Shown here: piece by piece, positions 1 to 64,000 of the stretch
How positions within the stretch are numbered: position 1 is the stretch's first letter
Layout: each line of letters opens with the position of its first letter
Source of the DNA: Eubacteriales bacterium
GTDB taxonomy: Bacteria; Bacillota; Clostridia; Oscillospirales; UBA644
Reading direction: 5' to 3'
Length of the DNA: 64,000 bases
NCBI GenBank assembly: GCA_045542115.1
Contig: JAZQKK010000011.1
Span: 15,190-79,189, forward strand
Notes under the pieces: model-generated
Database searches by the model: none
What the model saw: the letters and a program-made list of their open reading frames with translations, nothing else
Told to the model about the DNA's origin: nothing
Position numbers and translations under genes: made by a program

Positions 1-469
1 CCTGCAAAATGGGAGTAGCATTGTTTTCCGAAACGGCAAACAACGTCTGACGAAGCATCGAAGACAACATATCTTCCTTTACTTCAATGGTCTTATTTTC
101 CTGAATCATCGGCAACACCGGGAATCCCGCCGCGTCGATGCATCCAATCACAAACCGGGCCGAGGCACAGGAAACGGTAAGATTCAAATGCTCGTCCATC
201 TTAAACGAAACTACGTCGTTATCCATCGCCCGAAGAATATCTCCGAACATTTTCGCGTTGACCACGAAGGTTCCCCCCTTGGTCACTTCCGCCGGAACTT
301 CGGTCTCAATGCCCAAGGAAAGGTCGTATGCAATCAATTTCATCCGCCCTTCTTCGTAACATTCTACCAAAATTCCTTCCATTACCGGAGAGGTGGCTTT
401 GGGAAGTACGGCACGGGAAACGATATTCACCGCTTCCAACAACAAATTCTTTTCACAGGCAAAAATCAT
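1..469 (-). CDS. dnaN: DNA polymerase III beta sliding clamp, N-terminal ~156 codons (gene runs off the window start)
   Basis: The minus-strand frame from ATG (469-467) reads MIFACEKNLLLEAVNIVSRAVLPKATSPVMEGILVE... and stays open to position 1. It lies directly downstream of dnaA. It is absent from the ORF track because no stop falls in the window. Confidence 0.85.
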   Translation of the reverse strand, partial: MIFACEKNLLLEAVNIVSRAVLPKATSPVMEGILVECYEEGRMKLIAYDLSLGIETEVPAEVTKGGTFVVNAKMFGDILRAMDNDVVSFKMDEHLNLTVSCASARFVIGCIDAAGFPVLPMIQENKTIEVKEDMLSSMLRQTLFAVSENNATPILQ

Positions 470-558
470 AACGGTAATTCCTTTCGGATGTTAGTTTTGA
501 AAGACACTTTCTTTATAAGACAGAAAATAATATATTTTTTAGTAGTAGTATTAGAGGG

Positions 559-754
559 TGTGGAAACTGTGGAAAGGGAGAATTTGGGGGAATAATCCGC
601 GAAAATTTGGGCATAGAGGAGATGTGGACAAGAATTGGAAGAGTGTGGAAGACTTTTTTTGCGGAAAAGGTGGAGTTCGCCGTTTTAATAATTCTGTCCA
701 CGGCTTGGACAATTTTGTGGAAAGTTCTGTCTTATCCACAGATAATTATCCAAG
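559..754. promoter_or_regulatory. oriC DnaA-box cluster in the dnaA-dnaN spacer
   Basis: Perfect TTATCCACA at 732-740. One-mismatch TGTGGACAA at 623-631. Two-mismatch boxes at 559-567, 568-576, 644-652, 716-724 and 746-754. Confidence 0.75.
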
Positions 755-767
755 GGTTGTGTATAAA

Positions 768-2117
768 TTACTTCTCCCGGATGCTCTTGATTATTTCGTC
801 GATGCGGAGTTTGAGATTGGAATTCATCTTAATTTTATATTCCACCCGTTCGATGGAGTGGTGAACGGTGGAGTGGTCCCGGTTGCCGAACTGTTTTCCG
901 ATTTCGGGGAGGGACATCGGGGTGATTTCCCGCATAATGTACATTGCAATCTGCCGGGCGTCGGAAATTTTTGCCACCCGCTTCTGACCGGTCAATTCGT
1001 CGATGGTCACGTCGTATTCCCGGGAAACTTCCAGAAGAATCTTGTCAATGACCACCGGCAAAGGCTGATTCTCGTTGGTAATATCCCGAATGGCGGACTG
1101 AGCGATGGCCATATTGGGGGTGGATTGGGAAATGAGGCGGTAGGCCATCATCTTTTTCAAGACCCCTTCGATCTGGCGGATGTTGCTCTTCACGTGCTGG
1201 GCAATAAATTCCACCACGTCGTCGGCCAGATCCATATGATAGAACAGACACCGCTGACGGATAATGGCGGCTTTCAATTCGTATTCCGGCTGACCCACCG
1301 AAACGATAACTCCCGATTCAAACCGGGAACGAAGGCGGTCGGTCAACAACTGAATATCCCGGGGAGGACGGTCAGACACCAAAATAATCTGTTTGTTATC
1401 CCCAAACAGGGCTTCAAAGGTATTGAAAAATTCCACCTGAATGGATTCTTTTCCCCCAATGAACTGAATATCGTCCACCATAAACAGGTCCAAAGAGCGG
1501 TATTTGTTTTTGAAATCCATCGCTTTTTTCTGTTGCACGACCAATTCGATGAATTCGTTGATAAAATCTTCCGACCGCACGTACAGACAGTTTTTGTCGG
1601 GGAAGCGTTTTTGCACTTCGTTCTGAATGGCGTACAAAAGGTGGGTCTTACCAAGGCCGGACGCCCCGTAGATAAAAAGCGGGTTGTAGGCTCCCGAAGG
1701 ATTCTGCGCCACCGCCATACAGGCGGCGTGGGCGTGACGGTTGGAATCCCCTACCACGAAATTTTCAAAGGTATATTCCGGATGAGACAAAGAAGAAGTA
1801 ATATTTGCAATGGGGTCTTCTTCCGGGGGTTGGACGGCGGGGGAAGGAGCGGAGACCGGACCCCGGGTCCGCTCTTCCGGCGTAAGGACGTTGATATCAA
1901 TATCAAAGCCCACCACTTCGGTCATCGCGGCGGCAATCACGTCTTTGTATTTGGACATAACGATGTCTCTCTGAAAAGGGGAAGGGGAAATTAAAATGGC
2001 AGCGTCGTCTTCATACGCCACCGGTTCCAAGGTGTTGATCCACATTTCCAGGGCATTTTTCGACACCATTTCTTCCAACTGAACCAAAGTTTTTTCCCAT
2101 ACGTTACGGAACGTCAT
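768..2117 (-). CDS. dnaA: Chromosomal replication initiator DnaA
   Basis: ORF 768..2222. The likely true start is MTFRNVWEKTL at 2117, preceded by AGGAGAACA. Walker A GASGLGKTHLL is present, and the C-terminal DNA-binding helix reads DHSTVHHSIERV. Confidence 0.97.
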   Translation of the reverse strand: MTFRNVWEKTLVQLEEMVSKNALEMWINTLEPVAYEDDAAILISPSPFQRDIVMSKYKDVIAAAMTEVVGFDIDINVLTPEERTRGPVSAPSPAVQPPEEDPIANITSSLSHPEYTFENFVVGDSNRHAHAACMAVAQNPSGAYNPLFIYGASGLGKTHLLYAIQNEVQKRFPDKNCLYVRSEDFINEFIELVVQQKKAMDFKNKYRSLDLFMVDDIQFIGGKESIQVEFFNTFEALFGDNKQIILVSDRPPRDIQLLTDRLRSRFESGVIVSVGQPEYELKAAIIRQRCLFYHMDLADDVVEFIAQHVKSNIRQIEGVLKKMMAYRLISQSTPNMAIAQSAIRDITNENQPLPVVIDKILLEVSREYDVTIDELTGQKRVAKISDARQIAMYIMREITPMSLPEIGKQFGNRDHSTVHHSIERVEYKIKMNSNLKLRIDEIIKSIREK

Positions 2118-2139
2118 CGTTTGTTCTCCTGTTCCGGCT

Positions 2140-2262
2140 TGTCCTAAGCCAAATATATAGAATAAAATAAAATATATAAGACAATTTATCATAATAATAC
2201 CATATATAAATAGAATAAGCAAGAGATATCACTCTTTTGTTAAAAAATGTTTCGTTTTTGTT
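2140..2262. promoter_or_regulatory. AT-rich tract upstream of dnaA (candidate DNA-unwinding element / dnaA promoter region)
   Basis: A ~120-bp run dominated by A/T (aaatatatagaataaaataaaatatataagacaatttatcataataatacc...) sits between divergent dnaA and rpmH. Confidence 0.5.
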
Positions 2263-2273
2263 CAAGTTTTCCC

Positions 2274-2302
2274 TTGACATTTTCCGGATTTTCATATATA
2301 AT
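2274..2302 (+). promoter_or_regulatory. sigma-70-type promoter of the rpmH-rnpA operon
   Basis: TTGACA (2274-2279), 17-bp spacer, TATAAT (2297-2302). Confidence 0.6.
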
Positions 2303-2370
2303 AGGGAAAGAAATCGGCATAGGGGCATTGTGCCCAAACGCCGCGAACCACCCGGAAGGAGGGAAACAAA

Positions 2371-2505
2371 ATGGTAAGAACCTATCAACCCAAGAAGCGT
2401 CAGCGGAAAAAGGAACACGGCTTCCGTAAGCGTATGAAGACCGCCAACGGCCGCAAAGTCCTGGCCAGAAGAAGAGCGAAGGGCAGAAAGCAACTGACCT
2501 ATTGA
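2371..2505 (+). CDS. rpmH: 50S ribosomal protein L34
   Basis: Hand translation gives [44 protein letters not shown] (44 aa). The RBS GGAAGGAGGG lies upstream. The ORF is too short for the ORF track. Confidence 0.95.
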
Positions 2506-2843
2506 TGAGAACCACCCAAATCATTTGTGAAAACCGTCTGTTCCGCCGGTTATATAAAAGCGGAAAGAGTGCGGTAACGCCTCTGTTCGTGTTATATATA
2601 AGGAAGAACGGGCTGGAAAACAACCGACTGGGAATAACCACGTCCACCAAAGTGGGCAAAGCGGTGCAGCGGAACCGATGCCGCAGGGTATTGCGGGAAG
2701 CCTACCGCTTGTTGGAGCCGAAGATGATACCGGGATACGATATGATCTTAGTGGCTCGCACGCGGACCGCCTTCGTCTCGATGAACGCGGTCAAAGAGAA
2801 GTTGGAAGACGTATTGGAACGCCAGGGAGCGATGAAGAAATGA
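2502..2843 (+). CDS. rnpA: Ribonuclease P protein component
   Basis: A 113-aa basic protein ([30 protein letters not shown]) that overlaps the rpmH stop. The rpmH-rnpA order is conserved. Confidence 0.9.
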
Positions 2844-3082
2844 AGAACGTCGCTCTGTGGCTTATCCGTTTTTATCAACGTCACATTTCTCCTTATAAGA
2901 CCCCTTGCTGCCGGTTTGTTCCCACCTGTTCCCAATACGCCGTGGAGGCGTTGGAGATTCACGGTTTTTGCAAAGGTTCCCTCTTGGCTCTGGGGCGGAT
3001 CTTACGGTGCAATCCCTTTTGTAAGGGAGGCTTTGACCCGGTTCCGCCGAAACGAACGAAAAACACAACAGGCAAGCTATGA
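2840..3082 (+). CDS. yidD: Membrane protein insertion efficiency factor YidD
   Basis: The internal start [38 protein letters not shown] carries the YidD signature. Its ATGA overlaps the rnpA stop. Confidence 0.9.
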
Positions 3083-3275
3083 AAAAATCCTTTTCGGAGA
3101 ATTTTCGCATTATTTCACCGAAAAGGTTTTTTTGTATTTGCCCCCTGTTCCGGACAGGCAACGGAACTGCGACGCGGCGAAAGGTCTTCGACTGCGTGTA
3201 CCGGTCTTTTGAAAGAAAAAGGCCCCTGAAATGAGTTTTTCACAAACTCCCTTTATAAAATAGGAGACAAAACGT

Positions 3276-4334
3276 ATGTTCCTCGGATTTTTTAGTAGCA
3301 TTATGGACATCATCAACGTGCCCCTGGGACTGATTCTGCAAGGAATCTATTGGGTTCTGGGAAATTACGGATGGTCCATCCTGGTCTTCGCCCTGCTGGC
3401 AAAACTGTTGTTGTTGCCTTCTTCCATCAAAGGGCAGAAGAACCAGATTCGGATGCAGCAACTGCAACCAAAAATGAAAAAACTTGCGGAAAAGTATCAT
3501 AACGACAACCGCAACCCCAAGTATCAGGAAGAACTCCAAGCGTTGTATTCCGCAGAAGGATACAACCCGATGTCCGGATGTCTTCCCACGCTGATTCAAC
3601 TGCCCCTCATCTTCGGGCTGTGGAACGTGATCCGTCAACCCCTCACCTACATTTGCAATTTCTCCGACAACAATCTGTATCAGTCGGTTAAGACGATGGT
3701 GGAATCGTCCTCGGACAACGCCGCCGTGGTCAAACTCAGAGAATTGTTCTCCGCCCACATTTCCGACGGGAAGTTGGCGGCATACGGCGATAAGATTCAA
3801 AGCGCATTGAACCTGAACGAAATCTACATTGCCGACGCCATCAACTCCAACCGCACCGCCATTGACGGTCTGAACGAAGCCATTCAGCAGAAAAACGTCA
3901 TCGACACGGAATTTATGGGCATCAACCTTGGGGAGACCGCCTCCGCCCACGGGATTTGGAGCTGGTTTATTTTAATCCCCATCATCGCCGCCCTGTCTTC
4001 CTTCTTGGTTTCCTTCATCAGTATGCGGGTCAACAAGAATCAGAACAGCAACAGTTCCGACCCCACCGCAAAGAGTATGAATATGATGATGTACACGATG
4101 CCTCTGCTCTCTTTGTGGATCGGTTATTCGATGAACTTCGGCGTGGCTTTGTACTGGATCGCCAACAACCTTCTGTCTTTGGCCCAGACGATTCTTCTTC
4201 CCCGGTTTATCACGAAAAAGGAAGAAGTAAAACCGGTCAAAGAAAAGAAACTGAACTATACGAAGATTGAAAAAATGAAGCGGGACGAAGAATTGCTCAA
4301 CGGCGAGCCCGTGGACAAGAAAAAGAAGAAATAA
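3276..4334 (+). CDS. yidC: Membrane protein insertase YidC/SpoIIIJ family
   Basis: A 352-aa multi-TM protein with PMSGCLPTLIQLPLIFGLW and MPLLSLWIGYSMNFGVALYWIANNLLSLAQ motifs and a Lys-rich C-terminal tail. Confidence 0.92.
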   Translation: MFLGFFSSIMDIINVPLGLILQGIYWVLGNYGWSILVFALLAKLLLLPSSIKGQKNQIRMQQLQPKMKKLAEKYHNDNRNPKYQEELQALYSAEGYNPMSGCLPTLIQLPLIFGLWNVIRQPLTYICNFSDNNLYQSVKTMVESSSDNAAVVKLRELFSAHISDGKLAAYGDKIQSALNLNEIYIADAINSNRTAIDGLNEAIQQKNVIDTEFMGINLGETASAHGIWSWFILIPIIAALSSFLVSFISMRVNKNQNSNSSDPTAKSMNMMMYTMPLLSLWIGYSMNFGVALYWIANNLLSLAQTILLPRFITKKEEVKPVKEKKLNYTKIEKMKRDEELLNGEPVDKKKKK

Positions 4335-4350
4335 GAGGATTTATCGCATT

Positions 4351-5268
4351 ATGGAAAAGATTTTCAAAGGAAAAACCATTGAAGAAGCCGTGGCGAAGGC
4401 CGTAGAAGAATTGGGTCTGTCCGACGGAGAATACAGCCAGGAAGTGCTGGAATTGGGTTCCAAAGGCTTTTTGGGAATCGGTGCCAAAGAAGCATCGGTT
4501 AAAATCACCTTCACCCCCGACGCGTGCCGCTGTGTGAGAGATTATCTGGAAGGCCTGTTTGAAAAAATGGGCATCGACGACGTTGCCATCGACATCACCC
4601 TGGAAAAAGAAACCGTTTCCATTCAGGTGACCGGGGAAGGTGCCAACCTTCTGATGAAGAACCGGGGGGAAGGAGTCGACGCGCTTCAACTTCTTCTCTC
4701 CCTTATCGTGAACCGGGATTGCGGGGAATACTACAAGATTTCCTTCAACGTGAACGATTACAAAGAAAAGACCAAGAATCGCCTGGAAGCATTGGCCGTC
4801 AAGACCGCCGTACAGGTGGTAAAGAACCGCAGAAAGACCACCCTGCCCCCGATGACCTCCTTCCAGAGACGCATCATCCATTCCAAATTGCAGGATTTTG
4901 AAAACGTGACCACCTATTCCATCGGAGAGGACCCCAACCGCCGGGTCGTAGTTTCTTACACCGGCCAAGACGGTCCCGCTCCCCGCTCCGACCGGGGTCC
5001 CCGGAAGGGCGGACGGAACGACCGCGGTCCCCGTCGGGACAACCGGGGTGGCAAGGGCGGTTACGGAAAGCGTTCTTCCGAAGACCGGAAACCCCGCCGG
5101 GAATACGAACCCGAAGGAGAAGTTTACACCGGTCCTATTACCCATCTCCCCGGTGAAAAATTGTCCGGTGCTGCTGCAAAGACGGTTGCCGCTCCCGTGG
5201 AACAGGCCGGTTCTTCCGCCTCTCCCGTTACCGGCGGAACCCCCTTTACGATGGATTCCGAAAACTGA
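4351..5268 (+). CDS. jag: Jag/KhpB RNA-binding protein (Jag_N + KH + R3H) with a long RG-rich C-terminal extension
   Basis: N-terminus MEKIFKGKTIEEAVAKAVEELGLS. The R3H region reads FQRRIIHSKLQDFENVTTYSIGEDPNRRVVV. The tail reads RSDRGPRKGGRNDRGPRRDNRGGKGGYGKR. Confidence 0.85.
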   Translation: MEKIFKGKTIEEAVAKAVEELGLSDGEYSQEVLELGSKGFLGIGAKEASVKITFTPDACRCVRDYLEGLFEKMGIDDVAIDITLEKETVSIQVTGEGANLLMKNRGEGVDALQLLLSLIVNRDCGEYYKISFNVNDYKEKTKNRLEALAVKTAVQVVKNRRKTTLPPMTSFQRRIIHSKLQDFENVTTYSIGEDPNRRVVVSYTGQDGPAPRSDRGPRKGGRNDRGPRRDNRGGKGGYGKRSSEDRKPRREYEPEGEVYTGPITHLPGEKLSGAAAKTVAAPVEQAGSSASPVTGGTPFTMDSEN

Positions 5269-5361
5269 TGAACGAGAGCGGATTGATTTTGTCAATCCGC
5301 TCTTTTGACGAGAGAAAGGACCAAAGAAAAGCGAAAAGGGGAAGAACTGTGCTTTCATAAA

Positions 5362-5460
5362 TTCTCTTCCCTGGCGGAAGAATTCCGCTAGAACTCAGCT
5401 TTTTTTCTCTTGGTTCTTCTCTTTCTTTTCGCGAAAAGAAAGAGAAGAACATCCACCCCC
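5362..5460 (-). repeat. Palindromic intergenic element, copy A (inverted orientation)
   Basis: Perfect palindrome GTTCTTCTCTTTCTTTTCGCGAAAAGAAAGAGAAGAAC at 5413-5450 plus a flanking GGCGGAAGAATTCCGC hairpin. Its reverse complement aligns with copies C and D. Confidence 0.7.
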
Positions 5461-5490
5461 CTAACCCGAACAAACGACTCGGAGGTTTCT

Positions 5491-6837
5491 ATGTCTACCA
5501 TTGCTGCCCTGGCCACCGCGCCCTTTCGTGCCGCCATCGGGGTCATCCGGATGTCCGGTCCCGAAGCCTTTTCCATCGCCCGGGGGGTATTGCGCCTTTC
5601 CGGCAATTTGCTGGAATCCGGGCAAAAGCGAAACGTGGTTTTTGCCCGCATCGTAGACGGAGACGAGGTTTTGGACGAATGTGTGGTCTGTGCCTTCCGG
5701 GGACCTTATTCCTATACCGGGGAAGACACGGTGGAATTTTCCTGTCACGGCGGCGTTTATTTGCTGGACCGGGTGTTGCGGCTTCTTTTTTCCCGGGGAG
5801 CCCGGCAATCCGAGGGGGGCGAATTTACCAAGCGCGCCTTTTTGAACGGAAAAACCGACCTGACCCGGGCCGAAGGGGTAATGGACCTGATTGACGCGGA
5901 GTATTCTTCCGCATCCCGGGCGGCGATGAGGGAATTGGACGGCACGGTTGGCTCTGCCATTTTGCAGATTCGCCAAGGCCTGTTGGCCATCGCCTCGAAA
6001 CTGTTGGCTTACGTGGACTACCCCGACGACGAAATCGGGGAAGTTTCTTCCGAAGAAATCGAAGAAATGGTCCGGGATTCGCTTTCCCAAGTGCAGACCC
6101 TTTGCGATTCTTACGGCACCGGCCGTATTTTGAAAGACGGTATCAAGACCGCCCTGTGCGGCCGTCCCAACGTGGGGAAATCCAGTCTGATGAACTTGTT
6201 TTCCGGCACCGACCGGTCCATCGTCACCGACGTTGCCGGCACCACCCGGGACACCGTGGAGCAATCCGTGGTCTTCGGGGGGATGAAACTGATTTTGGTT
6301 GACACCGCCGGCATCCGCACCACCCACGACCAGGTGGAACAAATCGGTGTGCAGCGGGCCAAAAAGGAAATGGAACAAGCAGAATTGATTTTCTGTATTT
6401 TCGCCCCCGATGGGACCGAAGAAGACCGGCTCATCGCCAACGAAGCCTTGCAATGCCAAGGAAAAACCGTATTTTTATTTAACAAATCCGACCTTGTGTC
6501 TCATCCCGAATTTCCCGAATGGGCAAAGGGCGTTCCATCCTTCTGGGTCAGCGCCAAGACCGGGGACGGAATCGACGACCTTGCCGGGTATCTGAAAACC
6601 GCCTTTGCCGCCCACCTTCCCGTGGGACAGGCGGTGATTTCCAACAGTCGGCAATATCAGTGCCTGTGCCGGGTCAAGACTGCCCTGCAACGGGCACAAC
6701 AGAACCTTGCCCTGACCCCCGACGTAATTGTTTCCGATTTGGAAGAAGCCATCGGATGCATCGGGGAAATCACCGGGGAAACCGTCTCCGAACAGGTGAT
6801 TCACGAAATCTTCTCCCGCTTCTGCGTGGGAAAATAA
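5491..6837 (+). CDS. mnmE: tRNA modification GTPase MnmE
   Basis: Start MSTIAALATAPFRAAIGVIRMSGPEA after GGAGG. G-domain motifs GRPNVGKSS and DTAGIR are present, and the C-terminus is CVGK. The upstream part of the track ORF reads through repeat copy A. Confidence 0.95.
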   Translation: MSTIAALATAPFRAAIGVIRMSGPEAFSIARGVLRLSGNLLESGQKRNVVFARIVDGDEVLDECVVCAFRGPYSYTGEDTVEFSCHGGVYLLDRVLRLLFSRGARQSEGGEFTKRAFLNGKTDLTRAEGVMDLIDAEYSSASRAAMRELDGTVGSAILQIRQGLLAIASKLLAYVDYPDDEIGEVSSEEIEEMVRDSLSQVQTLCDSYGTGRILKDGIKTALCGRPNVGKSSLMNLFSGTDRSIVTDVAGTTRDTVEQSVVFGGMKLILVDTAGIRTTHDQVEQIGVQRAKKEMEQAELIFCIFAPDGTEEDRLIANEALQCQGKTVFLFNKSDLVSHPEFPEWAKGVPSFWVSAKTGDGIDDLAGYLKTAFAAHLPVGQAVISNSRQYQCLCRVKTALQRAQQNLALTPDVIVSDLEEAIGCIGEITGETVSEQVIHEIFSRFCVGK

Positions 6838-6847
6838 GGGAACGAAC

Positions 6848-6900
6848 GTTCTGTTTTTCTTTGGGCCCTTCTTTTCCCGGGAAAAGAAAGGACGGAAAGG
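6848..6900. repeat. Palindromic intergenic element, degenerate copy B
   Basis: CCTTCTTTTCCCGGGAAAAGAAAGG core (6867-6891) between mnmE and mnmG. It has the same CTTTTC...GAAAAG core as the other copies. Confidence 0.5.
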
Positions 6901-6909
6901 ACCAATGTT

Positions 6910-8787
6910 ATGACGTACTATCAAGCCGGACAATGCGATATTGCCGTGGTGGGTGCGGGGCACGCCGGAATCGAGGCGGCTCTGGCCGGAGCGCGGCTGG
7001 GACAGAAGACGATTCTGTTCACCATTTGTCTGGACGGCGTGGCAAATCTGCCTTGCAATCCCTCCATCGGCGGCACGGCGAAGGGCCATCTGGTCCGGGA
7101 GTTGGACGCTTTGGGGGGGCAGATGGGCAAAGTTGCCGATATGATTTTTCTCCAAAGCCGGATGCTGAATCTGGGCAAAGGCCCGGCAGTTCATTCTCTG
7201 CGCATCCAGGCCGACCGCCGTCGGTATCAGGATAAAATGAAGCATCTTCTGGAATTGGAAGAAAATTTGGAATTAAAACAGGCGGAAATCGTGTCTGTTC
7301 AACCTTCCGAAACCGGCTGGGTGCTGACCACCCACCTGGGGGCGCAGTACACCGCCAAAGCCGTGGTCTTATCCACCGGAACCTATTTGAAAGGCCGCAT
7401 CATCGTGGGAGAAACGTCCTACGAAGGGGGCCCGGACGGAATGTTCGCCGCCTCGGGGTTGACGGCAAGTTTGCAAAAATTGGGGATTTCTCTGCTCCGC
7501 TTCAAAACCGGCACGCCCCCGCGCATCAAAAAATCTTCCGTGGACCTTTCCCGGTTGGAAGTCCAGTCCGGGGATGAAAAAATCGTGCCCTTTTCCTTTG
7601 AAAACGAGGGAAAAGATATCGGCAAAAATACCCACGATTGCTATTTGGTCCACACCAACGCCGAGACCCATCGCATCATCCGGGAAAATCTCCACCGCTC
7701 GCCCCTGTATTCGGGGAATATCACCGGTATCGGTCCCCGGTACTGCCCGTCCATAGAAGATAAAATCGTTCGCTTTGCGGACAAAGAGCGGCATCAGTTG
7801 TTTTTGGAACCGATGGGGCAAGAGACCGAAGAAATGTATCTGCAAGGGTTTTCGTCGTCTCTGCCCGAAGACGTGCAATTGCAGATGCTTCACTCCCTGA
7901 ACGGCTTTGAAAACGCCGTAATGATGCGGACGGCTTACGCCATCGAATACGATTGCGCCGACCCCTTGCAGTTGTCCGCCACGCTGGAATTTAAAGATTT
8001 TCCCGGACTCTACGGAGCGGGTCAGTTCAACGGCACGTCGGGATACGAAGAAGCCGCCGCCCAAGGCTTTGTGGCGGGGGTCAACGCGGCGTTGAAGTTG
8101 AAGGGGGAAGAACCCTTGCTTCTCGACCGCGCCTCGTCGTACATCGGAACGCTGATTGACGATCTGGTCACCAAAGGCACCAACGAGCCTTACCGAATGA
8201 TGACCTCCCGGTCGGAATACCGGTTGCTGTTGCGACAGGACAACGCCGACCAACGGCTGACGCCCATCGGATATCGCATCGGGCTTATTCCCCAAGAGCG
8301 GTACGACCGGTTTTTGGAAAAATACCGGTTGGTGGAAGACGAAAAAAAGCGGTGCCAATCCACCCATTTTTCTCCCCAGGCCGTGAAAGACGTTTTGGAG
8401 CAAAACGGCTCTCCGGCGGTGACGGGAAGCGTCTGTCTGGCGGATTTGATTCGCCGGCCGGAGTTGACCTACGAATCCCTGGCTCCCGTGGACAAAAACC
8501 GCCCGGACCTGCCGGAAGCGGTGAAAGAACAGGTGGAGATCTCCTTGAAATACGAGGGATATATCCGCCGCCAACTGTCCGCCGTGGAAGAATTTAAAAA
8601 GTTGGAAAACCGCAAACTCCCCCCGGACCTGGACTACACCACCGTCACCGGACTCCGTCTGGAAGCCCAGCAAAAACTGAACAAGTTCCGCCCCGAATCC
8701 ATTGGACAGGCCTCCCGCATTTCCGGGGTCAACCCCGCCGACGTGACGGTGCTTCTGATTTGGTTCGACCGCAGAAAGGACGCATAA
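6910..8787 (+). CDS. mnmG: tRNA uridine 5-carboxymethylaminomethyl modification enzyme MnmG (GidA)
   Basis: 625 aa. The N-terminal FAD motif is [22 protein letters not shown], and [15 protein letters not shown] is conserved. Confidence 0.97.
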
Positions 8788-8788
8788 T

Positions 8789-9466
8789 ATGAGAGCACGG
8801 AAAAAGAAAAATACCATCCCCCGCCTGGAACGGGTATCCGAATATTTCGTCCCCGTCATCCAGCCGCCCGCCGGAGAGATTCGGGTAGAAGTGGGGTGCG
8901 GCAAGGGGAAATTCATCACCGCGTTGGCAAAAGATAATCCTCACGTGACCTTTTACGCCTTGGAAAAAATTCCCGACGTCATCGTAATGGCGGGGGAAAA
9001 GGCGGCCCGAGAAGAAATTCCCAACGTGAAATTCCTGCTGGCCGACGCGAAAGATTTGACCGAAGGTACCGATAAAACGTTTCTGGGGCTGGACGAAACG
9101 GGCGCCCCCATTTTGGAAGACGTCCCCCACACGGCCCTTTGTCCCACAGACTCCGTGTCGGTTCTGTATCTCAACTTTTCCGACCCTCTGCCCAACAAAA
9201 AATACGCCGACCGCCGGCTGACCCACGCCAATTTTTTGGAAAAATACCGCACCATCCTGAAAGCCGACGGCCATATCGAATTCAAGACCGACAACAAACC
9301 CCTGTTCGACTTTTCCGTGGAGCAATTCAAAGAATGTGGCTACGAATTGTACGACTACACCGAGGATTTGCACCATTCTGACATTCCCAACCCCTACCAC
9401 ACCGAGTACGAGACCCGCTTCTCCGAGATGGGAATGCCCATCTATTCGGTGAAAGCAAAGCCGTAA
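8789..9466 (+). CDS. trmB: tRNA (guanine-N7)-methyltransferase TrmB
   Basis: [28 protein letters not shown] is the SAM motif, and [20 protein letters not shown] and [15 protein letters not shown] are also present. It aligns by eye to B. subtilis TrmB, not RsmG. Confidence 0.85.
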
Positions 9467-9524
9467 CGGCGGGAGCGATTTTTTGTTTCGCCCCATAAAA
9501 AAAACCCTGTCAAAGGAGAGTTTT

Positions 9525-10004
9525 ATGAAGTTCAGAATCGGAGAAGGATACGACGTTCATCGGTTGGTGGACGGTCGAAAATGTATCATCGGCGGCGTGG
9601 ACATTCCCTTTGAGCAAGGGCTTTTGGGCCATTCTGACGCCGACGTTTTGCTCCACGCGGTCACCGACGCTCTATTGGGTGCCGCCGGATTGGGGGACAT
9701 CGGCCGCCGCTATCCCGACACCGACCCGAAATGGAAGGGCGCGGACAGTCTGGAATTGTTGAAGGACACGGTAACTTATTTGAAAGAGCAAGGATTTACC
9801 CCCGTCAACGTGGACTGCACCGTTATCTGTCAGCGTCCCAAAATCACCCCCCACGCGCCTCAAATCCGTCAAAACATTGCCGCCGCCTTGGGGCTTCCCC
9901 CCGAAGACGTCAACGTCAAGGGCAAGACCGAGGAAGGTCTGGGCTTTACCGGACAGGGTCTGGGAATCGCCGCCCGGGCCGTGGCGTTGGTGGAAAAGGC
10001 GTAA
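9525..10004 (+). CDS. ispF: 2-C-methyl-D-erythritol 2,4-cyclodiphosphate synthase
   Basis: [53 protein letters not shown], with RBS AAAGGAG. Confidence 0.95.
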
Positions 10005-10051
10005 CGAACGAAAAAAACACGAAGAACCTCTTGTATAAAAGGAGAATCCTT

Positions 10052-11605
10052 ATGAAACTGTTATCTGCCGTTCTTCCCGTGGTTCCCGGCGACCCGGAAC
10101 AAAACGTAACTTCGATGATTTCCTTTATCGAAGACCATCCCGCCGACGTTTACCTCTTCCCGGCCCTGGCCGTTACGGGGGTGACCTGCGGAATGAAATT
10201 TGCCTACAAATCCTTCATCGACGCCACTGACCGGGCCCTGGACCGCCTCTGCGATTACACCGCCGAGCATCCCGTGGTCATCGTCACGTCGGGGGACCAG
10301 ATTGGGAATTTTTATCTGAAAGACGGAGAATTGGGGAAAAAACCGGAATTTGAAGCCTTCGGCAAGCGGTTTGTCATCACCGCCAACGGCGACGGCGAGG
10401 GGGACGTTTTGTTGCTTCCCACCGCAATGGCCGGATATCCCTGCCTTTCCGCCGACGTGACCGACCTGTGCCAAAAAATCTCCGCCGCAAAACAGTGCCT
10501 TGTGGCCGTGGCCAACCCCGGCTTCGGCGAAGCAGTCTCCGACGGGGTCTACCAAGGATTCTGCGGCATCTACCAAGGGGGAAAGACCCTGGATTTTGCC
10601 CTGCAAAACAAACCGTCTCCCATTTCTGCTTTCTATGACGATGAATCCGGCAACGAAGGATGGGAATCCACCCGCCGTCCCCACGCCGACCTCCGCATCC
10701 CCTATTACGGCAAAAACGACCCCACCAAATACCTGGGGGAATTGTTCCAGTTGCAGATTCAGGCCCTGTACACCCGGATTCAATCTTCGGGAATGAAGCA
10801 TCTTGCCATCAACGTGTCCGGGGGATTGGATTCCACGCTGGCCCTGATGGTGGCTTCTGAGGCGATGAAATTGGCGGGGCTTCCCTCGGAAAATATCATC
10901 GCAATGACCCTGCCTTGCTTCGGTACCGGGGAGCGCACCCGCACCAACGCCCACGTTTTGATGGAAGAATTAGGGGTCACCACCTTCGAAATGGACATCA
11001 AAGAAGCGGTCACGTCCCACTTGAAACTGATTGGCCACGACGGCGTCACCCCCGACGTCACCTACGAAAACGCCCAGGCCCGGGAACGGACCCAGATTCT
11101 TTTCGATATGGCAAACCGGTACAACGCGCTGGCGGTGGGCACCGGGGATTTGTCGGAAATCGCTCTGGGATTCTGCACCTTTGCCGGGGATACTCTGTCC
11201 CACTACAACGTGAACGCATCCATTCCCAAAACCTTGATTAAAGCCTTGGTCCGCCTTCTTGCCAAACGGTACGGCGGTCGCCTGGGCGAGGCTTTGGCCG
11301 ACGTGGAAGCCACGGAAATTTCCCCCGAATTGAAAGCCGGACAGAAGACCGAAGACATTTTGGGGCCCTACCTGCTCCACGATTTTATCATCTATTATTA
11401 CTCCAAACACCGTTTGGAACGGCAGGACTTGTACCAGTATCTGATGGCCACCTTCGACGAATACGACGAAGACGAAATCGTCAAGACCCTGGATACCTTC
11501 TTCCGCCGATTCCCCATCGCCCGCTTCAAACGGGCCTCCCTGGGGGAAGGCGCCAACATCATCGGTTTCTCCCTGCCGTATATTCCCACGGACAGCAAAT
11601 ATTGA
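10052..11605 (+). CDS. nadE: NAD+ synthetase with a degenerate N-terminal CN-hydrolase-like domain
   Basis: Start MKLLSAV after AAAGGAG. The ATP-PPase motif is NVSGGLDSTLALMVA. The N-terminal ~250 aa has FPAL instead of FPEL and no CEDxW. Confidence 0.8.
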   Translation: MKLLSAVLPVVPGDPEQNVTSMISFIEDHPADVYLFPALAVTGVTCGMKFAYKSFIDATDRALDRLCDYTAEHPVVIVTSGDQIGNFYLKDGELGKKPEFEAFGKRFVITANGDGEGDVLLLPTAMAGYPCLSADVTDLCQKISAAKQCLVAVANPGFGEAVSDGVYQGFCGIYQGGKTLDFALQNKPSPISAFYDDESGNEGWESTRRPHADLRIPYYGKNDPTKYLGELFQLQIQALYTRIQSSGMKHLAINVSGGLDSTLALMVASEAMKLAGLPSENIIAMTLPCFGTGERTRTNAHVLMEELGVTTFEMDIKEAVTSHLKLIGHDGVTPDVTYENAQARERTQILFDMANRYNALAVGTGDLSEIALGFCTFAGDTLSHYNVNASIPKTLIKALVRLLAKRYGGRLGEALADVEATEISPELKAGQKTEDILGPYLLHDFIIYYYSKHRLERQDLYQYLMATFDEYDEDEIVKTLDTFFRRFPIARFKRASLGEGANIIGFSLPYIPTDSKY

Positions 11606-11613
11606 TAAAAAGA

Positions 11614-11644
11614 ACCGGCGTGTTTCACACGCCGGTGTTTTTTG
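11614..11644 (+). terminator. Rho-independent terminator after nadE
   Basis: ACCGGCGTG-TTTC-ACACGCCGGT hairpin followed by a T-run. Confidence 0.7.
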
Positions 11645-11669
11645 TTATACCACATTTTTTGTCTTTGTA

Positions 11670-11706
11670 AACCCCCTCTTTCTTTTTTGCAAAAAGAAAG
11701 AGGGGT
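11670..11706. repeat. Palindromic intergenic element, variant copy E
   Basis: AACCCCCTCTTTCTTTTTTGCAAAAAGAAAGAGGGGTT is a perfect hairpin with the CTTTCTTTT/AAAAGAAAG core. Confidence 0.5.
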
Positions 11707-11770
11707 TTTTCTCATATTTCTCTTTTTTCGGCGCAAAATAGAAGAATCAAACGAGAAAGAAGCGATAAAA

Positions 11771-12730
11771 ATGATGGGATTTGTTGTTGGAATCGGCCTT
11801 GCGGCGGGGTCTGCGGTGTTGGGCTGGGCGTATTTGGGGGCGTCCCGGCTGATGATGAAAATCGTATTGGGGCGGGAGAAACCCAAATATATGGAACAGG
11901 GGGCGCGGCTTTTTTCCGGGTCGAATCTCCTTTCCGAGCACGCGGAAGAGATTTCGGTGACTTCCCGGGCCTTGGAAGACACCCCCGGCTTTGAGCAGGT
12001 GACGCTCATCGCCCGGGACGGCGTGCGGCTGATGGGGCATTGGCGCCCCCACCCAAACCCCAAGCGGATAATTTTGGCGATGCACGGCTGGCGGTCGTCC
12101 TGGTCCCGGGATTTCGGGTTTATTGCGGATTTTTGGTACGGCCGGGGGTGTAGCGTGTTGTTTGCCGAACAACGGGGACAAAACAACAGCGAAGGGGAAT
12201 ATATGGGCTTTGGGATGCTGGAACGGTACGACTGTGTGGATTGGGCCCGGTGGCTCAATGGGAAGACCGGGGGAAATCTTCCGGTGTATTTATGGGGAAT
12301 TTCAATGGGGGCGGCCACGGTATTGATGGCGTCGGGGTTGCGGCTGCCCCAAAGCGTCCGGGGAATTATTGCCGATTGCGGTTTTACGTCCCCCCACGCC
12401 ATTTGGAAGCACGTTACTGAAAAAAATCTCCATCTCCCCTATTTATTACAGGGGGTTTTGGCCGACCGGTGGTGCCGCCGAAACATTCATACGGGGGCAA
12501 AAGATTGCTCCACCCTTCGGGCGTTACAGAAAAACGCCACGCCGGTACTGTTTATTCACGGGACCGAGGATAAATTCGTTCCCGTCACGATGACTTACGA
12601 AAATTATCAGGCCTGCGCCGCACCCAAACGCTTATTCATCGTCCCCGGAGCGGAGCACGGAATGTGCTACCACGTGGACCGCCCCGGCTACCAAAAGGCC
12701 GTCACTGACTTTTGGAACGAGTTTCGTTGA
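11771..12730 (+). CDS. Membrane-anchored alpha/beta hydrolase
   Basis: Start MMGFVVGIGLAAGSAVLGWAYLG (TM segment). The nucleophile elbow is GISMGAAT, and the C-terminal part contains HGTEDKFVP...GAEHG. Confidence 0.75.
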   Translation: MMGFVVGIGLAAGSAVLGWAYLGASRLMMKIVLGREKPKYMEQGARLFSGSNLLSEHAEEISVTSRALEDTPGFEQVTLIARDGVRLMGHWRPHPNPKRIILAMHGWRSSWSRDFGFIADFWYGRGCSVLFAEQRGQNNSEGEYMGFGMLERYDCVDWARWLNGKTGGNLPVYLWGISMGAATVLMASGLRLPQSVRGIIADCGFTSPHAIWKHVTEKNLHLPYLLQGVLADRWCRRNIHTGAKDCSTLRALQKNATPVLFIHGTEDKFVPVTMTYENYQACAAPKRLFIVPGAEHGMCYHVDRPGYQKAVTDFWNEFR

Positions 12731-12830
12731 CGGGGGCGTTCTTCTTTCTTTTCCCGGGAAAAGAAAGAAGAACCAAGATAGAAAAGCGAAAGCCGGCGGA
12801 GATTCTCCGCCGGGGAAGGTATTTTTTTCA
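12731..12830 (+). repeat. Palindromic intergenic element, copy C (two-hairpin, ~95 bp)
   Basis: GGGGGCGTTCTTCTTTCTTTTCCCGGGAAAAGAAAGAAGAACCAAGATAGAAAAGCGAAAGCCGGCGGAGATTCTCCGCCGGGG. It is near-identical in layout to copy D at 56451. Confidence 0.75.
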
Positions 12831-12943
12831 GTTCTCTGACGGATGCTCTCCGCCGGGGAAGGTATTTTTTTCAGTTCTCTGACGGATGCTCTCCGCCGGG
12901 GAAGGTATTTTTTTCAGTTCTCTGACGGATGCTCTCCGCCGGG
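12807..12943 (+). repeat. 43-bp tandem repeat, 3 full copies plus a partial one
   Basis: The unit CCGCCGGGGAAGGTATTTTTTTCAGTTCTCTGACGGATGCTCT starts at 12807, 12850 and 12893. A partial copy starts at 12936. Confidence 0.9.
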
Positions 12944-13004
12944 AAAACATATTCTGGTTTTCCTTGGGTATACTAACGGCAACAAATTGTAACGGAGGCA
13001 GAAA

Positions 13005-14087
13005 ATGAAACGGAAAATCGTAGTATTCTTTTTGTGTTTTGGATTGTTTTGCGGCCTTTTGACCGGGTGTGCCGGGCGGAAGACCGCCGCGGACGTACAC
13101 GTTTTTTATTACACGTACAGTGACACCTATATTTCCACCGTCCGGGCGGCGCTGGACAAAGGGTTTCAAGAGGCGGGCATCTCTTATCAGGATTACGATT
13201 CCAACAACAGTCAGACCACCCAGACCGAGCAGGTGCAGACAGCGGTGACGAAGGGGGCGAAACTGTTGCTGGTCAACGTGGTCACCACCGGGTCGGACGA
13301 CGCGGCCAACGGCATTGTTTCTCTGGCAAAATCCGCCGGGATTCCCGTGGTCTTCTTCAACCGTGAGGTGTCGGACGCCGTGGTGAACAGTTACGACAAG
13401 TGCATTTACGTGGGGACCAACGCCACCGAGGCCGGGAAATTGCAGGGGGATATGATTGGCGACTTTTTGACCAAGAATTACAACGCCACGGACCTGAACA
13501 AAGACGGAAAAATTTCTTACGTGATGTTTATGGGGGAAAAGGGGAACCGGGAAGCCGTTTACCGCACCCAATATTCCGTGGAAAACGCCAATGCAAAACT
13601 GACGGCGGCGGGGTTGTCCGAATTGGTCTTTTACGATAGTGCCAACAAAGACAAATACCTTCTGGACAAAGATGGAAAATGGTCTGCTCAGGCGGCCAAC
13701 GAATATATGACCACCGCGCTGACCACCTACAACGCCGCCAATAAAAATATGATAGAATTGGTCATCTGCAACAACGACAATATGGCGGAAGGCGCCATCA
13801 CCGCCCTGCAATCCGCCGGGTTTAATACGGGGGCGGAAGGGGCTGTGACCATTCCTGTGTTCGGGGTGGACGCCATTGACGCGGCCAAGTCCTTGATTCG
13901 GGCGGGAAAAATGACCGGCACGGTCACCCAAGACGGTGCGATGATGGCAAAATGCCTGCAAACGGCGACGCAAAACGCCCTGGAAGGGAAATCCCTGTTG
14001 GAAAATATGGGGGATTACGCCGTAGACGAAACGGTGGCAAAGGTGCGGATTCCCTACGGGGTCTATACGGGAGCAGACAATGGCTGA
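13005..14087 (+). CDS. mglB: Sugar (galactose/glucose-type, CUT2) ABC transporter substrate-binding lipoprotein
   Basis: Lipobox LLTGCAG. It is a periplasmic-binding-protein type I sequence, first gene of a B-A-C operon. Confidence 0.7.
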   Translation: MKRKIVVFFLCFGLFCGLLTGCAGRKTAADVHVFYYTYSDTYISTVRAALDKGFQEAGISYQDYDSNNSQTTQTEQVQTAVTKGAKLLLVNVVTTGSDDAANGIVSLAKSAGIPVVFFNREVSDAVVNSYDKCIYVGTNATEAGKLQGDMIGDFLTKNYNATDLNKDGKISYVMFMGEKGNREAVYRTQYSVENANAKLTAAGLSELVFYDSANKDKYLLDKDGKWSAQAANEYMTTALTTYNAANKNMIELVICNNDNMAEGAITALQSAGFNTGAEGAVTIPVFGVDAIDAAKSLIRAGKMTGTVTQDGAMMAKCLQTATQNALEGKSLLENMGDYAVDETVAKVRIPYGVYTGADNG

Positions 14088-15570
14088 GCCGTTGCTGTCG
14101 ATGACCGACATCTGCAAGACCTTTCCGGGGGTCAAAGCCCTGGACCGGGCCCATCTGACGGTGGAAGCCGGGTCGGTTCACGCCCTGATGGGGGAAAACG
14201 GCGCCGGGAAATCCACGCTGATGAAATGTCTGTTCGGCATCTACGCCAAAGATTCCGGGGAGATTCGACTCAACGGCCGCCGGGTGGAATTTAAAAATTC
14301 CAAGGACGCCCTGGAACAAGGGGTGGCGATGGTCCATCAGGAATTGAATCAGGCGATGAAGCGCACCGTGGCGGACAATCTGTGGCTGGGGCGGTATCCC
14401 GGGAAATTCGGCATCGTTCACCGGGGGAAAATGATTCGGGATACCAAAGAATTATTCCACAGACTGCATCTGGATTTGGACCCGGATGCGGTGATGGAAG
14501 ACCTGTCGGTCTCCCGGCGGCAGATGGTGGAGATTGCCAAAGCCGTCAGTTACGGGGCGAAGGTCATCGTTTTTGACGAGCCTACCTCGTCTTTGACCGA
14601 GACCGAAGCGGAGCAACTGTTCTCCATCATCGAATCTCTGAAACAACAGGGGTGCGGAATTATTTATATTTCCCATAAAATGGAAGAAATTCTTCGCATC
14701 AGCGACCGGGTGACGATTATGCGGGACGGAAAAACCGTGGCAAGCCACCCGGCCAAGGAACTGACGATGGATAAAATCATCCGATTGATGGTGGGGCGGG
14801 AACTGACCCGCCGCTTCCCGGAAAAAACCAACCGACCGGGGGACGTCATTTTGGAAGTCAAGGGGCTGACGGGGGAATATTCCCGCCTTCGGGACGTGTC
14901 GTTCTCCTTGAAATCCGGGGAAATTTTGGGAATTGCCGGATTGGACGGCTCGGGGCGGACGGAAGTGTTGGAAGCCCTGTTTGGGCTTTCGGCCCGGCGG
15001 TCGGGAGAATTTCTTCTCAAAGGAAGACCCATCGAAAACAAGACCCCCCGGCAGGCCATCTCCAACGGTTTTGTGTTGCTGACCGAAGAACGGCGGGCCA
15101 CGGGAATTTTCGCCATTCGGGATATTTTGGAAAACACCGTTATTTCCAATCTTCCTTCTTATCGGCGGTTCGGGGTTCTGAATCAACGGAAAATGCAGGG
15201 GGATACCGACAAAATGATAAAGACCCTGCGGGTCAAGACCCCGTCCCGCTCCACCGCCATCCGCACCCTGTCCGGGGGAAATCAGCAAAAGGTCATCTTC
15301 GGACGGTGGCTTCTCACCGAGCCGGAAATTCTGATGCTGGACGAACCCACCCGGGGCATTGACGTGGGGGCGAAATTCGAAATTTATCAACTCATCGTGG
15401 ACCTGGCCGCCAAAGGCCGGTCGGTTCTGGTTGTGTCCGGGGAAATGCCGGAACTGTTGGGCATCTGCGACCGGATTTTGGTGATGTCCGGGGGCCGGGT
15501 GGCCGGCGAAGTAGACGGCAAAACCGCCACCCAAGAAGAAATTATGACCTTAGCGGCCAAGTACGTGTGA
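14080..15570 (+). CDS. mglA: Sugar ABC transporter ATP-binding protein (duplicated ABC domains)
   Basis: 496 aa. Walker A is GENGAGKST, and the signatures are LSVSRRQMVEIA and LSGGNQQKV. It overlaps the mglB stop. Confidence 0.85.
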   Translation: MAEPLLSMTDICKTFPGVKALDRAHLTVEAGSVHALMGENGAGKSTLMKCLFGIYAKDSGEIRLNGRRVEFKNSKDALEQGVAMVHQELNQAMKRTVADNLWLGRYPGKFGIVHRGKMIRDTKELFHRLHLDLDPDAVMEDLSVSRRQMVEIAKAVSYGAKVIVFDEPTSSLTETEAEQLFSIIESLKQQGCGIIYISHKMEEILRISDRVTIMRDGKTVASHPAKELTMDKIIRLMVGRELTRRFPEKTNRPGDVILEVKGLTGEYSRLRDVSFSLKSGEILGIAGLDGSGRTEVLEALFGLSARRSGEFLLKGRPIENKTPRQAISNGFVLLTEERRATGIFAIRDILENTVISNLPSYRRFGVLNQRKMQGDTDKMIKTLRVKTPSRSTAIRTLSGGNQQKVIFGRWLLTEPEILMLDEPTRGIDVGAKFEIYQLIVDLAAKGRSVLVVSGEMPELLGICDRILVMSGGRVAGEVDGKTATQEEIMTLAAKYV

Positions 15571-15636
15571 CAAATCCGGCGATTGCCGATATCATCCCGT
15601 CTCCCATTCCATCAATCTTATGAAACAGGTGAAAAT

Positions 15637-16698
15637 ATGAAACGTATCAAGCAATCCCTGGGAAATTGGCAGGGGCTTTCCAAGGAAGACCGGCGGCAGA
15701 GGGGAAAAGAACTTCTGATAGACAATTCCCTGTATCTGTTTTTAATCGGGGCGGTCATCGCCATCGTCATTTACGACCCCCGGTTTTTGTCCGTGCCGTC
15801 TTTGGTCAATATTTTATCCCTTTCCGCGGCAAATCTTCCCATTGCATTGGGGATTGCCGGGTGCATTATTCTCACGGGCACCGACCTGTCCGCCGGCCGG
15901 GTGGTGGGCCTTGTGGCCTGTGTTTCCGCGTCCCTTTTGCAGATGACGGGATATCCAAACAAGATGTTCCCCGGCCTTCCCACCCTGCCTCTGTGGGTAG
16001 TTTTGGCCATCGTGCTGGCCCTGGGGGGCATCGTGGGACTTATCAACGGGTTTTGTGTGGCGAAGTTTAAATTGCACCCCTTCATCGTCACCCTCGCCAC
16101 CCAACTGATTCTGTTCGGTACCCTTCTGATGTATCTGATGATTGGCAACAACAACGGCCAATCCCTCTCCGGTCTGGCCAACGAATACACGGAGTTTATC
16201 ACCGGAAGTTTCTTAAATATCGGGCAGACCGCCATTCCCAATTACGTCTTCTATTCCCTCGCCATCACCTTGATAATGTGGTTCGTGTGGAATAAGACCA
16301 CCTTTGGGAAAAATATGTTCGCCGTTGGCTCAAACCAAGAAGCCGCAAGGGTTTCCGGGGTCAACGTCACCGCCACGATTATCGGCGTGTTCGCCCTGGC
16401 GGGGGTCTTGTACGGCGTTACCGGCTTTATCGAGGCCGCCCGCATCGGGTCAAACAGTGCCGCCACCGGGCTGAATTACGAGTTGGACGCCATCGCCGCC
16501 TGCGTCATCGGGGGCGTTTCCTTCGTGGGGGGCATCGGCAAGATTCGGGGCGTGATTTTAGGGGTGGTGCTGCTGCGCATCATCTTCGTGGGCTTGACCT
16601 TTCTGAGCATCGACGCCAACCTGCAATACGTTATCAAAGGCCTCATCATCCTCATCGCCTGCGCCTTGGATATGCGCAAATATTTAGTCCGGCGATAA
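15637..16698 (+). CDS. mglC: Sugar ABC transporter permease
   Basis: Start MKRIKQSLGN. A multi-TM protein with LTGTDLSAGRVVGL and ELDAIAACVIGGVSFVGGIGKIRG motifs typical of CUT2 permeases. Confidence 0.8.
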   Translation: MKRIKQSLGNWQGLSKEDRRQRGKELLIDNSLYLFLIGAVIAIVIYDPRFLSVPSLVNILSLSAANLPIALGIAGCIILTGTDLSAGRVVGLVACVSASLLQMTGYPNKMFPGLPTLPLWVVLAIVLALGGIVGLINGFCVAKFKLHPFIVTLATQLILFGTLLMYLMIGNNNGQSLSGLANEYTEFITGSFLNIGQTAIPNYVFYSLAITLIMWFVWNKTTFGKNMFAVGSNQEAARVSGVNVTATIIGVFALAGVLYGVTGFIEAARIGSNSAATGLNYELDAIAACVIGGVSFVGGIGKIRGVILGVVLLRIIFVGLTFLSIDANLQYVIKGLIILIACALDMRKYLVRR

Positions 16699-16705
16699 AA
16701 ACCAA

Positions 16706-16740
16706 CCCCGGCGGAAAACCTTCCGCCGGGGATTAATTTT
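16706..16740. terminator. Bidirectional terminator hairpin
   Basis: CCCCGGCGGAAAACCTTCCGCCGGGG followed by an A/T-rich run, between convergent mglC and the surface-protein gene. Confidence 0.65.
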
Positions 16741-16746
16741 ATGGGA

Positions 16747-18183
16747 TTATTTTTTAAACAACATCAATAATTTTTTTAGTAAAGAGAGAAGTTGCTGACG
16801 GAACACAAAGATGGCCGCGGCACCGCCCCCCACTCCCACGGTAGAGCCGGTGGCAATGGCTACCACAGCCCCGGTGGAGAGTTTTTCTTTCGGTTCGGCA
16901 GGCGTTTGAGTAGATGCGCTTGCCTTGTTTGAATCTACCGAAGTCATTCCGGTAGAAATCTCGTCCGAATCGGGTTGCGAGGAAACGTCGCTGCCCACGT
17001 CGGAAACTTCTTCCGTCACAGCGTCGGTGGAAACGTCGGTCACGTCCGAAATCGAATCGGTGAAGATATCCGAGGTCGTATCCGGCGTTTTTGTGGAAGT
17101 AGAACTTCCGGTATTACTGATTTTATCCGAGGTCGTGTTGGTGGAAGGCTTTGCGGAAGACGTCCCCGTGGGCTTCGCCGAAGTGGTTCCATTATTGAAA
17201 GACGGCTTATCGGTAGTGGTGTTCGTATTAGTGGTTGCGGACGAGCCTTGATTGGAAGAAGAACTGACCGGATTATTCTTGTAGGTTGCTTCTACCGTCA
17301 CGTTGGATGCGGGCATCGTAAAGGTGGTGGATTCCGCATTTTTGTTGGCCACCGACAGGGTCGTAGACCAGCCGTTGAAGGTTTTTCCGCTCACCGCATT
17401 TGCTTTAATGGTCACCACATCTCCGGCTTTTGCCGTAGTCGCCGCCTTGCCGTTCACCGTGGCAGTACCGTTTTTAACGGTGATGTTGTAACTTTTTGCG
17501 ACAAGGGGGCCGTAGGTTTTTTCATTGGAACAAATCTCGTCCACCATATTACGATATTCATCTTCCGTGCAGACTACACCGTTTAATTTAAAAACTATAT
17601 TATCAGCCAATTGGAACGGCGACGCGTCTGAAAGACCAAAAACTTCAATTTTATAATACTTCCCCACTTCAAATGTTTCACTTGTAATTTCACCAAACTC
17701 CACGCCGTCCGTAGATTCATACCAACAAAAGTGTGCTTCCGGCCAATAACTACCGGTTTCAACCAGACTGTCACCTCGTTCAATTTTTGCCCCGACTTCA
17801 GGAATATAGACAAAATTCAACTCACTGACATACATCCCTAGGTACAATTCTCCCCGAATTTCTGCTGCCGGCATAACAAAAGTTACGCCGTCTTCCATAT
17901 AGGTTATGTCAATGTCTGAAAGATATTGTCCATCCCATTGCATTATATTCCACCAACCGTTTATATAATACCCCTCTGGTGGTGCTCCGGTAAGAATTAC
18001 CGTCTCCCCGGGAGTCGCCTCGGTGACGGGTTGCCCGTTTACCGTCGCAACGGCATACTTAACGTCAATTTTGTATTTCGTCGCGGCCTTGCTGGGGAGA
18101 TTTCCCATCACAAACAGAGACACCGCGAAGCAAACCGCCAGAAGGGCGGGAAGGATGCGTTGTAACAAAGCTTTTCCACTCAT
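16747..18183 (-). CDS. Cell-surface protein with repeated beta-rich domains, a Ser/Thr-rich linker and a C-terminal TM anchor
   Basis: Signal peptide MSGKALLQRILPALLAVCFAVSLFV. Repeats have the form Y(K/N)I(D/T)VK...ATVNG...G(D/E)(T/V)V. A long S/T/D-rich region follows, then the hydrophobic tail GAVVAIATGSTVGVGGGAAAIFVF. No LPXTG motif is present. Confidence 0.65.
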   Translation of the reverse strand: MSGKALLQRILPALLAVCFAVSLFVMGNLPSKAATKYKIDVKYAVATVNGQPVTEATPGETVILTGAPPEGYYINGWWNIMQWDGQYLSDIDITYMEDGVTFVMPAAEIRGELYLGMYVSELNFVYIPEVGAKIERGDSLVETGSYWPEAHFCWYESTDGVEFGEITSETFEVGKYYKIEVFGLSDASPFQLADNIVFKLNGVVCTEDEYRNMVDEICSNEKTYGPLVAKSYNITVKNGTATVNGKAATTAKAGDVVTIKANAVSGKTFNGWSTTLSVANKNAESTTFTMPASNVTVEATYKNNPVSSSSNQGSSATTNTNTTTDKPSFNNGTTSAKPTGTSSAKPSTNTTSDKISNTGSSTSTKTPDTTSDIFTDSISDVTDVSTDAVTEEVSDVGSDVSSQPDSDEISTGMTSVDSNKASASTQTPAEPKEKLSTGAVVAIATGSTVGVGGGAAAIFVFRQQLLSLLKKLLMLFKK

Positions 18184-18342
18184 TTTTCATTTCCTCCAAA
18201 TCAGTTTTCACAAAAATTGTGGTTTTCTTTTACATTATAACATCATAGTTTTAATTTGTCAAGTATTTAATACTATGATGGGTTATAATTTTTTTATTTT
18301 TTGTTATAATGGTATCAATGAAAGAAATTGCGGGGTGTCATT

Positions 18343-18660
18343 ATGGAAAATAAAGAGTTCTTAATTGCTATGGGAACAAGAATCTCCGAACGGAGAAGGG
18401 CTCTTCATCTGACCCAAGAGCAACTTGCGGAACGAATGGACGTGACGTTACAAACCGTTTCCTGCATTGAATTGGGGAAGAAGGCAATCCGCCCCCAAAA
18501 TCTCGCGAATCTTTGTCTTGCCTTGGATACCTCTGCCGATTATTTCCTGTTGGGGAAACGGTCGGAGCAAGACCTTTCCGAGTTGTTGAAAAAGTTGACG
18601 GCGTTGTCGGAGCGGGATTTTAAGACGGTGGAACACCTCATCAATTATCTGAATCAATAA
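18343..18660 (+). CDS. XRE-family helix-turn-helix transcriptional regulator
   Basis: RRRALHLTQEQLAERMDVTLQTVSCIELGKKAIRPQNL is a canonical HTH_3 motif. Confidence 0.85.
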   Translation: MENKEFLIAMGTRISERRRALHLTQEQLAERMDVTLQTVSCIELGKKAIRPQNLANLCLALDTSADYFLLGKRSEQDLSELLKKLTALSERDFKTVEHLINYLNQ

Positions 18661-18664
18661 AAGA

Positions 18665-18692
18665 ACGGTGCCTGTTTTGTGGACAGGCACCG
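18665..18692. terminator. Bidirectional terminator hairpin
   Basis: ACGGTGCCTGT-TTTGTGG-ACAGGCACCGT between convergent genes. Confidence 0.65.
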
Positions 18693-18720
18693 TATGTTAT
18701 TGTTGGATATCAGTTTCGTG

Positions 18721-19701
18721 TTATATTTCCTTTTCCAAGGCTTGGATAAGGTTTTCCGTGTACAAGGAAAATCCCAAGTCGTTGGGGTGGAGGCAGTCGT
18801 CTTGGTAGAATTGGGGGGAATGGGGGACCAGGGATTGTCCGTCGATGACGGTAAAGCCCCGGGATTCTTCTTCCCGGCGGAGAACCGAGAACCATTTTTC
18901 GAAGGCGTCGGGGTCTTGTTGGTACTGTTTTTTATCGTTCCGCCAGATGGGGAGGATGCAGATCACCTTTTCCGGGCCGTAGGTCGCTTTTATCTTGTCC
19001 AAAAAGGCGACGGTCATCTGCCGAACCTGTTCCGGGGAACGGCCCCAGGTGATGTCGTTGGTTCCGAAGGCAATAAAGACCCGGTCTGGGTCGAAGTTTG
19101 GCGGGGGGAGGAAGGTGTCTGGGTCGAAATATCCGCCGCCCACTCCTTGGATGATGCAGTCGGCGTTGTAGAAGCGGCTGACCCGCTGGGCGTAGGACAT
19201 CGAAGGGAAGATTCCGTAGAATCCTTGGGTAATGGAATCTCCTAAAAAGAGGAACTTTTGGTCGAAGTTGGGTCGCCGGAGCAATTCGTCGTCGGCAATT
19301 TCCAGAGAATACAGCCGTCCCTCGTAACAATTGGGGAAGGTCAGGCAGACCCGGGTAAGCAGGTCGGGGTCTTCCGGTTCTAAAACGGGATTTCCCTTGT
19401 TGGGCAGAGGAGCCGACAGGGTGTGGCGTTCGGTTTGGGTGGAATGACAGACTAAATTTCCGTCCACCAAAAGGTCGAATCCGCCCCCTTCCACCGTAAA
19501 ACTGACGTGGTCGGCGTAGGTGCAAAATTCCAGGCGAATCCCCGAGGTGTGGCGAGCCATCTCTCCCAGGAACGAAGCCTGTTTTTCCCATTGTTCAAGG
19601 GCTTGACGGGAGCATTTATAAGGGCAGAGCCCCCCGTTTTTGATTTCGTAATCCACCGCCCCGAACAAGAACGGGATTAAAAAGTTTGCAGAAAGCAGCA
19701 T
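18721..19701 (-). CDS. Two-domain SGNH/GDSL hydrolase (CE2-like esterase), paralog 1
   Basis: Block I FLGDSITQG, block III AFGTNDI, block V DCLHPN. The N-terminal beta-sandwich-like domain is shared with the adjacent paralog. Confidence 0.75.
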   Translation of the reverse strand: MLLSANFLIPFLFGAVDYEIKNGGLCPYKCSRQALEQWEKQASFLGEMARHTSGIRLEFCTYADHVSFTVEGGGFDLLVDGNLVCHSTQTERHTLSAPLPNKGNPVLEPEDPDLLTRVCLTFPNCYEGRLYSLEIADDELLRRPNFDQKFLFLGDSITQGFYGIFPSMSYAQRVSRFYNADCIIQGVGGGYFDPDTFLPPPNFDPDRVFIAFGTNDITWGRSPEQVRQMTVAFLDKIKATYGPEKVICILPIWRNDKKQYQQDPDAFEKWFSVLRREEESRGFTVIDGQSLVPHSPQFYQDDCLHPNDLGFSLYTENLIQALEKEI

Positions 19702-19704
19702 TTT

Positions 19705-20652
19705 TTACTCCTTTTCCCCCAAAAGGGCGTGAATCAAGCGTTCGGCATAGAGCGAAAATCCCAAAGCGTTGGGGTGGACGGCGTCGGAAAAGAAATCCTT
19801 GTGATGGGGTACAAAATCCATTCCCGAAAGTACGGTGATTCCCCGCGTTTCGTATTCGGTTTTTATCACGTCAATACATTGGTCGAAGGTCCCCATCGGT
19901 TTTTCCCAGGTATCGTACCGCCAAATGGGGGTGATGCCGTAAATCTTTTTTCCTTGATAGGCCGCGGCGACCTTGTCCAAATAGGCGGACGCATTGGCTT
20001 GCAATTCGCTCAGGGTCCGGAAATGTCCGAAATCGTTGGTTCCGAAGGCAACGAAGACCCGGTCCGGGTCAAAATTTTGGGGAATTTCCAGCAAATCCGC
20101 ATCGAAACAAGCGCCTCCAACCCCTAAAATCCGGCAGTCGGCGTTGAAAAACAGAGCCGTTCGCCAGGCGTAAGACAGGCTGTTTTCTCCCGAATTCCAG
20201 CCCTGGGTGATGGAGTCCCCTAAAAACAGAAATTTTTCGCCGTACTCGTGGGGTTTTACGAAGGTTTCTCCCTGCAATTCCACCCCGAACAGGCCAAGGG
20301 GTTTTCCGTCGTGGCTGGGGAAAATCAGCGTCACCCGGTGGATTCCTTCCGGCAGAGAGACCGGATGGTCCGTCGGGGCGGCGTAGACGGGGGTGGCTTC
20401 GGTCAACAGACCGTCCACCAAAAGGTCAAACGACCCGCCCAAAAGGGAAAAGGTGACGGTTTTTGCATCGGTCTCAAAATCCAACCGAACCCCCGTGGGA
20501 ACTTCCGCCCGTTTCCCAAAATCTTCCCGGAGCGCAAACCATTTTTCCCGATAGGGAGCGGAAAATTTGTAGGGAACGATGCCTCCGTTCGTTTCGGCAA
20601 CTTCCATCGCTCCGAAGAGCGCCGATTTTATCTGTTGTGAAGATAATTTCAT
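19705..20652 (-). CDS. Two-domain SGNH/GDSL hydrolase (CE2-like esterase), paralog 2
   Basis: FLGDSITQG, AFGTNDF, DAVHPN. A 3-nt gap separates it from paralog 1. Confidence 0.75.
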   Translation of the reverse strand: MKLSSQQIKSALFGAMEVAETNGGIVPYKFSAPYREKWFALREDFGKRAEVPTGVRLDFETDAKTVTFSLLGGSFDLLVDGLLTEATPVYAAPTDHPVSLPEGIHRVTLIFPSHDGKPLGLFGVELQGETFVKPHEYGEKFLFLGDSITQGWNSGENSLSYAWRTALFFNADCRILGVGGACFDADLLEIPQNFDPDRVFVAFGTNDFGHFRTLSELQANASAYLDKVAAAYQGKKIYGITPIWRYDTWEKPMGTFDQCIDVIKTEYETRGITVLSGMDFVPHHKDFFSDAVHPNALGFSLYAERLIHALLGEKE

Positions 20653-20685
20653 AGCAGTTTCCTCGCTGTAAATAAAATCTCTTCC

Positions 20686-21228
20686 TTAAAATTTCTTCCA
20701 GACTTCCCCGTCCAGGGTCTTCCACAGGAAGGTTCCGTTTTCCAGGGTCATATATCCCCGGGGGGAATTTTCCTTGGGGATGGAGACCGAGCCGGGGTTC
20801 AGGTAGACCCAATCCCCGTGGTCGTTACAGGCGGGGACGTGGGTGTGTCCGTTGAGAAGGATGCTTCCTTTGGCAAGGGGCGGGGGATTTTGTTCTCCGA
20901 ACCGGTGGCCGTGGGTGGCGAAAATCATCCGTCCGCCGTCTTCCAACAGCATATACTCCGCCAACACCGGAAAATCCAGCACCATCTGGTCCACTTCCGC
21001 CTCACAATTTCCCCGAACGCAAAACAAAACGTCTTTCCGGTCGTTGAGAAGGGCAATCACGTCTTTGGGGGCGTAACCGTCGGGCAGGTCGTTGCGGGGG
21101 CCGTGATAGAGCAAATCCCCCAACAGCAACAGCCGGTCCGCCTGCTCCCGGTCAAAGGCTTGAAGCAACTGCGTACAGTAGGTGGCCGAGCCGTGAATAT
21201 CCGATGCAATCATCCATTTCATAAGCAA
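20686..21228 (-). CDS. YfcE/MJ0936-family phosphodiesterase
   Basis: ASDIHGS, LLGDLLYHGPRND, VRGNCE, ATHGH and LNGHTHVP are metallophosphoesterase motifs. The 180-aa size matches YfcE. Confidence 0.8.
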   Translation of the reverse strand: MLMKWMIASDIHGSATYCTQLLQAFDREQADRLLLLGDLLYHGPRNDLPDGYAPKDVIALLNDRKDVLFCVRGNCEAEVDQMVLDFPVLAEYMLLEDGGRMIFATHGHRFGEQNPPPLAKGSILLNGHTHVPACNDHGDWVYLNPGSVSIPKENSPRGYMTLENGTFLWKTLDGEVWKKF

Positions 21229-21395
21229 TTCTTCCCATTCTTAGAATTTCAACAGTACCCTTGTCTTTGCCGGGAGAGCGCAGCGCAAGACGCCGTCTTC
21301 CATCGGATACGCAGCCGACGCATCGTCCAACCGCTCCCCGGCAATCTGCTTTCCGCTCCACAAAGATTCTTCGTTGATTTCAATGGTTTCCCGGT

Positions 21396-22595
21396 TTATT
21401 TCATCTCCAAAACCATTTCCATCGCAAAGACGCAGGACCAGGAGAAGTCTCTTCCGCATTTTCCTTCCCCGGTGATGGGATTGTAGTTTTCGTGAATGGT
21501 CTCGTCCCGGTCCATCCAATCCAACAACGTGTCCCGGATTCCCATCGCGGTCTTTCGGAATCCGTAATCGTACAACCCTTTTATGGCGAAATAAGCCACG
21601 TTCATCCACACCGAACCGCGCCAATACCCCAGGGGGTCCATCTTGGGATGGTCGAGAGAAACGGTGGGCATACAGGGATACAGTTTTTTCGGGTCAGCCG
21701 CAAATTTTTCCAAGGCCGCCGCCTGCTTGTTGGTGGCGATTCCCACCCACAGGGGCATAAAGGCCGCAGGCGTCAGCACCCGGGCAAAGTCTTTTTCTTT
21801 AAAATTCCAATCCCAGAAGCATCCGTCTTCTTCACACCACATCACGGTCAGAATTCTTTTAGTCAACTCTTCCCGACGCAGACGCCACGTTTCCGCATCG
21901 TCGGTGCGGTTTTGCCGATTGGCCAAATATTCCATCGACCGATAAAACGAGACCATAAAGCAGTTCAGGTCCACGGGATACATATATTCGACGGCACCGT
22001 CGTCAAAGCGAATGGAGTCGTCCAGACCGGATTCCCAGCCAATGTACGTAATCCGCAGTTTCCCCTGTTCCGAGGTGGAATAAAAGAACAAACCGTCTTC
22101 TTCGCAGAACCGTTGGGTCCGCCAAAAAGATTCATTCAGCACCAACTTCGGGTACATCTTCGCCAAAAAATCATCGTCGGGATAGGCGCGGTCCATCCGT
22201 TCCATCGCCCACGCCCACACCGGGGGCTTGCTGTATTGGTCCATAATCTGGTTTTTGTGTCCGGGCATCCGAATCACGTCGGGAAGCATCCCGTCGTCCT
22301 TTTGGAACAGGAAAAAAGCTTCCATCTGTTCCTGGGCCAATTTCGGGTCAAACCGAGCCACGCCCACCATATGGAAGGCGCTGTCCCAGTTCCAAATACC
22401 GGGGAATTGGATGTTGTCCGGGTTCGCGTGATGACGCGCCATCGACGGCGAGATGGCCCGATAGGGCTTCCAAAGAGTTTCTTCTTCGAGGGGGGCAATA
22501 TTCTGCACCAAAATCCGGGACGCCTTGTCCAACAAGCGGTAATCCCGGTCCGAAAGGGAGCGCTCGTTCTTTTTCAACCATTCCGTCCTTAACAT
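21396..22595 (-). CDS. (alpha/alpha)6-barrel glycoside hydrolase, GH63/trehalase-like (MGH1-like)
   Basis: FPGIWNWDSAFHMVG, GWESGLDDSIRFD and YWRGSVWMNVAYF are motifs typical of clan GH-G enzymes. Family assignment is not resolved. Confidence 0.6.
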   Translation of the reverse strand: MLRTEWLKKNERSLSDRDYRLLDKASRILVQNIAPLEEETLWKPYRAISPSMARHHANPDNIQFPGIWNWDSAFHMVGVARFDPKLAQEQMEAFFLFQKDDGMLPDVIRMPGHKNQIMDQYSKPPVWAWAMERMDRAYPDDDFLAKMYPKLVLNESFWRTQRFCEEDGLFFYSTSEQGKLRITYIGWESGLDDSIRFDDGAVEYMYPVDLNCFMVSFYRSMEYLANRQNRTDDAETWRLRREELTKRILTVMWCEEDGCFWDWNFKEKDFARVLTPAAFMPLWVGIATNKQAAALEKFAADPKKLYPCMPTVSLDHPKMDPLGYWRGSVWMNVAYFAIKGLYDYGFRKTAMGIRDTLLDWMDRDETIHENYNPITGEGKCGRDFSWSCVFAMEMVLEMK

Positions 22596-22610
22596 TTCAA
22601 AATATCCTCC

Positions 22611-23420
22611 TCATTTTACGGTGATTTCACCGACGATTCCCTTGAACAGACCGCCCACCACGTAACTGGGCTTCCCGAAAAAGTCGATCAAGGCGTTATT
22701 GTGCCAATGTCCGCCGCAAAAACCCTTGAACAACGGCTCTTCCGCCAAATAGTTCATCACCTTCACCGAGGTGTCCACCATCTCTTCCGTTCCGCCCAGG
22801 TTCTTGACCAAATGGTCAATTCGGTACCCTTCTTTCTTCGTCTGGTCAGGATGAATGGGCACGTGGGTGAACAGCAGAATGGGCAGACCCTTGGCAACTT
22901 CCGCCTGCAACTGCTCGAACTGCTTTTCGGTCCAGGTGGCATACCCGTTATCGGCGGCAATCACGTTGACTCCGCCTACGATCCGGCTCTCAAAATACAT
23001 ATCCCCCCGGAAATGGGATTGAATATAGTCTCCCGTGGTTTCCTTCAATTCGTAAGAGTCAATGCCCGGCTTGGGGGTAAATTCGTGGTTTCCCGCGCAG
23101 AACAGATAATCTTTGCCCGCAAGGATTTCCTTGGCCACGTCGTAGTTTTTATAAGTATTGAAATCTACCACGTCTCCCGTGAAAACGGTGCAGTCAAAGT
23201 TCTTGGCGTACTCCATCGCCTCTTCCAGATACCCCACCGGGTCCCGTTCGGGAAAGTTTGCTTCCCGGAAAAATACGTCCCGGCGCCCGGCGGCGTAAGG
23301 AATCATTTCTTCCTTATTCCGTTCGTCGGAAAGGGAGAGATGCACGTCGGTCAACTGCAAAATTTTTACCGGCTTTTCCAGCCCCAGGTCAAATTGGATC
23401 TTATTCGGTTTCAAGTTCAT
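22611..23420 (-). CDS. Metallophosphoesterase
   Basis: LQLTDVHLS, FTGDVVDF, AGNHEF, FTHVPI, GGHWH. Confidence 0.8.
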   Translation of the reverse strand: MNLKPNKIQFDLGLEKPVKILQLTDVHLSLSDERNKEEMIPYAAGRRDVFFREANFPERDPVGYLEEAMEYAKNFDCTVFTGDVVDFNTYKNYDVAKEILAGKDYLFCAGNHEFTPKPGIDSYELKETTGDYIQSHFRGDMYFESRIVGGVNVIAADNGYATWTEKQFEQLQAEVAKGLPILLFTHVPIHPDQTKKEGYRIDHLVKNLGGTEEMVDTSVKVMNYLAEEPLFKGFCGGHWHNNALIDFFGKPSYVVGGLFKGIVGEITVK

Positions 23421-23639
23421 AAAAAATCTCCTTCTTAGGCCATTTTTTTCAGTTTACCATATCCTACCGAAAAAATCAATAGATTTTTTAAACAATATAC
23501 AAAATGTCGGAAATTTTTCATTACACCTCTTCCCCCGTTTCTTTCCGCGCCCCGCACCGGCACACCATCCCCTTGCAGCCGCCGCGTCCCCATCGACCGG
23601 CCGAGGATTCATTTTTAAGAAAAATTTCACATTTCCCCC

Positions 23640-23668
23640 TTGCAAACGGCGGATTTTTGTGGTATAAT
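23640..23668 (+). promoter_or_regulatory. sigma-70-type promoter of tRNA-Trp
   Basis: TTGCAA (23640-23645), 17-bp spacer, TGgTATAAT extended -10 (TATAAT 23663-23668). Confidence 0.6.
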
Positions 23669-23705
23669 AGAACCCTGTCGGAACCCATCCGACCCACCGA
23701 AATAC

Positions 23706-23781
23706 AGGGGTATAGCTCAGCCGGTAGAGCAGCGGTCTCCAAAACCGCGTGTCCTGGGTTCGATCCCTAGTGCCCCTGCCA
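23706..23781 (+). tRNA. trnW: tRNA-Trp (anticodon CCA), CCA end encoded
   Basis: AGGGGTA acceptor stem pairs with TGCCCCT. D-arm is AGCTCAGCCGGTAGAGC, the anticodon loop is CTCCAAA, and the T-arm is CTGGGTTCGATCCCTAG. Confidence 0.93.
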
Positions 23782-23782
23782 A

Positions 23783-23820
23783 ACAAGAACGACCTGCGCT
23801 GCGGGTCGTTCTTGTTTTTG
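23783..23820 (+). terminator. Rho-independent terminator after tRNA-Trp
   Basis: ACAAGAACGACC-TGCGCTGC-GGGTCGTTCTTGT followed by TTTTT. Confidence 0.8.
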
Positions 23821-23908
23821 TAGAGGAAACGGGGAGCGAATGGGTTAGGGAGGGAATGACAGTCCTGTGGACTGTCAGAACCACCTCCGGCCTGCCCCGC
23901 AGGGCAGG

Positions 23909-23930
23909 TCGATCCCTAGCGCCCCTGCCA
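23909..23930 (+). repeat. Direct repeat of the tRNA-Trp 3' end (att-like)
   Basis: TCGATCCCTAGcGCCCCTGCCA compared with tRNA 23760-23781 TCGATCCCTAGtGCCCCTGCCA: 21 of 22 identical. Confidence 0.85.
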
Positions 23931-23947
23931 ATAATGATCCCCAGCCC

Positions 23948-23976
23948 TTGACGAGTCGGGGAAGTCGTGGTATAAT
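23948..23976 (+). promoter_or_regulatory. sigma-70-type promoter of the YbjN-like gene pair
   Basis: TTGACG, 17-bp spacer, TGgTATAAT. Confidence 0.6.
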
Positions 23977-24071
23977 AAAAAAATCGGCAGGGTGAAATAT
24001 CGTTGCGAAATTTTGCCGCCGGACGCGTTTGTTAAGATACCGAATCAAATCACAGAACAGGAGAAAACGTT

Positions 24072-24566
24072 ATGGCAGAATCGAATCTGGAACAGGCTCA
24101 GGCTGTGTTCGATGCCCTTTGCCGGACGATGGATCGTCTCGACTGGTATTATAAGAAAGTTAAGGATCTCACCATCGAATGCGGTGCGAAGGGGGAGGAT
24201 CTCCCTATGGACCTCACCATCAAGGTGGACGAGGAGCGTCGCCTGATCCGGCTGATCTCCCTGCTCCCCTTCTCTATTCCGGAGGATAAGCGCCTCGACG
24301 TGGTCGTGGCCATCTGCGCCCTCAACAACGCCCTTGTGGACGGGTGCTTTGACCTTGATCTCGGGGACGGCTCTCTGTTTTTCCGTATGACCAACAGCTA
24401 TGCGGACAGCGAGCTTGGCACGGAAGTATTCGAATATCTTCTCTATTCCTCCTGCCAGATGATCGACGAATACAACGACCGGTTTTTGATGCTGTCCAAG
24501 GGGATGCTCTCCCTGGAAAAATGGATCTCCATAATCAACGACAAAGGAGGGAAAGACAATGAGTAA
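24072..24566 (+). CDS. YbjN-like (type III secretion chaperone-fold) protein, paralog 1
   Basis: 164 aa. The layout (F..L...L....W.Y.K, central hairpins, C-terminal helix) is paralogous to the next ORF. The family call is from memory of PF10722-like proteins. Confidence 0.5.
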   Translation: MAESNLEQAQAVFDALCRTMDRLDWYYKKVKDLTIECGAKGEDLPMDLTIKVDEERRLIRLISLLPFSIPEDKRLDVVVAICALNNALVDGCFDLDLGDGSLFFRMTNSYADSELGTEVFEYLLYSSCQMIDEYNDRFLMLSKGMLSLEKWISIINDKGGKDNE

Positions 24567-25026
24567 CGCACTTGCAAATCAGGTATACGGGACCCTTTGC
24601 GACGCCCTCGACGAACGGGGCTGGTCTTATAAAAAAGAGGAGGAACAGCTCCTCGTCCATTTCGGCGTCCGCGGCAACGTCGTTTCCTTGCAGATTCTGA
24701 TCTTCGTGGATGCGGACCGTCAGATGATCCGCGTTGTGTCCCCCATCGGCTTCAATATGAAGCGGGATAATCTTCTCGACGGCGCCATCGCCTGCACCGT
24801 CGCCTCTTACGGTATGGTTGACGGCAATTTCGATTACGACGTTTCCGACGGCAGCATCGTTTATCGTCTGACCGCCTCCTACCGCGGCAGCAAAATCGGC
24901 AAGGGGCTGTTCCATTACCTCATTGACTGCACCTGCGCCACCGTCGACGATTACTACGAAAAGTTCCTCGGTCTCAACAATGGCACGCTCACCCTCCAGG
25001 ACTTCATCGAAAAAGGTCTGGCCTGA
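24559..25026 (+). CDS. YbjN-like protein, paralog 2
   Basis: 155 aa. VYGTLCDALDERGWSYKKEEEQLLVHF parallels VFDALCRTMDRLDWYYKKVKDLTIECG in paralog 1. There is an 8-nt overlap with the upstream gene. Confidence 0.5.
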   Translation: MSNALANQVYGTLCDALDERGWSYKKEEEQLLVHFGVRGNVVSLQILIFVDADRQMIRVVSPIGFNMKRDNLLDGAIACTVASYGMVDGNFDYDVSDGSIVYRLTASYRGSKIGKGLFHYLIDCTCATVDDYYEKFLGLNNGTLTLQDFIEKGLA

Positions 25027-25061
25027 CCGCATTGATCCCAAAATCCCGCAACAACCACCGC

Positions 25062-25091
25062 CCCCGGAACGCCCATCGTTCCGGGGTTTTT
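25062..25091 (+). terminator. Rho-independent terminator
   Basis: CCCCGGAACG-CCCA-TCGTTCCGGGG followed by TTTTT. Confidence 0.75.
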
Positions 25092-25108
25092 CATTACTCC
25101 TTCCCATC

Positions 25109-25137
25109 TTGAAAAAATGCGAAAATTGTGATATAAT
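25109..25137 (+). promoter_or_regulatory. sigma-70-type promoter of the TipAS/DUF5714 pair
   Basis: TTGAAA, 17-bp spacer, TGtGATATAAT. Confidence 0.6.
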
Positions 25138-25176
25138 AGAAAATAGAAGAAATCATTACGCATAGGGGACGAAAAA

Positions 25177-25548
25177 ATGAGGGATATTTATTCTGCCGAA
25201 GCCCAAAAACGCTGGGGGGATACCTCCGCCTACCGGGAACACGCCGAAAAAACAAAACATTACACAAAAGAACAATGGGATACGGTAAACGACGGCTTAA
25301 TGTCCATCTTTGCCGAATTTTCCCCGTGCAAAAATCGTAGTTTTTCCCCCGATTCCCCCGAGGTGCAGGCGCTTGTCAAAAAACTTCAAGCCCACGTCAC
25401 CGAACACTACTACACCTGCACCCCCGAAATCCTCGCCGGCCTCGGTAAGATGTACGTTGCTGACGAACGGTTCACAAACAACATCGACAAACAGGGCGAC
25501 GGAACCGCAGAATTTGTGGCAAACGCCATAGAATGGATGACAAAATGA
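25177..25548 (+). CDS. Stand-alone TipAS antibiotic-recognition domain protein (no MerR HTH)
   Basis: YSAEAQKRWGDTSAYREHAEKTKHYTKEQW...ALVKKLQAHVTEHYYTCTPEILAGLGKMYVADERFTNNIDKQGDGTAEF matches the TipAS C-terminal domain of MerR/TipAL regulators. Confidence 0.8.
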   Translation: MRDIYSAEAQKRWGDTSAYREHAEKTKHYTKEQWDTVNDGLMSIFAEFSPCKNRSFSPDSPEVQALVKKLQAHVTEHYYTCTPEILAGLGKMYVADERFTNNIDKQGDGTAEFVANAIEWMTK

Positions 25549-26231
25549 AAGACGAATGTTTGATTTGCGGAGCACCTCTGAAATATCTGGAACAGGACGA
25601 GCGGATGGAATGTGCCGTCTGCCACAAAAAAGAGCCGAGCAAAACCGTATGTGAAAAGGGGCATTATATCTGCAACGCGTGTCACACCCAAGGGGTGGAC
25701 AGCATCATCGGAGTGTGTCTTTCGGAGCAATCGAAAAATCCCATCGTCGTCCTTCAAAAACTGATGGCGTTGCCGGTCTGCCATATGCACGGCCCCGAGC
25801 ATCACGTAATGGTCGGTTCGGCGTTGCTCACGGCGTATCGGAACGCCGGGGGAGAAATCGACCTTCCCAAAGCCCTTGCGGAAATGCAAGCACGGGGCAG
25901 AAAGATTCCCGGAGGCGCCTGTGGGTTTTGGGGCGCTTGCGGCGCCGGTGTCAGTGCCGGAATCTTCGTGTCCATCGTGACCGGCGCAACACCCCTTGCC
26001 ACCGAAGGGTGGGGACTTTCTAACAGAATGACCGCCTCTGCCCTGGAAGCAATCGGCACCGTGAGCGGACCTCGCTGCTGCAAGCGGGATTCCTACCTCG
26101 CCATCACAAAGGCGGTGGAATTCGCCAAAGAACACCTGGGCGTAGCAATGGAATTAAGCGACGTCATCTGCACCCATTCTTTCCAAAACAATCAATGCAT
26201 CCAAGCCCGCTGCCCCTTTTTCGCAAACTAA
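25533..26231 (+). CDS. Cys-rich metal-binding protein (DUF5714-like)
   Basis: An N-terminal CxxC...CxxC...CxxC zinc-ribbon pattern and a C-terminal CTHSFQNNQCIQARC. It overlaps the TipAS stop. An alternative start MKDECLICG lies at 25545. Confidence 0.55.
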   Translation: MDDKMKDECLICGAPLKYLEQDERMECAVCHKKEPSKTVCEKGHYICNACHTQGVDSIIGVCLSEQSKNPIVVLQKLMALPVCHMHGPEHHVMVGSALLTAYRNAGGEIDLPKALAEMQARGRKIPGGACGFWGACGAGVSAGIFVSIVTGATPLATEGWGLSNRMTASALEAIGTVSGPRCCKRDSYLAITKAVEFAKEHLGVAMELSDVICTHSFQNNQCIQARCPFFAN

Positions 26232-26261
26232 ACACTGCCGTGGAGTAAAAATAAGTGGAAA

Positions 26262-26357
26262 AGAACTGATACCCGACCCCGCATCAAGACCTACACCGGC
26301 TGGACGGCGCAAATCATCCAACACGAAGTGGATCATTGTAATGGAGTATTGATTTAA
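26262..26357 (+). pseudogene. Peptide deformylase C-terminal remnant
   Basis: The frame reads ...RIKTYTGWTAQIIQHEVDHCNGVLI*. QHExDH(x)NG is deformylase motif 3. No upstream deformylase motifs (GxGxAAxQ, EGCLS) are present. Confidence 0.6.
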
Positions 26358-26594
26358 AAAAGAAGCCCTTCAATGTTTCGCGGTCCCATCCGCTATTCCA
26401 TCTTCCACCCCACCCGCCATACCTGGCACAATTCTGCTCCGCCACCCCACCGCCACAAAAAAGAACGGCCTCTGCCGGGAAAAACCTTGTCGCCTGCCAC
26501 GGCGGCTTGGAAGGGGATACGGTCGTCGGAGCAGATTGGCGGACTTGGAGACATAGATATAAATACATAGAATAGCAATGTTTCTTATAAGACA

Positions 26595-26630
26595 AGGAAA
26601 GACTCTCTGCATAGAGAGTCTTTCCTTTTA
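26595..26630. terminator. Strong hairpin at the left edge of the AT-richer island
   Basis: AGGAAAGACTCTCT-GCAT-AGAGAGTCTTTCCT followed by TTTTA. Confidence 0.6.
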
Positions 26631-26944
26631 TCTCTTATTCTTTAAGTATTGTTCATATAGTTTACTATCATACGGAAGAACGGATGTAACGAAATACTGA
26701 CACATAATGGTATGTGGGTTATCCCACTGTACACATCGCGCATCTGCAAGAATGCATCTGCCCCCTACATTAAAATTGCAACAGCGTTGCACGTTTGCAC
26801 AAACACGCTTTGGGTCGATCCTTCATTATCACCGTCCTTCCACGATAAGTATGCAAGATGGACGGGGGTGATAATTTGCATTTCAAAACTCTACACTATC
26901 GTGTTTTAATTTCTGCCATATGAATCTTTTGAAAAAAGGAAGAA

Positions 26945-27532
26945 TTAGTTATACATAAAACTACACCTCACCGCAACATATTCCATAGAAAGGGTGTCGC
27001 GGCAAAAGAGTGTTAAATCGTAATCCCTGCTGATAAGCCAGTTGCTCTTGGCACGTTTGGATCGGTCGACCCGGCTAACGGTATAGGAAAACTGTGTTCC
27101 CGTCATATCCGTTACGATGATAACGGTTCCGTTGTCGATTTTGTCGCAGAATGAAAATTGATGAGAGTTGTCCGCACCGCCAATCACCAACGAGTGATCA
27201 TAGCAGCTACCGTAAAATCGAGCCGGTGAATTATAAAGTTTTTGGCTGTTCCACGCATCTGCCACCGGCAACGAAAGATTTAACGAAGGAATCTCTATCA
27301 GTGCCACATAGTCTACGTCATTGATCTCCAAAACCGGCATATTAGGATTTGAGGATATCTCAGGCACACCTACTGTCCTTTCAGGTAATAATTCTCCCAT
27401 TCTCGTCACAACTCTTCGACTTTCATTAGCGCCGATCTGTGTGCGAATTTGAAGGCCAACAATCAGAGCAAAACTAAGGACGACCAGGCAGATACCCAAA
27501 ACAAGAACGATTGGGAATTTTCCTTTTTTCAT
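26945..27532 (-). CDS. Divergent small sortase-family transpeptidase
   Basis: N-terminal TM segment. Sortase-like blocks are ALIEIPSLNLSLPV, LVIGGADNSHQF (canonical GH(R/T) is absent), LTLFC (compare TLxTC) and YVAVRC. Its start overlaps the minor-pilin stop by 4 nt. Confidence 0.6.
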   Translation of the reverse strand: MKKGKFPIVLVLGICLVVLSFALIVGLQIRTQIGANESRRVVTRMGELLPERTVGVPEISSNPNMPVLEINDVDYVALIEIPSLNLSLPVADAWNSQKLYNSPARFYGSCYDHSLVIGGADNSHQFSFCDKIDNGTVIIVTDMTGTQFSYTVSRVDRSKRAKSNWLISRDYDLTLFCRDTLSMEYVAVRCSFMYN

Positions 27533-28458
27533 AACTGCTTATGCCTCCTGTTGTATATACCAAGAGCAATCAGCATAATGCCGGATATACACATCAGCAT
27601 AATATACAGCGTTATATTGGAGGTATCTCCGGTGTGCGGATTGTCTGGAAGTTCCTGATTGGATTTATGTGTGTTAATAATTGAGAAGGTTCCACCATTT
27701 TTCTGTACAGTTATATTATATTCTTCCGGAACAGACCGTTCTACCACCGCCCAATTACTTTGTTCTTCATCGGATACATACCAAACATAAGACCAATTGT
27801 TACTTGCACCCAGAATCTGTGTTTCCCACAATTCACCGTTTTTATAAATGTCTACTGTAATCTCCTCAGGACGATCCTCCTTGTTTCCTGCATCCCGCCA
27901 AAGCTTTGTAACTCTGTATTCGGTTTTGGGAACATAATCCACACACTTGGGCTTTGCCTCAACATCATAGTCAAAAGAGCCATCCGTCTGAGGGGTAGGA
28001 AGGTAAACCATAAATTGGTCAAATACATAGGTGCCACTGTTGTTTTCCGCGACCGCCTCACGGACAAGGTATAAGCCTGTTTCCAAATGCTCAAAAACTG
28101 CGGTTCCGGTATCGTTTGTCGTTGCCTCTCGATAGGGCAGAAGCTGATTGGCAACAATATATGCGTTTAGTGTAACGGCGATGTTTTTCCACTGCTCTTG
28201 CACGGTGATATCGTGAATGTTGATCGGGTAGGAAGAAAACGGCTCTATCAGTTCAAATGTACCGTCTGTAAAGGCTTCGGCAACTCGGTAGATGCTGATT
28301 TGAAGGTCAGAAAATGCCCGATCCTCTTTTTGATAATACAGTGTTAAACTGGCCTCGGCCGCAGGATTCAAAGGGGTTGCCGCATATCCATATAATGGGC
28401 AAAACATTGCTATGCAAAAAACGACCAAGCATATAAATAGTGTAATTTGTTTTCTCAT
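27529..28458 (-). CDS. Minor (base-type) pilin with a Cna-B domain and a non-canonical NPHTG sorting signal
   Basis: Signal peptide present. TGLYLVRE is E-box-like. The Cna-B-like segment is YRVTKLWRDAGNKEDRPEEITVDIYKNGE...NWSYVW. The C-terminus is LPDNPHTGD, then a hydrophobic stretch, then NRRHKQL. Confidence 0.7.
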   Translation of the reverse strand: MRKQITLFICLVVFCIAMFCPLYGYAATPLNPAAEASLTLYYQKEDRAFSDLQISIYRVAEAFTDGTFELIEPFSSYPINIHDITVQEQWKNIAVTLNAYIVANQLLPYREATTNDTGTAVFEHLETGLYLVREAVAENNSGTYVFDQFMVYLPTPQTDGSFDYDVEAKPKCVDYVPKTEYRVTKLWRDAGNKEDRPEEITVDIYKNGELWETQILGASNNWSYVWYVSDEEQSNWAVVERSVPEEYNITVQKNGGTFSIINTHKSNQELPDNPHTGDTSNITLYIMLMCISGIMLIALGIYNRRHKQL

Positions 28459-29288
28459 AAGTTTTCTTCCCCCAAGGATTCTTTCTTTACGGGTGCAAAC
28501 ATAACATAAACCAGCAGCACAAAAATAATCGGAAGTGCAACAATAGGCATAACAACCAACGGTTCAATACGATATGCCTCGTTGGCAATATACAAATTTC
28601 GCGTCTGCGTTGCATCGACCTGATGCCCACGCACCAAAAGACGTTGTGTGTTGATGCCGTAAGGTGTGCAGGTTAATAGAGTGCAGTAATCCTTTCCGTC
28701 CTTTATTTGAATCAAACTTGCGTCATCAGGTTCAACAATACGTATTTGATCTACCTCGTACGTAATTGTTCGGTCAAGAATCGTAAAGTAAAATATATCG
28801 CCAATCTCCATCCTATCCAGATGGGTAAACAAAACCGCCGTAGGCAGACCGCGATGAGCAGAAACTACACAATGTGTATTCTCACCGCCCACCGGCAAAC
28901 TGGTTCCTTGCAGGTGCCCTACCGCAACGCTAAGCACGCCATCGGATGTTCCGTGATAAACAGGCAATTCCTGACTGATCTTTGGCACCGTGATGTATCC
29001 CATCATACCAGTGCCGCCAACATTCAGAATGCTGTTATAATCAGGCAAGCGGTTGTGTTCCACGAGTGGCTCATTCAGCTGCGAAAGCTGTTTGTTATAG
29101 GCATCAGCTTCTGCAAAAATGGCGGTATAATCCTCCGGCTTGTACTGCGACAACATAGACTCGTAGTCAACAATGGCCTCACTTTGTGTCTTGGAATTCC
29201 AATAGCTGCTAATAGATGGGTATAACAGCACGGACAGACCTATGAAAAAAGAAACGAGTAGTATAATCGTCGATTTTTTACTTCTCAT
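28455..29288 (-). CDS. Class C (pilus-polymerising) sortase
   Basis: N-terminal TM segment. VVSAHRG carries the catalytic His, CTLLTCTPYGINTQRLLVRG carries TLxTC and Arg, and a C-terminal TM anchor is present. Confidence 0.9.
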   Translation of the reverse strand: MRSKKSTIILLVSFFIGLSVLLYPSISSYWNSKTQSEAIVDYESMLSQYKPEDYTAIFAEADAYNKQLSQLNEPLVEHNRLPDYNSILNVGGTGMMGYITVPKISQELPVYHGTSDGVLSVAVGHLQGTSLPVGGENTHCVVSAHRGLPTAVLFTHLDRMEIGDIFYFTILDRTITYEVDQIRIVEPDDASLIQIKDGKDYCTLLTCTPYGINTQRLLVRGHQVDATQTRNLYIANEAYRIEPLVVMPIVALPIIFVLLVYVMFAPVKKESLGEENL

Positions 29289-29315
29289 AAGCCCCTCCCT
29301 AATGTTATGGATTGC

Positions 29316-29342
29316 CCCGGCAGGAGCAAAGCCCCTGCCGGG
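29316..29342 (-). other. GC-rich stem-loop between the major pilin and sortase C genes (no U-tract)
   Basis: CCCGGCAGG / CCTGCCGGG 9-bp stem in the 83-bp intercistronic gap. Confidence 0.5.
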
Positions 29343-29371
29343 ATTGCATTATGTCATCAGAATGTTTGGGA

Positions 29372-30823
29372 TTAGTCCTTGATCATAGACATTCTCTTCT
29401 TGGTAACCAGCAGAACACCGGCACCCAGAATTACGATTGTACCGAAGGTAATGAACAGAACGGTACCCATACCGCCGGTCTCAGGCAGCATAGAGCCGGT
29501 CTTGTTGACTACGTGGACACCGGAACCGGTGGAGTAGACACCGTCATTGAACACGGCGTCCAAGTTGGCGTCGGAAACGATGAATTTCTGGCGGGCAGAC
29601 AGTATGTTGTAGCCGTCGGGTGCCACAGTTTCTTCCAGATAATAAGTACCGTTGTCCAGACCTACAATACGGATCTGACCGTTGGTAACCACAATGGAAA
29701 CACCTTGCTCATCGGCTCTTGCGCGGCGGTAACCGGTCTGATTGTCCGTCAAAACAACTTTGACTTCGTTGCCACCTGTAGCGGCATCATAAATCTTAAA
29801 CTCTGCACCGTCAATCAGCTTGTTGGCAGAGTCGGTCTTGATGATGTCAACACCGTAAGTATAAGTAGTAACAGCATCTTCATTAGACACACCGCCATCA
29901 CCAAAAGTCAGCCACGCGGTGTTCAGGTTGCCGTCTTCGTTGATCACAGCGTTGCGGTTCAGCATTGCAGTGTAGTAAACGATGATTTTGTCGTTGGTTT
30001 CCAGTTCGTCACAGAATTCTTTGGTGAAGTAAACCTCGAAGGTGCAACCGTCGGTTGCATCTGTACCGGTCTTCACTTCATACAGAGCTTCGTCGGCTAC
30101 GTGGGTGCCGGTGCCGGGAACAACGTGCTCGATCTTGGAAACGTCAATGTATGTCAGACCGGTATCCATTACATCGTGCAGAACGTAGTTTTCAGCACCT
30201 GCGTGAACGTTGATGGTGACGCGGTATTCAATGGTCTGACCAATATCAGAGGTGTTGGTTGCGCCCCACTGGGCAGTGGAATCTTCGTTGACCTGCTTGT
30301 CGATGGTGGGAATACCGTTCTTCGCGTTGATAGAAGCGTGGGGGTTGGTGGTAGTCAAGCCGCACAGTGCGCCCATAGTGGAGTCTACAAGGTAGTAGCC
30401 AAGTTCAAGACCGTCAAATTTTCCGGTCGTTCCGGTAATAACAAATTCGCCGGTGTTTTCAGAGGACTTTACAGGATCAATGCCATTTGCCTTTGCGTGA
30501 GCCAGTGCAAGTTTTGCAAAAGCTGCCTTGGTGTCATCATCTTCTGCTGCTACCCAGGTCACATAACCGTCAGCATCAGTAGCCATATATGCTTTTGCAC
30601 CGTCAGTTGTGAAGAATGCAGTCCAGGTCGCGTTTGCCTTGTAGGAGTATGCGCCTGCGTCTACATCATAGCTTTCCAGATCCAACAGCTTGTAGATCTC
30701 ATAGGTAGTGTCGGTGCCCACACCGTTAATGGTGATAGCGCCGGTTTCTTCCGCAGCAAAAGCAGTAACGGATAGGGATGCGATCAGCATCAGAGAAAGA
30801 ATAACGGAAATAATCTTTTTCAT
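29372..30823 (-). CDS. Major pilin (SpaA/backbone type), LPETG sorting signal
   Basis: Signal peptide ...VTAFAAE. The canonical E-box is GTYYLEETVAPDGY. The C-terminus is LPETGG, then a hydrophobic stretch, then KKRMSMIKD. Confidence 0.85.
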   Translation of the reverse strand: MKKIISVILSLMLIASLSVTAFAAEETGAITINGVGTDTTYEIYKLLDLESYDVDAGAYSYKANATWTAFFTTDGAKAYMATDADGYVTWVAAEDDDTKAAFAKLALAHAKANGIDPVKSSENTGEFVITGTTGKFDGLELGYYLVDSTMGALCGLTTTNPHASINAKNGIPTIDKQVNEDSTAQWGATNTSDIGQTIEYRVTINVHAGAENYVLHDVMDTGLTYIDVSKIEHVVPGTGTHVADEALYEVKTGTDATDGCTFEVYFTKEFCDELETNDKIIVYYTAMLNRNAVINEDGNLNTAWLTFGDGGVSNEDAVTTYTYGVDIIKTDSANKLIDGAEFKIYDAATGGNEVKVVLTDNQTGYRRARADEQGVSIVVTNGQIRIVGLDNGTYYLEETVAPDGYNILSARQKFIVSDANLDAVFNDGVYSTGSGVHVVNKTGSMLPETGGMGTVLFITFGTIVILGAGVLLVTKKRMSMIKD

Positions 30824-30901
30824 TGTTTTAGTTCCTTTCTAAAAGAATTTTTTGTTATTGGAGAATCGAATTTACGCGCAATATTTGCCGCGATCAGAAG
30901 G

Positions 30902-33900
30902 CTATTCAAACCTCCTTTCCCGCTTGCGCCTTGATCCGATTCCATATGCCAGTGTGCCCAGAATGGTTGCTGAGCCACACAGTACATACATCAGTCGGGC
31001 CGGGGAGCCGGTTGAAGGAAGCTCAGGACCGCCCGGGTGGTAAGTGTTTGTGATGATGATGGAGTAGGTAGGTGGCGAGCCGCTACTGGCTTGAACTTCT
31101 CCGTAAGTCGTGGACCACTTTTCCTTTTCCCAAACCTCATCCACAGTGTACTGAATGACGGTTCCGTTGGTATCCTTATAGGGTAAACCTTGGAAAGCGC
31201 CTTGCCAATTGTTTTTCAGGTTTAACGTTATGCTACGTCCGGTATCGACACCATTTGCAAACAGACGCACAGTTACGGCAAATTCCTGATACAGCTTTGA
31301 ATCGTAGCCTTCGGGAATCACCCATTCCTTTGTTACCGCAACGGCAGTTTCGTTATCGGAATCCAGCGGTGTATTGGTAATCTGGTAGGCCCAGTCCTCA
31401 ACTTGCTGGATGTCCGTTTGGGTGATTTTCTTCATAGGTGTCAGGATCAACCCGCCGGAGCTGCCGTTAGTGGTACTGATTCGGCCATTGCTATTGATGC
31501 CGGAGGAAGCCATATAGTACTTGGTGCTGCTGCTGTTATTGCGTGTCGCGTAGAAACGGAACCCGGTACCGGCATCTACCGGCGTAAATGTCTGGACACC
31601 GGAATTGTCGGTTGTAGCATAGAAGTAACGACTACTGGAACGGCTGCTGTACACAAAGGTCAGCGTCTGTCCTGCTTCGTTGGTAAATTTCACCTTTCCT
31701 CCGCTGACAGTTACAGTCCAGGTCGCTAATGCAGATCCCTTGGCGGTAGCTTCATCAACCCAAGTCAGTTTTGCATCGGTTGCTGAGACCGTAGAAAGGT
31801 ATCCGTTGCTATGCCGCAAGATGTAACTTTCGCCGTTAACAAAGCTGGCGGCCTCCGCCCACTCTGTTTTCGATATCTCGATCTGCGTGATCTTTCGGAC
31901 AGTAGAGTAGTAACCGGATTCGTAGGATTCTTCAATACTGTACTGAACTTCGGTCAAGGTGTCGTAATCATACTTGGGCAGGTTGGTCCAGGTGTACATC
32001 CAACCGTTTTCATCGCTGAGGGTGATCTCCCGGATCCTGCGAACCGTTCCGTCGGGATCGGTCACGGTCAGATATGCTTGAATGTAATCACCGCTGTGGT
32101 CGACGGTGTCTTCCCACTTTTTGATGACCTGCACCGTTGTGGTGTCAGTTACCGTATCCGGTGCATTGGTAACAACGATGTAGACCCGTTGGCTCTGCTC
32201 GTCAATGCTGACGCCGTGAACAGTAAAGCCGGGAGAAGGATCGTCTACCACCTCTACGTGGTAGGTAGCTTGGCCGTATTTATCAATGGTAATCTGGATC
32301 GTCCCTTGGGGGGTGGAGTAACCTACCGCTGCGGGTGGCCCTGTCTCCTTGATGTGATAAGTCTTGCTGGGGCTCAAACCCCACATATGCGCAACACCAT
32401 TTGTAACTGTGAAGGTGTTGGTAGCAGCATCCCCCTGCTCGTAAGCGGCTTCACTGGTGTAAAGCTCCGCAGGAACTGTACAAGACGCATCTGTGTACAC
32501 AGAGAACTGTGCCCCGTCCAGCAGCTGCTGAGTCAGGACATCCTCCTTTTGGATATCCAGACTGTATCGGGGTGCCAGGTTAAAGTAAATTGCACAGTTG
32601 GAACTGGATGCGCCACGCTCCAAATACAGCACCGTCATAACGTGTTCGCCGGCAGAAATATCCACGGTTTCCACAACTCTGTCCTGAACGGAGACCTCAC
32701 CGGTGGTGAAATTGATATCCCCGGTTTCCACACCGTGGATACCGCCGATATCCAACACCAGTTCTCCGTCGATCAGCACCCACACATCATCGTCACCGGA
32801 GAAATGGAAGTGCATATCATTGCCGTAGATATCCTTGTTGCCGTCGATTCCGGTATCATCCGGCAAATTGAACCGGATATCCGTCTTCATACCATAAGCA
32901 AAGTTTGCAAGGACTTGGTCGCTATTTGAATAGCCGGAGGCATATTGGAAGTGATTCACACCTGCGTATTCCCCGTTAATGCCGTTATAGGTGTATGTAG
33001 CGGTATTGTTTCCGTTGGTATTGGCATAGGGGGAGTTTAGCGGCAGAAAACCGGAATTGGTAGAGCCAACCGAATCAGAGGGGGCACTTAAATATTCGTA
33101 AACATAGAACCGCCCCAAGCTTTGGTTGTAGGATGCCGCATTGCGCTGGGAATCGTAGTAGTAATACCCGTAGTATTCATCGTTGGGATCGGTCATAATC
33201 TGGAACAGATGGTCGCCCGTTCCCAAATATTTTTTACCCAGGGAATCTTCCGTATCGAACAGCGCATAGTAGCGTGCCGTGTTATAGATTCCGCTGGTAA
33301 CGATACCGGCACCAGGATATGTATTGTGGGTCTGACGGTTGTTGGAGTAAGCCAAATTGCCGTTTCGATAGTTGGGAGCACCATCAATAAATACGAAATT
33401 CAGTGTCTCCCGATCCATATATCCCACATTTCCGCTGTTGATTGTAGACCAGGTTTCTGAATGGGACGATGCGCCCACCGTTATCTGTGCCTCGGAAGAC
33501 AAGATATTAAACAGGGAATTATAGTCAAACAGGTGCGTGGTGATAAATTCATTGGTACTGACCGTATCGGCCACATAGGCGTTAAATTGACCGATATCAT
33601 AGGTGGCGGCGACCCAATCAGCATACAGCACTGCGTTACCGGTTACCTCCATTTCTCCGCCAGCGGAATAGTACCGATTGTTGGTTATATCGTACCAGCC
33701 CTGTAACTTGTAACTGTACTTACTGGGAGAGGTCCATTCGGTAGGCAACTTCAAAATACTGCCACCCTGAACGGTATAAGGGGTGTCCGGTGACCCGGTC
33801 AGAAACGCAAGGCCTCCATCCGTACCATCCAACCAAATCGTATAGTCCGTTGCTACTACGGAGGGCTCGTCCAACACCGTAATACTATCTGCTTCTGTAA

Positions 33901-34675
33901 TGACTCCATACCCCATAATGGCGGGATCGTTAAGAAGATATTGTGTTTCTCCAACAGCGTTGTCTAAATCACCCTCAATGACTGTAATCGATGTATCGTC
34001 GATGCCGACGATAATTGCCACCGCATTCGCGCTTTGGCTTGCTGATTCCCCCTTGTGAAGAAAAACGATATTTCCGATTTCCGGGGATCGTTCTTGTGCG
34101 CTTTTGTAAAGTTCTTCTGCGATCCACTCTAACCGCATAGATTCGGGACCTGCATTTATCGGCAAATCCGTTGCACCTGCATATTCAAGGCAGAAGGAAA
34201 CGAACATTGCCGACCAATCCCCGTAGGGGTTCCCGTACCATTGTCCATAGCGGGTGATCCCTCTACGAACACCATTAGCATCCACCTGGAAATTCAGCGT
34301 ACTTTCGGTATAGCCCAGCTGAGACTGAGCAACCAAAACCACATTTTCCTTGGTAGTGGGGCCCCGGACCATATCGGCCAAAGTCATTTCCCAATCATCA
34401 CTTGTTTCCAGGTCTGCGGTAATGTCGCTGTAACAATCGGCTGTATGTATATGCTCCTCTATGGTGCAGTTGACACATTCTTCGCCGTGGACGTGTTCTT
34501 TCTTTCCGCAGAACGCTTCCCCTGCTATACCGATGCCGGTAAGTTTCAAACTCCAAAAGACGATCAATACAACGATCAAAGAAAGGGTCGGGATGATCTG
34601 CCGGAGATTATGGCGGTCTCGATTGATTATATTGAGTTGTTCTAAAAGTTTTTGTCCCTTCTCTGGCAAGATCAC
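30902..34675 (-). CDS. Pilus tip adhesin (1257 aa): Cys/His-rich segment, CHAP-like domain, PA14/fibro-slime domain, Cna-B/Ig repeats, LPSTG signal
   Basis: YGQWYGNPYGDWSAMFVSFCLEYAG is CHAP-like. FHFSGDDDVWVLIDGELVLDIGGIHG is the fibro-slime/PA14 motif. VQVIKKWEDT... and VAVTKEWVIPEGY... are Cna-B repeats. The C-terminus is LPSTG, then a hydrophobic stretch, then RRKRERRFE. Confidence 0.8.
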   Translation of the reverse strand: MILPEKGQKLLEQLNIINRDRHNLRQIIPTLSLIVVLIVFWSLKLTGIGIAGEAFCGKKEHVHGEECVNCTIEEHIHTADCYSDITADLETSDDWEMTLADMVRGPTTKENVVLVAQSQLGYTESTLNFQVDANGVRRGITRYGQWYGNPYGDWSAMFVSFCLEYAGATDLPINAGPESMRLEWIAEELYKSAQERSPEIGNIVFLHKGESASQSANAVAIIVGIDDTSITVIEGDLDNAVGETQYLLNDPAIMGYGVITEADSITVLDEPSVVATDYTIWLDGTDGGLAFLTGSPDTPYTVQGGSILKLPTEWTSPSKYSYKLQGWYDITNNRYYSAGGEMEVTGNAVLYADWVAATYDIGQFNAYVADTVSTNEFITTHLFDYNSLFNILSSEAQITVGASSHSETWSTINSGNVGYMDRETLNFVFIDGAPNYRNGNLAYSNNRQTHNTYPGAGIVTSGIYNTARYYALFDTEDSLGKKYLGTGDHLFQIMTDPNDEYYGYYYYDSQRNAASYNQSLGRFYVYEYLSAPSDSVGSTNSGFLPLNSPYANTNGNNTATYTYNGINGEYAGVNHFQYASGYSNSDQVLANFAYGMKTDIRFNLPDDTGIDGNKDIYGNDMHFHFSGDDDVWVLIDGELVLDIGGIHGVETGDINFTTGEVSVQDRVVETVDISAGEHVMTVLYLERGASSSNCAIYFNLAPRYSLDIQKEDVLTQQLLDGAQFSVYTDASCTVPAELYTSEAAYEQGDAATNTFTVTNGVAHMWGLSPSKTYHIKETGPPAAVGYSTPQGTIQITIDKYGQATYHVEVVDDPSPGFTVHGVSIDEQSQRVYIVVTNAPDTVTDTTTVQVIKKWEDTVDHSGDYIQAYLTVTDPDGTVRRIREITLSDENGWMYTWTNLPKYDYDTLTEVQYSIEESYESGYYSTVRKITQIEISKTEWAEAASFVNGESYILRHSNGYLSTVSATDAKLTWVDEATAKGSALATWTVTVSGGKVKFTNEAGQTLTFVYSSRSSSRYFYATTDNSGVQTFTPVDAGTGFRFYATRNNSSSTKYYMASSGINSNGRISTTNGSSGGLILTPMKKITQTDIQQVEDWAYQITNTPLDSDNETAVAVTKEWVIPEGYDSKLYQEFAVTVRLFANGVDTGRSITLNLKNNWQGAFQGLPYKDTNGTVIQYTVDEVWEKEKWSTTYGEVQASSGSPPTYSIIITNTYHPGGPELPSTGSPARLMYVLCGSATILGTLAYGIGSRRKRERRFE

Positions 34676-34703
34676 ACCTCCTTTCCAATCGTTTTATTGG
34701 GTG

Positions 34704-35300
34704 TTAATCTATGAGCTTAAATTCTGATAAAGGCCAGAATTTGCAAAAAATCTCGCCAACGATTTGATCCTCGGGAATACAACCGATCACACTGCTGCGA
34801 CTATCAATTGAGGTTTCTCTTTTATCGCCCATCACAAAATAACAGTTTTCCGGTACCTGGTAAGGAAATTCAACGTCGCATTCCCCCAAAGCCTTCTCGC
34901 TAATGTACGGCTCGTCCAACGGGTTGCCGTTCAGAAAAACGGTACCGTCAGATTCGATCCAGATATAATCTCCCGGGGTGGCAATGACCCGCTTGATCAG
35001 AATTTTATTCGAGTAATAAAAGGCGCAAAGATCACCTGTTTGCAAATTCTTCTTTTTCACCAGCAAAACAAAGTCTCCATCGTTCAGATTTGGTTCCATA
35101 CTGGTGCCGGCAATTTGGAGAACCGGCAGAATCAAGGTGGCAACCAGGGCAGCAACCGCAGCAACAACGATCAATGCATTTACGGTGCTTTTAAGCAATT
35201 TGTGGAAGCGACGCTTATACCGTTCACGTTTTAATTCTTTTTGCAGAGCATCCATTGGCGGAAGCCCTTGATTGCTGTGTTTTCCTATGTATTTCTTCAT
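34704..35300 (-). CDS. Signal peptidase I (S26), pilus-operon associated
   Basis: GTSMEPNLNDGD carries the catalytic Ser box, ILIKRVIATPGD the Lys box, and GDKRETSIDSR is the GDNRxxSxDSR box. It lies 28 nt upstream of the tip adhesin gene. Confidence 0.9.
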   Translation of the reverse strand: MKKYIGKHSNQGLPPMDALQKELKRERYKRRFHKLLKSTVNALIVVAAVAALVATLILPVLQIAGTSMEPNLNDGDFVLLVKKKNLQTGDLCAFYYSNKILIKRVIATPGDYIWIESDGTVFLNGNPLDEPYISEKALGECDVEFPYQVPENCYFVMGDKRETSIDSRSSVIGCIPEDQIVGEIFCKFWPLSEFKLID

Positions 35301-35306
35301 ACGTTA

Positions 35307-35636
35307 TCATTCACCTTTAATGCGACTTGCCTCTTCCAAAGCTTGCGCGATAATCGCATCACTTTTCTTATAAGCTTCTTCCTCTATTTCTGCGGCACGT
35401 TTCTTTGCAGCATTGATATACATATCTGCTGCATCCTGCGCTGTCTGAAAAACGCCTTTTAAGTGCAAAGATGCTTCTGCAATTGAACCCAAGGTGGAAA
35501 TGTTAATGTCCTGATCAATTAAACGCCGCTCTACTTTCTCTAAGGCTACTTGTAATTTGTCAGCACGTTCTGTTTGAATAATAAGCAGTTCCAAAAGCTC
35601 ATAGCGATTTAGTTTTTTTAACTCTTTCTCCGTCAC
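35307..35636 (-). CDS. Small coiled-coil protein of unknown function, first gene of the pilus operon
   Basis: 109 aa with a heptad-like, charged sequence (ELKKLNRYELLELLIIQTERADKLQVALEKVERRL...AAKKRAAEIEEEAYKK). It lies 6 nt upstream of the signal peptidase gene. Confidence 0.5.
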   Translation of the reverse strand: MTEKELKKLNRYELLELLIIQTERADKLQVALEKVERRLIDQDINISTLGSIAEASLHLKGVFQTAQDAADMYINAAKKRAAEIEEEAYKKSDAIIAQALEEASRIKGE

Positions 35637-36068
35637 AGAATATACCTCTTTTCATTATCGAATAACAAAAAAGCAAAGCCACCAAAGAGGTATGGCAAAC
35701 CATATCTCTAAGATGACTTTTGAGATCTAAATAAGGGTGCAGAGCAAAAATGGGTACAGTTATTCTGTCTGTCAAGACATTGTACCACACTGCCATTTCA
35801 AATTGCAACTCCTTCTCTTACGTGTTTGCATATAATTATAGATATTACATTATATTATATCACAAGAGTATATATCTTTCAACTGTTTCTTTCATTTTTC
35901 CCAAAAAGTTTGGAATTGTTTTCGTGCTCAGTGTAGCAGATAATCAAATCGGCACGGTCAACCATCTCCTTTGGAAAAAATTTGGAAAATTTGAGAAAGC
36001 TATTGATTTCTTTGTCGGGGATGTGGTACAATAGAGATGCGAAAATAGTATGGGGTGGAGTGTGTTAT

Positions 36069-37190
36069 ATGAGCAAAATGAAAAAATCCATTCATCCGGA
36101 TGATGATCTGCATTATCAAACGATGGGGCTTACGCGAAACCGGGTGGAACTTTGGGAAGACGGAGCGCGGGTGGACGGATCGAAGGGGTCCTACGAATGG
36201 TGGTATTACGATTCCCATTATCCCGACGGAACGATTCTTGTGATTTTTATGTACTTAAAAAATCCCATCCACGCCAATGGACCTATCGCGCCAATGTCCA
36301 CGATGGAATTGACCCTTCCCGACGGGACAAAATTTTCGGAAGAAGTTTATGCAACCGTTGAGGAAAGTCATTACGGGAAAGACCGGTGCGACGTTCGGGT
36401 CGGGGATTGTTGGTGCCGAGGGGATCTGAAACACTACGACGTGGTTTTTCAAGGGAAAACAATGAGTGCAACGCTCTCTTTGGATGGTACGATTCCTGCT
36501 TGGCGTTCCCAAACGGGCAGTATCTTCTTTGGAGATGCCGAGGAGTATTATTTTGCGTGGCTTCCGGCGATTCCCGAAGGAAATGCTATTGCCGACGTGG
36601 TTTATGACGGCGGAAAGACTCTTCATCTGGAAGGTTCGGGCTACCACGATCACAACTGGGGCAATATTTCGATGCTTAAACTGATGCATCATTGGTATTG
36701 GGGCAGAGCCAAGATTGGCGATTACAAGGTTATTTCTTCGTGGATCACGGCGGGGAAGCAATACGGATATAAAGAGCACGACGTTTTTATGATTGCTAAG
36801 GGCGGCGAGATTCTCGGGGACAATTCCAATCACACTCTGAAATTCAAGCCCGAGGGGCGGTATATCGACGAATATACCGGAAAACCCGTATATAATAAAG
36901 TCGTTTACGAATATACCACCGAGGCGGGGGAGGAATATCGCATTATTTACGACCGTCACGGCGATATCAATAAAACCTGTTTTGTGGACGTTCTTCCGAA
37001 GCCGATAGGAATTCTTGCTAAACTTGTCGGGTTTGACGGTGGATATCTACGATTTGAAGGCACCGCTACCATTGAGAAACTTGTTAATGGCAAAGTTGCG
37101 GAAAAGGTGAGTGACCCTGCCGTTTGGGAGCTGATGTACTTTGGAACGTCCTGTGCGGATGAGCGGTTTGCTGCGCAATCGGAGCGTTAA
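36069..37190 (+). CDS. CrtC/AttH-like (hydroxyneurosporene-synthase family, lipocalin-like) protein
   Basis: GSYEWWYYDSHYPDGT matches the YEWWYFD signature of the CrtC family. The function here is unknown. Confidence 0.45.
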   Translation: MSKMKKSIHPDDDLHYQTMGLTRNRVELWEDGARVDGSKGSYEWWYYDSHYPDGTILVIFMYLKNPIHANGPIAPMSTMELTLPDGTKFSEEVYATVEESHYGKDRCDVRVGDCWCRGDLKHYDVVFQGKTMSATLSLDGTIPAWRSQTGSIFFGDAEEYYFAWLPAIPEGNAIADVVYDGGKTLHLEGSGYHDHNWGNISMLKLMHHWYWGRAKIGDYKVISSWITAGKQYGYKEHDVFMIAKGGEILGDNSNHTLKFKPEGRYIDEYTGKPVYNKVVYEYTTEAGEEYRIIYDRHGDINKTCFVDVLPKPIGILAKLVGFDGGYLRFEGTATIEKLVNGKVAEKVSDPAVWELMYFGTSCADERFAAQSER

Positions 37191-37210
37191 AAATAAAAGG
37201 AAAAAAATTA

Positions 37211-37236
37211 CGGAGTGTCACGTTCGTGGCACTCCG
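37211..37236. terminator. Bidirectional terminator hairpin
   Basis: CGGAGTGTCACG-TTC-GTGGCACTCCG flanked by A- and T-runs. Confidence 0.7.
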
Positions 37237-37248
37237 ATTTTGTCGTTG

Positions 37249-37884
37249 TTAATGAGCGTCGGGGGTTGGGGTCCCGTCTAAAAAGTCGAGGTTTTCGGGT
37301 TTTCGCAGGCCGTAAATGCAAACCGAGATGATTTCGGAAATTTCGGAGATGGATCTGTCACAGCCGTTTTTCAGCCATTCCAGGATGATGGCGTTGATTC
37401 CGTTCAGATAATACATCATCACGTACGGGCGGTCGCTTGTGGGGTAGTGAAAGCGGTCTAAAATGGGGTTGAAAATGTGTTCAAACATACGCTTGTACAC
37501 GTCTTCAAATCCAAGGGTTTTATTGTGCACCAATGCCGTACCGAAAACTTCCTTATGCTCTCTGACGTAGGTTAAATAGGGGGTTAAATATTCGTCGCAG
37601 ATAAACAGCAATTCTCCCCGCTGGCAATTGGTAAGATTCAAGGCGATGGATTGCGTATCGGTAGAGAAATAGGAGAGAAAATCGTTGAGCAAATACCGTG
37701 CCGTTTCGTTGAGCAGATCCCCGATGGTATCGTAGTGCAAATAGAAGGTGGAACGGTTTACGCCCGCCGTTTTACAGATTTCACATACGGTGATGTAGTC
37801 CAAGGGTTTCTTTTTGAGCAGAGAAATCAATGCACGGTCCATTTTCGTGGCAGTATTAAAATACTTGCTTTCGGATGGATTCAT
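37249..37884 (-). CDS. TetR/AcrR-family transcriptional regulator
   Basis: The N-terminal HTH is ITVCEICKTAGVNRSTFYLHYDTIGDLL. Confidence 0.85.
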   Translation of the reverse strand: MNPSESKYFNTATKMDRALISLLKKKPLDYITVCEICKTAGVNRSTFYLHYDTIGDLLNETARYLLNDFLSYFSTDTQSIALNLTNCQRGELLFICDEYLTPYLTYVREHKEVFGTALVHNKTLGFEDVYKRMFEHIFNPILDRFHYPTSDRPYVMMYYLNGINAIILEWLKNGCDRSISEISEIISVCIYGLRKPENLDFLDGTPTPDAH

Positions 37885-37910
37885 CGTATCGCTCCTTATG
37901 AAAAATACAA

Positions 37911-38261
37911 TTATTCGTCTGCGATTTCCCGGGCAAGCTGCACGATTTCGTAGGCATACTTTTCCTTGCCCTTTTCTAGCAGTTTCTTATAAATGGGATA
38001 ATTGATACCGCAACCTACAAGGCCGAGGACCCCGATAAGGATGCCCAGCACCATCCCCGCAAGGCCGGTGCCGATGACCTGCATTGCCAGGCACATTCCC
38101 GTGCCGAACACCAGGGCGGACACAATCCCGCAAGTGTAGGTAAAAACCGTGGCGGGGAGTTTGGCCCGGTTGTCCAATTTTTTGAGGGCAATAATTTTCG
38201 AATTGTCCTTGGGTGCATAATCCTTTGCAATTGCTTCTGCTAAAATTTTGTCTGTGTTCAT
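37911..38261 (-). CDS. Small two-TM membrane protein of unknown function
   Basis: 116 aa. A hydrophobic core (VFTYTCGIVSALVFGTGMCLAMQVIGTGLAGMVLGILIGVLGLVGCGI) is flanked by charged helices. Confidence 0.55.
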   Translation of the reverse strand: MNTDKILAEAIAKDYAPKDNSKIIALKKLDNRAKLPATVFTYTCGIVSALVFGTGMCLAMQVIGTGLAGMVLGILIGVLGLVGCGINYPIYKKLLEKGKEKYAYEIVQLAREIADE

Positions 38262-38372
38262 TGTTCGAACCTCCTTTGATTATGTGGCTTTATTGTACCA
38301 CACCGAAGCGGAGATTGGAACAACACGAAGGGGGAGATGTGTTGATTTGGAGCTGAAACTGTAAAAAACGGC

Positions 38373-39284
38373 TTACTTTTCCTCGCGGTTTCGTTGTTTT
38401 TTTGGGAAAATCGGCTCGTCTGAGGAGCAGAGCCAGGCTCCTATCGCCATCAGGCCGAGGGCGATAAAAAAGGTATAAGGGGGCAGTTCCCGGAAGATGA
38501 TTAGGGAAAGAAAGGCTCCGAAAAAGGGGGCAATGGCGTAATAGGCGCTGGTGCGGGCCGCACCGAGGTACCGCTGGGCGTGAACGTAGAAAAAGATGCT
38601 CAGTCCGTAGGCCACACAGCCCACTCCGAGGACCGGAAGAATACTCCAAAGGTGGGTAATTCTTTCGCCGATGACCAAGCCGATGATGACCGAGCCGAGG
38701 CCGGAGAAAATCCCTTTGAGCAATACGATTTCCAGTGGGTCTTTGGAAGAAAGTTTCCGGGTGCAGTTGTTTTCGACACCCCAGCAGACGCAGGCCAGAA
38801 GAATAAACAAAGACCCCACGGAAAATCGAAATCCGGACAGGTCTTCCAGGGACAAAAGGGCGCAGGACACGACTACAAATCCGATGCCGAACCACAGCCG
38901 TTTGCTGATGCGTTCCCGGAATATCATCAGGGCAATCAGGGCGGTCGCCACGATTTCAAAGTTGTTCAGCAGAGATGCGTTCGCCGCCGTGGTATGGGAA
39001 AGACCGAGCAGTAAAAAAATGGGGGCGGCAATGTCCAGAACAATCATTGCAACGGTGTATGGGAGGTCGGATCTCGTGATTTTTTCCTCGGTCCGCTCCT
39101 GTTTTTTCCATTTTCGGATTCCGGCCACGACACCCATACCAAGTCCGGCGCCAAGGTATAAAAATCCTGCCATCAACGTGGAGGGCATATAGTCCAAAAG
39201 CAGTTTAGAAAAGGGGGAGTTTACGGCGTACAGCGCCGCGGCAAGCATTGCCAATGCAATCCCCATTGAGTTTGATTTTTTCAT
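38373..39284 (-). CDS. EamA/DMT-family transporter
   Basis: A ten-TM-like profile with duplicated EamA halves. The start is ambiguous: MKKSNSMGIAL at 39284, with alternatives at 39299 and 39332. Confidence 0.8.
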   Translation of the reverse strand: MKKSNSMGIALAMLAAALYAVNSPFSKLLLDYMPSTLMAGFLYLGAGLGMGVVAGIRKWKKQERTEEKITRSDLPYTVAMIVLDIAAPIFLLLGLSHTTAANASLLNNFEIVATALIALMIFRERISKRLWFGIGFVVVSCALLSLEDLSGFRFSVGSLFILLACVCWGVENNCTRKLSSKDPLEIVLLKGIFSGLGSVIIGLVIGERITHLWSILPVLGVGCVAYGLSIFFYVHAQRYLGAARTSAYYAIAPFFGAFLSLIIFRELPPYTFFIALGLMAIGAWLCSSDEPIFPKKQRNREEK

Positions 39285-39388
39285 TGTTTTTTCCTGCATT
39301 TTTTGTTTTGCCGTTGCAACGTCGGGGAACAACGGTTCCGGAATAAAAGTGCCCTGCCGTTTGGCAGGGCACGGAATTTTGCACTTCC

Positions 39389-40558
39389 TTACCGGTAGTC
39401 CTTGGTGAAAGGTTGGACTTTGTAGAATTCCCGGTGGTCGGTATCAAAGACGATGTCTACCGATTCGTCCACGACCTTCTTTACCTTACCTTCGGACAGT
39501 TTCCGAATGATGACACGGAATCCGTCGCAGGACCAGTCGTGGGTGGTGTTTTCGGTCATCGAAGAAATGGTTTCCACCACCGTCCCGTCGGGGAAGGAGG
39601 CGATCCCCTTGATGTTGGTCTTCGCGGTCAGGGTAGTGGCTCTGGGGTAGTTGCGGGTCAGCGTTTCGGTCTCCGAATCAAAGATCCACATATACCGAGC
39701 GGAGGAAACCCAGTATTTTCCGGGTTCTCCGTAGATGGGGGAAAGGGCGTGGCCGCCGGCTTCTTCTTCTTTCCCTTTATTGCTGTTTGTAAAGGTCGCG
39801 CCGGAGCCGTTGATGCGGGAAAGTTTCGCGTTTTCTTTGCCCATATTGGAAATCAATACCTGATACACGCCAACGTCTTCCAGAACCCACAGACATTCCA
39901 GGTCAGGGTCCCAGCTCACGCCGTGGCACCACAGGCTGGGGATGGACGTGGTGGGCTTCGTGATTCCGGCAGAAAGGGGAACGTAGGCTAACTTCCCGGG
40001 GTCGCTGGAACAAGCCACGACCACGTCGCCGTTGGGAAGCATTTCAATGGAGTGAGGGCCTTCGCCCACTTGATATTCCCACAGCAGGGATTTTTCTTCG
40101 TAGTCGATCACCCCGGCCCAACCGGAGGAAGAGCAAGCGATGATGACGTCTTTCTTGTAATAAGGAGAATAGCGGAATTTGGCAGAGTCAAGTCCCGCAC
40201 CGGGTTTGATTTTACAGTTGGGGTCGTCGTCAGAATCCCATTCCCACACCACGATTCCCCGCATAGAATCGTTTTTCAGAAGTTCGAAATCTCCTTCACA
40301 GGCGTTCAGGTCAAAGACGACGACGCTATGATTGGTGATGTCGGTGGCAAGGAACTTGTGTTCCATATCGTCGTCCCAAATCTGGAATTCTCCCTGTTCG
40401 TCGTTCTTGTCGGAAGAATCGTTCCCGCCCTGGGAGGCGTTTGCGTCCGCAGAAGAATCCGCCCCGGCGGCGCTGTCGGTGGGGACTTCCGTTTCCCCGC
40501 AGGCCACAAGACCGAACGTCAGAAGAAGACAAAGGATGAGTGCTAACAGTCGTTTCAT
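39389..40558 (-). CDS. Lipoprotein with a probable beta-propeller fold, unknown function
   Basis: Lipobox LVACG, a low-complexity linker, then repeated strand-rich segments (HSIEMLPNGDVVVACS etc.). Confidence 0.5.
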   Translation of the reverse strand: MKRLLALILCLLLTFGLVACGETEVPTDSAAGADSSADANASQGGNDSSDKNDEQGEFQIWDDDMEHKFLATDITNHSVVVFDLNACEGDFELLKNDSMRGIVVWEWDSDDDPNCKIKPGAGLDSAKFRYSPYYKKDVIIACSSSGWAGVIDYEEKSLLWEYQVGEGPHSIEMLPNGDVVVACSSDPGKLAYVPLSAGITKPTTSIPSLWCHGVSWDPDLECLWVLEDVGVYQVLISNMGKENAKLSRINGSGATFTNSNKGKEEEAGGHALSPIYGEPGKYWVSSARYMWIFDSETETLTRNYPRATTLTAKTNIKGIASFPDGTVVETISSMTENTTHDWSCDGFRVIIRKLSEGKVKKVVDESVDIVFDTDHREFYKVQPFTKDYR

Positions 40559-40713
40559 AACAATACCTCTTTTTCTGTTTTATGTATCTCTATTTTACAC
40601 GATTTTCGTCGCTTTGTCAATAGGTTTTCTTTCCTTTTTGGTTATCAAATTTCATTAAACGGCGACCCCCCCCGGATTTTGTCAGTATAATTCTAAAATT
40701 TTTATGAACTATC

Positions 40714-40742
40714 TTGACATTTCTTTTGAAATAAGGTATAAT
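40714..40742 (+). promoter_or_regulatory. sigma-70-type promoter of rpsF-ssb-rpsR
   Basis: TTGACA, 17-bp spacer, TATAAT (both consensus). Confidence 0.7.
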
Positions 40743-40749
40743 ACCCTGT

Positions 40750-40847
40750 ACTGACGGAATAAGTCCGTGAGTCTGTTTCCTTGCCCACGGGAGAAACCGC
40801 GGGCCTTACAGGCGAATTTCGCCGAGTCCATAAGGAGGTATGAAAGA
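40750..40847 (+). promoter_or_regulatory. Structured rpsF 5' leader (candidate S6:S18 autoregulatory element)
   Basis: Long-range CCTGTA/TACAGG pairing encloses CCGTG...CACGG and GGCGA-ATT-TCGCC hairpins immediately 5' of the RBS. Confidence 0.35.
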
Positions 40848-41144
40848 ATGACTGCCAAGTACGAAACCGTATTCGCTCTCAGCCTGAAAACTTACGCTGA
40901 CGAGGAAGCTCTGAACGGTGCCGTGGAGAAATTCAAGAAATTGATGACCGACAACGGTGCGACTATCGACAACGTCGACGTTTGGGGCAAGAAGAGAATG
41001 GCTTACGCCGTGAATTATGAGACCGACGCTTACTATGTTCTCATCAACTTCACCGCTGACGTCACCTTCCCCAAAGAGCTGGAACGTAATTACCGTATTA
41101 CCGACGGCGTGCTCCGTTCTCTCGTTGTGAGAACCGACAAATAA
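40848..41144 (+). CDS. rpsF: 30S ribosomal protein S6
   Basis: MTAKYETVFALS...WGKKRMAYAVN...YYVLINF, with RBS AAGGAGG. Confidence 0.95.
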   Translation: MTAKYETVFALSLKTYADEEALNGAVEKFKKLMTDNGATIDNVDVWGKKRMAYAVNYETDAYYVLINFTADVTFPKELERNYRITDGVLRSLVVRTDK

Positions 41145-41183
41145 GCACACAAAAAACACATCCCGAAAGGAGCGATTCCGCAT

Positions 41184-41639
41184 ATGAATATTAACAAAGT
41201 GATTCTGATGGGCCGACTCACCGCAGACCCCGAACTGAAAACATCTGCAAACAACGTCTCCATTGTACAGTTCACCGTTGCCGTGAATCGCAAATACGTC
41301 AGTAAGGATTCCAACGAACGCCAGGTCGACTTTATCGACTGTACCGCGTTCAATCGGAACGCCGACTTTTTGAGCAAGTACTTCCGCAAAGGTTCTTCCA
41401 TCATCGTCTTTGGGAACATCCAGGTCGACCAGTGGAAGGACAAGGAAGGCCACAGCCGGCGTACCGTTCGCGTCATCGTAGACGAATTGCAGTTCGGTGA
41501 ATCCAAGAACCGCGATTCCTCCGCTTCCGCCGCAATGCCCACGGCCGGTGACCGGGAAGGCTTCTCCAACGCATCCAACGCCGATTTCTTCTCCGACATT
41601 AAGGACGTGGACGGAAACGATGCTGAGTTGCCCTTCTAA
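41184..41639 (+). CDS. ssb: Single-stranded DNA-binding protein
   Basis: [19 protein letters not shown]..., an OB fold, and an acidic C-terminal tip DAELPF. Confidence 0.95.
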
Positions 41640-41677
41640 GGGAAGCGACTTTGAATTTACGAAAGGAGATTTCCAAA

Positions 41678-41974
41678 ATGGAGAATAATAACGTAGCTCC
41701 CGTTCAGGCTCCCGCCGCTGCTCCCGCAGAACGCGCTGAAAGAGCCCCCCGGGACTTCAAGAGAAAGCCCCGCAAGAAGGTCTGCCAGTTCTGTGCCGAC
41801 CCCAACTGCACCATCGATTACAAAGACGTTGCAAAATTGCGTAAGTTTATGAGCGAAAGAGGCAAGATTCTGCCCCGCCGCGTCACCGCTACTTGCGCTT
41901 ACCATCAGAGAGCTCTGACTGAGGCCATCAAACGTGCCCGTCAGCTGGGACTTCTGCCCTACTCTGCCGACTGA
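41678..41974 (+). CDS. rpsR: 30S ribosomal protein S18
   Basis: [63 protein letters not shown]. Confidence 0.95.
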
Positions 41975-41990
41975 TTTTTTCAGCAAATTC

Positions 41991-42024
41991 AAAGAGAGAC
42001 CTTTGCAAAGGTCTCTCTTTTTTA
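41991..42024. terminator. Bidirectional terminator
   Basis: AAAGAGAGACC-TTTGCAA-AGGTCTCTCTTT followed by a T-run, between convergent rpsR and the AcnX operon. Confidence 0.8.
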
Positions 42025-42038
42025 TTTGGTTTGCAACG

Positions 42039-42488
42039 TTATTCCGTCACTTCCACGATGCCGTTTTCTTTTACCGAAATGGTCATTCCGTCCTTGACGT
42101 AGTTTAGAAACTCTTCTCCCAGAGAATCGACTACGGGCATCGTGACTCCGTCCACCCAAACGTCGGCCAACACCGCACCGGCGGCGGCCAAAGAGTCGAT
42201 GGGGTTTGCAAACAACATACAGGCGGGGTTTTTCTTCATCGAGCAAGCGCAGTACAGAACCAATCCCCCGGTGGTGGAACCGATGGTCTGGGGCAGGCAC
42301 AACGCCTTGCCCAGCAAGGGTTTCCCGTACAGCTGCCGGTTGCTCTGGTCTCCGCATTTCACTTCTTTATCTCCGAATTGCAACGCCATCTGGAACGAAG
42401 CAAGGGTGTTGAATCCTTCGGTGGTGACGACGGCTTCGGCGGTGACTTGACCGGGGGTTACCACCCGTCCTTGAAACTGTTTCATCAT
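42039..42488 (-). CDS. Aconitase X swivel-domain subunit (DUF126, AcnX small subunit)
   Basis: 149 aa. N-terminus GRVVTPGQVTAEAVVTTEGFN..., with GKALCLPQTIGSTTGG. There is a 4-nt overlap with the large subunit. Confidence 0.75.
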   Translation of the reverse strand: MMKQFQGRVVTPGQVTAEAVVTTEGFNTLASFQMALQFGDKEVKCGDQSNRQLYGKPLLGKALCLPQTIGSTTGGLVLYCACSMKKNPACMLFANPIDSLAAAGAVLADVWVDGVTMPVVDSLGEEFLNYVKDGMTISVKENGIVEVTE

Positions 42489-43759
42489 TTCGTTCCTCCT
42501 GTAATGGTTTCGAGAATTTCGGCGTCGGTGTAGTACCGGGCGCTGGTGTAGGTGCGCAGTTTATTGGAAGAGGTGATGACCGGCATTTTTTTGCAAAGAG
42601 GATTGTTCATATACATCAGCGGGCAGATGTAAGAGGTGATAACGCCGGTCTTTTTCAGCCGTTCTGCGTATTCGGTCTCGGCAAAAGCCCGAAGAACGCC
42701 GGGAGCGGCGGTGAAAACGGTGGGAATGACGACCTTCTTTTTGCCGTTCTTGTTCAGGGATTCTTCCAGATTCACCGTCCAGGTCTTCAACTGTTCCAAC
42801 GAAAGATGGGGACAGCCAACGAAACAGAGTTTGGGGGTGGCGTCGGGATTTTTCCAGATGACGGGATAGTTCTTTTGTACCCGTTCCAGTTCTGCATCGT
42901 CAATGATATATTCCTTCGCCCCGTCGGCAATCAGACTTTCCCCCGATTCCACGGCTTCCGGGGTGAGGTTGGCAATGTGATACAGACCGACCGCTCCGTT
43001 GGATGCGGTGGCGGCGCCGAAATCTTTCAGGTAAGCGCAGGCGGCGTCGTTTAATTCCGTGCCCAGCCATTGGTCCAGTCCCACCACGTAGGGGACGTCT
43101 TCCATTACCTTCATTCCGATGGCAGAGCCCAGCAGTTGGGCTTCGGGTTTTTTCGTGGTCTGAATTTTGACCACCCACGTTGCCTTCCGGCCTTCGTCGG
43201 TGAGAAGCCCGAAGTAGGGAACGTATCCCACGATGGACCCCATAATGTCAATAATTCCGGAGTTGCGGTTGCACCGCGCTCCCAGCACCGAGTTTGCGTA
43301 GACAACGGCACTGGATTCCGCCCAGGAAAGAACGTCTCCTTTCTTGGGCTTGTTGCCCACCTCGTCCATATAACACGTACAGGTGAAGGCGTCTTCGTTC
43401 AAAAGCCCCAATTTGTTCAACTGTTCTTCGTAAAAGCCCTGTTTTGTATACATAAACTTATTGAAGACCAGATTTTGCAGAAGATTTGCGGGAACGTTTT
43501 TGTCGATGGGGCGGGGGTCCACGGAAAATTTCTGCCCCGAAACCACGTCGGCGTCCAACAGTTGCTGCATCAGATCGTACACGGGGGACATTACTTTCAG
43601 CCCGAAGGAGGTGACCAGGTGGTTGTAATCGGAGGTGATGGGAACCAATTTTTCTGCGCCGAAGGCGTCTCCGTACATCACCAGGGTTTTCATTACTTTT
43701 CCAAGAGTTTCTCCCCGTTTTCCGTCCAGAATCTCTTGCTGTTCTTTGGTAAGTATCAT
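42485..43759 (-). CDS. Aconitase X catalytic subunit (DUF521, AcnX large subunit)
   Basis: 424 aa. N-terminus MILTKEQQEILDGKRGETLGKVMKTLVMYGDAFGAEKLVPITS, with conserved Cys residues (FTCTCYMD, FVGCPHLS). Confidence 0.75.
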   Translation of the reverse strand: MILTKEQQEILDGKRGETLGKVMKTLVMYGDAFGAEKLVPITSDYNHLVTSFGLKVMSPVYDLMQQLLDADVVSGQKFSVDPRPIDKNVPANLLQNLVFNKFMYTKQGFYEEQLNKLGLLNEDAFTCTCYMDEVGNKPKKGDVLSWAESSAVVYANSVLGARCNRNSGIIDIMGSIVGYVPYFGLLTDEGRKATWVVKIQTTKKPEAQLLGSAIGMKVMEDVPYVVGLDQWLGTELNDAACAYLKDFGAATASNGAVGLYHIANLTPEAVESGESLIADGAKEYIIDDAELERVQKNYPVIWKNPDATPKLCFVGCPHLSLEQLKTWTVNLEESLNKNGKKKVVIPTVFTAAPGVLRAFAETEYAERLKKTGVITSYICPLMYMNNPLCKKMPVITSSNKLRTYTSARYYTDAEILETITGGTK

Positions 43760-43791
43760 AAATAAGACCCTTTCTCAGTTTTTTGTATGGA

Positions 43792-45861
43792 TTACAGTTT
43801 CATCGCCACGTCCCAGGCGCCCCAGATGACCGTCCGCAGATTGCCTACCTTGGCGGCATCTCCGATGACGTGGATATGGCTTGCTTTGGGGGCTACGGGG
43901 GCGGGATTGTACCCCACCGAGAGAATCACCGAATCGGTGTCCACGGTAAAGGTCTTGCCTTCTTTGTCTTTCAGGGTGACGTTGCCGTCGCCGATTTCAC
44001 AAAGAGACGTTTCCAGAAAGACGGGAACTTTGTTGGTCTTAAAGAAATCCCGCAGGTAACTGGTGTTAGCAAGGCAGATGCCCTTGGTGGTGATAAGGTC
44101 GTCTTGCATCTCCACGATGACCGGCTTTTTGCCCTTCAAATACAGGTCGTAAGCAATTTCACACCCCGTAAGACCGCCGCCGACGACCACCACGTTTTCG
44201 CCTACGGGCTTGTTGCCCAGCAGGTAATCTACCGCTTCCACGGCGGTTTCGGCACCCTTGACGGGAATCTTTTTCGCGACCGCCCCGGTGGCGACGATAA
44301 TTTCGTCGGCGTCCAGGGATTTCACGTCGTTAACTTCGGTGTTCATCTTCACGTCGATGGGATATTTGGAAAGTTCCCGGATGTACCAGGTAATCAGGGC
44401 TTTGTCTTTTTCTTTAAAGTCGGGCGCCGCTGCGGCAAGAAACACGCCGCCCAATTTGTCGCTCTTTTCGTACAACGTCACCGTATGGCCCCGTTTCGCG
44501 CAAAGAATGGCCGCTTCCATTCCCCCGATACCACCGCCGATGACGGCGATCTTCTTGGCCTTTTTCGCCGGTGCCACCTTGTATTTCTTCGACTGCATCG
44601 TTTCGGGATTCAGAGCACACCGGGCAAGCCCCATCGTATCGGTCAGGTCCTGGGTGTTGGCGTGCCCCTTGGAGGAAGAGAAGTTGAAACATCCGGAATG
44701 ACAGCAGATACAAGGTTTGATGTCTTCCAACCGGTCTTCAATGACCTTGGTGACCCATTGGGGGTCTACCAGGAATTGGCGGGCGACCCCTACGCCGTCG
44801 ATGCGACCTTCGGCAACGGCCTTCGCCCCGGTCTCCACGTCCATCCGTCCGGCACAGACCACGGGAATGTCCACGAACTGTTTGATGTGGGCAACGTCGT
44901 CCAGGTTGCAGTTTTCGGGCATATACATCGGGGGATGAGCCCAATACCAGGAGTCGTAGGTGCCGTTGTCGGCGTTGAGCATATCGTATCCGGCGTCTTG
45001 CAAATATCTGGCGGCCTTTTCGGATTCTTCCATATTCCGGCCCACTTCCACGTAGTCCTCGCCGGGCATTGCCCCTTCGCAGAATCCCTTCATCTTGGAT
45101 TCTACCGAATACCGCAGAGAAACGGGATAATCGGTTCCGCAGGCTTCTTTGATTGCCTTGACCACTTCGGCGGCGAACCGATAGCGGTTTTCAAAACTTC
45201 CGCCGTATTCGTCGGTGCGCTTGTTGAAAAATTCAATGGCGAACTGGTCGAGAAGGTAGCCTTCGTGGACCGCGTGGACTTCCACACCGTCCACCCCGGC
45301 GTCTTTGCAGAGTTTTGCCGTTTTTGCGAAAGCCTCGATAATCTCGTGAATCTGTTCCACGGTCATTTCGGGACATTCAATGTCGTGCGCCCAACGGGAT
45401 CTCTGGGGGCTGGGGCACGCCAATTCGTGAGACGTGTCGATGATGGGTTTGACCAACGCCCGGGTAAATTTATTCTTGTGCAGCGGGGCAACCAATTCGG
45501 TAATCGCCCAAGACCGGCCCATCCCGGCGGTCAGTTGAACGAACAGTTTCGCCCCCGTTTTATGGATTTCGTCCATAAACTCTTTGAGTTCTTCAAACAT
45601 TTTGGGATTCTGCCAGAGCCACTTGCCCCAAAAGGTGTCCCGCAAGGGGGCGATGCCGGGAATAATCAATCCCACGTTGTTGTTCGCCCGTTCCAGGAAA
45701 AGTTTTGCGGCTTCTTTGTCAAAGTGACAGCCGGTCAATTCGAACCATCCGAACAGGGACGTTCCCCCCATCGGACACATTACGATGCGGTTCTTGATTT
45801 CCACGTTGCCGATCTTCCAAGGCGTAAACAGCGCCTCGTACTTTTTATCCGTTTGTTCCAT
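43792..45861 (-). CDS. Enoate-reductase / 2,4-dienoyl-CoA-reductase-family flavoprotein (OYE FMN domain + [4Fe-4S] + FAD/NAD(P) domain)
   Basis: Start MEQTDKKYEALFTPWKIGNVEIKNRIVMCPMG after AAAGGAG. It contains the CICCHSGC...C Fe-S motif and the AVIGGGIGGMEAA dinucleotide fold. Confidence 0.85.
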   Translation of the reverse strand: MEQTDKKYEALFTPWKIGNVEIKNRIVMCPMGGTSLFGWFELTGCHFDKEAAKLFLERANNNVGLIIPGIAPLRDTFWGKWLWQNPKMFEELKEFMDEIHKTGAKLFVQLTAGMGRSWAITELVAPLHKNKFTRALVKPIIDTSHELACPSPQRSRWAHDIECPEMTVEQIHEIIEAFAKTAKLCKDAGVDGVEVHAVHEGYLLDQFAIEFFNKRTDEYGGSFENRYRFAAEVVKAIKEACGTDYPVSLRYSVESKMKGFCEGAMPGEDYVEVGRNMEESEKAARYLQDAGYDMLNADNGTYDSWYWAHPPMYMPENCNLDDVAHIKQFVDIPVVCAGRMDVETGAKAVAEGRIDGVGVARQFLVDPQWVTKVIEDRLEDIKPCICCHSGCFNFSSSKGHANTQDLTDTMGLARCALNPETMQSKKYKVAPAKKAKKIAVIGGGIGGMEAAILCAKRGHTVTLYEKSDKLGGVFLAAAAPDFKEKDKALITWYIRELSKYPIDVKMNTEVNDVKSLDADEIIVATGAVAKKIPVKGAETAVEAVDYLLGNKPVGENVVVVGGGLTGCEIAYDLYLKGKKPVIVEMQDDLITTKGICLANTSYLRDFFKTNKVPVFLETSLCEIGDGNVTLKDKEGKTFTVDTDSVILSVGYNPAPVAPKASHIHVIGDAAKVGNLRTVIWGAWDVAMKL

Positions 45862-45907
45862 AGGAAATGCTCCTTTCTTTCGTTGCCGTATAGTTTTTCT
45901 TGGTTTC

Positions 45908-45936
45908 AGTATACCATAACCTTCCGGAAATGTCAA
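45908..45936 (-). promoter_or_regulatory. sigma-70-type promoter of the reductase-AcnX operon
   Basis: The minus strand reads TTGACA, 17-bp spacer, TATACT. Confidence 0.6.

Positions 45937-64000: not shown

Follow-up and report, generated by a model that had tools for sequence, protein, structure and literature searches.

The 64-kb stretch of DNA analysed here (the window) carries a sortase-dependent pilus operon of seven tightly packed minus-strand genes (35636-26945), and the question that this locus raises is whether it represents a new variety of pilus system or a familiar one with an unusual component. A first-pass annotation of the DNA had described seven minus-strand genes separated by overlaps or by gaps of at most 83 nt, a layout that is borne out at every position: the gaps are 6, 28, 78 and 83 nt and there are two 4-nt overlaps. 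The features of the locus are as follows.

26919..35930, minus strand: shared pilus cassette, homologous to relatives (blastn against L001-L029)
35854..35882, minus strand: promoter-like site, TTGAAA, 17-nt spacer and TG-TATAAT (11/12 consensus matches)
35636-35307, minus strand: g1, 109 aa, cytoplasmic DivIVA-like coiled-coil protein
35300-34704, minus strand: g2, 198 aa, type I signal peptidase (S26)
34675-30902, minus strand: g3, 1257 aa, tip adhesin with LPSTG signal and Cna_B and SpaA stalk domains
30823-29372, minus strand: g4, 483 aa, major (shaft) pilin of the SpaH/EbpB family, with LPETG and E-box
29288-28455, minus strand: g5, 277 aa, class C sortase
28458-27529, minus strand: g6, 309 aa, minor (base) pilin with class-B-type sorting signal DNPHTGD
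27532-26945, minus strand: g7, 195 aa, membrane-anchored sortase-fold protein without catalytic His
26777..26791, minus strand: terminator-like hairpin followed by a T-run (pattern match only)
26594..26627, plus strand: perfect 15-bp hairpin with a T-rich tail on the plus strand

The motifs LPSTG, LPETG and NPHTG and the E-box YYLEETVAPDGY can be seen in the translations themselves, and the domains assigned by the first-pass annotation agree with the Pfam and NCBIfam profile results. The promoter-like site lies ~215 nt upstream of g1, within the conserved module, and its consensus match makes it a candidate promoter. The terminator-like hairpin is located ~155 nt past the g7 stop codon, outside the shared DNA. 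The perfect hairpin had been taken as the start of the island (26595-26630). Its T-rich tail is on the plus strand, and it is therefore more likely the terminator of the neighbouring plus-strand genes; together with the adjoining 290-bp spacer it falls outside the cassette, as homology to relatives ends at 26919 and 35930 instead.

The module is AT-richer than its surroundings, with a GC content of 46.7% against 51.4% in the rest of the window, and in a scan of 9-kb windows it lies below all 148 others tested (their minimum being 48.5%). The dip is modest (∼4.7 points) and low GC runs on to ∼38000; the individual cassette genes span 0.40 to 0.50, and further low-GC patches occur elsewhere in the window. 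No regulator, recombinase or additional sortase is present within 26919-35930, in line with the earlier description, and the whole 64-kb window contains no sortase besides those of the cassette.

At least 20 species-level gut MAGs of the Oscillospirales share this seven-gene order, and the flanks are unrelated in each case; 20 complete loci keep the order, and partial loci are consistent with it over the portion that their contigs cover. In blastn comparisons with L001-L029, the matches of several relatives begin and end at 26919/26927 and 35930, with L004 being 90.3% identical over 9029 nt of the cassette, and the flanking ORFs are not common to the relatives. In the closest relatives (L004, L002 and L005) cassettes and flanks have a GC content of 46–48%. 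Since the GC content of the cassette in the window equals that of these relatives and differs from that of its own flanks (51–52%), the cassette was probably acquired in this genome from a lower-GC relative. These GC and flank comparisons support the view that the island is compositionally distinct and occupies unrelated contexts in other genomes.

A possible but rather doubtful alternative is that the cassette is a long-resident chromosomal locus, its low GC being due to surface-protein genes and its differing flanks to rearrangement between distant species. The cassette ends show no integrase, transposase, att or other flanking repeats or adjacent tRNA, plasmid or phage matches are lacking, and a search for an empty site in the same species found none. 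In most other genomes, moreover, cassette GC tracks flank GC, to within ∼3 points, and the variation among the cassette genes and the other low-GC patches of the window point in the same direction. Against long residence speak the lowest GC among the 9-kb windows, a composition that fits the genomes of the closest relatives, and a DNA identity to L004 that extends exactly over 26919-35930 with zero flank homology. In addition, where relatives possess the gene of the adjacent flank (76–88% identical), no cassette lies beside it.

The core of the operon is that of a three-pilin, class-C-sortase locus without internal regulator, as had been proposed. The shaft pilin g4 matches NF033902 (115.7 bits; cut-off 95), TIGR04226 (61.4 bits) and the Pfam families GramPos_pilinBB and SpaA. 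LPETG is invariant among its 26 sequences, which all contain MLPETGG except L028 (ELPETGG) and L025 (MLPETGA). The sortase g5 scores 263 bits against NF033745 (cut-off 160) and 217 bits against GBS SrtC1 (PDB entry 4d7w), and the motifs SAHRG, TLLTC and LVRG are seen in its translation. It is the sole canonical sortase in the window, and no further sortase is found within 10 kb in the relatives. As in the SpaA/Ebp/SpaCBA-type pili (C. diphtheriae SpaABC, E. faecalis Ebp and L. rhamnosus SpaCBA), a single operon encodes tip, shaft, base and class C sortase, the shaft pilin belongs to the SpaH/EbpB family with LPXTG and E-box, and the base pilin bears a different signal, which the housekeeping sortase reads in those systems and probably would here. 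Unlike those systems, the present locus has a base-pilin signal of the clostridial class-B type, a tip with degenerate CHAP and PA14-like domains instead of vWFA, and three additional genes, encoding a predicted active type I signal peptidase, a DivIVA-like protein and a sortase-fold protein without His.

The tip adhesin g3 has a signal peptide N-region of 28 residues, and its LP[ST]TG signal is conserved across the orthologues. Three further features can be distinguished.

34433..34510, minus strand: two C-x2-E-H-x-H-x3-C motifs, tip residues 56-81, straight after the signal/TM segment
33872..34414, minus strand: degenerate CHAP-like domain, tip residues 88-268
32585..32827, minus strand: fibro-slime/PA14-like carbohydrate-binding domain, tip residues 617-697

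The copy number of the first motif differs among tip orthologues, up to about 12–14. When the CHAP-like region is aligned with CHAP-positive homologues, WSAMF replaces WCAMF and AVAII replaces HVGIV, changing the Cys to Ser and the His to Ala; the region matches TIGR02594 with E = 0.0046, and Pfam CHAP is detected in 3/11 orthologues (best E 2.7e-5). The PA14-like domain reaches 45.6 bits against TIGR02148 (cut-off 45) and E = 0.013 against Pfam PA14, its homologues carry PF07691, and the top Foldseek matches of its AF2 model are PA14 sugar-binding domains (E ∼6e-4). The substitutions and the profile and Foldseek matches thus agree with the combination of a dead CHAP domain and PA14 that had been ascribed to the tip.

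Of the accessory genes, g1 matches Pfam DivIVA at 18.2 bits, under the cut-off of 28; sub-threshold DivIVA matches are also obtained for 13/15 orthologues (best E 2.2e-6), and the gene is kept in 22 loci with a dN/dS of 0.10. The signal peptidase g2 is recognized by Pfam Peptidase_S26 (119.8 bits) and TIGR02227 (125.5 bits), and among solved structures it matches S. aureus SpsB best (72 bits), with SipA at 53 bits. The motifs SMEP, KRV and GDxRxxSxDSR, comprising the Ser/Lys dyad and box E, are the same in each of the 23 full-length orthologues. The dedicated, catalytically competent peptidase of the first-pass annotation is thereby upheld as regards the dyad, but not as a novelty: signal peptidase homologues are already known from pilus loci, as in GAS SipA and C. 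perfringens VR-10B, and some have an intact dyad (PMC4049620, PMC8088525), including the SipA homologues of S. suis and S. agalactiae (PMC4049620). Similar to the present locus, S. pyogenes FCT-3 (cpa-sipA-fctA-srtC2-fctB), S. pneumoniae PI-2 and the C. perfringens VR-10B NE pilus locus contain a signal-peptidase-family gene among three pilins and a sortase. Their polymerase is a class B sortase, whereas here it is a canonical class C enzyme, and no gene like g7 or g1 has been reported in them. Furthermore, GAS SipA is without Ser/Lys, while the peptidase described here keeps both residues in all orthologues.

The base pilin g6 matches Cna_B (46 bits) and the srtB_target model TIGR03063 (28.2 bits; cut-off 18.15), the latter being the sortase-B sorting domain also present in the C. 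perfringens FimB base pilin (PMC8088525). YVPK, read from the translation, provides a candidate linking lysine. Most orthologues display a signal of the form x-P-x-T-G-D/E, very similar to that of C. difficile SrtB substrates, for example ...SPKTGDSTN... (PMC4155245). Written out, the base-pilin signal PD[SNGP]P[QHE]TGD[TS]S, with a hydrophobic stretch and then a basic tail behind it, bears a close resemblance to PSDSPKTGDSTN (PMC4155245). NPHTG, which had been regarded as atypical, thus represents one version of the class-B signal of clostridia, (S/P)PxTG(D), and therefore the housekeeping-type signal expected of a base pilin. In contrast to the C. difficile system, no housekeeping or class B sortase is seen within the 64-kb window, and g7 fits no class B model.

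The protein encoded by g7 has the fold of a sortase. It scores 25.5 bits against Pfam Sortase, just under the cut-off of 26.6, its AF2 model (pLDDT 77) retrieves sortases in Foldseek with E ∼1e-7, and hhalign relates it to the SrtC of the operon with 95.5% probability. The catalytic His, however, is absent from 283/283 relatives: there is none at its canonical position, and no conserved column contains a His. At the canonical Cys position 133/143 family representatives have A, V, I, T or S, and the Arg is present in 75/143. The family comprises ∼2,000 clusters at 50% identity (2001 representatives at E<=1e-10), and motifs peculiar to it (TDMTG, GG, Q125 and Y185) are strongly conserved. In every context examined, remote members included, g7 lies directly behind the gene of a ∼300-aa Cna_B pilin and overlaps it by 4 nt. 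The distance matrices of g6 and g7 correlate with r = 0.94 (partial r = 0.74), the highest value of any gene pair, a correlation that could stem from the shared recombination history of adjacent genes.

If g7 were what is left of a duplicated sortase, in decay and without function, the loss of the canonical catalytic residues would be accounted for. This explanation is effectively refuted by the conservation data: the ORF is intact (∼190–197 aa in 28 species-level genomes, and likewise in ∼2,000 clusters), the position, overlap and motifs are conserved, and a dN/dS of 0.16 indicates purifying selection.

The first-pass annotation had instead regarded g7 as a second, atypical sortase matched to an atypical signal; on that model it would be an active enzyme dedicated to cleaving NPHTG and attaching the base pilin. 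The protein in the window and its close clade do retain a Cys (TLFC) and an Arg (VRC), which makes residual or unconventional catalysis in this clade conceivable and, with the sortase fold and the tight coupling to and co-variation with the base pilin, speaks for such an enzyme. Specialised extra sortases have also been described from GBS PI-1 and pneumococcal PI-1 (PMC3166054, PMC2680257). In these loci and in GBS PI-2a, with two or three class C sortases, the extra sortase-family gene likewise adjoins an ancillary pilin and may specialise. Those proteins are full class C sortases with a His-Cys-Arg triad, whereas g7 lies below the Pfam cut-off, is ∼80 residues shorter and has no His. Mutation of the catalytic His abolishes activity in S. 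aureus SrtA. Compared with TLxTC, moreover, the TLFC motif lacks one residue, and in one profile alignment the Cys of SrtA falls on R178. Cys177 and Cys129 co-occur in 139 sequences while only one of them is found in 15, a pattern more suggestive of a structural disulfide than of a nucleophile. The Cys is missing in most of the family while the signals of the partner pilins stay intact; where g7 has neither Cys nor His, the base pilin still carries P-x-T-G-D/E, and therefore another enzyme must read the signal, which fits the class B housekeeping type. An active dedicated sortase thus appears unlikely; of the earlier claim the unusual gene is real, but its product is more plausibly a pseudo-enzyme.

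It is far less probable still that g7 is an enzyme whose active site has been rearranged, involving, for example, Cys190 near the Arg, which would define a new class of catalyst built on the sortase fold. Cys190 is the best-conserved Cys of the family (128/143, 90%), a second Cys occurs at position 104 in 63%, and purifying selection and the family's own motifs are compatible with an enzyme. On the other hand, Cys190 neighbours the Arg position on strand β8, where strand geometry implies that its side chain should face away from the groove; C104 and C190 look like a disulfide pair, and there is neither a conserved His nor another residue that could obviously serve as general base. We conclude that g7, apparently an undescribed pseudo-sortase, probably partners the base pilin in a non-catalytic capacity.

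With moderate confidence, we favour the reading that this conserved and self-contained cassette, probably acquired here from a lower-GC relative, is predicted to encode a heterotrimeric pilus of gut Oscillospirales, with g7 as a non-catalytic component. A single promoter would drive the seven genes, and the g2 peptidase would most likely remove the pilin signal peptides, which may matter most for the tip protein with its long N-region. As the only competent transpeptidase of the cassette, g5 is expected from its family membership to join the LPSTG tip to the LPETG shaft and then to polymerise the shaft. The tip adhesin bears the binding modules, one PA14-like and the other a degenerate CHAP-like domain. 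Addition of the base pilin would probably come last, and its transfer to the wall would probably fall to a housekeeping (class B-like) sortase whose gene lies elsewhere, or else to SrtC; more speculatively, g1 may position the machinery. Translationally coupled to and co-evolving with the base pilin, g7 most likely has a non-catalytic role. By binding the base-pilin sorting signal or docking onto SrtC, it could control the timing of base-pilin incorporation, i.e., pilus termination and anchoring. Such a role would mirror that of the pseudo-signal-peptidase SipA (LepA) of streptococcal pili, which in GAS is needed for pilus polymerisation and which has kept an enzyme fold but lost its catalytic residues, a binding role being proposed for it; SipA has the S26 fold and g7 that of a sortase, and the binding role has experimental support for SipA, whereas for g7 it is an analogy. 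The locus thus belongs to a known kind of pilus locus with an ordinary core, to which an apparently undescribed pseudo-sortase has been added.

In a sliding-window profile, the interval described in the first-pass annotation as an AT-richer pilus island has GC values of 0.42-0.50, against 0.52-0.55 on both sides. This description is borne out by the cassette itself (26919-35930, minus strand), which has a GC content of 46.7% compared with 51.4% in the rest of the window, all other 9-kb windows within the 64 kb having at least 48.5%. The dip is modest, and low GC runs on to about 38000. The seven open reading frames (ORFs), all on the minus strand, occupy exactly the positions originally assigned to them. 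They are separated by intergenic gaps of 6, 28, 78 and 83 nt, with 4-nt overlaps at the final two junctions, and correspond to a coiled-coil protein (g1), a signal peptidase (g2), a tip adhesin (g3), a shaft pilin (g4), a class C sortase (g5, SrtC), a minor or base pilin (g6) and a small sortase-fold protein (g7). The sorting motifs LPSTG, LPETG and NPHTG and an E-box, YYLEETVAPDGY, are visible in the translated ORFs. The operon is preceded by a single promoter-like feature:

35882-35854, strong promoter-like site (TTGAAA, 17 nt, TG-TATAAT), about 215 nt upstream of g1

Judged from where the homology of relatives ends and from their non-shared flanks, the module extends from this promoter through g7 and includes nothing beyond. 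The hairpin that had been cited as the island edge is present as a perfect hairpin at 26594-26627, with a T-rich tail on the plus strand, but lies outside the conserved module. Between hairpin and module is a 290-bp non-coding spacer (26630-26919), for which neither conservation in any of the 29 relatives nor an Rfam match was found. No credible Rfam match was obtained for the 215-nt leader and the 3′ spacer, where the only matches are two chance hits of the hairpin to a miRNA model, far below threshold. Antisense ORFs on the plus strand (29312-30775, 31811-32929 and 28707-29225, up to 487 aa) overlie the pilin and sortase genes. Their recurrence in relatives, at an identity below that of the sense genes, suggests shadow ORFs rather than genes.

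When genomes were scanned, one for each species, 29 related loci were obtained, all from metagenome-assembled genomes of Oscillospirales/Clostridia from the guts of humans, goats, sheep, deer and horses. The seven genes are found in the same order in 20 of these loci, and the truncated loci all agree as far as their contigs extend. In several relatives the homology to the window starts at 26919-26927 and stops at 35930, and the locus L004 is 90.3% identical across 9029 nt. The ORFs flanking the cassette in the window are essentially unshared, the exceptions being a DUF5714 gene in locus L017 and, in L004, an ORF of 94 aa that overlaps the promoter region. One locus, L029 (6775-10282), contains g1, the signal peptidase gene, a tip gene cut short at about 760 aa and then only the C-terminal half of g7; with the shaft pilin, SrtC and base pilin missing, it looks like a decayed cassette.

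With its atypical composition, sharp ends and unrelated flanks elsewhere, the cassette resembles a horizontally acquired genomic island. In most relatives the GC content of the cassette tracks that of the flanks. The 46.7% of the window cassette equals that of the cassettes and flanks of its closest relatives (46-48%) and differs from its own flanks. This is compatible with a fairly recent acquisition from a lower-GC relative, and transfer is probable. No integrase or transposase is found in the flanks, which encode TetR, EamA, a Diels-Alderase-like protein, DUF5714 and TipAS, and a repeat search detected neither direct nor inverted repeats at either end of the cassette. Insertion linked to a tRNA gene is rejected, the sole tRNA gene (Trp, 23706-23781) being 3 kb away. 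Searches of plasmids (tblastn with g7) and phages (blastn with the cassette) gave nothing relevant, and an exact-sequence lookup of the window g7 in the assembly index found no match. Comparison of genomes for presence and absence, suggested at the outset, confirmed that the cassette is shared without its flanks across species; it did not yield a same-species empty site, as a metagenome scan via the adjacent flank gene returned no same-species contig. The relatives of that flank gene in metagenomes are at most 88% identical, and none is located beside the cassette.

The window is chromosomal, with rpoB and rpoC 13 kb from the cassette. Directly beside the cassette (35982-37884) are a gene with a Diels-Alderase-like N-terminal and an AsqO-like C-terminal part and a gene for a TetR-family regulator; relatives of the former are common in soil and gut metagenomes, and never adjoin the cassette. 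Elsewhere, a low-GC (∼0.40) two-gene insert at 56966-58853, located between rpoC (52731-56399) and rpsL (58960-59493), encodes a 395-aa protein without NCBIfam match and a 238-aa lipoprotein-like protein; it may represent another small island, in a gene cluster that is usually conserved.

On the evidence of sequence, gene families and conservation, the core of the locus is a three-pilin, class-C-sortase pilus operon of the SpaA/Ebp type. The g5 product scores 263 bits with NF033745 (cut-off 160) and 217 bits with SrtC1 of group B Streptococcus (GBS; PDB entry 4d7w), and its His-Cys-Arg triad can be read in the motifs SAHRG, TLLTC and LVRG, which identifies it by sequence as a canonical class C sortase. 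The g4 product, which carries LPETG and the E-box, exceeds the NCBIfam cut-offs with 115.7 bits for NF033902 (cut-off 95), in addition to 61.4 bits for TIGR04226 and a Gram_pos_anchor match, and is on these grounds assigned as a SpaH/EbpB-family major pilin, in which the Lys of PTIDK is the putative linking residue. After the LPSTG of g3 and the NPHTG of g6 come, in both cases, a hydrophobic stretch and a basic tail, and both signals are kept in orthologues. Among the window and loci L002-L024, the pairwise distances of g4 fit those of the other six genes poorly (r 0.35-0.49, versus 0.8-0.9 among the others), a discordance which suggests that shaft-pilin alleles may be exchanged between cassettes, as in antigenic variation.

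The signal peptidase g2 scores 119.8 bits with Pfam S26 and 125.5 bits with TIGR02227. Its SMEP Ser, its KRV Lys and box E (GDNRxxSxDSR) are unchanged in all 23 full-length orthologues. With 72 bits to Staphylococcus aureus SpsB and 53 bits to SipA, it is nearer to the former. A pseudo-signal-peptidase of the SipA/LepA type is ruled out by the presence of the Ser/Lys dyad, and g2 is, from these residues, an active-looking type I signal peptidase. The first gene, g1, appears to encode a cytoplasmic coiled coil resembling DivIVA; its score with the Pfam DivIVA model (18.2 bits, gathering threshold 28) falls short of family membership, and sub-threshold DivIVA matches are obtained for 13 of 15 orthologues (best E 2.2e-6).

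The tip adhesin g3 starts with a long, atypical signal peptide. Directly after the signal/TM segment, residues 56-81 (34433-34510) contain C-x2-E-H-x-H-x3-C repeats, which are also seen at the tip N-termini of L022, L024 and L016/L017; their copy number varies widely, from two in the window to about 12-14 in some orthologues, and they look like metal-binding sites. Residues 88-268 form a CHAP-like region, a resemblance which in the window sequence is detected only by TIGR02594 (E = 0.0046), while the Pfam CHAP model matches three of 11 tip orthologues (best E 2.7e-5) and a PDB profile search with the domain gave no match. Homologues carrying PF05257 nevertheless align across the whole domain, with WSAMF...AVAII...EGD in the window opposite WCAMF...HVGIV...EGN in the CHAP-positive homologues. 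Both catalytic residues, Cys and His, are absent, and the Ser that replaces the Cys is invariant in all tip orthologues. A segment similar to Listeria-Bacteroides repeats is also present. Residues ∼617-697 score at threshold with TIGR02148 (45.6 bits, cut-off 45) and below it with Pfam PA14 (15.8, cut-off 24); PF07691 is present in many g3 homologues, and the top Foldseek matches of the AF2 model of this region are PA14 sugar-binding domains (E ∼6e-4, low TM-scores). Taken with the model, these matches identify a predicted fibro-slime/PA14-like carbohydrate-binding domain. The C-terminal part consists of SpaA and Cna_B stalk domains followed by LPSTG. Some orthologues (L006, L010, L014, L016-L018 and L020) have about 150 extra residues inserted behind the CHAP-like domain (∼residues 270-420; sequence such as YLIQNVSTGRYMH), which are absent from the window tip; the tip protein is modular.

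In fold and ancestry, g7 belongs with the sortases. Its AF2 model (pLDDT 77.4) consists of an N-terminal membrane helix and an eight-stranded barrel, for which the Foldseek matches are sortases of classes C, A and D (E ∼1e-7, probability 1.00), and hhalign relates it to the SrtC of the operon with 95.5% probability. Classification of the two sortases with HMMs, as had been proposed, is clear for g5 as class C but not for g7, which scores 25.5 bits with Pfam Sortase (PF04203), below the gathering score of 26.6, and not more than 18 bits with any of the NCBIfam sortase class models. Three independent alignments, made with HMMER against solved class C sortases and with hhalign against SrtC and against S. 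aureus SrtA, agree in aligning IGG(A/D) of g7 to the sortase motif xGH(R). A His at the catalytic position, the end of strand beta-4, is found in none of 30 orthologues, none of 143 family representatives and none of 283 relatives, the last set being weighted towards close relatives. Position 119 is Gly, Ala, Ser or Thr in the family and position 120 Ser, Thr, Ala or Val, and no column of the family alignment contains 25% His or more. His124 of the window protein was considered as a displaced catalytic His and rejected, as its column varies between His, Tyr, Gly, Asn, Arg and Gln in close relatives and is mostly Gly family-wide.

Of the remaining catalytic positions, the Cys is replaced in most of the family and the Arg in about half of the representatives. 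The Cys of the window clade lies in TLFC, one residue short of TLxTC, and in one alignment SrtA Cys184 falls on R178 of g7. An exhaustive search of representatives found Cys at the canonical position in 10 of 143 and Ala, Val, Ile, Thr or Ser in the other 133. In loci L022-L029 it is Val or Ser, with the full cassette still present (L029 itself is apparently decayed). R189, at the catalytic Arg position on strand beta-8, is present in the window protein, which thus retains both Cys and Arg; the latter occurs in 75 of 143 representatives and 213 of the 283 relatives, in which close relatives weigh heavily. Cys177 and Cys129 occur together in 139 sequences and singly in only 15, and the pair is mutually exclusive with Cys104, the Cys of most family members. 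Although a shared-clade effect remains in it, the pattern speaks more for a structural disulfide than for a nucleophilic role. By its residues, g7 is classed as a degenerate sortase paralogue.

With a cut-off of E<=1e-10, the g7 family numbers 2001 representatives, the clusters (about 2,000) being formed at 50% identity, and it has conserved motifs of its own, TDMTG, Q125, Y185 and C190. Because the family is large and has these motifs, and because dN/dS is 0.16, g7 is clearly functional; a decaying gene is rejected on this dN/dS value and the family-wide conservation. None of the curated Pfam and NCBIfam models covers the family, and the source databases label its members simply ‘sortase’, an annotation which is probably misleading. 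In the literature searched (pseudo- or inactive sortases; pili of Faecousia/Ruminococcaceae), coverage of which was incomplete, no published description was found of a His-less sortase paralogue or of the cassette. The clade appears to be a large, widespread and conserved group of membrane-anchored pseudo-sortases that is coupled to the base pilin and has apparently escaped study.

The tie to the base pilin is seen in gene order and in evolutionary rate. In every context examined, including those of remote members reached through the assembly index, the g7-like gene follows a Cna_B pilin of about 300 aa, in most cases with a 4-nt overlap. The two genes g6 and g7 evolve fastest in the cassette (mean distances 0.442 and 0.447), and no other pair has distance matrices that correlate as well (r 0.94, or 0.74 with the SPase/SrtC background removed). 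In a remote relative, locus L115 (431-2430), the minor pilin and g7-like genes are immediately preceded by a gene for a DivIVA-like coiled coil, an arrangement which hints that g1, g6 and g7 may form a functional sub-module; the pilin signal is degenerate there (MPEHGK, without Thr).

The base pilin g6 is a Cna_B minor pilin, the C-terminus of which passes the TIGR03063 sortase-B sorting-domain model with 28.2 bits (cut-off 18.15); its class-B-type motif precedes a hydrophobic segment and a basic tail. Across orthologues the signal is x-P-x-T-G-D/E (SPQTGD, PPQTGD, VPKTGD and others), of which NPHTG is one variant. It closely resembles the experimentally cleaved substrates of Clostridioides difficile SrtB, e.g. 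PSDSPKTGDSTN, SrtB being the housekeeping sortase of that species (PMC4155245), and the same TIGR03063 domain is found in FimB, the base pilin of the Clostridium perfringens NE pilus (PMC8088525). The signal, initially regarded as atypical, is consequently a variant of the clostridial (S/P)PxTG class-B type already known from a base pilin. It is still intact in lineages in which g7 lacks both Cys and His, so that an enzyme other than g7 must read it. This fits the canonical model, in which a housekeeping sortase handles the base pilin. No housekeeping sortase is encoded in the 64-kb window or within 10 kb in the relatives, and for this reason anchoring of the base pilin by such an enzyme is only inferred.

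These observations shift the novelty of the locus. The first-pass annotation had based novelty on a combination of features, among them a dedicated signal peptidase and a second atypical sortase matched to an atypical signal. Signal peptidase genes are known from pilus operons, including FCT-3 of group A Streptococcus, pneumococcal PI-2 and VR-10B of C. perfringens (PMC4049620, PMC8088525), and SipA homologues with an intact dyad occur in Streptococcus suis and Streptococcus agalactiae (PMC4049620), so that the first of these claims lapses. The second does not hold either, as the catalytic His is missing from g7 family-wide, the Cys from most members, and the signal is kept regardless. Unlike the extra sortases of known pilus islands, which are complete class C enzymes, g7 has no catalytic His. 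It is in the pseudo-sortase family, and not in the signal peptidase or the sorting signal, that the apparent novelty lies.

In the proposed mechanism, the g2 peptidase would mature the pilins, after which SrtC would join the tip to the shaft and polymerise the shaft. The base pilin would end the fibre, and its anchoring would fall to a housekeeping sortase of the class-B-like kind or to SrtC itself. As a non-catalytic partner of the base pilin or SrtC, g7 would control this last step: by binding the class-B-type signal of the base pilin, or by docking to SrtC, it could decide on capping and handover to the wall. More speculatively, g1 might localise the machinery and the degenerate CHAP domain might bind peptidoglycan or glycans. 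That the g7 family is the first described pseudo-sortase, having given up transpeptidation to become a base-pilin partner that sets pilus capping and wall handover, is put forward tentatively, at somewhat less than even confidence.

In Gram-positive bacteria the main adhesive fibres are sortase-dependent pili, and nearly all work on them, to our knowledge, concerns pathogens and a few probiotics. The cassette is common in uncultured gut Oscillospirales of humans and livestock, and its PA14-like tip points to glycan-binding pili. The link of the pseudo-sortase to the base-pilin gene suggests that pili are terminated or anchored through a non-enzymatic step that has gone unrecognised. If so, g7 would stand to the sortases as the SipA pseudo-peptidase does to the signal peptidases, and would constitute a new control point for the length and anchoring of pili in gut Clostridia.
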